Both the position numbers and the translations under genes were made by a program. The notes below the pieces were generated by a model, which was given only the letters and a program-made list of their open reading frames with translations, made no database searches and was not told the DNA's origin. Positions 1 through 64,000 of a stretch of DNA of 64,000 nucleotides are shown piece after piece (position 1 is the stretch's first letter; the number at the start of each line of letters is the position of its first letter). Where the stretch lies: the NCBI GenBank assembly GCA_964016885.1, contig OZ024751.1, positions 46,686,001 through 46,750,000 on the forward strand. Direction: 5' to 3'. Source of the DNA: Eledone cirrhosa (lineage: Eukaryota).

Positions 1-3000
1 ACACACTTGTACGCTGAAAACACACACACACATACATACACACACTTGTACACTGAAAACACACACACACACATACACACACTTGTACACTGAAAACACA
101 CAAACATACATACACACACACGCTTGTACACTGAAAACACACACACATACATACACACACTTGTACGCTGAAAACACACACACATACATACACACACTTG
201 TACACTGAAAATACACATACATACATACACACACACGCTTGTACACTGAAAACACACACACATACATACACACACTTGTACACTGAAAACACACAAACAT
301 ACATACACACACTTGTACACTGAAAACACACATACATACATACACACACACGCTTGTACACTGAAAACACACACACATACATACACACACTTGTACACTG
401 AAAACACACACACATACATACACACACTTGTACACTGAAAACACACACACATACATACACACACTTGTACACTGAAAACACAGACATACATACATACACA
501 CACTTGTACACTGAAAACACATACACACACATACATACACACACTTGTACACTGAAAACACATACACACACATACATACACACACTTGTACACTGAAAAC
601 ACAGACAAACATACATACACACATTGTATACTGAAAACACACACACATACATACATACACACACTTGTATACTGAAAACACATAAACATACATACATACA
701 CACACACGCTTGTACACTGAAAACACATACACATACATACACACACTTGTACACTGAAAACACACACATACATACACACACTTGTACACTGAAAACACAC
801 ACACATACATACATACACACACTTGTACACTGAAAACACATACATACATACACACACTTGTACACTGAAAACACATACATACATACACACACTTGTACAC
901 TGAAAACACATACACATACATACATACACTTGTACACTGAAAACACATACATACATACACACACTTGTACACTGAACACACATACATACATACACACACT
1001 TGTGCACTGAAAACACACACACATACATACACACACTTGTACACTGAAAACACATACATACATACACACACTTGTACACTGAAAACACATACATACATAC
1101 ACACACTTGTACACTGAAAAGACACACACATACATACACACACACTTGTACACTGAAAACACACATACACATATATACATACACACACTTGTACACTGAA
1201 AACACACACACATACATACACACACTTTTACATTGAAAACACACATACACATACATACATACACACACTTGTACACTGAAAACACACACACATACATACA
1301 CACACACTTGTACACTGAAAACACACATACACATATATACATACACACACTTGTACACTGAAAACACACACACATACATACATACACGTGTACACTGAAA
1401 ACATACACATACATACACACGCTTGTACACTGAAAACACACACACATACATACATACACACACTTGTACACTGAAAACACATACACATACACATACATAC
1501 ATACACACAATTGTACACTGAAAACACACACACATACATACACACACTTGTACACTGAAAACACACACACATACATACACACACACACTTTTACACTGAA
1601 AACACACACACATACATACATACACACACTTTTACACTGAAAACACACACACATACATACACACACACACATGTACACTGAAAACACATACACATACACA
1701 CACACACTTTTACACTGAAAACACACACACATACATACATACACTTGTACACTGAAAACACATACACATACATACATACACACACTTGTACACTGAAAAC
1801 ACATACACATACATACACACACTTTTACACTGAAAACTCATACACATATACACACACACACATGTATACTGAAAACACATACACATATATACACACACAC
1901 ACTTGTACACTGAAAACACATACACACACATACATACACACACTTGTACACTGAAAACACATACACATACATACATACACACACATGTACACTGAAAACT
2001 CATACACATATACACACACACACATGTATACTGAAAACACATACACATATATACACACACACACTTGTACACTGAAAACACATACACACACATACATACA
2101 CACACTTGTACACTGAAAACACACACACATACATACACATACTTTTACACTGAAAACACATACACACACATACATACACACACTTTTACACTGAAAACAC
2201 ACACACATACATACATACACACACTTTTACACTGAAAACACACACACATACATACACACACACACATGTACACTGAAAACACATACACATACACACACAC
2301 ACTTTTACACTGAAAACACACACACATACATACATACACTTGTACACTGAAAACACATACACATACATACATACACACACTTTTACACTGAAAACACATA
2401 CACATACATACATACACACACTTTTACACTGAAAGCACATACACATACATACATACACACACATGTACACTGAAAACTCATACACATATACACACACACA
2501 TGTATACTGAAAACACATACACATATATACACACACACACTTGTACACTGAAAACACATACACACACATACATACACACACTTGTACACTGAAAACACAC
2601 ACACATACATACATACACACACTTTTACACTGAAAACACATACACATACATACATACACACTTTTACACTGAAAACACATATACATACATACATACACAC
2701 ACACACATGTACACTGAAAACTCATACACATATACACACACACACATGTATACTGAAAACACATACACATATATACACACACACTTGTACACTGAAAACA
2801 CATACACACACATACATACACACACTTGTACACTGAAAACACACACACATACATACATACACACACTTGTACACTGAAAACACATACACATACATACATG
2901 CACACACTTTTACACTGAAAACACACACACATACATACATACACACACTTGTACACTGAAAACACATACACATACATACATGCACACACTTTTACACTGA

Positions 3001-3765
3001 AAACACACACACATACATACATACACACACTTGTACACTGAAAATACACACACATACATACATACACACACTTGTACACTGAAAACACATACACATACAT
3101 ACATGCACACACTTTTACACTGAAAACACATACACATACATACATACACACACTTTTACACTGAAAACACATACACATACATACACACACACACTTGTAC
3201 ACTGAAAACAGATACACACACATACATACACACACTTGTACACTGAAAACACACACACATATACACACACACACATGTATACTGAAAACACATACACATA
3301 TATACACACACACACTTGTACACTGAAAACACATACACACACATACATACACACACTTGTACACTGAAAACACACACACATACATACATACACACACTTG
3401 TACACTGAAAACACATACACATACATACATGCACACACTTTTACACTGAAAACACATACACATTCATACATACACACACTTTTACACTGAAAACACATAC
3501 ACATACATACATACACACACTTGTACACTGAAAAACACATACACATACATACATAAACACACTTTTACACTGAAAACACATACACATACATACATACACA
3601 CACTTGTACACTGAAAACACATACACATATATACACGCACTTGTACACTGAAAACACACACACATACATACATACACGTGTACACTGAAAACACACACAC
3701 ATACACACACACACACTCAAACACATGCACACACATATACATATACACACATATACACACACAGA
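1..3765. repeat. CA-rich minisatellite, unit ~30-40 bp: (T/TT)GTACACTGAAAA core plus variable (CA)n/(CATA)n
   Basis: Around a hundred copies of the ACACTGAAAA core separated by CA/CATA runs; source of the MCVC/HTHT pseudo-ORFs. Confidence 0.97.
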
Positions 3766-3844
3766 TTTGAAGTGAAAGTAAAGTAAACGGATCTTCGTTG
3801 ATTTCGACGATGAATTTTTCAGTTGTTTGATCTTGCTCATTGAA

Positions 3845-4060
3845 AGTTTGTGTAAGTGGCTGAGTATTCCACAGACACGTGTACCAATAAAATACATCCT
3901 ATCCTCAGGGAGATTCAGTATAATAGTGTGTGACAAGTTTTCTCCTTTAAATTACAAGTACAGTCTATATTGTACTGTACGTAAATGGCCGTCTATTCCA
4001 CAAACACTTGTATCCTTAAAGTATATTCTCAGGGAGATTCGGTACAACAGTGTGTGAAGG
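3845..4060. mobile_element. Probable SINE-derived fragment with internal duplication
   Basis: AAGTGGCTGAGTATTCCACAGACAC...CTCAGGGAGATTCAG...GTGTGTGA occurs twice (about 3855-3935 and 3983-4058); SINE assignment is from recall only. Confidence 0.35.
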
Positions 4061-4310
4061 AAAGCTTACCTACATACATATGCATATACACATGATACAT
4101 ACATACATATATACATACATAAATACATAATACATATATACATAAAAAAACCCACACACACACATATATATACACATGCAAACATACATAAATACAAACA
4201 TTCATACATATATACAAATACATATACATACAAACATTCATACATACATAGATACATATATACATATATATATATATACATATATATATATACATATAAA
4301 TATATATACA

Positions 4311-4426
<116 letters not shown>

Positions 4427-4541
4427 CACATATATATATATACATATAAATATATATACATATATATATTTATTAAAATAACAAATTAAAGTTTAAGCAA
4501 AGAATCGCTGCTTTCACCCTTAATTTTAGTCTTCAAATTTA

Positions 4542-4609
<68 letters not shown>

Positions 4610-4779
4610 TACATATACATACAAACATACATACAAACACACATACATACATATATAAATACACACATATATGCATACATATGTACATATAGATACATAT
4701 ATATATTCATACAAACATTTATATATACAAACATACATACACATACATATCATAATTATACATTCATTCAGTACAAACT

Positions 4780-4849
<70 letters not shown>

Positions 4850-5258
4850 AGCCTACACACATTAAGCACAACAAAACGTATTATCCCACGCACACTTTCT
4901 CCTACATACACTTTCTCCTACACACATACAAACAGAACCACGCACACACACACACACACACACACCACTCCTAGATTTCACACTCCGCCATATTACGTCT
5001 TCCATATAAGGTAATCGGGTTTAATTGTGTAGGTTTTTTAACTATAAACCTCAAATCAAATCAAACCCAATTACCTTTAACAGTGATCAACGACTGATGA
5101 TTGCGATCGGTCGATTGATCGATTATCTTCACTATTATCATTATTACATGTTTAGTTTGGAACACACCACTGACAATAAGAGCAAACTATGGTTTTTCCA
5201 CCGACATCCCAGATGGGGTTAGTAGACACATCTACTTATTATTATTATTATTATTATT

Positions 5259-5291
<33 letters not shown>

Positions 5292-5325
5292 CTTGTTGTT
5301 GTTTTATTAATTTTATTAGTTTTGT

Positions 5326-5510
5326 CTGTGTCAAATCCTGTTGAGGTTAACTTTACCTTTCATCCTTTCGGGCTCGATAAAATAAAGCACCAGTAATGCA
5401 CTGGGGTCAATTTAATCGACTCCACCCCCCATCCCCCGCCAAAATAAAAAAAAGATTGTTAGCTTTATGCCTAAATCAGAAACAATTATTATTATTATTA
5501 TTATTACTGA
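5326..5510 (+). mobile_element. tRNA-derived SINE with Nin/Deu-type central domain (partial)
   Basis: CCTTTCATCCTTTCGGGCTCGATAAAATAAAGCACCAG core followed by an (ATT)n tail; about 10 copies in the window. Confidence 0.75.
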
Positions 5511-5921
5511 AAACCCTTAAGGCTTTATCCGGGCAGGTGATCGAAAGTATAAAACCAAGTTAGGGGACTGAAACAGAAATATCTCAAACGTTGTTATAAC
5601 ATGTTTGCAGCCTTGGACTAGCTTTGGGCTCCAGCATGGGAGTTTTCTCACCCTTAAATACTGACCCAGTATTTAGGATTTAAAACACAAAGTCGCCCTT
5701 TTATCCACTTTGATACCAAATCCCCTTAAACCACCCCTGGTTCTACGATACCTACAATACAAAGCTATATATTTTAATGTGGATTATATTAATCTAGAAA
5801 CCTTCCATCATAATTTTATGTAAGAAACTACAATTAGTTATGTTCCAAAAGCCACTTTAATAATTGTTTCTACTTTAGGAACAGGGCCTACAATTTGAAG
5901 GTGGGGGGGGGGGTCCTGACA

Positions 5922-5988
<67 letters not shown>

Positions 5989-6082
5989 GAAGTAATTCCG
6001 TCGGAAAAGTCCAGGAAAAAAGAGTGCTCTATGTAGGTAACAGAGCTTAATAGTTATGTAATAAACAATATAAGGCAATTAT

Positions 6083-6140
6083 TCCATTTACCAGTGGTTT
6101 CTTAAAAGCAAAAAATTTTGCTTTCAATCATCAGAATGAA
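6083..6140 (-). ncRNA. Type I hammerhead ribozyme motif
   Basis: Minus strand reads TTCATT-CTGATGA-[TTGAAAGCAAAA..TTTTGCTTTTAA stem II]-GAAAC-CACTG-GTA-AATGGA. Stems I, II and III all pair and the cleavage triplet is GUA. Confidence 0.85.
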
Positions 6141-6652
6141 AAAATCCTGGTCTGTTTATTGAATTTGAATTTGAATTTGCTATATATATATATATATATA
6201 TATAAAGTGGAAGCTTAGTAAAATCAAAGATTTGGCTGTAGCCAAGCAAAGTCGACCTATAGTAAGGAATGAGTAGCAAAGCACTCCTCAGAGTAATAAC
6301 ATACGTTTAAATAGCTTGACAAATTGAAAATTGCGGTAGGCAAAACCCAACCATACAATACCAAAGCAACGAAAGAATTAATCAGGTTATACATATATAT
6401 ATTTGACTAATGTGATTTACCGATTGATAGTGAAATATATTTCTTTATTTAATGAAATATATACAAAGGAGATTAATCATTTTAAAATGTATCTATATTT
6501 GAAGTTCTAGTGAAACTTTAATTAGTTACCTTCCTATCTGTGTGTGATTACACACTTTACAAATTATTCGCTGTGATTGTTTCATGTTTATTTTATATAT
6601 ATATATATGTCAATCAATTTCTAGTTGATATATATGCATGTATATATATACA

Positions 6653-6735
<83 letters not shown>

Positions 6736-6761
6736 TGTAATAAACAACATAAGATAATTAT

Positions 6762-6822
6762 TTCATTTACCAGTGGTTTCTTGAAGACAGATGTTGTGTC
6801 CGTCTTCAGTCGTCAGAATGAA
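6762..6822 (-). ncRNA. Type I hammerhead ribozyme motif (paralog of 6083-6140)
   Basis: TTCATT-CTGACGA-C[TGAAGACGGA..TCTGTCTTCA]A-GAAAC-CACTG-GTA-AATGAA. Flanks match the 6083 copy but stem II has a different, still paired sequence. Confidence 0.85.
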
Positions 6823-6886
6823 TAAAAAAACACCTGGTGTTTTTATTAAATATGGATTATATATATATGCATGTATATATATACAG

Positions 6887-6923
<37 letters not shown>

Positions 6924-6959
6924 ATGTGTGTATATATATACTGTTTATATATATATATA

Positions 6960-7079
6960 TATAAAGAAAAAAAGATGAAATCGAAAATGCAACTGGAGTC
7001 TTATTTAAAAAAATATATATATATTTAAAAAAAAATAAGACTCCAGTTGCATTTTCGATTTCATCTTTTTTTCTTTATA
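6960..7079. repeat. Fold-back inverted repeat in (TA)n
   Basis: TATAAAGAAAAAAAGATGAAATCGAAAATGCAACTGGAGTCTTATTT is followed by its reverse complement after an AT spacer. Confidence 0.9.
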
Positions 7080-7325
7080 CTTTCACTCGTGTAGGACACC
7101 TCGGTTATTTTTCATTTTGTAAAAAAACCTCACTTTCTAATATATATATATATATATATAATATATGCATGTATATATATATATATATATATGCGCAACC
7201 GGTAAAAACTTAAAAACTTAAAACCACAACTGAATACTAACCCATACAATCACTAATACTCTTTTATTCCTAATTAAACCATTTTTCAACTGTGATCAAT
7301 TTGTCAGCATTTTCTATTCCGTTTA

Positions 7326-7380
<55 letters not shown>

Positions 7381-7383
7381 TAT

Positions 7384-7436
<53 letters not shown>

Positions 7437-7439
7437 GCA

Positions 7440-7521
<82 letters not shown>

Positions 7522-8073
7522 CACACACATATATATATATATGCGTGTGTGTGTTGTGCGATTTGGGAATGATTGTTGTTATTTTTGTGGTTCTCCTGTA
7601 TGAAGATGAAGGTGATATAAATAATATTCTAATTGCTTTATTAGTTGCATTCCTGTCAAAGTTCGTGTGAATTTCATTAACATACAGTAAACACTAATAG
7701 TCAAAACAACCAACTTGTCATTTTCTTTGTCGATTTCTTACTGTTTTAAATTATTCATTACACCGAATCTCAGGAAAAACAGCACCAGAAACAATAAGAA
7801 CAATCGAAAATATTCGACTGTGGGAAATAATTTATATGACGAATGAGACGGAAATAAAAAATTTGCATGCCCTTGTTTATTGATGAGCTTTTCTAGAAAG
7901 TAAATGTCACCGTAGCCTGCCTAGAAGACTAAAATATTCAAGTAAAAGCCAGATCTGGGTGGAGTTGATGGGTTAGGAGGTTTGGTGTTCCGTGCTTGTT
8001 TGACTTGTTAGGAATATCAGACAGATATATATTCCTTCAAAACACATTTTAAGACAGTGGGTTCCCTTTCTAG

Positions 8074-8422
8074 CTTGAATAAAAGATGCAATGTGGACAA
8101 CAACAAAAATGTGATTGATCATAAGTCTGCTGTATCATAGCTGACCTAGGGCTAAATAATAGTTACAACAACGAAGTACACATTAGATAATGTAGTCCTT
8201 GATACACTATGTCTGGATAAAAGATGCAATGTGGACAACAACAAAAATGTGATTGATCATAAGTCTGCTGTATCATAGCTGACCTAGGGCTAAACAACAG
8301 TTACAACAAGGAAGTACACATTAGATAATGTAGTCCTTGTCTGGATAAAAGATGCAATGTGGACACATCACATCTGTGATTGATAATAAGTCTGGTGTGT
8401 CATGGCTGACCTAGGGCTAAAA
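8074..8422. repeat. Tandem triplication of a ~128-138 bp unit (probable SINE 3' part)
   Basis: ATAAAAGATGCAATGTGGACA...GCTGACCTAGGGCTAAA occurs three times. Confidence 0.85.
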
Positions 8423-9040
8423 ATAGATGACATTTCAGATCAGTTCATTGAGGACAGAGTGAAATATTTGTTTTTGCTTAAAAAAACAACGAAACTGTTG
8501 CTCTATTCTAAAAGGGAGACAATCTAAAATGCCGATAAATAATCAATGTGGATGGCCACCAATCCAATCCATGGCCTTCTCACTTTGTTGGAGGAACCCT
8601 TCGCTGATTGGCCTCAGCCACTTATTGTTTGGATATAGTCACGTCAGGGGTGTAGCTGTATTCACCACGCTTGGCCAATTATGGGTTGATGAGGCTATTT
8701 AACACATAGTAGGGGTGGATGGCCGTTGATTATGAGGAGTTCATCTTCCCCTTTTAAAAAGCTCTTGTTGTTTGTGTTGTTGGTGCTCCTCTTCACCAAA
8801 CCAGGATCTGGTGAGGGATGGCCATCACTTGATTAAACATGCAAAGGTGGAAGTTTTAAAGGCTCAACAGTTTCTAAACACAACATATAATATAAAAGAT
8901 GAAAGAAGTTGTGTAAAATAAAAACAATTTATTTAGCAGACTTGAATATAATATTGGTTTCTTTTTTTACGTAGTACGCCTTTTATAACAGCTTAGTATT
9001 CGTCAACATCCAAAACATAAACATACACATACCGACCATA

Positions 9041-9195
9041 TATTGGTTTCTTATGTAGGCACAAAGTCAGCAATTTTGGGGGAGGGGAAAGTCGATTAAA
9101 TCGACCCTAGTGCGTGACCGGTGCTTTATTTTATAGACCCCGTAAGGATGAAAGGCAAAGTTAACCTCGGCGGGATAAATCTTGAGATGTGAATA
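9041..9195 (-). mobile_element. Nin/Deu-type SINE (partial)
   Basis: Reverse complement of the SINE core: GTCGATTAAATCGAC...GATGAAAGGCAAAGTTAACCTCGGCGG. Confidence 0.75.
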
Positions 9196-9317
9196 TAATA
9201 TTAAAGATAAAAAGAAGACATTTATGATGAAGTAATGAGGAATTTACTGGTACTATAGCCAGACTATAATTTTAGATGGGTATCAATGGTTCTAAGAGTA
9301 TTTAGTTATATCATAGT

Positions 9318-9550
9318 GATGTGTTGTGTCCTTGAGCAAGACACTTTATTTCACGTTGCTCCAGTTTACTCAACTGTAGAAATGAGTTGCGACGTCACTG
9401 GTGCCAAGCTGTATTGCCCTTTGCCGTTCCCTTGGACAACATCGGTGGCGTGGAGAGGGAAGACTGGTGGTCTTACACCAACAACCTTCCCTAGACTTAT
9501 ACCTCAGAGGTTCAAATAGGTGCAAATCTTTATAGGTGCATATCTCGTGG
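9318..9550 (+). mobile_element. SINE body with GTCCTTGAGCAAGACACTTTATTTCACGTTGCTCC central motif
   Basis: Central motif shared with the SINEs at 23431 and 41352, but the 3' tail differs. Confidence 0.6.
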
Positions 9551-9984
9551 TCATTTGTGATGCCTGCCTACTTACATACATACAGAATACATACATACAA
9601 AATACACCCCCCCCCCCCACACACACATATATTTATAAATTAATCTAAATTAAATTCCAATGAGTGAAGGAGGGTTGTTTTTAGGGTGGAAACCGGTTCT
9701 TTCTCTGTTGGTGAGAAATTTGGAAAAGATTACATTAGTAGAATTGATATACAGATTACCATGTACATGTATAGTCACACATACACACTAGCACACACAT
9801 AAATACACACATATACATAGATACAGACATATACGCATTCACATACATACACGCTATACCCCCCCCCCCCCCTACCGCCACACACACACACAGTGTAGTG
9901 GAAAAACAGAAACAAAAACGAGACGGAATATGGTCCCAATTAAAAATATTAGTTTAACGTTGCAGAGATTTGAGAGAAAGTCAG

Positions 9985-10022
9985 TGCATAACGTTTCGGG
10001 TTACGCTCTTCATCAGTCTGTA
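9985..10022 (-). ncRNA. Degenerate minimal hammerhead motif
   Basis: CTGATGA-AGAGCGTAACCC-GAAACGTT on the minus strand; stems I and II are partly decayed. Confidence 0.45.
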
Positions 10023-10389
10023 GAGAGAAGAAGCAAACCACATAGGATAATAACGGAAAAAATCAAAAACAAGGAAAGAAAATAGCAAGACCCCGTAAAG
10101 GGTTTGTTTTATGTATACTTATACATAGTAACAGTTAAACTGAATGAACATTCAATACACCTGCATCATTCTCAGTTATTCGGTCGATAAAATAAAGTAC
10201 CAGTCACATACTTGGGTAGATATAAGCGACTAGAACCTTACAATAATTCTCGGATCTTGTGCTTCTGTAAAAAATATACAACAACAATAATTGTTTCTAC
10301 TAGGACACCCGAAGTCCTGACCCTCCTCGTTCTTCTTTCGAAATAGGAAGGGAAAATAACGTAATCGTTACTGCGATAAAGATCACATG

Positions 10390-10670
10390 ATCCTTTAGGA
10401 TGAGGGCTTCGCCTCTGAAAAGCATTTCATGCCTCCAAAGTACCTTGCACTTGAGACGAATTCAATGTCAGGCCATATTTCATTTAATGCTCTTTCAATT
10501 TGGCCCTCTAGTGCTGCTTTTGAGCGTCGAGTTTTTTTTTTATTGATATGCAGCAATACAGCACCATTCTTTTGTTGTTGCAACCAATACCTCTGATAGG
10601 AAGACCAATTATTTTCCTTCTCTCCTGCATGGAGATCAATTTGGCCGCCTGTGCCAGTCATGAGTCACTT
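10390..10670 (-). mobile_element. Possible highly decayed RTE-like LINE 3' fragment
   Basis: Peptide ...LHINKKKTRRSKAALEGQIE... resembles RTE C-terminal GHI..R...LEG.IEG; weak match. Confidence 0.3.
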
Positions 10671-11119
10671 TTGAAAAGAAACATGTTCGTTTGCTATCAC
10701 TCCACGTGTTTCGTTGTTGTTGTTATCTTGTGTCATACTGGCCTTTGGCTTTTCCAATCAGTGGATATCTGTTTGTACCGTTTGATGGATGTCATTGGAG
10801 GATTTTCCCTTCCATTTTTATTTATTTATTTTTTTTTTTAAATAAGGAATGTATTTTTAATTAAAATACATATCTTGTCCCTAAAGGCCGAATTTTCAAG
10901 GATGCATTTTTACAGGGCAAAGTATGGCGCCTTTTATAATGTTAAATAAAAAATACTTAAGAATCGGGTAAACACATAACAAACTTACGGAGCAAATGTA
11001 TGCATGGCAAAAAGTTCAGAAGCAAAGTACAATAAAATTTTATCAATCCACACACTGCTGTTTGAAGCCACGACCATGATGTTTGTTTCCGGTTGAGCTA
11101 TGTTGTGCTGCCATTATTG

Positions 11120-11304
11120 AAGGCGGTGGATTGGCAGTATCGGTAGAGGGTCGGACGCTTTGCTTTGACGCATAGAGTTACGGCCCTTGCCATTCTCCCG
11201 CCGAGGTTAACTTTGTCTTTCATCCTTACGGGGTCGATAAAATAAAGTACCAGTAATGCACTAAGTAATTGCTGGCCTTGTACCAAAAGTAGAAACAATT
11301 ATTG
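11120..11304 (+). mobile_element. tRNA-derived Nin/Deu-type SINE
   Basis: Head GGCGGTGGATTGGCAGTATCGGTAGAG (A-box-like) plus core CTTTCATCCTTACGGGGTCGATAAAATAAAGTACCAG. Confidence 0.8.
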
Positions 11305-11328
11305 AAGGCAGCGTTATATATTTCTATA

Positions 11329-11377
<49 letters not shown>

Positions 11378-11652
11378 CATCCATTGGTTACGCAACTTGT
11401 TGACGCCCATCACATCATGAAAACGAACGGACGATGTTTGTGCAAACGTTTCGCCACATTTTTTTCCTTCGTTTATATCTTTTTATATAAAAATGAAAAT
11501 AATAATGCATTTTTTCATTTACAACATATGGTTCAAATATGAATGGTTTAATATCTTATTTCTAGCTTTCTCGTAGACCCTTACCATGGTTCATGTTTGA
11601 GAAAAGAAAAACAATTGAATATTTTCCATTTTCTTATTTTTTCTTTGATCAG

Positions 11653-11802
11653 GTGTATTAAACCGAACGAAGAAAAAGTTCCGAATAAGTTTGAATCGGA
11701 GCATGTCTTAGACCAACTACGAACAAGTGGACTGATGGAGATTGCTAGGATCAGACAGCTGGGCTTCCCAGTAAGGATTGGATTTCAAGACTTCATTGAC
11801 AA
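11653..11802 (+). CDS. CHS: Myosin-motor chitin synthase, exon A (myosin head, SH1/SH2 helix region)
   Basis: Pyrimidine tract and AG at 11651-52; (R)CIKPNEEKVPNKFESEHVLDQLRTSGLMEIARIRQLGFPVRIGFQDFID(K) is the canonical myosin CIKPN...QLR..G..E..RIR..GFP.R motif; GTAAGA donor at 11803; phase 2/2. Confidence 0.93.
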
Positions 11803-11835
11803 GTAAGACAAATCATTCATATATACACTCAAGAG

Positions 11836-12041
11836 CAGGCATGTCAAATATGCGGCCCTTTACAAGTACACCTGCGGCCCGCACAAAGGGTTTTTTACAG
11901 CGAGAGCATGTTTTATTTTCGTAATATAAAATAAAATAAAAAAAAAATTTGTTCTAATGTGAGCAATTGTCGAGTGTGGCTCTCCGACAACACATATGTG
12001 AACCATGTGGCCCTCGGGGGAGCCTCTGTTTCACATGTCTG
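11836..12041. mobile_element. Non-autonomous hAT (Charlie/Buster-like) MITE, 206 bp
   Basis: Imperfect TIRs CAGGCATGTCAAA / TTTCACATGTCTG with a perfect 8-bp TSD CTCAAGAG at 11828-11835 and 12042-12049. Confidence 0.9.
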
Positions 12042-12207
12042 CTCAAGAGTATTCACATCACACACATACACACATGTATATATATATATAGTAATAATAA
12101 TAAATGTAAAGACTAAAATCCCGTTATGGGTGAAAGCAGCGATTCTTTGCTTAAACTTTAATGTTATTTTAATAAATTAATATATATATATATATACTTT
12201 ATATATA

Positions 12208-12246
<39 letters not shown>

Positions 12247-12256
12247 TTGATATATA

Positions 12257-12317
<61 letters not shown>

Positions 12318-12496
12318 TTGATATATAAACATATATATATATATATATATACACTTTATATACTTTATATACATTATAAAACTCTTTTTTAAAATAATTG
12401 TCCCTCTCATTTTTTCAATGTCACTTTGACGAATCAAAGAAACGGGAAAAAAAGGAAAACCGACCCTTAAATATATTTTCAGTGCTATTTCCAGCT

Positions 12497-12571
<75 letters not shown>

Positions 12572-12708
12572 GATGAAGGCTGGAAGATCACTGATGAAGG
12601 ACTAATTTTATTCATATGTAACCCATTTGCAACCACGCAGCACGCCATCTTTTCATATATTTATATAGTAGAAATATGTATGAGTGTATATAATTGTATA
12701 TATATATG

Positions 12709-13067
<359 letters not shown>

Positions 13068-13439
13068 GAAATATGTATGAGTGTATGTATGTAGGTGATG
13101 TAATAGGAAGGATTCGAGTCTGTTTCATTGACTATTGAAGAATCGTTAAAAATGGGATGAATGTAGCTGTGTGAGAGAAAAACTGTTAATAGAGTGTTTT
13201 ATTATTTGTCAATAAGGAATTTCAATAAAGTGTACTTAAGTTAGTCATGGCTGACATGTATAACACTTTACAGCAGCATCAACAACAACGGCAACAAGGG
13301 AATGCTGGGGGCGAGACAGAATACATAAAGACAACAGAAAAAGTAAATAAAGGTTCAGTTGTTATACTAATTCTCTACTAATTCTAAAAATAGATAAAAA
13401 AAAACATATATATGCATATACACACACAGTACACACTCA

Positions 13440-13560
<121 letters not shown>

Positions 13561-13624
13561 CATATATATACGTATATATATATATGTGTATATACACACA
13601 TACACGCACACGCATATATACGTA

Positions 13625-13993
13625 TATAGTAGCCGTTATTTCTCAACTTTAGCTCCCACCCCCCTATCTTGTTCCAATTAACAAAACACCAATCTATGCA
13701 AAACTTTAGCTCAAGCAGACGACTGTAAGCCGACACTCATCGATCGTGAAATTTTGAAGTTTTCGCCCGGAAAGTCATTTTTTCAGATAACATTTTTTTA
13801 TCTCTTATGAAATTTTCTCTTTAATTAAAAACTTGTTCAGACTTATTCTTGGTATTAGAAGGATAAGTGACAATAAATATAATGGAGAAGGCAACTTGCA
13901 AAGCTGTGGACAGAGCGCAGGTATAGGGCAAACACCTATTTTTCGTTGTGGGAGCAGCAAACTTTTAACTTTCGGAAAATTGCCTATTGCTAC
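13625..13993. mobile_element. Non-autonomous relative of the Sola2-like DNA transposon at 15187-15770
   Basis: 13651-13738 is an inverted match to 15648-15735; 13950-13992 (GGGAGCAGCAAA...CCTATTGCTA) directly matches 15730-15769. Confidence 0.55.
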
Positions 13994-14044
13994 ATATATC
14001 CGTATGTGGTTGACAGCTGAGAGAAATGAGTACTCGGTATTGAG

Positions 14045-14134
<90 letters not shown>

Positions 14135-14269
14135 GAGTTAAACAAGATTCAATGAGTATATCAAAGAATGAGTTTTAAAGTAGATTAGAAGCACTCTATG
14201 GGAAATAATTTTCCAGAGTTATTAATATTAAAATACAAATATTAATAAAATAGATGTTCTTTTGATCAA

Positions 14270-14330
14270 TTACATTTTATTATAGATATTTCGGATGTAC
14301 AACAGTGCGTCCTCATCAGACAAAATATAA
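14270..14330 (-). ncRNA. Type I hammerhead ribozyme motif
   Basis: TTATATTTTGT-CTGATGA-[GGACGCAC..GTACATCC]-GAAATATCTATA-ATAAAATGTAA. Stem I is 11 bp including G-U pairs; the triplet is AUA. Confidence 0.8.
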
Positions 14331-14427
14331 TGATACATGACATGCCCTGAGATGTTAAATGGTTAAGATTTAATCAAGGTAGTGATTAACCTAAGAGAAA
14401 GTTTAACATTTATACCCTAATAATGAG

Positions 14428-14496
<69 letters not shown>

Positions 14497-14500
<4 letters not shown>

Positions 14501-14620
14501 GAAGGACGTGTGGTAAGGAACCAGATGGACCATAACGCACCAGAGTACTCAGAAAGGAGAGGTCCAGAAATAGCCGTCGCAACGGCTTGAGCTCTGCCGT
14601 CGGGGTTAAACATTTTCCTA
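14497..14620. mobile_element. Family A element, rearranged copy
   Basis: GTGGTAAGGAACCAGATGGACCATAACGCACC joined to inverted CCAGAAATAGCCGTC..ACGGCTTGAGCTCTGCCGTCGGGG, within (TA)n. Confidence 0.75.
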
Positions 14621-14655
14621 TATATATATATATATATATTACTCAATACCGAGTG

Positions 14656-14713
<58 letters not shown>

Positions 14714-14725
14714 TATATATATATG

Positions 14726-14918
<193 letters not shown>

Positions 14919-14934
14919 TCTCCTTACATATTTC

Positions 14935-15187
14935 GAAAGGAGAGCAAGGAGAAAAGGAGAGCAATGAGAAAAGGAGAGCAATGAGAAAGGGAGAGCAATA
15001 AAGCAAGGAGAGCAATGAAGAAAGGAGAACAATGAGAAAAGGAGAGCAGGGAGAAAAGGAGAGCAATGAGGAAAGGAGAACAAGGAGAAAAGGAGAGCAA
15101 TGAGAAAAGTGGAGCAATGAGAAAAGAAGAGCAATGAGAAAAGGAGAGCAGTGAGAAAGAGAGAGCAATGAGAAAAGAAGAACAAGG
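14935..15187. repeat. GA-rich minisatellite (~18-19 bp, AAGGAGAGCAATGAGAA)
   Basis: About 13 tandem degenerate units. Confidence 0.9.
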
Positions 15188-15770
15188 AGAGGTTAAGGCA
15201 AATATTACTTAAGTTATGCTAGAAGCAGACAAAGGTGAAGAAGAGGAAAAAGAAAAAAATCAACTGAAGAGGTAGATTCTGCACCAAAATGACTTTTCTT
15301 CCTTTACAAACATTGAGTTTTCGTCTTTTGTAACTCCTGGTACAAAAACTTTCTTCACGAGATTTGCTATCAGCTACGATTTCCTCGACAAAGACCCTTC
15401 AACATGGAAGGATGATCCTGGTTACAAAAGTGGACTTGAAAAACTTGAGAAAACAGTTGTTGTGAATGATGTTGCAGAAAGAGGTGTCAAACTCATTCAG
15501 ATTACTATAACATTCTCACAAAAGATGAAACTGAGAAATAATTTGTTTTACAGATGGTTACCGAAAACCGTAAAACATACCCAACTGCCATTAAATCCCC
15601 TCTTATGCAAAAATAGTGTTCACATTATGTTTTTGATTCAAGATGTTTGAGAGTCGCCTAACAGTTGAGCGATTGAGCTGAAATTTTTCACACTTCGTCC
15701 TTTTGTTGATTGGAACTGGATTAGGGGATGGGAGCAGCAAAATAACTTTCGAAAAATTACCTATTGCTAA
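15187..15770 (+). mobile_element. Decayed DNA transposon, transposase C-terminus (Sola2-like) plus right end
   Basis: Translates FVTPGTKTFFTRFAISYDFLDKDPSTWKDDPGY...VVNDVAERGVKLIQ/DYYNILTKDETEK*FVLQMVTENRKTYP with stops and a frameshift; the VVNDxAERGVKL motif is typical of this transposase type. Confidence 0.7.
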
Positions 15771-16382
15771 AAGGCCACCATAATATATATATATATATAT
15801 ATATGGAAGCAATCAGCTTTGTTCAGATCTGGAGAGAGAAGGCCTCCGTCCAATTGAACAATTGAACTGGTCAAGACTCGCCGTATGAAACTACGGTGAT
15901 TCTGGGACTCCAGCAGTAGTTATAGGGTCCATTCCATGGTATGGCACAGTATATATATTAAAAAAAAAACCCCAACATCTTATTACTTCCAAGGAATGGT
16001 GTTTCCTTATTTAAACTCCTCTTTCCTTTTAAGTTCTTGTTTATTTTTCTATTTCCAACAAAAGCTAAGACTAACGAAATACCAATGACACTTCAACTAA
16101 GAACTTGCTTACTCACGCTTTACATTCAATCTTGACGCCATCCCGTTACTTAACGCTACGTACCTTCCTCTGCATATGTACATACATACATACATACATA
16201 CATACATACATACATACATACATACATACATACATACATACATACATACATACATACATGTGTACATACATACATACATACATACATGTGTACATATATA
16301 CATACATACGTACATACATTTATACATATGTACATACGTACATATATACATACATACATACATACAAACATACACACATATA

Positions 16383-16427
<45 letters not shown>

Positions 16428-16738
16428 ATATATATATACACACATACATATACACATACATTTATTCATATATACAAACATACATATGTACATACATACA
16501 TACAAACATACATACATATACACAAACATACATACATATATGCATACATACATATATACAAATATACATACATATATACATACATTCATACATGTATGCA
16601 TATAAACATACAGGCATACATACATATATACATATATGTGTGTGTGAGTGTATGTCTGTATATTTACATACATATATAATACATAAGTATATGTATTCAT
16701 ATATATATGTTTGTGTATTTATATAATATATACACACA

Positions 16739-16783
<45 letters not shown>

Positions 16784-16869
16784 GTATATATGTATGTATG
16801 TATATATGCATGTATTTGTATGTGTATATAAAATCGTGTGCGTGTGTGATTACGTGTGTGTGCGCGCGC

Positions 16870-16906
<37 letters not shown>

Positions 16907-17371
16907 ATACATTTGGATGAATTGTTCGGTATTGACATTTGGGGTGGGTTAGCCAAACAGGTTTAAAGTAGAGAGAGAGAGAGTGTGTGTGTGTGAGAGA
17001 GAGAGTGAGAGAGAGAGTGAGAGAGAGAGAGCGACAATTAGTTAGACATACACAAAGACAGACTGCCAAACAGACAGAAAACCTAACAGACGTGCAGGCA
17101 GACAGACGTGCAGGCAGGCAGACGACAGGCAGGCAGACGACAGGCAGGCAGACGACAGGCAGACAGACAAGTAGAGAGACGAAGACATGAAGAAAACCAG
17201 TAAATCTATTTATCAAAAAGAATAATAATATAAAATTAATGAAAATAATTATTTAAAGCAACACGCAAAAAGAATCCTCTGATATTTTACACCACACCAC
17301 ACCACACCACACCAGCACTACCATCTCCACCACTCCGTCACACATACAGCCTGTATATGTATATATGTATG

Positions 17372-17564
<193 letters not shown>

Positions 17565-17565
17565 T

Positions 17566-17672
<107 letters not shown>

Positions 17673-17748
17673 TGATTGTAATTCTTGGCTCAAATATAGG
17701 ATCAGTTTTTGCAGAGAAACAATAATGAAAAGAGTGATACACGCACAC

Positions 17749-17854
<106 letters not shown>

Positions 17855-17950
17855 ATTTATAAATATATATATATAAATATATATATATATGTATATATAT
17901 ATATAGATAGATTAGTGTGTATATGCATGTATGTACGACATGTATAGACG

Positions 17951-17999
<49 letters not shown>

Positions 18000-18017
18000 G
18001 TATATATATATATATAC

Positions 18018-18055
<38 letters not shown>

Positions 18056-18065
18056 GTATATACGT

Positions 18066-18101
<36 letters not shown>

Positions 18102-18120
18102 GTATATATATATATATATA

Positions 18121-18213
<93 letters not shown>

Positions 18214-18852
18214 TAAGAAAGAAAGCATGTGTGGATATGGTTCCCACAAACTTGGCGATCTGAGTTCCAAACCTGTTTCCCGCGATTCCTTTCACTTAAA
18301 CAACAACAACAACAATAGCAACAACAAAAAGCTCTCCATTGTTATCATGTATTAACATCGGTTGTTGCTGCTGTTGTAGTTGTTGCACTCCTACTTGTTA
18401 TTCTAGTTATTGTTTTCATACATTCATTTGGTTCGTCAATAACGATCTTTATGATGATGACCATGATGATGATGATGATGATGACGATGACGATATTGTT
18501 GTTGCTTTGTTTGTCATATTTTCATTGATGCGGTTACATGTTTGTTGTTTTTGTTGTTATTGTTGTTGTTGTTGTTGTTGTTGTTGTCGAGGCTCAGGTC
18601 ACGCGGCATACCACATGATCTCTCTTCTAAACCTTTGTCTGATACTCCAGCCAATTGACGTAAACCCTTGAGAATCAGACCGAAGAGCTTTTCAATTGTT
18701 TTTTTTAAACTTTTTTTTTTTTTTCTACGGCCCCTTTTAGAAGGATGAAGATTTGAACTCAGAATGAATTCAGAGTCGGTCAAACGCCTTCTCCATTCTG
18801 TCCGCCGAGGCTGTGGGGAGGCCAGTACGTGGGATCCCATTTGCTCACCATA

Positions 18853-19638
18853 CAGAGAGATGGGGAGAGCGAGAGAGATGGGGAGAGCGAGAGAGATGGG
18901 GAGAGCGAGAGAGATTGGGAGAGCGAGAGAAATGGGGAGAGCGAGAGAGATGGGGAGAGCGAGAGAGATGGGGAGAGCGAGAGAGATGGGGAGAGCGAGA
19001 GAGATGGGGAGAGCGAGAGAGATGAGGAAAGCGAGAGAGATGGGGAGAGCGAGAGAGATGGGGAGAGCGAGAGAGATGAGGAGAGCGAGAGAGATGGGGA
19101 GAGCGAGAGAGATGGGGAGAGCGAGAGAGATGGGGAGAGCGAGAGAGATGGGGAGAGCGAGAGAGATGGGGAGAGCGAGAGAGATGGGGAGAGCGAGAGA
19201 GATGGGGAGAGCGAGAGAGATGAGGAGAGCGAGAGAGATGAGGAGAGCGAGAGAGATGGGGAGAGCGAGAGAGATGGGGTGAGCGAGAGAGATGAGGAGA
19301 GCGAGAGAGATGGGGAGAGCGAGAGAGATGGGGAGAGCGAGGGAGATGGGGAGAGCGAGAGAGATGAGGAGAGCGAGAGAGATGGGGAGAGCGAGAGAGA
19401 TGGGGAGAGCGAGGGAGATGGGGAGAGCGAGAGAGATGAGGAGAGCGAGAGAGATGGGGAGAGCGAGAGAGATGGGGAGAGCGAGAGAGATGGGGAGAGC
19501 GAGAGAGATGGGGAGAGCGAGAGAGATGGGGAGAGCGAGAGAGATGGGGAGAGCGAGGGAGATGGGGAGAGCGAGAGAGATGGGGAGAGCGAGAGAGATG
19601 GGGAGAGCGAGAGAGATGGGGAGAGCGAGAGAGATGGA
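18853..19638. repeat. 18-bp minisatellite (GAGATGGGGAGAGCGAGA)n
   Basis: About 43 near-identical units; explains the REMGRA/SLALPI pseudo-ORFs. Confidence 0.97.
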
Positions 19639-19931
19639 GGCGATGACAGTGGGAGTCTTCCACGTTCGGACCATATCCTTGTGGTTGTGTACATTATTCA
19701 TTACTCCCATATATTGTCCCCATTTATATTAATTTTATTCTTCATTCATTTATATAAATAAATCTACCAGATGGTGGAACTGAACAGACACGGCCGGTGG
19801 TTCTTGCTATATAGGCTGTGCCTTGCGGCTGGAGGAAATATAAATATATATATTGTGACATGCAAATCATTCTTTGTAATGTATGCCTGGTGACTTAACC
19901 AAATGTTGGCTATGCCGATGGACAGAAATAC

Positions 19932-20010
<79 letters not shown>

Positions 20011-20163
20011 ATATATATGTATGTGTGTATCTGGATGTATGTGTATGTATATATATGTGTGTGTGTGTATATATCTATATATATATATGTGTGTGTATGT
20101 GCATATATGTGTGTGTGTATGTGTGTGTGTGTATATATGTATGTGTGTGTGTATGTACGTGTG

Positions 20164-20213
<50 letters not shown>

Positions 20214-20344
20214 GATAAATCTACCAAGAGTTTACGGTAGTGTCCAATCCGTATGAAGAACTCAATGTATTCCGGATATCATGGAAAGAAGAGATGCAAT
20301 GAAAAATCACTTTCGGTGAAAGATAAACGGAATACAGAGTCAAG

Positions 20345-20760
20345 ATAAAATATTAAAAAAATAATGAATAAAACAATGAAACAGTTCCTTATATTAAACA
20401 AAAAAAGTTCATTATTTAACGATCGTTTCTAGGATATATATGTGTTAGAATTGGCATGCATATTCAACAGATCTATGTACAAAATTATACAAAATTATAC
20501 AAACTATCAAAATTAAATATACATACCAAACACATATATATGCCGTCTTCAGAAATTATTTCTGAAGACGGCATATATATGTGTTTGGTATGTATATTTA
20601 ATTTTGATAGTTTGTATAATTTTGTATAATTTTGTACATAGATCTGTTGAATATGCATGCCAATTCTAACACATATATATCCTAGAAACGATCGTTAAAT
20701 AATGAACTTTTTTTGTTTAATATAAGGAACTGTTTCATTGTTTTATTCATTAATTTTTTA

Positions 20761-20769
<9 letters not shown>
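20345..20769. mobile_element. Large fold-back element (~210 bp arms) carrying a hammerhead
   Basis: Near-perfect palindrome centred on CAGAAATTATTTCTG (about 20557); right end abuts (TA)n and the left arm continues to about 20215. Confidence 0.9.
20555..20703 (+). ncRNA. Hammerhead motif with ~115-nt stem II domain
   Basis: ATTATTT-CTGAAGA-CGGC[ATATATATGTGTT ... AACACATATATAT]CCTA-GAAACGATCGTT-AAATAAT. Stem I is a perfect 7 bp and stem III is the palindrome ACGATCGT. Confidence 0.7.
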
Positions 20770-20809
<40 letters not shown>

Positions 20810-21369
20810 ATATATGTGTATGTATATGTATATGTATGTATGTGTGGATGAAGGTATGTGTGTGTATATATAGGTGTAAGTGCACTAAATCCCTTTCTAT
20901 CAATCTCCCCTCTCCTACCTACCACAGGAAGATATATGTATGTATATTGCTTCCACCCCCTCACTGACCAGCAGCTGGCCATCTGGCCATTGCTAAATTT
21001 GACCTTTATAAAATAACCCACACCTCCAAATAACTTCTCATTCACTACCAGAAAGGCACCCAGCAGTCAACGAGCTGCTACCAAGATGAAAACTACTGTG
21101 TAATCCCACAATGAATTTTATACTTGAATTTTCAAATCTCAAATTTTAACTCTTCTTATTATTAATTTTTCTTAATATTAATCAACATTTGAAAAGATGG
21201 CTTTTGCAGACCCATCGAAACCGGTCATTTTTTATACCCTATATTATTTCCTTACCTTATAAAATTATATGTTTTTTCACAAAAAAGTATTCTGTCTCTT
21301 ATATATTCCATGTGCCATTACCAACCTCAATTTTCTCTATAACCTTCGTTTTGTGTAGTAAATTACACT

Positions 21370-21408
<39 letters not shown>

Positions 21409-21593
21409 GAAATGACAGTAATATTTAACTCCGTAATAGCACCACCAACTACAAAAACAAAGACGGTTGAACTGCCTTACGTTGAGTACTCTCTATATTA
21501 TTGCATTACGATTGACCATACGGAATAGACCAGCTCTATACAGTGGTGAACCTCAAACCTGAATAAATATATATATATATATATATATATAAA

Positions 21594-21842
21594 ATTTATT
21601 AAAATAACAGATTAAAGTTTAAGCAAAGAATCGCTCCTTTCACCCTTAACGGGATCTTCTGAAAATAAAACAAAATTTTTAGTTTCAGAAGATCCCGTTA
21701 AGGGTGAAAGCAGCGATTCTTTGCTTAAACTTTAATCTGTTATTTTAATAAATATTTGCTCTACGGGTCTTATATATTTGATATATATTTATCCTTATCG
21801 AGCCCTGTTTGGATTTTAGTCTTCAAATTTATTATAATTACC
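21594..21842. mobile_element. Fold-back element, family B
   Basis: About 70-bp inverted arms (TTAAAGTTTAAGCAAAGAATCGCTGCTTTCACCCTTAACGGGATCTTCTGAAA); further pieces at 4466, 12090, 22415, 36036, 39114 and 43440. Confidence 0.85.
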
Positions 21843-21861
21843 ATATATATATATACATATA

Positions 21862-21953
<92 letters not shown>

Positions 21954-22082
21954 ATGTAGGAGGTGAGTTTTATTGTAGTACAATAAAGCAATGCAGATAT
22001 CGGATAAGAAGCACTCTACAGTTTGTAGGACTGGAGTATACATAATATATAAGATCAAAAGATGGTTAAAGGAGTTCCATGT

Positions 22083-22151
22083 ATTTTATTATGCGCATTT
22101 CAAAAACAAACATCATCATGCAATAATATTTGTGTTTTCATCAGATAAAAC
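22083..22151 (-). ncRNA. Type I hammerhead (family C, left arm)
   Basis: GTTTTAT-CTGATGA-[AAACACAAATATTAT..ATGATGTTTGTTTTT]-GAAATGCGCATA-ATAAAAT; stem III is the palindrome ATGCGCAT; the triplet is AUA. Confidence 0.82.
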
Positions 22152-22282
22152 AGGAGAACATGATATGAAGGCTAAAAAACACTTGTGGATAGTGCAGTTT
22201 TAAATCAACATTTGATTAAAAACAGTTGATTTAAAACTGCACTATCCACAAGTGTTTTTTAGCCTTCATATCATGTTCTCCT

Positions 22283-22351
22283 GTTTTATCTGATGAAAAC
22301 ACAAATATTATTGCATGATGATGTTTGTTTTTGAAATGCGTATAATAAAAT
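22283..22351 (+). ncRNA. Type I hammerhead (family C, right arm)
   Basis: Same fold on the + strand; stem III reads ATGCGTAT. Confidence 0.8.
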
Positions 22352-22964
22352 ACATGGAACTCCTTTAACCATCTTTTGATCTTATATATTATGTATATAT
22401 ATATATATATATACAGATTAAAGTTTAAGCAAAGAATCGCTGCTTTCACCCTTAACGGGATCTTCTGAAACTAACAAAGTCAATCTGTAAACGCAGAACT
22501 GGATATATATATATATATATATATATGCATGTTACTAAATAATATAAAAAAAAAAATATATATATATACAACAGAGATGTGGATCTGATAAAAAAATGTC
22601 TGGGATGGGTGAGAAAGTGAAGCAAACATACCACTCTCTCTTAAAGATGTTGACCATATAATTTCAATGAAAAGGCTATCATAAACTTCATATTTATTTT
22701 CATATTTATTGACTGTTTTGATCTGAACCGCATATTTAAAGTAATTGTTCCAAGGACATGAATTGAAACAAAATCACAAGGCTACAGACATATCGTGGGA
22801 GATCTGGTTTACATAAGACTCTGCAGCTTACATTCTGGAACTTGCAATGCTCTCACCTGCTGTATTGTGTCTCTTAAAACTCGATCTCACCCCAACCCGA
22901 ATGACGGCTGCATTCAATACTTCTACCTATATTACACTATCATCTTTCTCATTCTCCCTCTCCT

Positions 22965-22998
<34 letters not shown>

Positions 22999-23006
22999 GG
23001 TGTGTG

Positions 23007-23084
<78 letters not shown>

Positions 23085-23144
23085 TATTTATATATATGTG
23101 TGTGTGTATATATGTATACATATATATGTATACATATATATGTA

Positions 23145-23241
<97 letters not shown>

Positions 23242-23248
23242 GCAACAA

Positions 23249-23288
<40 letters not shown>

Positions 23289-23290
<2 letters not shown>

Positions 23291-23386
23291 CGAAGGAAAT
23301 GTGGTAAGGAACCCGGTGGACCATAACGCACCAAAGTACTCAATACTTAGGGTAGTAGAGTGGGTAATAGGAACAAGTAAGACCCC
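23289..23386. mobile_element. Family A tail fragment in (TA)n
   Basis: AACGAAGGAAATGTGGTAAGGAACC...GTAAGACCCC; stops exactly at GACCCC, next to the predicted GUC cleavage site. Confidence 0.75.
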
Positions 23387-23430
23387 ATATATATATTCAT
23401 ATAAATATGTGTATATATGTATATATATAT

Positions 23431-23620
23431 GAAGGCGCGTGGCTGAGTGGTTAGAGAATTGGATTCGCAATTGTGAGTTTGTGAGTTCGATTCCCGGACC
23501 GGTTGATGCAAGACTTTATTTCACGTTGCTCCTTCTACCTGGAGTTCTAACGGATAGATAGGATTAGCAATTGGATAGACCAATGAAGGCATTGTTTCCT
23601 CGGTCCGATTTGACGAAAGT
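23431..23620 (+). mobile_element. tRNA-derived SINE with alternative tail
   Basis: A box TGGCTGAGTGG and B box GTTCGATTCC, then CAAGACTTTATTTCACGTTGCTCC; between (TA)n tracts. Confidence 0.8.
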
Positions 23621-23682
23621 ATATATATATATATATATATACGATATTAAACAAATGGAAACTACATTTATAAAACCATATT

Positions 23683-23748
23683 TATTTCATTATATATATT
23701 TCAGGGATATCATATTAAAAATATGGTATGCCCTCTTCAGACAAAATA
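23683..23748 (-). ncRNA. Type I hammerhead (left arm)
   Basis: Reverse-complement copy of 23896-23961. Confidence 0.78.
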
Positions 23749-23895
23749 CAATATATAAACAGTTTTATAAATAAATTTGACATACCTTAAACTTTACAAC
23801 TTCCATTTAAAAAGTTGTTTTGGTAGTGTTTTTTTAAATGGAAGTTGTAAAGTTTAAGGTATGTCAAATTTATTTATAAAACTGTTTATATATTG

Positions 23896-23961
23896 TATTT
23901 TGTCTGAAGAGGGCATACCATATTTTTAATATGATATCCCTGAAATATATATAATGAAATA
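23896..23961 (+). ncRNA. Type I hammerhead (right arm)
   Basis: TATTTTGT-CTGAAGA-[GGGCATACCATATT..AATATGATATCCC]T-GAAATATATATA-ATGAAATA; the triplet is AUA. Confidence 0.78.
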
Positions 23962-24089
23962 AATATGGTTTTATAAATGTAGTTTCCATTTGTTTAATAT
24001 CGTAAATAAACTCCAAAACTTGTTGAGTGCTTTTATATCAGTTATAAAATATTTACTCGTTGTAACCCAACAATTTTAAATAAAACTTT

Positions 24090-24140
<51 letters not shown>

Positions 24141-24297
24141 TTACTATGTAGTCGTACTACCTGCCAGAAATAACAAAGAACTCTCCCCGGAGTAACATGC
24201 AGTACCGTCTTTAAAAGTCACAAGTTCGGGGGTAAAATTAGGACGTTCGCGTCTGGAACCTCTGTGATCAGAGATCTACTTGATCCGACCAGTTGTG

Positions 24298-24480
24298 GAG
24301 CTGAGGCTGAACTGAGCAGTGGCTTAACTGAGCTGACGCTGAGCTGACGCTGTGCTGAGCTGTCTCCTAAATGAGCTAAGCCTGAACTGAGATGTAACTT
24401 AACTGAGTTGAAGCCGAACTAAGCTGAGCTGAGGTAGAATGAGCTGAACTGTGGTTGAGCTGAGGTTCAAATGAGATGCA
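24298..24480. repeat. Degenerate pentamer repeat (GAGCT/GAACT)n
   Basis: Repeated CTGAG/CTGAA units. Confidence 0.75.
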
Positions 24481-24999
24481 GTTAAACATGCTGTGAATAT
24501 CTGATATCAGTGACCAAAAATTTATTAAAACTCAATTTGGCAACGCTGGGCTATAATTTTAAAAATGTTATCTATTCATTCATCCATTTTTCTATCTTTG
24601 CTTGTATGTCTGTCATGTATAAAGAAAATGTCATGTATACATGTGTGTATGTATTTATTTGTCTATGTGGATGAATATTTGTGTATATGTCTTTTCGTGT
24701 GTTTGTTTGAATATGTGTATGTTGGGTGTGGTGTGTGTGTGTTTGTATTGTTCGGTCGTCTGCTGCTGAATCCTAAATAGGACCAAATGGTGACAAGTTC
24801 AATGGCTTTAGTGTCTAGAATATACTAATTGATGGTTCCGATTCCCAGAGAAAATAGCGCCTCAAATCTGAGCTGATTTCATAATCAATATAATAGTAAA
24901 ATATACACATTTCTCACTGAGAAGCTCTGAGAAACGCTGATTGTTTTCGATTGAAAATAGTATGTAGCTGTATGTATGTATGTATGTAGGAGCTCTTAA

Positions 25000-25495
25000 G
25001 AGTCAATGGCCATCCAAAATCACTGGGAGAGATGACCCCTTAGCCTTTGTCAAGGCAGAATTCTAGGAGAAGGAAAACTCTGATATAACACCTGCAACCC
25101 TGATGGTATCCAATGATGTTGACTTGTTCTTCTTTTTGGTAAATATCATCTTGGTTAAGAGAGTGGGACTGGCTTTGTGCAGTGCCTTTGCTCACTATAA
25201 AAGCTTCACGGCACAGGCATTGCTTTATATCTGGAGATCTCTCTGCCCTTGTCATCACATGGTACCATGGGCCCAGCACTATGTGTCAATAATTGTCACA
25301 AGTGTAGTGTTTGTACCAGAGTTTTCAAGTCGCTGGCTGGACTAAAAAGTCACACTCGTTCAGCGCATCGGTAGGGGTTCTCCTACAGGGATATAAAGTA
25401 GTGGCCGTACTCGAAAACGAGTTGGCAGCCACCATGTATGTATGTATGTATGTATGTATGTATGTATGTATGTATGTATGTATGTATGTATGTAT
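25000..25495 (+). mobile_element. Non-autonomous RTE-like element, 5'-truncated copy with (TATG)n tail
   Basis: Near-identical to about 26620-27040; contains CTAGGAGAAGGAAAACTCTGA (RTE 5' UTR-like) and encodes [24 protein letters not shown]. Confidence 0.7.
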
Positions 25496-25540
25496 ATATT
25501 TACATATACATGTATATATGTATATATATATATAATTATG

Positions 25541-25573
<33 letters not shown>

Positions 25574-25627
25574 GTTTATATATATATGTATATATGTATA
25601 TGTATATATATATGTATATGTATATAT

Positions 25628-25661
<34 letters not shown>

Positions 25662-25764
25662 ATATGTATATAAATATATATATATATGTATATATAAATA
25701 TATATATATATATATACGTTTATATATATCTCTATATGTATGTATATATGTGTATATACACACA

Positions 25765-25846
<82 letters not shown>

Positions 25847-26281
25847 AAGGAAACGACAAAACAGGTATTATATATATATATTTGTGTGTGTGTGTACGTA
25901 TGTATGTATGTATGTATGTATGTATGTATGTATGTATGTATGTATGTATGTATGTATGTATGTATGTATGTATGTACGCAATGTATAGTATTGTTACTGT
26001 TGTTATATATATTACAATAGAATATCCTGTTTGTGTATCTCTGTGTCTGTCTTGTCTCCATCAACTCATATGTCTCACATCGAAGGAGCTATTGTAATAT
26101 TTACCAGAAAGCCTTCGTTACAGATGACCCTAAAACACTCTAGTCATTTCCTTTTACTAACAAACAATAAAGACCCTGAAGCTCTCACCTATTGTTATCG
26201 AATGTTGTTCTATTTCTTCTCTCTCCCCCACTCTCTCTCTCTCACACGCTTTATATTCATCTATTTATCTGTTATGTCTAG

Positions 26282-26312
<31 letters not shown>

Positions 26313-26453
26313 TGTATGTATGTATGTATGTATGTATGTATGTATGTATGTATGTATGTATGTATGTATGTATGTATGTATGCATGTATGTATGCATGTA
26401 TGTATGTATGTATGTATGTATGTATGTATGTATGTATGTATGTATGTATGTAT

Positions 26454-27130
26454 GTCAGGTCACCAGTTGGTGCTACTGGTAACATGTATCCCAGTACAAC
26501 CTGTCTCATGGTCGGGTCGTTGGCGACTAAACTGGCAACCCCACCAAGGTTTCTTGGTGAGGAGGGTGACTTTGGACATCCTGCAGGACAAAACCTGTCA
26601 AAGAGCAAAGGAGATTTTCAGTGTCAATGGCCATCCAAAATCACCGGGAGAGATGACCCCCTTAGCCTTTGTCAAGGCAGAATTCTAGGAGAAGGAAAAC
26701 TCTGATATAACACCTGCAACCCTGATGGTATCCAATGATGTTGACTTGTTCTTCTTTTTGGTAAAGAGAGTGGGACTGGCTTTGTGCAGTGCCTTTGCTC
26801 ACTATAAAAGCTTCACGACACTGGCATTGCTTTATATCTGGAGATCTTTCTGCACTTGTTGTCACATGGTACCATGGGCCCAGCACTATGTGTCAATAAT
26901 TGTCACAAGTGTAGTGTTTGTACCAGAGTTTTCAAGTCGCTGGCTGGACTAAAAGTCACACTCGTTCAGCGCATCGGTAGGGGTTCTCCTACATGGATAT
27001 AAAGTAGTGGCTGTACTCGAAAACGAGTTGGCAGCCACCATGTATGTATGTATGTATGTATGTATGTATGTATGTATGTATGTATGTATGTATGTATGTA
27101 TGTATGCATGTATGTATGCATGTTTGTATG
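26454..27130 (+). mobile_element. Non-autonomous bipartite RTE-like element, longer copy, embedded in (TATG)n
   Basis: 5' UTR-like part, C2H2 relic, 3' hairpin GTGGCTG..CTCG AAAA CGAG..CAGCCAC and a (TATG)n tail. Confidence 0.7.
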
Positions 27131-27181
27131 TACGTTTGTATATATGTATGTATGTTTGCAGTTATGTCTGTATGTATGTAA

Positions 27182-27215
<34 letters not shown>

Positions 27216-27602
27216 TTATGGTATGTGTATAAGCATTTCTTCTAACTTTAATTTTATACCTAATTGTGTATGGTTGACCGTATATTTAATCGATTTCCAC
27301 GTACTGTTGAAATGTTGGGTAAATATTCTATGGTGGTTGGCCGCGAAGAGATTGCTGTCGTTTATTTATTTACTATTTCTTCATAGGTGCCTTTTAATTT
27401 TATAGCCTGGTCTAATTGATTTTTTGTGTGGTTAATCATGCTAATTGGGAGAGGGAATGCTGTATATATATTATCAAATGATTCTATGGACATACTTTAT
27501 TGTATATATATAATTATATATATATATATATACCAATTGGAAAGGCCAATTGTAGCATTGTTTCCTCGGTTCGATTTGAGGAAAGTCGATCGACTGACTT
27601 TA

Positions 27603-27643
<41 letters not shown>

Positions 27644-27696
27644 TTGTATATATATATGTATGTTTGTATATATATATATGTTTGTATATATATATC

Positions 27697-27782
<86 letters not shown>

Positions 27783-27784
27783 CA

Positions 27785-28030
27785 TACCATATACGACACC
27801 TCAAGGGACGCCAAAGAGAAATACGCCATTAAATGGAAAATTCTAAATAAATTAAGACCATACATAAACGGGTCGAACCGATGTTACCTCTGCCCAGACG
27901 AAAGATGAAATATTTTTCAAACTCTTAAATATCCGCCCTGAATTTTTCAATCTCTGTCCATATGGATCTAAATTTCTTCTAAAAAACATGTCTAGACAAG
28001 ATTGACGAAACACTAGTTAAATATTAAGTT
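27785..28030 (+). mobile_element. Penelope-like element ORF 3' end (GIY-YIG endonuclease C-terminal relic)
   Basis: [33 protein letters not shown] ... LLNIRPEFFNLCPYGSKFLLKN matches the W.IL....PY.....C.LC..E...LLN.R.E....C.H..K pattern; 5' end abuts (TA)n. Confidence 0.72.
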
Positions 28031-28121
28031 TTTAAATAGATACATCGATACATCGATACATTTAAATAGATACATACATACATAGATGCCCACATATATA
28101 ATTTATTTTTAACTGTTTCAG

Positions 28122-28233
28122 ATACAAGATATTAGCATTTTCACCAGGGGCCAAAGTTGAAGCGACGGCACCAAACTGTGCGAAGATCGCCAAAGGTGTA
28201 AAACTTGAGGAATATTCTATTGGAGAAACAAAG
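28122..28233 (+). CDS. CHS: Myosin-motor chitin synthase, exon B (converter region); absent from the ORF track
   Basis: TTTCAG acceptor; first base completes the Lys codon from exon A; YKILAFSPGAKVEATAPNCAKIAKGVKLEEYSIGETK (myosin RY..L...G.TK motif); GTAATA donor; phase 2/0. Confidence 0.92.
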
Positions 28234-28319
28234 GTAATATTTGTTTACTTTTAATCATTTATTATTTTATTGCTTTCAATGGGGCATCGTTATTTAATCG
28301 ATCATTACTCATTTCAGTG

Positions 28320-28465
28320 TCTTGGAGCGTCGGATTAAACGTCTTGTGGTATTTGTCCGGGATATTTACGTTCAGAATTTAAATGACACTGGGATCAAGT
28401 TAGCCTTTCATTCTGCCGGGGTTGATAAAATTTGCTGGTTTTGTTCAGAGAATTAGAAGCCATTT
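28320..28465 (+). mobile_element. Decayed Nin/Deu-type SINE
   Basis: TTTACGTTCAGAATTTAAAT...GCCTTTCATTCTGCCGGGGTTGATAAAA. Confidence 0.55.
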
Positions 28466-28639
28466 TTATCTCAGTCTGTTATATGTTTTATCGATTCCTA
28501 TTGAAGCGCTAAGTCATATTTTGACTTAATGTGAGACAACTGGATACACTTGTGCCCACCAGTTTAATCTGGTTTACTCTAGCTTACTCTGAAATACAAA
28601 GGAAACTGTTTGATGGAACGCAGGTGTTGATGATGCAGA

Positions 28640-28975
28640 AAAGTTGCAAGAAAGCCCTAACTTAAATCTTTCACTAACAACAGCACGGGCTTGTGCTATC
28701 CGATGTCAATCTGTCGTCTGGTATTTTTCGGACCGCAACAGACGTGTGGATTTCAAGAAAGCCACAACTTGAATCTTTCATGAACAACAGCAGCGGGCTT
28801 GTGCTATCCGATGTTGAGCTGCCGTCTGATATTTTTCGGACCGCAGCAGACGTCTGGATTTCAAGAAAGCCACAACTTAAATCTTTCACGGATAACAGCA
28901 GCGGGCTTGTGCTATCCGATGTCAAGCTGTCGTCTGGTATTTTTCGGACCTCAGCAGACGTCTGGATTTCAAGGC
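28640..28975. repeat. 108-bp tandem repeat, about 3 copies
   Basis: GGGCTTGTGCTATCCGATGT...CAGACGTCTGGATTTCAAG recurs with a 108-bp period. Confidence 0.9.
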
Positions 28976-29690
28976 GATATGTGGTGTTTTTCGGTGGCAT
29001 TTTGCAGAACTTATCGCAATGAGTGACAATTTGGAGACGGTGGACATGGAATCCTACTTCAACAATCTACTACGTGACCCTACGATATTGAAGTAACCAC
29101 AAGACAAGGGGCAAGGACTACAAAGTTACTTCTATCTAGTCCGCCAAAACCCGCAATAAATAGCAACAAGTTATTTCTAAATTCAGTCCCAATTGTTTTT
29201 TGGAATGCAAAGGATACACCTGATAATGATGTCGAAAACCCCCTTAAAATAGATAGAATTCTCATACATAGAATAGCCCTATCCAGTCAAGATTGACCTG
29301 GTGTTGAACAACAACAACAACAACAACAACAACACAACTCTCACCAACAACCCTCGCTAATACAAACAACCTCTAGTCTTCACTCGCTTTAATACAAATA
29401 ACGGGATTTTTTACATTTAATTCCTTTTCATTGAAATTTTATTTTAATACATACATACATCATATGTACATACATATATACATACATACGTATATACATA
29501 CATATATACATACATACATATATAGATACATACATACATATATACATACATATATACATACATATATACAAACATACATACATATATACATATATACATA
29601 TATACATATATACATACATATATACACATATACATACATACATATATACATACACTCACATACATTCATATATATATATATATATATTTC

Positions 29691-29731
<41 letters not shown>

Positions 29732-29744
29732 TGCACTATATTTT

Positions 29745-29780
<36 letters not shown>

Positions 29781-30664
29781 TATATATATACATACATATA
29801 TACATACATATATACAAACATACATACATATATACATATATACATATATACATACATATATACACGTATACATACATATATACATACACTCACATACATT
29901 CATATATATATATATATGCGCACACACATATATATATATACATACATATATACATACATATATACAAACATACATACATATAAACATATATACATATATA
30001 CATACATATATACACATATACATACATATATACATACACTCACATACATTCATATATATATATATATATATATATATTTCATTTACATATATATATATAT
30101 ACACACACACATATATATATTTATACATACATAATAAAACCAGTTTCTCTACATTCCCTCCTCTCTCATTGACTCTTTCTAGCTCTCTCTTTCTGTAGTT
30201 TATTTTTTCATTTGCCATTGCTCTCTCCCTTCCCTTTTCTTTCTCTCTCTCTCTCTTTCTTTCCCCCCAACCCCCCCCTCTCTCTCTTTCTCTCTTCCCC
30301 CTTTTCTCTTACTTTCTTTTCATTTCAAATTGAGTAAAGAAACGCTGTAAAAACAGAGAGGAGTTTGTCAACAAAAGATCTGATAATCAAAGGAGTTATT
30401 TGACGATCGGTGTGAATGTCGGCTGAAAATGCTGGACAAATGTGACACAGAGTACATTCACTCAGTCTTCTTCCTCATCTCTCATCCCTCCCCCTCCTCC
30501 CACCATCTCCACCACACGATCTTAGTCATTCGGTCACACAGACATACAAATGGCCGACGGATTAATAAAATCGCTTCACTATTATCAGGTCCCAGGTTCA
30601 ACTCTAGATTCTTCTGTGTGACATCTTCAACAAATGTCATTTACTATTAGTTTAGTTAGTTTTT

Positions 30665-31125
30665 CATTGTTGTTATTGTTGCTGTTGCTGTTACTGTTGT
30701 TGTTGTTGTTGTTGTTGTTGTGTTGTTGTGTTGGTGGTGGTGTTGGTGGTGGTGATGTTGGTGGTGTTGGTGTTGGTGGTGGTGTTGGTGTTGGTGTTGG
30801 TGTTGGTGATGGTGGTGGTGATGTTGGTGGTGTTGGTGTTGGTGATGGTGGTGGTGTTGGTGTTGGTGATGGTGGTGGTGGTGATGTTGGTGGTGTTGGT
30901 GTTGGTGATGGTGGTGGTGGTGTTGGTGATGGTGGTGGTGATGGGGTGGTGGTGGGGGTGTTGTTGTTGGTGGTGGTGGTGAATGTGGTGGTGGTGGTGT
31001 TAGTGGTGGTGGCGGTGGTGTTGGTGGTGGTGGTGGTGGTGGTGGTGGTGGTGTTGGTATTGGTGATGGCGGTGGCGGTGGTGGTGTTGGTGATGGCGGT
31101 GGTGGTGTTGATGGTGATGGTGGTG
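30665..31125. repeat. (GTT/GGT/GAT)n trinucleotide mosaic
   Basis: Low-complexity tract; gives poly-V/G/P/H pseudo-ORFs. Confidence 0.9.
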
Positions 31126-31152
31126 ACCATCGTTTGACTGCAAAGTCCAACA

Positions 31153-31575
31153 CTACCGATTCTACGGGCCCACCGCCCTTAATAATGATTTTTACTATAG
31201 GCACAAGGCCAGCAATTTTGGGAGAGGAGAAAGTCGATTAAATCGACCCCAGTGCATGACTGGTACTTTATTTTATCGTATCGATCTCGTAAGGATAAAA
31301 GCAAAGCTAACCTCGGTGGAATTTGATCTCAGAACGTAAAGGGACGTAACTAAATACTGCAAGGCATTTTGTCCGACGCTCTAATAATAATTGTTTCTAC
31401 TTTCGGCACAAGGCCAGCAAATACCCAGTGCATTACTGGTACTTTATTTTATCGACCCGGTAAGGATGAGAGGCAAAGTTAACCTCGGCGGGATTTGAAC
31501 TCAGATTGGAAAGGGCCGTAACTCTATGCTGCGAAGCATGTTGTCCGACGCTCTACTGATTTTACAATTTCAATA
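31153..31575 (-). mobile_element. Tandem Nin/Deu-type SINE copies
   Basis: Two head-to-tail copies, each ending GTCCGACGCTCTA, plus a head fragment. Confidence 0.8.
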
Positions 31576-31870
31576 TAAATTAATACAATGAGGTAAAAGG
31601 TGTGCTAGAACATGTGAGCCTGTTTCTATAGGAATGTTTTCTGACCAATAATTTATGTATATTTATGTTATTTTATTCCGTTGTGCTTTTCGTAAATACG
31701 GAAGAAGAAGAAAGGAAATAGGAAATATACAATTACCTACACACTTTTGGTCGTTTCTTTTTTTTTTTTTTTCCTCTTTTTTTTTTCGGTGTCACTCCAC
31801 CTCACCACATTTTCCACACCAAATGTACGATCATTCACCTTTTTCTTATTCTGAATATATACATTCATTA

Positions 31871-31901
<31 letters not shown>

Positions 31902-31906
<5 letters not shown>

Positions 31907-31997
31907 CCAGTAAGACCCCGACGGCTGAGCTCAAGCCGTTTCGACGGAATTAGCCGTCAAAACGGCTTGAGCTCAGCCGTCGGGGTCTTACTGGTTC

Positions 31998-31999
<2 letters not shown>
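31902..31999. mobile_element. Family A pure palindrome in (TA)n
   Basis: ATGAACCAGTAAGACCCCGACGGCTGAGCTCAAGCCGTTT...AAACGGCTTGAGCTCAGCCGTCGGGGTCTTACTGGTTCAT. Confidence 0.88.
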
Positions 32000-32028
<29 letters not shown>

Positions 32029-32232
32029 TACGAAAGTTCATACGCTGAGAAGTTCATAGAGAGACCAAGATACTCTCATGGAATGTCCAAATGAGGTTTA
32101 TTTTATTATGAGTCCCTGGAAAGAAACAATGCAGTTATTAATAAGAATAGTTGAAATTAATGCATGCAATATTTCACACCTCTAGGAATCTCCTTCGTAG
32201 TGAGCCTATGAACTTTACAGCCGACCCTCGTA
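32029..32232. mobile_element. Mariner-type MITE
   Basis: Right TIR reads TA-CGAGGGTCGGCTGTAAAGTTCATAGGCT on the minus strand; degenerate left TIR TACGA..GCTGAGAAGTTCATAG; TA flanks. Confidence 0.7.
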
Positions 32233-32269
32233 TATATATATATATATATACATACATACGTATGTACAC

Positions 32270-32380
<111 letters not shown>

Positions 32381-32542
32381 GCTGTCTAAATGTATGTTAT
32401 AACTCTAAGGTAAAATTCCTTATTGAGTGCTTTTGGCTGCACTTCCCGACAGCATTCGTCAGCTTGCCCGCAACCAGAGCTCCGACTATGCCTGTACTAC
32501 TTTCTTGTATATATATATATATATATATACACATACACACAG

Positions 32543-32621
<79 letters not shown>

Positions 32622-32645
32622 CTTCTTTATTCTTCTTTATTCCAG

Positions 32646-32899
32646 ATATTCTTGAAATACCACCATTTGGACCAACTGAATATGAGGAAAATGGAGTTGG
32701 AACGGGGAGTGATCATGTTTGCAAGCAGCAGTTCGCGGCTTTCTCGCTAGACGTCGCTTTCGCCGCATGTTGAAAAAGTGGAACAAAAACGAAGAAATTG
32801 CGCGGCGAAAACTGGAAGAAATTGCCTTCGACACTTTTTAAACCTTCCACCATTATGTCGACCAAGAAAACAAACATCAATGACGAGTCTGACCATTAT
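32646..32899 (+). CDS. CHS: Myosin-motor chitin synthase, exon C (end of converter plus IQ motif), with two apparent +1 frameshifts
   Basis: TTCCAG acceptor; IFLKYHHLDQLNMRKMELERGVIM / LQAAVRGFLARRRFRRMLKKWNKNEEIARRKLEE / ..FKPSTIMSTKKTNINDESDHY; GTAAGT donor at 32900; length 254 nt between phase-0 neighbours. Confidence 0.85.
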
Positions 32900-32955
32900 G
32901 TAAGTAGGAGCAAAGACTTTTCCTTGGTTATGTTTCAGAGACAGATCGAGATCAA

Positions 32956-33074
<119 letters not shown>

Positions 33075-33092
33075 TGTGTGTGTGTGTGTGTA

Positions 33093-33265
33093 AAAGGTAA
33101 ACAGAAATAACAACACAATCGGTACAGTATATGGAAGGGATATATTAGGTTAACGCTTGATCTAGCAGGAAGGAGGGTCTTAACGTTTCGGATGCTAGTC
33201 TTTCATCAGAAGAAAGAATGAAAAATAAGATGGATTGAGAGAACGGGCGGGTTGGAATTGGAAAA
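33093..33265 (-). mobile_element. Family D hammerhead-bearing short element
   Basis: TCTT-CTGATGA-AAGACTAGCATCC-GAAACGTT-AAGA; homologous to 37660-37812 and 47095-47262. Confidence 0.75.
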
Positions 33266-33340
33266 AATGTCTTTAGATAAAAATAACAGGTCCATTCATG
33301 TTGACCTGTCTTGCAAAACTGTTGGTGATATATATATATA

Positions 33341-33492
33341 TATTTAATATAGAAATCGCCTCTACAGGACTAGAAATGTTTCATTTGGGAGGATTCATCA
33401 AGAAGCCGACTGTCCAATTAATATGGCTTCCTGATGATTTCTCCCGAATGAAACAGTTCTAGTTCTAAAGAAGCCATTTCTATATTAAATAT
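33341..33492. mobile_element. Older, diverged fold-back with hammerhead-like arms
   Basis: TATTTAATATAGAAAT...ATTTCTATATTAAATA ends; right arm ATGGCTTC-CTGATGA-TTTCTCCCGAAT-GAAAC...GAAGCCAT. Confidence 0.7.
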
Positions 33493-33684
33493 TTATACTC
33501 TGCTATGTATTGATTACCTTACTTACTGTGATGATCCCCGATTGAACTCGGGATAAACTCCTGTGTTTCACCTGTGCACTCACAGGATCATCAGACATGA
33601 TTTGTGAGTGCACAGGAAATCGCAGAGTAACAGGATTCACCATGAAATATATATATATATATATATAAAATATATATATATAAA

Positions 33685-33772
<88 letters not shown>

Positions 33773-33884
33773 AAAATGCCGACCGCGAAGCTTGCACTTT
33801 CGGGTATCTCTATACCCATTCTGCATCTTCTTATGCATTGAGTACTCCAATGGTTAGTGGTCTCCCCGGTCTCAGCACCGCAGA

Positions 33885-33950
<66 letters not shown>

Positions 33951-34821
33951 ATGTATGTATATATATATATATATACGTACATGCACATATACAAACATTC
34001 GTGTGTTCTCTCATGTACGGACACAGACTTACGTAAGTACCTACAAAATTTGAGCGGCGAAGAGTAAAAATTCTTTTAAGTTTTGATATCCCCCAGACAG
34101 GAAAACTAACAACAAGGAAGAACCACAACAACAACAACAACAACAACATAGACAATTTACATCCTATAAAGAATGATTTGCACAACAAATAAGCCTTACT
34201 CAACTATGCAAGCATAGAACACAGAAGAGCTCCTTTGTTAAATGATTTGGTTACATCATAGTAATGTCCCTTGTTTTCGTAAGGATTTATTCATTGTCGT
34301 CCATATTTGTCAGCATAAATACGTTTGTGTGTATGCATATGTATGTGCGTATATATGTGATGTGTTTGTGTAGGTATGTAATGCGTTTGTCTGTATGTAA
34401 TCTATATGATGTGCCTGTGTATGTATGAGTATGCATGTAGGTATATGTATGATGTGTGTATGTATGGATATGTGTATATGTATGTCTTTGTCTTTCCTAT
34501 ATATGCATATATTGGAATGCAAATATGCAGATATCTTTGCGATTTTCTCTGTATATGTATGCGTACTCTCACATATATTCACACACACACATACACGCAT
34601 TCAAACACACATCAGAGTGTGTGTGTCTGAGAGAGACAAAGAAAATGTATAATAAATACATATAGATGTGTGTTGTGTACGTAAGAGAGAGAGAGAGAGG
34701 GGGGGGGGGGGGGGGAGAAGGCACATCTTAGTATATACATAGTTCATGTATGCATACGTATGAACCTGAATGATAATATGTATGTGTGTGTGAGTGAATG
34801 TATCTATCTATCTATCTATCC

Positions 34822-34894
<73 letters not shown>

Positions 34895-35933
34895 ACTCTC
34901 TCTCTCTCTCTCTCTCTCGCCCTCATATATATATATATATATATATATAAAGAGAGAGAGAGAGATTTAGCATCATTATGTCATTTGTTCTATATGTGTG
35001 TGTACATGTGATGTCTGAAAGAGTGTTTAAGTGTATCTGAGAATATGAATCTATGTTTATATGTGTATCTGGGTGTGTACGTGTGAACGTGTGTCATTGT
35101 GCACATGTATTTGTGCAGGGCATTTGTATTTTAATGTGCATAATGTGAGTGTCAGTTTGTGTGTGTGAGTGTCAGTGTGTGTGTGAGTGTGTCTGTGTGT
35201 GAGTGTGTGTGTGTGTGAGTGTCTGTGTGTGAGTGTGAGTGTGTTTGTGTGTATAAAGGGATTTATTCTTGACCAAGTTCTCAGTCTATTGAGAAAGACA
35301 AAACAAAATTATTTGGGCAAACTTGAGGATTTAGATGTGAATATCAAAGGAGACGAAAATCAAAAAAACAAAAACACACAACAAAGGAAATCAATAAAAA
35401 CAACCAACAAAACAAAACCTTCAAAAAGTGATAAAAATGCAATAAAAAATTCCTTCAAAAAGAAATGATTTAAAAAATAAAAACACTACAACAAAAACAA
35501 TAAAATACGAAGAGAAACTAAAAACTCTTTTCTTATAAAATGCGTCAAATTCTGAGAAATCCTTGTAAAAGGAAAATATTTAAAGTTTATAGTTTATAGA
35601 TATCAGTTGGTTGTTGTTGTAGTTGTTGTTGTAGTTGTTGGTGTTGTTGTTGGTGTTGGTGGTGTTGTTGTTGGTGTTGTTGTTGCTGTAGTTGTTGCTG
35701 TTGGTGTTGTTTTCAAGGATAGGAGAATCGATGGAATATATGCATGCATGTATGTATGTATGTATGTATGTATATATGTATGTATGTATGTATGTGTGTA
35801 TGTGTGTATGTGTGTATGTATGTATGTGTGTATGTGTGTATGTATGTATGTATGTATGTATGTATGTGTGTGTGTATGTATCTATGTATGTATGTGTGTG
35901 TGTATGTAGGGATGAATGGATGCATTGATGTAG

Positions 35934-35997
<64 letters not shown>

Positions 35998-35998
35998 T

Positions 35999-36036
<38 letters not shown>

Positions 36037-36111
36037 TTATTAAAATAACAGATTAAAGTTTAAGCAAAGAATCGCTGCTTTCACCCTCATATATATGTAT
36101 ATATATATGTA

Positions 36112-36267
<156 letters not shown>

Positions 36268-36497
36268 TATATAAACATATATATATATACACGCCAGCTT
36301 GATTGTGACCAGTAAGTTCTACGTGGCGTTACGTAATGTATATATATACACATAAAAAAAATGGGGAAAATTCCACAAGAGAGAACGAGTGTATATAGAG
36401 GCTTATACATGCACACGCACAAACATACATATATATCTTTGTGGGTGTGTGCGTGAGTGTGTTTGTATGTATGAGGATCTATTAATTAGCTCTGAAA

Positions 36498-36641
36498 TTC
36501 TTCTTCTTCTTCTTCTTCTTCTTCTTCTTCTTCTTCTTCTTCTTCTTCTTCTTCTTCTTCTTCTTCTTCTTCTTCTTCTTCTTCTTCTTCTTCTTCTTCT
36601 TCTTCTTCTTCTTCTTCTTCTTCTTCTTCTTCTTCTTCTTC
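36498..36641. repeat. (TTC)n microsatellite
   Basis: About 47 perfect units. Confidence 0.97.
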
Positions 36642-36865
36642 TCTCACGTCTTCGACCTTCAACAACACAGACAGACATGGTCTTCTTTCTCCGGAATTTG
36701 TAGGAGCCAACGACTGGGTCATTCCATTTCCTTAAGGAATTATCTCTAAATTTAAACTGAAATGTGAAGGCCACCATACCATCAATATTTGGGGGTCGAT
36801 AGGCAGGGAGAAGTGAGTGTTAGAATTTAAAACATTCACGCTGACACATATATATATATATATAT

Positions 36866-36984
<119 letters not shown>

Positions 36985-37106
36985 GAGATTGGAAATAGCA
37001 CGGAAAATATATTTAAGGGTCTGTTTTTCTTATTTTTCCTTTCTTTGATTCATCAAAGTGACATTATTGAAAAAAATCTGAAGGACTATTCTTTTAAAAA
37101 AGAGCT

Positions 37107-37602
37107 TTATAATATATATAAAGTATATAAAGTATATTAACTATATAATGTATATAAAGTATATAAAGTATATAAAGTATATAATGTATATAAAGTATAT
37201 AATGTATATAAAGTATATAATGTATATAAAGTATATAATGTATATAAAGTATATAATGTATATAAATATATAATGTATATAAAGTATATAATGTATATAA
37301 AGTATATAAAGTATATTAACTATATAATGTATATAAAGTATATAAAGTATATAAAGTATATAATGTATATAAAGTATATAAAGTATATAAAGTATATAAT
37401 GTATATAAAGTATATAATGTATATAAAGTATATAATGTATATAAAGTATATAATGTATATAAAGTATATAATGTATATAAATATATAATGTATATAAAGT
37501 ATATAATGTATATAAAGTATATAATGTATATAAAGTATATAAAGTATATAATGTATATAATGTATATAATGTATATAAAGTATATAATGTATATAAAGTA
37601 TA
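37107..37602. repeat. 9-bp satellite (TATATAAAG/TATATAATG)n
   Basis: Tandem alternating 9-mers. Confidence 0.95.
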
Positions 37603-37659
37603 AAAATATGGAACGCTTAATAATTTGCGTGTCATCATATATATATATATATATATATA

Positions 37660-37812
37660 AACCTGCCCGTCCCCTCAATCTTTCTAATTCTTTCTTCTGA
37701 TGAAGGACCAGCGTCCAAAACGTTAAGACCCTCTTCCGGCTATATCAAGCGTTAACCTAATATATCCCTTCCATATACTGTACCGATTCTGTTGTTTTTT
37801 CTGTTTACCTTT
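37660..37812 (+). mobile_element. Family D element; hammerhead with GAAA>AAAA core mutation
   Basis: TCTT-CTGATGA-A[GGAC CAGC GTCC]-AAAACGTT-AAGA. Confidence 0.75.
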
Positions 37813-37852
37813 TACACACACACACACACGCACACGCACACACACACACACA

Positions 37853-37997
<145 letters not shown>

Positions 37998-38205
37998 TTA
38001 GATCAATTGACAACCAAAGATGATAATTCTGACATTCTCAAAATGCGCTGGCAACTCTGTGATGTATTGACAGGAAAATAGAATATAGAGGCTACCCGTA
38101 GTTTTATTGGATATAAACGTATACATGTTTTATACGTTTTCATATACACACCCTCTCTCTTTCTCTCTCTCTATATATATATATATTGGTTATTGATTAG
38201 GCGAA

Positions 38206-38318
38206 ACCCGCTGATGAAGCCAGATGCCCCGATTGTGCATTGTTGCATAATAAATGCAGACAGTGGATGCTGTGCACTCTGTTACTGCATTATGTGTGGC
38301 AGAAACTCGACTTCGGGT
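38206..38318 (+). ncRNA. Hammerhead motif with ~85-nt stem II domain
   Basis: ACCCG-CTGATGA-A[GCCA...TGGC]A-GAAACTCGACTT-CGGGT; stem III is one change from the palindrome ACTCGAGT. Confidence 0.65.
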
Positions 38319-38482
38319 AACTATGAAGGTACCCATTTATGTGTGTTGTATTAAAGCGAATAACTATGTGTCTACTCTGGGAGTTTACTTAACATTACCT
38401 ATTGAGTACGCTGAGATGTAACCGGTACTAGCAGTGAAACCCATGCTAGTCCCGTCAACTTATTATTATTATTATTATTATT

Positions 38483-38523
<41 letters not shown>

Positions 38524-38524
38524 A

Positions 38525-38564
38525 ACTTTCCTGAAGAAAAACTTCTGTCCGAAACGTTGAGTGT
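38525..38564 (+). ncRNA. Decayed minimal hammerhead
   Basis: ACTTTC-CTGAAGA-AAAACTTCTGTCC-GAAACGTT-GAGTGT between (TA)n tracts. Confidence 0.5.
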
Positions 38565-38609
38565 ATAAATCTCGCCTCCTTTGTTACATATGTATATATA
38601 TATATATAT

Positions 38610-38799
38610 AACAAAGGAATTGTGGTAAGGAACCAAATGGACCATAACGCACCAGAGTACTCAATACTTAGGGTAGTAGAGTGGGAAATATGAAAAGTAT
38701 GACCCCGACGGCAGAGCTCAAGCCGTTTCGGCGGGTATTTCTGAGTCCAGAAATAGCCGTCGAAAGGGCTTGAGCTCTGCCGTCGGGGTCATACTTTTT

Positions 38800-38802
<3 letters not shown>
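38610..38802. mobile_element. Family A fold-back element
   Basis: Tail plus palindrome of about 38690-38800; (TA)n flanks. Confidence 0.85.
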
Positions 38803-38858
<56 letters not shown>

Positions 38859-39037
38859 ATATGTATATATGTATCTATATATATGTATATATATGTATAT
38901 ATATATATATATATGTATATATATTAAATGTATTGATTATACTAACACTCGTTTGTGAATGGAAAACGTATTCACCTCCCTATCTATTTATATCTATCTC
39001 TCTGTCGATCTATCTATCTCTCTCCTCTTCCCTCTGT

Positions 39038-39117
<80 letters not shown>

Positions 39118-39231
39118 ATAATAATAAATTTGAAGACTAAAATCCAAAGAGGGCTCGATAAGGATAAATATATATCAAATATATAAGAACCGTAGAGCAA
39201 ATATTTATTAAATATATATATATATATATAT

Positions 39232-39605
39232 TCTAGGGCGGGTAAAATTCCCCGAGATCCATGATGGACGAGTTCTCTCCAGCGGTCTCTGTCCCTCATT
39301 ATCGCTGCCATGTCCTGCGTCTCCAACAGACCAGTGTCTGTCCTTAGGGCTTCAACATACGTTAACCTTGGTCTTCCGCTTCCAGTGTGTCCATGTTGGG
39401 GCTGCCACAGGAGCACTGAGTGCAGTGTCAACTCTGGATGTCGGTGAGCATGTTCAGCTAACCCCAGTCTCCTCTGTGTCACTTTTGAGCTGACTTTTGG
39501 GAGGCTCTCGTACAGCTCCGAGTTCTTCATCCTCAGTGTATACTGATTACGTTCAGAGCCATCCTCAGCATTCTCGTGTAGCACCCATCCACCATCTGAG
39601 TGAGT
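39232..39605 (-). mobile_element. RTE/RTEX-like LINE 3' fragment
   Basis: ELYESLPKVSSKVTQRRLGLAEHAHRHPEL...LLWQPQHG...GRPRLTYVEALRTDTGL...MRDRDRWRELV; shorter copy at 56685-56825 (+). Confidence 0.8.
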
Positions 39606-39643
39606 TTCTGTATGTATATATATATATATGTACGTGTTTGTGA

Positions 39644-39674
<31 letters not shown>

Positions 39675-39883
39675 TGTATGTATGTATGTATGTATGTATG
39701 TATGTATGTATGTATGTATGTACGTATGTATCTGCATGTACGTGTGTGTGTGTGTGTGTGTGTGAATGTGTTTGAATGTGAGTGCGTGTAACGGAAGCCA
39801 GGTTACAGTGACCCAACGTTGTGTCTTATTTTATTGACATTGCATTAAACATGTTTAGTTTACACCAACAACAACAGCATCAA

Positions 39884-39919
<36 letters not shown>

Positions 39920-40461
39920 ATGAATCATTTATTCAGTCCGTCGCCATATTGTCATGTTGAAGGACATTTGAGGTAATCCTTCAGATGGGAGCTGGAGGGG
40001 AGAGGAAGTATTAGATGGAAGGAGAACACTATACTTTATCTGGTTATTACCGTTGTTGCTGTTGTTGTTGTTTTAATCAGTTCAATCCTGATAGAGTAGA
40101 CCTGTGATCAAAGACATTCCAGCCGTGACCATCCAGCCAGATATTTTGTACATAATACAGGAAACCCAAAATCACAATACTCAACGCAACTCTTTTTACG
40201 GAATGTACATCTCACAACTCGTCTTTTGTTTCTATTTAAAGTAGTAATACCGTTATTTCCTTTAAGTACAGATAATACTTTTTTAAAATGTATGAATGCC
40301 ACAACATCTTGTTTTGTTTCACCAATCCGGCCCAAACTACTTCTGGTTCTATGATACAAAACCACCTATTTAAAGGGCTCCTATATTTACATTAAAATCT
40401 ACCGACATTATTTTATATGAGACATTTTTCTAAGTTAATGTTACAAATATTATCTTAATAA

Positions 40462-40930
40462 CAATGTTTGATTTAGGCACAAGGCCAGCAATTTGCTAGA
40501 AGGTTGAAGTCGATTAAATCGGCCCCCAGTATTTCACTGGTACATAGTTATTTCCTCGACCCCGGAAGGAAAAAAAATGTAAAGATTATCTCGACAGGAT
40601 TTGAAGCAAGAATATAAGAGAGACGTAACGAAATACTGTAACGTATTCCTCTGATGCTCTACCGATTCTGCCAACCCACTGCCATAATACCATCTTAATA
40701 ATGGTTTCTGATTTAGGCACAGGGCCAGCAATTTGAGAAGAGAGGGTGAAAGACGATTAAATCGACCCCAATGCACTACTGGTACTTTATGTTTATCGAT
40801 GCCGAAAGGATGAAAGGCAAAGCTAACGTCGGCGGAATTTGAATCTCAGTATGCTAAGGGACGTAACTAAATGCCGTAAATGTCCGACGCTCTACCGATT
40901 TTGCCAATCCTCTGCTGTAATACCACCGTG
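40462..40930 (-). mobile_element. Two tandem Nin/Deu-type SINE copies
   Basis: AGGCACA.GGCCAGCAATTTG...CTCTACCGATT.TGCCAA occurs twice. Confidence 0.78.
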
Positions 40931-41351
40931 ATAATATAATAATTAATAACTTTAGTAAATCTCTCCAGTGTATTTTATTACAAAAATACAATCATCAATT
41001 TTTTTAAAGATCAAAATATCTTGAATATATTGTAAGGGGTGCGGAAGAAGAGGAGGAGGAGGAGAGGGATGGGGAGGGGGTCAGGCCCAAGGACATCTTG
41101 TGGCCTAGAGGGAGATTAACTGTATAATCGATTAATGGAATTTGACCCCGACTTCATCGCTTTCTCTCTCTCATACCCCCCCTTCCCTTCTCTTTCTCTC
41201 TATATACAAGTAGGTCTGTGTGTGTGTGTGTGTCTGTGTGTGTGTGTCTGTGTGTGTCTTGTCTGACTGCATGAACACGTGTATGAATGTGCATACGTAG
41301 AATGTATGTTTGTATATATATATTATATATATAATATATATATATAATATA

Positions 41352-41570
41352 TGACAGTCGATCGCATTTCGTCAAATCGGACCGAGGAAACAATGTTTCC
41401 ATTGATATTTCCAATTGCTACTACTATCTATCGGTCGCAACCGCAGGTAGAAGGAACAACGTGAAATAAAGTGTCTTGCTCAAGGACATAACGCATCGCC
41501 CAGTCCAGGAATCGAACTCACAACCTCACGATTGCGAATCCAATTCTCTAACCACTCAGCCACACGCCTT

Positions 41571-41571
<1 letters not shown>
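41352..41571 (-). mobile_element. tRNA-derived SINE with alternative tail (homolog of 23431-23620)
   Basis: Minus strand GAAGGCGTGTGGCTGAGTGG...GTTCGATTCC...GTCCTTGAGCAAGACACTTTATTTCACGTTG. Confidence 0.82.
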
Positions 41572-41613
<42 letters not shown>

Positions 41614-41728
41614 GAAACGGCCGGAGCTCAGCCGTCGGGATCCTGATTCTTTACCTACTCCACTACCCTCATTTTCGAGTACTTTGGTGCGTTATGTCCC
41701 ACCTAGTTTCTTACCACACTTTCTTTGT

Positions 41729-41790
<62 letters not shown>

Positions 41791-42646
41791 GGTTGCTTAT
41801 ATACTTCGACTTTGAGGCGGTAATTCGGTCAATAAAAAAAACCCGTTAATTTCTTGTTTTGTACATTTTAAGAAACTAGTCAGTGAATAAAGAAGAGAAA
41901 TCTGTGCATGAAATACACCTCATCGATAATGCCATATGGGAGTGACGAAAGTCATTGGAGAAAATAATTAATTAAATACTAGATAAATTGATTAACTGAT
42001 TAATTAGTTTATAATAAATAATTGTTTCTACTTTAGGCACAAGGCCACAAATTATCTCAATGTATTACTGGTACTTTATTTTATTGAATAACTAGTGAGT
42101 GTGGTTTTATAGGCAGATCTACGTCGCCCAAATTCATAGTTTCTCTCATCAGAGGGTCACACGTGATTAGAAATGAGGTGACTCATCTATCTCGAATGAA
42201 TAAATATATACTTCGGCATGTATTGAGTACTTCTACGTTCTTTACCCAGACTTATATACATACACATACTTACATACACACACTTACATACATACACACA
42301 CACACACACATATATATATATGCACACACACACACACATATATATATATACATACATGCACACACACATATATTTATATATACACACAAATGTACATAAA
42401 ACATGTTTACAATAGAATCCCTTGAAAGACCAGCTAGGGAATTTGATTGATTTTTCAACTTCAGAACTGCAGGTATGTGTGTGTATGCGTGTGTGTATAT
42501 ATGTGTGTATACATGTGTGTATATGTGCGTGTATACGTGTGTGTATATGTGTGTGTATATGTGAGTGTGTGTTGCTGTATTTGCGAGTGTTTGTGTGTAT
42601 AGTTATATAATCGAAGTCACTGTTACCACATACCTGTCTCTCACTG

Positions 42647-42679
<33 letters not shown>

Positions 42680-43400
42680 GTATATCTCTCTGTCTTTGTA
42701 TAGTTATCTTCCTTTGTATTTCGATATATGCATCTCCCCCCCCCCTCTCTCTATATATATATCTATCTATCTATCTATCTGTATATCTATTTATCTATCT
42801 ATCTATCTATCTATCTGTCTTTGTATAGTTATCTTCCTTTGTATTTCGATATATGCATCCCCCCCTCCCTCTCTCTATATATATATATCACTAATCTAAC
42901 CCCTCCTCTCTCTCAACCACGTACTCCCACTTTATTTCCAATCACTCTCCCTCAGTGAGAGTATCACCTACGACTACACCTCACTCTCCAAAACACGCGT
43001 ACATACACTCTCCACGCCGACATCTACTGTTTGTTCCCAACAATTCTTTACAGATTCGTCTTTTCCGGACAAATATTGCTGCGGTCTCACACCACCATCA
43101 TCACCATCATCACCAACATCACCATCACCATCACCACCATAACCTCCACCAGCACCATCACCCCCACCATAACCACCACCATCACCATCACCACCACCAT
43201 AAACATAATCATCACCATCACCACCACCATAACCACCATCACCATCATCATTCTTCCTCTCTGTTCAGGATACTCTCCCTAGTATTTTGAGGTGCTAGAA
43301 ATAGCAGCCTATTATATTTTAAATGGTAACATACTGTCTTTAAAAAAAAGGAGAACATTCTTATAATATAAAGAATTCTTACATAATATCTATATATATA

Positions 43401-43439
<39 letters not shown>

Positions 43440-43442
<3 letters not shown>

Positions 43443-43534
43443 ATAATAATAAAATTAAGCAGCGATTCTTTGCTTAAACTTTAATCTGTTATTTTAATAA
43501 ATAAATATTAAACTTTAATCTGTTATTTTAATAA

Positions 43535-43592
<58 letters not shown>

Positions 43593-43743
43593 TAAAATAA
43601 CAGATTAAAGTTTAAGCAAAGAATCGCTGCTTTCACCCTTAATCGGATCTTCTGAAATATTTGCTCTACGGTTCTTATATATTTGATATATATTTATCCT
43701 TATCGAGCCCTCTTTGGATTTTAGTCTTCAAATTTATTATTAT

Positions 43744-43749
<6 letters not shown>
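43440..43749. mobile_element. Family B rearranged and inverted pieces in (TA)n
   Basis: GCAGCGATTCTTTGCTTAAACTTTAATC and its reverse complement, plus the TTTGCTCTACGG..GATTTTAGTCTTCAAA segment. Confidence 0.8.
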
Positions 43750-43793
<44 letters not shown>

Positions 43794-44136
43794 AGAATAT
43801 TATATATATATATCAACCCTACCATTACCACCACCAACACCACCACCACTTTAACCAACCTGTTACATATCGAGCGACATTTAGAGTCTCCGTGTGATCA
43901 ATCGTTGACTTGCTAGAAATAGCATACAAACTTCCCTCAAACTGGACCTTACTCTCTTGTTTTTTTGCCTTATTCTGCCTTCTGTTTCCAGTCTATTACC
44001 GTCTGTTTCATGTCAACTGCCTTCTATCATCTGTTTTATGTCTTCTGTCTTTTGTCTTGTACCATCTTCTTTCTCTCTGCTCTCAACATCATGTTCCAGC
44101 ATTTATTCTACATTCTCTGTCTTTCTGCCTCTCAGA

Positions 44137-44217
<81 letters not shown>

Positions 44218-46814
44218 CTCTCTCTCGCTCGCTCTTTCTCCCTTCTCTCTTTCTCTCTCTTACTCTTTTTCTCTCATACACTATCTCTCATTCTCTTTCT
44301 CCCTTACTCTTTCTCTCCTCTACACTTCCATGTTTCCTCCCCCACAACATTCTTCACATATATTCTTTGATGTTATGTTCTTTTGGTGGAGGAGGGTTCA
44401 TTTCTTCATTCTTCTCGTCACCTCTCTCTCTTACTCTCTCTCTCTTCTTTCCTCTCTTCCTCTTTCACTCTTCCTTCCTCCTCCTCCTCTCTCTCTCTCT
44501 CCTTCTCTCTATCTCTCTCTGTTTGTTTCCTTTCACCTTCTCCACTTTTTTTCTATAACTCTCTCTCCATTCCACAGCCCTCCCATCACTCTAACCCTTT
44601 ATCGGTTTTTTCTTTGACTTCCCCCTTCTCCCTCTCATTTTTCATTTCTTCCCCTTCTATCTTTTTCTCTTCACCCCTATTCCCATCTCTCTCCATCCTC
44701 ATCTTTCTTCAAATCCTTTCTTTCTTTCCCCCTCCTCTCCCTCTCCCCTCTTCTATTAGCTCCCTCTTCTCCTCTCGCTATCTCACCCCCCTCTATCTTA
44801 TTCACACACACTTTCTTTCTTACATCATTCTCTCTTTGCTTCAGTATTTTCCAATCCTCTCCCTTCTCCTTTTCCCTCTCTCCTTCTCTCTCCCCTCCAC
44901 TATCTCCTTCTCTCTCCCCTCCACTCTCTCTTTCTCTCTCCCCTCCACTCTCTCCCTCTCCTACCCTTCACTCTCTCTCTCCCCTTTTCTCTCTCCTTCT
45001 CACCTATACTTCTGTCCCCAACAACAACAACGAACAAACAAACCACCAATGACGTTGAACCTTACTAAAACAAAGTTTCACCCCCGTTCTTTTTACTCAT
45101 CATCATCATCATCACCACCAACACCACCACCATCACTACCACCACCATCACTAACACCACCACTACCACCACCACCACCAGCACTACTACCACCACCACC
45201 ACCACCACCACCGCCACCACCACCACCACCACCACCATTAGCACTACTAACACAACACCACCATCACTAACACCACCACCACCACCACCTTACAATCAAT
45301 GGAAATATCACAGTGTGTGTCCCTCCAGGCGGACAGAGCAGTCTTTCACAGCCGTTGCTGGAGACGGCTCAACTAAAGCCGATCTCTGTAAAGAACGGAC
45401 AACACAACATACATACATACACACAGACACACACACACATATATATATGTGTGTATGTATGTAAATACACATATCCAGTTAGTCCCCTACCTAACATACC
45501 CGTATTTCGATACGTTTGTGGATTCTGAGGAGAATAACATTGACCGTTGCCACTCGGATTGATTTTATGGAACCAAACATTATATGCCTCTTACTTAACA
45601 TCAGCGAAGTGTAACCCGTAAGGATATCTCTAACCGAACAATACAGTACAGTCTTTCAAACTGATCGTCGTTGCAATTGTGTCAATATTACTGGATGTCC
45701 GCCAGAACTTTTGAAATTGTAAGGATACCTTTCATTACATCTTTTCTCATTTGTAAGGAAAATATCATTAACTATCCATTCTAGCAGTGTCATTTCTAAG
45801 GATAAATATCATTGGATGGCCGCTAGAACCATATAAATACTAAGGGTGTCTTTCATTGACAATTATAACAACTCATTTCGGGTAAATTCATAGAGTGACT
45901 AACTCTACTCTCTTTCAAACTCTTCTGATAAGAACATTTGGCCGTTCTCTTATCTCACACATATTTATATATTTCACAAAACTTTACAATGAAGGATGAG
46001 AAAACAAAAGTTTAAAAGAGAAGAAACGCAAACATCCATTTTGTCTTTTCACAATCTGCCTCTTTCTTTGATTGTTCATTCAACTATTATCTACGGTAAA
46101 AAGACAAAAAATGAGAGTGTAACGCAAAATACCTTTCCTTTAACCCTTTCATTAGAATATGTTTAAAAATCATTGCTAATGATTTTCAAATAAATATGAA
46201 TATAATCAATAATTTCGTAATATAACTTAATTTCTCATTATTTTGCTGGTGTTTGGAACAGAACATTTACTAAGTTTCTTACATAAAATAACCATGGATT
46301 GGTTTTTAGATAAAATATAGACAATTTACAGTTTCGTATCTTAGAAGTTAGGGCCGTTTCAGGGGGTTTGGTATCATTAGCATTAAAAAAAAGAAAGAAA
46401 GGATATATAAGTTCAACACTGAGAAGGGAGGGTGAAAACATATGATTGTATTCCACTTAATTACAAAAGAGATTCCATATATATATATGTCTTTTTTCTT
46501 TACACTTCTTAAACCTTGTTTGTAAATAACATTATTCTTTCTGCACCTTCTGTTTAACATGTGCGACACCACACTAATACATTTCACTATCATTTGATAA
46601 TGCATATAAATGCTGAAACCGGTAATAGACAATAATTAAATATATAAATAGATAAATAAATGCCATTGTTAAATAATAAATCAATCAATTAATACCTTAA
46701 CACAAAGTAAAACATTTCGTTTTAATCATTTTCTAACCCAGAAAAAAGAGAGAGAGAAATAAAGAAGGGAAAAAAATATATTTTTCTTCCTCATAATCGT
46801 CTCTTTCTCCCTGT

Positions 46815-47054
<240 letters not shown>

Positions 47055-47094
47055 ACATGTATGGACCTGTTATTTTTCTCTAAAAACATTTTTT

Positions 47095-47256
47095 TCCGAT
47101 TCCGCCCTGCTCGTCTCTTCAATGTTTCTAATTTCTCATTCTTTCTTCTAATGAAGGACTAGCTTCCGAAACGTTAAGGCCCTCTTCCTGATATTTCAAG
47201 CGTTAAACAAATATATTCCTTCCTTATACTGTATCGATTGTGTTGCTATTTCTGTT

Positions 47257-47262
<6 letters not shown>
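47095..47262 (+). mobile_element. Family D element; hammerhead with CTGA>CTAA core mutation
   Basis: TCTT-CTAATGA-A[GGA CTAGCT TCC]-GAAACGTT-AAGG. Confidence 0.72.
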
Positions 47263-47314
<52 letters not shown>

Positions 47315-47319
<5 letters not shown>

Positions 47320-47675
47320 ATCAAAAGATGGTTAAATGAGTTCCATGTATTTTATTATGCGCATTTCAAAAACAAATATCATCATGCAATAACATTTGTG
47401 TTTTCATCAGATAACATATGTTGATTTAAAACTGCACTATCCACAAGTGTTTTTTAACCTTCATATCATGTCCTCCTATTTTATCTGATGAAAACACAAA
47501 TGTTATTGCATGATGATATTTGTTTTTGAAATGCGCATGATAAAATACATGGAACTCATTTAACCATCTTTTGATCTTATATATTATGTATACTCCAGTC
47601 CTACAAACTGTAGAGTGCTTCTTATCCGATATCTGCATTGCTTTATTGTACTACAATAAAACTCACCTCCTACAT
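47315..47675. mobile_element. Family C fold-back element with two hammerheads (47349-47414 on -, 47478-47546 on +)
   Basis: Inverted homolog of 21955-22397 with a different fold-back junction; the + copy has an AUG (non-cleavable) triplet. Confidence 0.9.
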
Positions 47676-47746
47676 ATATTTATATATATATACATATATA
47701 TAGATATATATACATATATATATATACATATATATATATGTATATC

Positions 47747-47839
<93 letters not shown>

Positions 47840-47856
47840 GTATGTATATATATATT

Positions 47857-47893
<37 letters not shown>

Positions 47894-47995
47894 ATACATA
47901 CATACATACATACACATATATATATACATATATATGCATATATAAATATATGTATATATATACATACATATATATATACATACATATATATATAG

Positions 47996-48120
<125 letters not shown>

Positions 48121-48997
48121 AAACGTAAACAGAAAATAAAAAAAAAATGAAATAGAAAGATAGAGAGTAAGAAGGGGAAGCAACGGGAAAACGTTTTTGA
48201 GAAAAACACGTGCGTCTGTGTGTGCACTAATGTGTGTATGTATATGTGTGTGTGTGTATGTATATGTGTGTGTGTGTATGTATATGTGTGTGTGTGTGTG
48301 TGTGTAGTTGGGTGTTTGCATGTTCACACAGCAAAATATTTCCCCCCGCCTCAAATTCAAAGTATTACCCGGTATTGAACATCCTTACACTCCCCCCCTC
48401 CACCAGCCCCCCCCAACATCACCCCCCCCCCCAACAGCAACAACATCAACACCAACATAACTACCCTTTCCACCTCCCACTAATAACAGCACCACCACGA
48501 CCACCACCAATAACATCGCCACCGCCACCACCACCACCAACAACAACACTAACATAACCTCTCTTTCCACCTCCCACCAACAACATCACCACCACCACCA
48601 CCACTGCAATCAACAACAACAACAACACCGCCAACATAACTATCCTCTCCACCCGCACCACCACCACCACCGCAACCACTATCACCACCACCACCACCAC
48701 CATCAACAACAACAACACCGCCAACATAACTATCCTCTCCACCCGCACCACCACCACCACCACCGCAACCACTATCACCACCACCACCACCACCACCATC
48801 AACAACAACAGCAACACCGCCAACATAACTACCCTCTCCATCCCCACCACCACCACCACAACCACCACCACAACCACCATCAACAACAACAACACCGCCA
48901 ACATAACTATTCTCTCCACCCCCACCCCCACCATGACCACGTCAAGAACTATTCTCTAAAATCGATCATTTCAATCCTAAGAGACATCTACCCTGTG

Positions 48998-50068
48998 ACA
49001 TCATCCACCCCCTTACATCATCCACCCCTTACATCATCCACCCCTTACATCATCCACCCCTTACATCATCCACCCCCTTAAATCATCCACCCCTTACATC
49101 ATCCACCCCTTACATCATCCACCCCTTACATCATCCACCCCCTTACATCATCCACCCCTTACATCATCCACCCCATACATCATACACCCACCTATACCAT
49201 CCACCCCCTTACATCATCCACCCCTTACATTATCCACCCCATACATCATCCACCCCCTACATCATACACCCACCTACACCATCCACCCCCTTACATCATC
49301 CACCCCCTACATCATCCACCCCCTTACATCATCCACCCCCTTACATCATCCACCCCTTACATCATCCACCCCCTTACATCATCCACCCCCTTACATCATC
49401 CACCCCCTTACATCACCCCCCCCCCCTTACATCATCCACCCCTTACATCATCCACCCCTTACATCATCCACCCCCTTACATCATCCAATCCCTTACATCA
49501 TCCACCCCTTACATCATCCACCCCCTTACATCATCCACCCCCTTACATCATCCACCCCTTACATCATCCACCCCCTTACATCATCCACCCCTTACATCAT
49601 CCACCCCTTACATCATCCACCCCCTTACATCATCCACCCCTTACATCATCCACCCCTTACATCATCCACCCCATTACATCATCCACCCCTTACATCATCC
49701 ACCCCCTTACATCATCCACCCCTTACATCATCCACCCCCTACATCATACACCCACCTACACCATCCACCCCCTTACATCATCCACCCCTTACATCATCCA
49801 CCCCTTACATCATCCACCCCTTACATCATCCACCCCCTTAAATCATCCACCCCTTACATGATCCACCCCTTACATCATCCACCCCATTACATCATCCACC
49901 CCTTACATCATCCACCCCCTTACATCATCCACCCCTTACATCATCCACCCCCTACATCATACACCCACCTACACCATCCACCCCCTTACATCATCCACCC
50001 CCTTACATCATCCACCCCCTTACATCATCCACCCCCTTACATCATCCACCCCCTTACATCATCCACCC
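48998..50068. repeat. 16-17 bp minisatellite (CATCATCCACCCC[C]TTA)n
   Basis: About 65 tandem units. Confidence 0.97.
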
Positions 50069-50225
50069 TGTTTGACAACTTTCTATTTATGGAACCACCC
50101 GGAATTACAATTCTATCACTTGCCCATTTAGTCAGAAAGTTTCCAAACTTCCTTAAAATGTCCCACCCACATACCTGTCACTCTGTCTGTCAACCTGTCA
50201 GTCAGTCTGTCTGTCTGTCTGTCTC

Positions 50226-50256
<31 letters not shown>

Positions 50257-50290
50257 GTCTGTCTGTCTGTCTGCCTGTCTATCTGTCTAT

Positions 50291-52148
50291 CCCAGTTCTG
50301 TGACCGGGGGCGTAGTCACACTAGTCAGGCAGGACGAGAATAAGTTGGATGACATAGGCAACTTCCGGCCCATAACTCTGCTAAACACAGAGTTACAGAT
50401 TTTGGCCAAGGTGTTGGCAAAGAAGCTGGCGCTTGTCGTCGAGAACCTGGTGGGAGAAGCGCAGACATGCGCAATCCCGACCAGGTCCATACACGACAAC
50501 CTCCACCTCATGCGATACATCATAGAGAGGGTAGGGTGTAAACCCAGCTTCGGTGGGGCCCTGATCAACTTGGATCAGTCTAAGGCTTTCAATAGGGTTG
50601 ACCATCGTTACCTGGATGCGGTGCTCGAGGCGGCAGGCTTCTGACCCGTGTTCAGGGGCTGGATTGCTGCAATGCATAACAGTAACATCTGCTCAAGGGT
50701 TAAGGTGAACGGCTACCTCTCGGAGCCGTTCGATATCACGCGATCCATTCGACAGGGATGCCCTCTCTCCTCCCTTCTGTACGTATTGACTCTCGAGCCA
50801 CTACTACGGAAGTTGGAGCTATTGCAGGGCATCCTTCTGGAACCGGGACTGCGGAAAGCGGCGTCGGCCTACGCCGACGACGTGACAGTAATGGTGTCGA
50901 GCGCCTCGCAAATCGAGGAAGTCGGCACCTTACTGAAGGAATACGAAAGGTTCACAGGAGCGAAGCTGAACCGGGACAAGTCCATCGGCTTGCAATTCGG
51001 ATCGTGGAGAGGCAGACCGATGCCTTCCGATGGCGTCGTCGGACGCTGGACGGAAGGACCAGTAAAGCTGCTCGGGGTCTGGTTTCGTCCGGACCTCCAG
51101 GTGGAGAAGAACTGGAACGAGGTGTCGGCCAAGGTGTTTGGAAGAGGCGGGCTCCTTTGGTGAGAAGATCCATCTGCTGTCAACGCCCTTCCAACGGAGG
51201 GCTGGGGATGCCGTGGCTGATGATGCGCAAACACGCGCTTACACACGCTCAGGCTGCGGCATCTCTACGTATTCTTCACCGGACAACCGGTGTGGGCCCC
51301 TTTCGTGAGGCGAGCCTTCCCACGACTCGTCTCGCTGACCGAGCTGCAGTCCTGGGTCAAGCAAAGACCGAGGAAAATGGGCGACTGGCACATCGAATGT
51401 GCTCAGGCGCTCACAGCCCTCTGGCAAGCGGACCCGGCGATCAGTGGAGACTCCACTTCGTCATTCTATAGAGGGTTGATCCGCAGCAAGTGCGGCGACG
51501 TGCTCGGTGAAACTCTGGGCGTAGAGGAAGACGAACTGGCCAGTCTGTTCGGTAGGACCTTCCGCCCGGGACCGATGGACAACTTCCAAAAAAGTCCCTG
51601 GCCTGGCAGTGCTACCGAGGAGCTCTACCAGTTCGAGACAAGCTCTACATACATGGGCGCCCAGGCAGGGACCCTGCAAACAAGATCTGTCCGAGGTGCG
51701 TGGGAGACGAAGAAACCGTCGCGCACGCATTCATACACTGCCCGGGCGTCACCGACCTGTGGGGCTATGTAGAACGACTATTGTCGCGGGTGGGACCAAT
51801 CCGGTTGACCACCGAATCCATTGTCATGATCAAACCGCCACCCTCCTTCAAAAACGAAGGAGAGGCGGTTTTCCTTTGTGTGATAGCTATGGCGAAAGAG
51901 GTTGTATGGTGGACGAGGTTAAAAGGGCTGAGGTCAGACACCTTTCTCTCCGGCCAATGAGGGTTGGAGATGAGGGTTGTACATTTTTTCGGGGTGTGTA
52001 CAACCCCTGTGTAACACCTCCCCCTATTGGGGATTTCAATTGTTTTTTGTTATTTTATTAATAGTATTATTTTCATATACCTGTATGTAAACTCCCCATT
52101 TGTATTTGTCCCCTTCTTTTGTGCCCTTGTGGCTAATAAAGAAATTTA
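50291..52148 (+). mobile_element. 5'-truncated Tx1/L1-clade non-LTR retrotransposon (inactive RT ORF2)
   Basis: NFRPITLLNTELQILAKVLA, LDQSKAFNRVDH, IRQGCPLS, AYADD and a C-terminal CPRC...ETVAHAFIHC; stop at 50642, frameshifts, internal deletion near 51135; AATAAA then (TCTG)n. Confidence 0.93.
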
Positions 52149-52526
52149 TCTGTCTGTCTGCCTGCCTGTCTACCTGTCTGTCTGTCTGCCTGCCTGACCG
52201 TCTGTCTGTCTGTCTGCCTGCCTGACCGCCTGACCGTCTGTCTGTCTGTCTGCCTGTTTGCCTGTCTCTCCATCTGTCTGTAAACACTAAGCATTCTCTC
52301 TCTCACTCTCACACCCACACTCTTTTTCTCATTCTCTCCCTCTCTCTCAATCTCCCCCTCTCTCTCTCTCTCTCTCTCATTTTTCTGGTGCCAATGATAA
52401 AGATGGATGATACTATTATTATAATTATCTGCAATGTGGTGACTGTTTCCGCACACACACACACACACATATATATATATAGTGACGAAACATAAGTCAA
52501 TTGCATGAACTCATAATCCTTTATTT

Positions 52527-52584
52527 ACTGCTATATATATATTTCGATGATAGCCATTGAATGGCTATGACCTCATCAGGCAGT
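52527..52584 (-). ncRNA. Type I hammerhead ribozyme motif
   Basis: ACTGC-CTGATGA-[GGTCATAGCCAT TCA ATGGCTATCATC]-GAAATATATATATA-GCAGT; perfect stem I and palindromic (AT)n stem III. Confidence 0.85.
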
Positions 52585-52786
52585 CAGTTAGTTCTTAGAT
52601 ATGCCAGCTCTGTGTGTATAGTGTTGATGGTATCAGAGCCTTGGGACATATGAGCTTGTTAGGAATATGTTGATGTTGTCAGCAGGAATAGTCTGAATAT
52701 TATACTCCAGAAAACTTGTCGAGTGCTTCGAAACAGTTAGAAACATTTATATTTGTTGAATTACCAACAAATTAAATTCTCTTTTG

Positions 52787-52821
<35 letters not shown>

Positions 52822-52823
<2 letters not shown>

Positions 52824-53012
52824 CATTTGATAAAATATATACACTATTTCCTCTCCCAATTAGCATAATTAACCACATAAAAAATCAATTAGACCAGGCT
52901 ATAAGAATAAAGGCTCCTATGAAGAAATATTTGATAAATAAACAAAATTGATTTTTTATGTGGTTAATTATGCTAATTGGGAGAGGAAATAGTGTATATA
53001 TTTTATCAAATG
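52822..53012. mobile_element. Fold-back element (~68 bp arms)
   Basis: TCATTTGATAAAATATATACACTATTTCCTCTCCCAATTAGC...CAATT and its reverse complement; single-arm homolog at about 27365-27500. Confidence 0.85.
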
Positions 53013-53128
53013 ATTCTTTGGACATAATTTATGATATATTGCTCTGATTATTTAATTTATTAATTCTTCATTGAGCCACATCGTGAACGGTTGCCACATA
53101 TATATCTGTGACTTTGTGTATATGTCAA

Positions 53129-53205
<77 letters not shown>

Positions 53206-53334
53206 AAAAGTTTGGTAGAAATATCCAAGGGTAAGAGCACTCAGTCCATAGGACGAGTTTAGTATAAATAATTACAACAGTGACATAAACAAGTACTTAA
53301 GTTTCGTTTCAGATATAGAAACACACAATAACAT

Positions 53335-53682
53335 CGGTAATATTGAGTAGCTCACTGATACAGATACGGTCGCTGAGCCGCTTGCCAGTCATAAGTCTCA
53401 ACTGAGACCAATTACATCAATTGTCAAGTCAAGAGTACTCAAACTATACGGTCATATAAAAAGATGAACTCGTATTGTAAGTAGGTTAGGCCTGGAAGGA
53501 AGGTTGGCTGGTAAGAGAAGCAGAGGCCGGCAACCAAAACGATGGCTTGATAATGTCAACTTATGAACTGGGTTTGATCTTTTCTCTTTAAACTCTGCTG
53601 CTGGTGATCGAACTTTGTGGAGAAAAATATGTCATGTTGATACGCAGTCTGCAACTGGTGGAGTTTAGCGTCATAATAACAT
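53335..53682 (+). mobile_element. Decayed RTE-clade LINE 3' end
   Basis: IVKSRVLKLYGHIKR*...LEGRLAGKRSRGRQPKRWLDNV...DRTLWRKI. Confidence 0.8.
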
Positions 53683-53798
53683 CGTAAAATTTGATTTTTC
53701 TGTTTTTATTATATTGTATTTCTTTCATTACGTAGTTATTTACTGATTGTTTTATCGATCTGTATCGCTATTTATCTATTCATTTCTCTAAATGCCAG

Positions 53799-54139
53799 AT
53801 TATCAAGAATCTTCCATCGTCCATAACTGGGATCGAACTCAGCAAGAAAGACTCCAACATACCCGGGATGATGAGCGATAGTTCAACAGACAAGTACGCT
53901 CAGTTGGACGAAGCCATGAATCACAAGAAGAGAGGCAAAAGTAACAAACACTATCTAAATGACAGCAATGGACAAATAAGTACAGCCGCCAGCGAGGATG
54001 AGCTTGATGATCTTAAACCAAATATTCTAAAGAAACAAAGAGTTCGCAGACCTTCACAAATTTCAGCTTCCATAACTTCCCAGTCCACCACCACCACAAG
54101 TCTCTCCATGTTAACCAATGGAGTCAAAGTTAACAACAC
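53799..54139 (+). CDS. CHS: Myosin-motor chitin synthase, exon D (S/T/charged linker)
   Basis: CCAG acceptor; open frame IIKNLPSSITG...MMSDSSTDKY...KVNN(T); GTAAAT donor; phase 0/2 matches exon E. Confidence 0.8.
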
Positions 54140-54544
54140 GTAAATATATAGCCGCTTGTTTATTATCTTGATTTCATATTTCATTCAGTTCGGAAATATA
54201 TTCCATATTAGGCCACCCGTGACCCGTTTGTCACCTTCACTTCAAAATATTTTTTTTAAAATCATGTTCACTTAAAAATAATTTTTAAATAATTAGAATA
54301 TACACAGACATGTATATAATGTGAAATGAAACTGGAAGGCCCATATATATATATATATGTGTGTGTATATAAATGTGTGTGTTTGTATACATATATATAT
54401 GTATATGTGTGTCTATATATATATGTGGGTGTCTGTAATCTATATACACTGGTCATAGACACACACACATATATACACACACATATATATATACACACAC
54501 ACACTCACATAGATATGTTTTGCCTAAAATATGTCTAAAAAATC

Positions 54545-54659
54545 TACCATGCGTCCTGGAGGCCGAAGGTTGTTTATTATTTTTTTTTCAAATTTTTGGT
54601 TGTCAAAATTAGGGTGCGTCCTCGAGGACGGAGCGTCTTCTGCGCCGGGAAATACGGTA
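54545..54659. mobile_element. Right end of a Tc2/pogo-type DNA element
   Basis: GGGTGCGTC...GGAAATACGG-TA terminus. Confidence 0.5.
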
Positions 54660-54900
54660 TAATTACCTTATGACTAGAGGAGAAGTAGTGGCAGAGTTGG
54701 TAGGACGTCGGATAAACTGCTTTGAAGTATTAGTTTCGGCTCTCTGCTCTCGGCTCTCTGAAGTATTAGTTTCAAATCCCGCTATGACCAACTTTGCCAT
54801 TCACCTTTTCGAGGTCGATAAAAAAATGGTCTTTACATTGTTAGTGATGGTATATTTAAACATAGTATGCGTATAGTCATAAAGAATATATAGTGTAAAC

Positions 54901-55400
54901 CAGCGGTCGCCAACCTTTCGGACCTCGCCGACCACTAAATTCATAATTTAAAATCCCGCTAACCACTAATATGGATGTTTTTAAAGAGATAAATAAGTCA
55001 AAAATTTTTTGCGGACCACCAAAATTTTTTTGCGGACCACCAAAATTTTTTTGCGGACCACCAAAATTTTTTTGCGGACCACCAACATCTTTTTGCGGAT
55101 CACCAAAATTTTTTTGCGGACCACCAAAATTTTTTTGCGGACCACCAAAATTTTTTTGCGGACCACCAACATCTTTTTGCGGACCACCAAAATGTTTTTG
55201 CGGACCACCAAAATTTTTTTGCGGACCACCAAAATTTTTTTGCGGACCACCAACATCTTTTTGCGGACCACCAAAATTTTTTTGCGGACCACCAAAATTT
55301 TTTTGCGGACCACCAACATCTTTTTGCGGACCACCAAAATCTTTTTGCGGACCACCAACATTTTTTTGCGGACCACTATAATATTAGACAGAAACCTGTT
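54901..55400 (+). mobile_element. hAT-like left end with internal 21-bp minisatellite (TTTTTGCGGACCACCAAAATT)n
   Basis: Begins CAGCGGTCGCCAACCTTT; about 18 units at 55001-55378; matching right TIR and TSD not found. Confidence 0.65.
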
Positions 55401-55717
55401 ATAAACAGGTTGTGTTTTATTGTATTATTTTATGTATTTTTATTTTATGTATTTTATTTCTTATACAAAAATGTCACACTTTGTCACAAATTTTAAATTA
55501 ACACCCTGGACAGTCCTTCAATCCTTGGAGATCGATATCGATCGCATTGGGTCTCCTTGTATTAGATGTATGTATAAGATATCTAATATATATTATATTA
55601 AATGCCTCCTAAACACGCTGAATAGTTCCATTCACACCTGGGATCGATATCGATTACATGGGGTCCCCTTGTATTAGATATATGTATGAGATGTCTAATA
55701 TATTCATTATATTACAG

Positions 55718-55925
55718 GCCTCCTAGCCAACCTTGGGATGTGTTTAAGACAGTGTCGCGAAAGAACGAAACGATTTACGAAACAACAACAAACTGGTTCG
55801 AGTTAGCAGCCAAGACGTTCAAGATCTTTACATATGTCTTTTTATTTGTGTGTGTAATAGGGTGTGCTTTGGCCAGTAAAGGAAGTCTTATAATTATGAC
55901 AAGAGCAATAGGAATGAAGAACCAG
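55718..55925 (+). CDS. CHS: Chitin synthase exon E (WDVF motif, first TM helix)
   Basis: TACAG acceptor; PPSQPWDVFK...KTFKIFTYVFLFVCVIGCALASKGSLIIM...NQ; GTAAGA donor; phase 2/0. Confidence 0.93.
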
Positions 55926-56377
55926 GTAAGATATAAAAGAAATACCATATATACCTCCACCAACAAACACAGAGTAATCACCTCAATTACAGCCGCATGC
56001 CTATTTTGTATTGAATTTAAATAATAATAAAATAATAATGAATAATAATAATAATAATGAAATTATTGTGTACAGTGCTCAGGTGCACTATAACTCATCA
56101 AATGTGCATGTATAGTACATAGCATAATGTTCAAATGTCAGGAAAATGAACAGTGTATGAGTCATGAAATACATGTGTGCGTGTGTATGGAGGGGAGGGG
56201 GGAATCAGATGTAGTGTTGGGGATATCAGGAAGCATAGAGGTTTTAAAGGATGCAGTGTCTCGACAGCTAAAAACTAATGCAGGTAGTTTGTTCCATGGA
56301 GGTTTTAAAGAATGCAGTGAGCGTGAAAAAATGTTTCCGAAAGTCGTGGGAGCTGTGCTTGGTATTATTGTTGTTGC

Positions 56378-56414
<37 letters not shown>

Positions 56415-56440
56415 ACTATTGTATTTTTATTGTTTTGTAG

Positions 56441-56578
56441 AGTTTAGAGTTCCGAGATAGGTGGGTGTACATGGTGATATGTACCCTATGTGTACCCTAT
56501 GTTGTCATGTTCCTAGAATGTTTGTTCAAAGCGCTGTTTGGAAATACACCTTGGCCTTCCCTAGGAAATATTGTTTGG
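56441..56578 (+). CDS. CHS: Chitin synthase exon F
   Basis: TGTAG acceptor; SLEFRDRWVYMVICTLCVPYVVMFLECLFKALFGNTPWPSLGNIVW; GTAAGC donor; phase 0/0. Confidence 0.92.
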
Positions 56579-56684
56579 GTAAGCATCTCTCCTAGCATTC
56601 TTTATTATACACATACATTTAGACGTATAGACATTCATACATATTACATGCATACATATACATACATATATGCACGGACACACT

Positions 56685-56820
56685 AGAAGGAGATCGAGGT
56701 TGACACCTTAATGCCCTAAGGACAGACACCGGTCTCTTGGAGACGCAGGACATGGCAGTGATGATAGGGGACAGAGACCGCTGGAGAGAACTCGTCCATG
56801 GATCTCGGGAATTTTACGCG

Positions 56821-56825
<5 letters not shown>
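56685..56825 (+). mobile_element. Short 3' fragment of the RTE-like LINE at 39232
   Basis: ALRTDTGLLETQDMAVMIGDRDRWRELVHGSR, ending in (TA)n. Confidence 0.78.
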
Positions 56826-56856
<31 letters not shown>

Positions 56857-56971
56857 GGTGTTGGATGCTTAAAGCGTTCGTATGCGGTAGGCCGTTTGAG
56901 CACTCGATGCTCTCATAGAACAGAGTATGATATCTCTTTTTTCTGTGATTATATATATATATATATATATA

Positions 56972-57147
56972 AACGAAGGAAATGTGGTAAGGAACCAGAT
57001 GGACCATAACGCACCAAAGTACTCAATACTTAGGATAGTAGAGTGGGTAATAGGAACGAGTAGGACCCCGACGGCTGAACTCAAGCCGTCCAGAATTAGC
57101 CGTCGAAACGGCTTGAGCTCAGCCGTCGGGGTCCTACTCGTTCCTAT
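56972..57147. mobile_element. Family A fold-back element
   Basis: Tail plus palindrome of about 57050-57147; right arm GAAACGGCTTGAGCTCAGCCGTCGGGGTC. Confidence 0.85.
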
Positions 57148-57187
57148 ATATACAGACATTCAGACTATTATATCTCGTTTTTTCTGT

Positions 57188-57289
<102 letters not shown>

Positions 57290-57481
57290 CATTCATATAT
57301 CCCTAAATACATCCACACATCCACATACATGTATACATACATATATACATGCGCATGAACATACATATATACATACAGATATCCATACATACATACATAC
57401 AAATACCCCCCCCCCCCATCCAACCATCCATCCATACATACATTGTTCTTAACCCATTGTTTTCTGTTTTTTCTTTGCCAG

Positions 57482-57833
57482 ATCCTGTTTATAGAAACGT
57501 TACATTCGTTTGGGCTGTGTCTGTTCTTGTTTAGAGTGCTTCCATGTTTAAACACAGTCAGATGTCTGTTGCTAATGAACGCTGCCTGTCAAATGCCTTC
57601 CATCTTCAGACTTTTTGCTACGAAGAGATCTGATGATCCGAGACGAAAGATTATTACAATTATCTTTGATTTCCTGGCAGTTCTTATGCAGGTGTCTGCT
57701 ATAGTAGTGGCCCTCACCTCAATGAAATCCTCTTGCATGAAAGACATCCCTCATGCAACCGACCCCAACAACAACAACAATAGTTTATACGGTCCGTTTT
57801 TCATCAAGAACGACAAGAAACATTGGTCCCAGC

Positions 57834-57868
<35 letters not shown>

Positions 57869-58734
57869 CCAAGTAGTACTTATGAAAACATACTGTCTAA
57901 TATTTCTTGGGAAGTACCTGTGTCTCTGATCCTCATCTCGGTAAAATGGTGGGAAAACTTTGTGGATAAATCTATAAAGTGTGGCTCTAGAGAGTTCTGT
58001 ATAAAAGAATACAAGGATACACTTTACAGAGTAAGGGTAAAAGCTTATATTTTGGTCAGTGCTTGGAAAGTTGCCCTCACATTTGGGTTCGCTTTTCTTT
58101 TGATGCCCAACCTGAGTCTAGTCGGCAAAGCATTTGGTAGTATTTTTAAAGACGAAGTTTACACTTACATAAACACTACGGTACCTTCGACTGGCCACTC
58201 AATAGGTCCCATAGTGACCAACATTCCAATACTTGGCACCACCGGGATGCCATTTAGCCGGTTTATGGCCAATATACCCGAGCAGAAGTCCTTCCGACAG
58301 AAAATTATCAACTGTACAAATATCACTGATTTCACGGACTCTACCAGGAGACTCTGTCTAATGAAACAAATTGACCCATGGAGGGAATTTATGACCTACT
58401 TACCGTTTATTATTCAAATTGTATCATCCGGTCTGTGTTACTATTTCGCAAGACTTGCTTGCAAGCTTTGCATGCAAAGGTTTTCTTTCGCAGCTCCACT
58501 ATGTCTCGTCACACCCGTAGCCGTCGGAACGTTGTTGTCACTTTACTATATTGAACCGAAGAATTTCATTTTCAACGACGATTTCTGGCAATGGCCCAGT
58601 ATGGAAGAAGAACCTGACCGACAGAAACTAATATGGCACCTAGGTATCGGTTTTGGCCTATGGTGGGTATCACAGCTATGGGTCACCAGATATATTTGGA
58701 CACCTAAAGCCACACGACTCGCCTTTACAGAAAA
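57482..58734 (+). CDS. CHS: Chitin synthase exon G (N-terminal multi-TM domain)
   Basis: GCCAG acceptor; ILFIETLHSFG, WEVPVSLILISVKWWENF, CYYFARLACKLCMQRFSFAAPL, WWVSQLW...RLAFTE(K); GTAAGT donor; phase 0/2. Confidence 0.96.
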
Positions 58735-59368
58735 GTAAGTTTCTTTTGATTTTTATTTGTTTTATTCACAGAATTTTTTAACAAATTTTGTTGTTGCTGT
58801 TACTGTGAATATGGTTGTTGTTGTCTTTATACTGTGGTTGCTATTTTTATTGCGCATGTCTCTTGTTACTTTGTGTATATAAGTATTGCTGTGTACTTTG
58901 TTGTTGTAGCTGAGCATGTTGTCTACATTGTTGTTGTTGTTTTCACTGGCAAACTCTGGAATTATTTTTCTAATAATTAGGATTCACCGCAGATTCTAAT
59001 TATTTGCCAAAAATGCTAAGAATAGCAGCTAAATATCCCTCAATTTCCTTTGGATGATGTAGTGTAGATATTCTATTCTTTATAAAAACAAAAAGCCGAG
59101 ATGGTCATAGATGGACCCATTCGTTACGTCCACATTTCTTTCATGTTATTTTAATCACTCTATGTTTATATATCTGGTTATGGTTTGGGAAAGATCGATA
59201 CAACGCAAATAAAAAATAGTCAAGTGAAAACTAGTGTAGAGTCAAATAAGAAAGACAGGATAAAAGATTTTACACTTTTACATTAAATCACATATTTCGA
59301 CGTTAAGAGAAAAGAGATGGTGTAACGTTGATGACAAACGATGCTCTGCTGCATATAAAGTATAATAT

Positions 59369-59419
<51 letters not shown>

Positions 59420-59433
59420 TTTGTATTCTTCAG

Positions 59434-59676
59434 GCTGTTCATGTTACCTCTTTATTGTGCCGGATTCATAGAACAATCTCTGTTGCTCAACCGACGACGA
59501 AATGACAAGGAACGCATCCCCTGTAAGAACTTATCTGATGATATCTCTATAGACAGCAATTCAACTGACCCGATGCGCAAACAACGGGAACAAATTGTGC
59601 CCAAGATCTACATTTGCGCTACAATGTGGCATGAAACTGTACATGAGATGACACAATTATTAAAATCTGTTTTCAG
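59434..59676 (+). CDS. CHS: Chitin synthase exon H (entry into the GT2 catalytic region)
   Basis: TTCAG acceptor; LFMLPLYCAGFIEQSLLLNRRR...IYICATMWHET..EMTQLLKSVF(R), where CATMWHE is diagnostic of metazoan chitin synthases; GTAAAT donor. Confidence 0.96.
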
Positions 59677-59724
59677 GTAAATAAAGATAAATTTCACATT
59701 ACTAAAAGTTCCACATAACTGGCC

Positions 59725-61790
59725 CAGTCTTAGCTTCCACAATCGTAGCTTCCACAGTCTTAGCTTCCACAGTCTTAGCTTCCACAGTCTTAGCTTCCAC
59801 AGTCTTAGCTTCCACAGTCTTAGCTTCCACAATCGTAGCTTCCACAGTCTTAGCTTCCACAGTCTTAGCTTCCACAGTCTTAGCTTCCACAATCTTAGCT
59901 TCCACAGTCTTAGCTTCCACAGTCTTAGCTTCCACAGTCTTAGCTTCCACAGTCTTAGCTTCCACAATCGTAGCTTCCACAGTCTTAGCTTCCACAGTCT
60001 TAGCTTCCACAGTCTTAGCTTCCACAATCTTAGCTTCCACAGTCTTAGCTTCCACAGTCTTAGCTTCCACAATCTTAGCTTCCACAGTCTTAGCTTCCAC
60101 AGTCTTAGCTTCCACAGTCTTAGCTTCCACAATCTTAGCTTCCACAGTCTTAGCTTCCACAGTCTTAGCTTCCACAGTCTTAGCTTCCACAGTCTTAGCT
60201 TCCACAATTGTAGCTTCCACAGTCTTAGCTTCCACAGTCTTAGCTTCCACAGTCTTAGCTTCCACAGTCTTAGCTTCCACAATCTTAGCTTCCACAGTCT
60301 TAGCTTCCACAGTATTAGCTTCCACAGTCTTAGCTTCCACAGTCTTAGCTTCCACAGTCTTAGCTTCCACAGTCTTAGCTTCCACAATCGTAGCTTCCAC
60401 AGTCTTAGCTTCCACAGTCTTAGCTTCCACAATCTTAGCTTCCACAGTCTTAGCTTCCACAGTATTAGCTTCCACAGTCTTAGCTTCCACAGTCTTAGCT
60501 TCCACAGTCTTAGCTTCCACAGTCTTAGCTTCCACAGTCGTAGCTTCCACAGTCTTAGCTTCCACAGTCTTAGCTTCCACAATCTTAGCTTCCACAGTCT
60601 TAGCTTCCACAGTCTTAGCTTCCACAATCTTAGCTTCCACAGTCTTAGCTTCCACAGTCTTAGCTTCCACAGTCTTAGCTCCCACAATCTTAGCTTCCAC
60701 AGTCTTAGCTTCCACAATCTTAGCTTCCACAGTCTTAGCTTCCACAGTCTTAGCTTCCACAGTCTTAACTTCCACAGTCTTAGCTTCCACAATCGTAGCT
60801 TCCACAGTCTTAGCTTCCACAGTCTTAGCTTCCACAGTCGTAGCTTCCACACTCTTAGCTTCCACAGTCTTAGCTTCCACAGTCTTAGCTTCCACAGTCT
60901 TAGCTTCCACAATCGTAGCTTCCACAGTCTTAGCTTCCACAGTCTTAGCTTCCACAATCGTAGCTTCCACAGTCTTAGCTTCCACAGTCTTAGCTTCCAC
61001 AATCGTAGCTTCCACAGTCTTAGCTTCCACAGTCTTAGCTTCCACAGTCTTAGCTTCCACAATCTTAGCTTCCACAGTCTTAGCTTCCACAATCTTAGCT
61101 TCCACAGTCTTAGCTTCCACAGTCTTAGCTTCCACAGTCTTAGCTTCCACAATCGTAGCTTCCACAATCTTAGCTTCCACAGTCTTAGCTTCCACAGTCT
61201 TAGCTTCCACAGTCGTAGCTTCCACAGTCTTAGCTTCCACAGTCTTAGCTTCCACAGTCTTAGCTTCCACAGTCTTAGCTTCCACAATCGTAGCTTCCAC
61301 AGTCTTAGCTTCCACAGTCTTAGCTTCCACAATCGTAGCTTCCACAGTCTTAGCTTCCACAGTCTTAGCTTCCACAGTCTTAGCTTCCACAGTCTTAGCT
61401 TCCACAATCGTAGCTTCCACAGTCTTAGCTTCCACAGTCTTAGCTTCCACAATCGTAGCTTCCACAGTCTTAGCTTCCACAGTCTTAGCTTCCACAGTCG
61501 TAGCTTCCACAGTCTTAGCTTCCACAGTCTTAGCTTCCACAGTCTTAGCTTCCACAGTCTTAGCTTCCACAATCGTAGCTTCCACAGTCTTAGCTTCCAC
61601 AGTCTTAGCTTCCACAGTCTTAGCTTCCACAGTCTTAGCTTCCACAATCGTAGCTTCCACAGTCTTAGCTTCCACAGTCTTAGCTTCCACAGTCTTAGCT
61701 TCCACAGTCTTAGCTTCCACAATCTTAGCTTCCACAGTCTTAGCTTCCACAGTCTTAGCTTCCACAGTCGTAGCTTCAATAATCGTAGTA
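59725..61790. repeat. 15-bp satellite (AGTCTTAGCTTCCAC)n
   Basis: About 137 units; source of the WKLRL/EAKTV pseudo-ORFs. Confidence 0.98.
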
Positions 61791-61849
61791 TTTCGATCAT
61801 AGCTCTTTAAATCTTAATTTTCTCGGGTATTAAATTCTTCCTACGTAAC

Positions 61850-63355
61850 TTTCTCATAACCACCTCAATCATCACTTCTTCGGCCCAACCTCTTCAGTCA
61901 CAACCACCTCAGTCACAACCACCTCAGTCACAACGACCTCAGTCACAACGACCTCAGTCACAACCACCTCAGTCACAACGACCTCAGTCACAACCCCCTC
62001 AGTCATAACCACCTCAATCACAACCACCTCAATCACAACGACCTCAGTCACAACGACCTCAGTCACAACGACCTCAGTCACAACGACCTCAGTCACAACG
62101 ACCTTAGTCACAACGACCTCAGTCACAACGACCTCAGTCACAACGACCTTAGTCACAACGACCTCAGTCACAACGACCTTAGTCACAACGACCTCAGTCA
62201 CAACGACCTCAGTCAGTCACAACGACCTCAGTCACAACGACCTTAGTCACAACGACCTCAGGCACAACCACCTCAGTCACAACCACCTCAGTCACAACCA
62301 CCTCAGTCACAACGACCTCAGTCACAACGACCTCAGTCACAACCCCCTCAGTCATAACCACCTCAATCACAACCACCTCAATCACAACCACCTCAGTCAC
62401 AACGACCTCAGTCACAACCCCCTCAGTCATAACCACCTCAATCACAACCACCTCAGTCACAACGACCTCAGTCACAACGACCTCAGTCACAACGACCTCA
62501 GTCACAACCACCTCAGTCACAACGACCTCAGTCACAACGACCTTAGTCACAACGACCTCAGTCACAACGACCTCAGTCACAACGACCTTAGTCACAACGA
62601 CCTCAGTCACAACGACCTTAGTCACAACGACCTCAGTCACAACGACCTCAGTCACAACGACCTTAGTCACAACGACCTCAGTCACAACGACCTTAGTCAC
62701 AACGACCTCAGTCACAACGACCTCAGTCACAACCACCTCAGTCACAACCACCTCAGTCACAACGACCTCAGTCACAACGACCTCAGTCACAACCCCCTCA
62801 GTCATAACCACCTCAATCACAACCACCTCAATCACAACCACCTCAGTCACAACGACCTCAGTCACAACCCCCTCAGTCATAACCACCTCAATCACAACCA
62901 CCTCAGTCACAACGACCTCAGTCACAACCACCTCAGTCACAACCACCTCAGTCACAACGACCTCAGTCACAACCACCTCAGTCACAACGACCTCAGTCAC
63001 AACCACCTCAGTCACAACGACCTCAATCACAACCACCTCAGTCACAACCACCTCAGTCACAACCGCCTCTGTCACAACGACCTCAGTCACAACGACCTCA
63101 GTCACAACGACCTCAGTCACAACCTCCTCAGTCACAACGACCTCAGTCACAACCGCCTCGAACACAACGACCTCAGTCACAACGACCTCAGTCACAACCA
63201 CCTCAGTCACATCCACCTCAGTCACAACGACTTCAGTCACAACGACCTCAGTCACAACCACCTCAATCAATCACAATGACTTCAGTCACAACCACCTCAG
63301 TCATAACCACCTCAGTCACAACCACCTCAATCAATCACAACCACTTCAGTCACAT
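61850..63355. repeat. 15-bp satellite (CAGTCACAAC[C/G]ACCT)n
   Basis: About 98 units with higher-order variant blocks. Confidence 0.98.
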
Positions 63356-63444
63356 TCATTAAGGTCATAACTCCCTCAGTAATAACTTCCTTGAACATAA
63401 CATCCTCATGTATGACATCGTCTCCTCTCCTTAAATAACTTCCT

Positions 63445-64000
63445 CATAACATCACTAACAACATCCTATACTTATAACATCCCTAACAACACCCTATACT
63501 TATAACATCACTAACAACACCCTATACTTATAACATCACTAACAACATCCTATACTTATAACATCTCTAACAACACCCTATACTTATAACATCACTAACA
63601 ACACCCTATACTTATAACATCCCTAACAACACCCTATACTTATAACATCACTAACAACACCCTATACTTATAACATCACTAACAACACCCTATACTTATA
63701 ACATCACTAACAACACCCTATACTTATAACATCAATAACAACACCCTATACTTATAACATCAATAACAACACCCTATACTTATAACATCACTAACAACAC
63801 CCTATACTTATAACATCACTAACAACACCCTATACTTATAACATCAATAACAACACCCTATACTTATAACATCACTAACAACACCCTATACTTATAACAT
63901 CACTAACAACACCCTATACTTATAACATCACTAACAACACCCTATACTTATAACATCACTAACAACACCCTATACTTATAACATCCCTAACAACACCCTA
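63445..64000. repeat. 28-bp satellite (CTAACAACACCCTATACTTATAACATCA)n
   Basis: About 20 units running to the window end. Confidence 0.97.

What the first reader, a model, noticed from the sequence alone, without database searches (positions are those of the whole stretch)
6051..6822. Two sibling hammerheads with rewritten but still paired stem II
Seen: the copies at 6083-6140 and 6762-6822 share stem I, core, GAAACCACTGGTA and a ~30-nt tail. Stem II differs: TTGAAAGCAAAA/TTTTGCTTTTAA versus TGAAGACGGA/TCTGTCTTCA. Conserved pairing with changed sequence is the best internal evidence that these motifs were selected as RNA structures. Being tandem on one strand about 680 nt apart, they could also excise a unit-length RNA as retrozymes do (inference).
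Basis: partly seen in the sequence, partly recalled or inferred. Interest (0 to 1): 0.72.

Follow-up and report, generated by a model that had tools for sequence, protein, structure and literature searches.

The report
Penelope retroelement ends with minimal hammerheads
Both self-cutting-RNA (hammerhead) motifs are real, but they are two copies of a very common repeat in a squid/octopus-type genome, likely the leftover ends of Penelope-like jumping genes that landed separately in TA repeats, which is an ordinary, already described kind of element.

Summary
Confirmed: there are two minus-strand type I hammerhead motifs (cores 6134-6089 and 6816-6768; predicted cut sites 679 nt apart). They share an identical palindromic stem III and a 35/39-identical tail. 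Their 11-pair stems II differ by 9 substitutions: three pairs change on both sides and one is broken in copy B. From two copies alone this supports selection only moderately (P 0.003-0.07). The motif is a high-copy repeat: 3,732 contigs of one run lie on 631 nt, many ending at the same point in (TA)n, as copy B does. The window holds nine such motifs, some as inverted pairs. This anatomy matches truncated Penelope-like element (PLE) ends with minimal hammerheads. The 679-nt retrozyme reading is not supported: the interval is not tandemly repeated, it consists of two other repeats plus TA runs, and A and B are only about 75% alike. No PLE ORF was found in the window, so membership rests on anatomy. 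Rfam does not score the motifs. Cleavage and expression are untested. One small departure: stem II closes with U-A (C-A in B), not the usual G-C. Ordinary; low interest.

The parts
6082..6141 (-). Hammerhead A, type I: stem I 7 bp, core 6134-6128, stem II 11 bp (6127-6117 with 6112-6102), GAAA, stem III 3 bp with near-palindromic loop; predicted cut 3' of the A at 6089
6050..6088 (-). 3' arm of stem I plus tail of copy A; 6050 is a common family end into (TA)n
   Evidence: 35/39 identical to B's tail; 22 contigs of run X1 leave the stretch at 6050 into TA repeats
5986..6049 (-). Family-specific extension past the common end, with a short hairpin motif at 6046-6023; absent from copy B
   Evidence: high depth in reads, about half of the tail's; a similar motif follows 3 other hammerheads of the window
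6142..6180 (-). Short 5' remnant of copy A, bounded by a TA run (truncation point inferred)
   Evidence: aligns in part with B 6823-6860; depth falls at 6144-6165
6762..6822 (-). Hammerhead B, type I: stem I 6 bp, core 6816-6810, C-A mismatch then 10-bp stem II, same stem III; predicted cut 3' of the A at 6768
6729..6767 (-). 3' arm of stem I plus tail of copy B, running directly into (TA)n
6823..6860 (-). Short 5' remnant of copy B, bounded by a TA/TG microsatellite
5924..5985 (.). (TA)31 beyond copy A
6181..6204 (.). Short TA run upstream of copy A
6206..6390 (-). Spacer repeat 1: piece of another high-copy repeat bearing the same kind of short hairpin motif (6294-6280); a relative lies near 32380-32431
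   Evidence: separate depth hump at 6276-6341
6401..6590 (.). Spacer repeat 2: another high-copy repeat, unidentified
   Evidence: separate depth hump at 6430-6583; a contig joins at 6401 with 125 nt of other DNA before it
6628..6731 (.). About 51 TA units, the likely insertion target of copy B
6858..6963 (.). TA/TG microsatellite upstream of copy B

Best explanation
The two motifs are copies of one high-copy repeat family and are likely the 5'-truncated ends (pseudo-LTR with minimal type I hammerhead plus tail) of Penelope-like retroelements that inserted separately into (TA)n tracts. Shown: the motif anatomy, the repeat nature, a shared end at (TA)n, and the lack of a tandem unit. Inferred: in the parent elements the hammerhead would cut the tandem transcript after GUA as a dimer, pairing two copies through the palindromic stem III, to release element RNA for reverse transcription; the element's RT and GIY-YIG endonuclease would then insert mostly truncated copies at TA repeats. 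A and B likely come from two subfamilies whose stems II diverged while keeping pairing, so the covariation records selection on past active elements. At this locus the two copies are likely inert passengers, antisense to a myosin-chitin synthase gene and probably inside one of its introns.
For: High copy: 3,732 contigs of run X1 lie on 631 nt, with depth peaking over stem III and tail; 22 contigs end at 6050 in TA repeats, where B ends. 9 type I motifs in the window against 0.18 expected; 5 of 9 reach (TA)4 within 36-50 nt of the cut site and the other 4 reach a shared hairpin motif at 42-61 nt. Two exact inverted pairs with arms of 116 and 174 nt. This matches the published PLE anatomy: 5' truncation, inverted copies, a tail at one end, TA bias (PMC8557442, passages); solo minimal hammerheads with long helix II and palindromic helix III (PMC4209133). 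Stem III of A and B can form an 8-bp intermolecular duplex, -8.2 kcal/mol. The host's chitin synthase is closest to an Octopus bimaculoides protein (76%); PLEs make up 6.83% of the O. vulgaris genome, in 190 families (supplement of PMC13282606).
Against: No PLE reverse transcriptase or GIY-YIG domain in 366 of 395 stop-free segments scanned against Pfam; the only RT hits, at 50.3-51.2 kb, look like an L1/Tx1-type LINE by recalled motifs. So no link to an autonomous PLE is shown. Stem II closes with U-A (A) or C-A (B), with no extra base after A9, unlike the G10.1-C11.1 pair and inserted base of the published minimal consensus. Rfam does not score either motif. The extension in A is about 64 nt, longer than the published 30-40-nt tail. 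No cleavage or RNA data.
Confidence: 0.8

Rival explanations
1. The family is a non-autonomous hammerhead repeat (solo monomers of a non-LTR retrozyme or a SINE-like element) that is mobilised by PLE proteins but is not itself the end of an autonomous PLE; A and B are still independent insertions.
For: No PLE ORF in the window; very high copy number and short length; animal retrozymes are reported to derive from pLTRs and often occur as solo monomers (10.64898/2026.07.22.740005).
Against: Depth falls towards the 5' side and halves at the TA-linked end, as expected for truncated ends rather than unit monomers; sister families in the window form inverted pairs typical of PLEs.
Confidence: 0.12
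2. B, spacer and A form a 679-nt retrozyme-like unit: a minus-strand transcript would be cut at both GUA sites through a B:A double hammerhead and circularise, either as an amplified element or as a chance product of two insertions.
For: Same strand, cut sites 679 nt apart, identical stem III able to pair in trans; the length lies within the 51-972 bp range reported for animal retrozyme consensus sequences.
Against: DNA beyond A does not resemble DNA beyond B (no hit), and the spacer against DNA upstream of B gives one 19-nt out-of-register hit. The spacer has two separate depth humps (134,000 and 141,000) with a trough of 519 between them in X1, and 9-23 reads against 200-460 in X21. 145 of 679 nt are TA runs. 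A and B are about 75% alike. B has a C-A mismatch next to the core.
Confidence: 0.05
3. The stem II covariation arose at the DNA level (hairpin template switching or conversion within an inverted repeat), and the motifs are not, or are no longer, selected ribozymes.
For: All stem II changes are transitions and chance is not excluded under a transitions-only model (P 0.06-0.07); atypical closing pair; no Rfam score.
Against: Intact CUGANGA, GAAA and GUA in both copies; among the 40 variant rows shown, those within hammerhead A lie at position 7, in loop II and at a compatible stem I pair; G-U pairs read as pairs on the minus strand.
Confidence: 0.03

Closest known systems
Minimal type I hammerheads of metazoan Penelope-like elements (Cervera and de la Pena 2014, PMC4209133; parts 1-2 of 4 read)
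   Same: Type I topology, long helix II, short palindromic helix III, mostly solo copies in heterogeneous families with compensatory changes, pairs on opposite strands 100-700 bp apart
   Different: Here helix II is 10-11 bp and closes with U-A or C-A, not G10.1-C11.1, with no extra base after A9; no linked PLE ORF is shown; cephalopods are not named in the parts I read
Insertion structure of endonuclease-bearing PLEs (Craig et al. 2021, PMC8557442; passages and supplement search)
   Same: 5' truncation, inverted truncated copies, an extension at one end only, (TA)n preference
   Different: The Naiad clade, with TA targets and Octopus members, lacks canonical hammerheads, so these would belong to another clade (Penelope/Poseidon, Neptune, Nematis or Hydra; not determined); the motif was not found in that paper's held supplement
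Animal non-LTR retrozymes (Cervera and de la Pena 2020, PMC7229834, passages; Li et al. 2026, 10.64898/2026.07.22.740005, parts 1-3 of 5)
   Same: Type I hammerheads on one strand a few hundred nt apart, low G+C, no ORF
   Different: Retrozymes are head-to-tail tandem repeats with a hammerhead in each unit and make abundant circular RNA; here the interval is not repeated and is a patchwork of other repeats; no RNA evidence

Membership tests
Type I hammerhead ribozyme | Core CUGANGA, GAAA and NUH cut site in type I order with three helices | tested here: met
Type I hammerhead ribozyme | Match to an Rfam hammerhead model | tested here: not met
   no hammerhead family at gathering score or at E up to 10
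Type I hammerhead ribozyme | Self-cleavage after GUA | not testable with these tools
   needs in vitro transcription
PLE minimal hammerhead | Short, palindromic helix III able to pair between two copies | tested here: met
   3-bp stem, 8-bp intermolecular duplex at -8.2 kcal/mol
PLE minimal hammerhead | Helix II longer than canonical, with compensatory changes among copies | tested here: met
   10-11 bp; 3 of 11 pairs changed on both sides; statistical support moderate
PLE minimal hammerhead | G10.1-C11.1 closing pair and an unpaired base after A9 (recurrent, not absolute, in PMC4209133) | tested here: not met
   U-A in A, C-A in B, no extra base
Penelope-like element | ORF with telomerase-like RT and GIY-YIG endonuclease next to the pLTR | tested here: inconclusive
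   none in 366 of 395 segments scanned; absence is expected for truncated copies; no genome is held
Penelope-like element | 5'-truncated high-copy ends with a defined 3' end, an extension at one end only, and inverted pairs | tested here: met
   depth profile and loose ends for this family; inverted pairs shown only for sister families in the window
Penelope-like element | Insertion bias for microsatellites such as (TA)n | tested here: met
   both copies are flanked by TA runs; 22 contigs end in TA at 6050; the window has 196 TA runs, so flanking alone is weak
Non-LTR retrozyme | Head-to-tail tandem repeat with a hammerhead in at least two consecutive similar units | tested here: not met
Non-LTR retrozyme | Expressed unit-length linear and circular RNA | not testable with these tools
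   no RNA run available for this stretch

The most novel reading that the evidence does not exclude
Two PLE ends that landed 679 nt apart in the same orientation form a working double hammerhead that cuts out and circularises the DNA-encoded RNA between them: a retrozyme caught at birth, built from a hammerhead family that cleaves without the usual G10.1-C11.1 pair.
Probability: 0.05. Interest if true: 0.55.

Novelty: new member of a known kind. Interest (0 to 1): 0.14.

Why it matters
As best explained it matters little: it adds one more cephalopod family to the known mass of PLE-type minimal hammerheads. I found no paper describing octopus hammerhead families in the held library, but the kind is described across metazoans. 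The U-A closing pair of stem II in a very successful family is a small, testable departure from the consensus. If the novel case held, the locus would give a direct test of how animal retrozymes arise from PLE ends.

Tried and rejected
No whole genome is held for this window, so no family alignment or R-scape-type test was possible. Rfam: no hammerhead hit. Relatives in public collections: 0 of 90 metagenome loci with the 17-nt motif had a hammerhead core upstream; 0 matches in viral contigs; 0 of 3 prokaryote loci had a core; all are taken as chance matches. Sequencing runs: no RNA holder listed, which says nothing about expression. The RT at 50.3-51.2 kb was considered as a partner and rejected as an L1/Tx1-type LINE remnant 44 kb away (clade from recalled motifs, no tree). 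The motif was not found in the held supplements of PMC13282606 and PMC8557442. The first stem II comparison used a wrong register and was replaced; its duplex, tail and distance values stand. Upstream exons of the host gene were not found in 1-11.6 kb, so the intronic position is inferred only. PMC544870 (passages) gave nothing on the effect of a U-A closing pair. Lunse et al. 2016 (PMC5785218) is not held and is known to me only as cited in PMC6765202; it may list this family. Tandem Repeats Finder stops at period 500, so it does not test a 679-nt unit; BLAST was used for that.

Full report
Observation. The two motifs are on the minus strand. Copy A has stem I 6141-6135 with 6088-6082, core 6134-6128, an 11-pair stem II with a 4-nt loop, GAAA, a 3-pair stem III with a 3-nt loop and GUA ending at 6089. 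Copy B has the same plan with core 6816-6810, a C-A mismatch and 10 pairs in stem II, a 7-nt loop and GUA ending at 6768. The predicted cut sites are 679 nt apart; the 13 nt from GAAA to GUA are identical and the tails match at 35 of 39 positions. BLAST gives 75% identity over 130 columns, E 8e-21. A core pattern matches 5 times against 0.24 expected, and a type I descriptor finds 9 motifs in the window against a mean of 0.18 in 60 simulations. Folding z-scores of the short motifs are modest, -1.5 and -2.3. Rfam scores neither motif as a hammerhead.

Stem II. Over 11 pairs there are 9 substitutions: 5 pairs are unchanged, 2 change on one side, 3 change on both sides and 1 is broken in B. Random placement of 9 substitutions gives at most one broken pair and at least three double changes with P 0.003-0.008 when 60-70% are transitions, and 0.06-0.07 when all are. 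In the column shuffle, 60 of 500 shuffles reach the observed value. So the two-copy evidence is moderate. Reads add some. Of the 40 variant rows shown (97 more were not shown), those inside hammerhead A are at 6130 (core position 7, the free one), 6114 and 6115 (loop II) and 6084 (G-U to A-U in stem I, as in B). One contig of run X5 and two of run X6 each differ from A at three places; matching depths imply these are 6114, 6115 and 6130. All three falling on free positions has P 0.015 over 66 nt, but these contigs likely share one variant and are not independent.

Repeat family. In run X1, 3,732 contigs lie on the 631 nt. Summed depth, which is not a copy number, is 780,000 over stem III and tail, 271,000-355,000 over stem II and core, 36,000 just upstream, and 365,000-436,000 over the extension beyond 6050; the single contigs listed have depths of 4-10. 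Twenty-two contigs leave the stretch at 6050 into TA repeats, the point where B ends. So the family is very abundant, has a defined end in (TA)n, and a large share of copies carry an extension, as A does.

Spacer. The interval is not a unit. It shows two separate depth humps (6276-6341, up to 134,000; 6430-6583, up to 141,000) with 519 between them, and 9-23 reads against 200-460 in X21. One contig joins at 6401 after 125 nt of other DNA. DNA beyond A has no similarity to DNA beyond B, and the spacer against DNA upstream of B gives one 19-nt out-of-register hit; 145 of 679 nt are TA runs. The tool skipped 6151-6214 and 6581-6620, so the junctions next to the hammerheads were not tested. Paired motifs of single insertions elsewhere in the window have identical arms of 116 and 174 nt, whereas A and B are about 75% alike, which points to separate insertions from two subfamilies (inference).

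Surroundings. Of the nine motifs, 5 reach (TA)4 within 36-50 nt of the cut site and the other 4, including A, reach a shared short hairpin motif at 42-61 nt. That motif occurs 17 times in the window. The motifs at 22090/22290 and 23691/23904 form inverted pairs in which one arm ends in TA and the other continues. The + strand carries exons of a myosin-motor chitin synthase: myosin head at 11.6-11.8 kb, IQ motif at 32.7 kb and chitin synthase exons at 53.8-59.7 kb. The closest protein is from Octopus bimaculoides at 76% identity. A and B are antisense to this gene. No upstream exon was found in 1-11.6 kb, so an intronic position is inferred. Pfam found no GIY-YIG or RT domain in 366 of 395 stop-free segments of 38 aa or more; the other 29 overlap the RT at 50.3-51.2 kb, which I read as an L1/Tx1-type LINE from recalled motifs.

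Mechanism. Shown: anatomy, repeat nature, common end, no tandem unit. Inferred from published work: PLE pseudo-LTRs carry type I hammerheads with a very short palindromic stem III that likely cleave as dimers, slowly, to process tandem transcripts (PMC6765202, passages; PMC4209133, parts 1-2 of 4). PLE insertions are mostly 5'-truncated, often inverted, carry an extension at one end and favour microsatellites (PMC8557442, passages). PLEs make up 6.83% of the O. vulgaris genome in 190 families (supplement search of PMC13282606; main text part 1 of 3). Stem III of A and B can pair in trans (8 bp, -8.2 kcal/mol), so a minus-strand transcript over both could in principle form a double hammerhead; nothing shows that such a transcript exists.

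Comparison and membership. It works like a PLE minimal hammerhead. It meets the core, topology, palindromic stem III, long stem II and truncated-end features; it does not meet the G10.1-C11.1 pair or the extra base after A9, and the link to an RT plus GIY-YIG ORF is not shown. It is not a non-LTR retrozyme by the tandem-unit criterion (PMC7229834, passages; 10.64898/2026.07.22.740005, parts 1-3 of 5; that preprint's supplements were not seen). Searches for octopus or cephalopod hammerheads listed no paper describing such a family; Lunse et al. 2016 is not held and repeat databases could not be searched, so the family may be catalogued.

Verdict. Real motifs, ordinary origin: a new member of a known kind, interest 0.14.

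Noticed in passing
window 22090-22344 and 23640-24004: Two inverted pairs of minimal type I hammerheads from other families, with identical arms of 116 and 174 nt; one arm ends in (TA)n and the other continues into a hairpin motif. A third copy of the first family is at 47356-47410, with a likely inverted partner near 47520-47620.
   Followed up: partly
window 14281-14319 (-) and 52532-52579 (-): Two further solo minimal hammerheads from other families, with stem III made largely of TA.
   Followed up: partly
window 12872-12894, 31920-31942, 38707-38729, 57105-57127: Four copies of a palindromic element holding the 3' half of a hammerhead (GAAAC, longer palindromic stem III, GUC) but no clear CUGANGA; likely inverted truncated ends of another family.
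   Followed up: partly
17 places in the window, e.g. 6023-6046, 6280-6294, 14190-14219, 24010-24031, 32402-32431: A short hairpin motif (ACTC...GAGTRCT type) shared by otherwise unrelated repeat families, lying just past the point where sister copies end in (TA)n; possibly a conserved signal for end formation or target cleavage (inference, no chance control run).
   Followed up: partly
window 6401-6590: Unidentified high-copy repeat; read variants suggest a short stem followed by GAAA on the + strand near 6418-6436, but no canonical hammerhead core.
   Followed up: no
window 6966-7073: Near-perfect inverted repeat of about 108 nt with an AT-rich centre, beside copy B; hits miRNA models only below their gathering scores.
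   Followed up: no
window 11618-59677 (+): Exons of a molluscan myosin-motor chitin synthase gene (myosin head, IQ motif, chitin synthase N-terminal domain); the closest Octopus protein model begins only at the 28.1-kb exon.
   Followed up: partly
window 50300-52130 (+): Broken, 5'-truncated non-LTR retrotransposon RT (Pfam RVT_1), L1/Tx1-like by recalled motifs, flanked by TCTG-type repeats.
   Followed up: partly
window 59581-61800: Long array of a 15-nt unit (138 overlapping 300-nt copies reported), G+C-skewed minisatellite.
   Followed up: no
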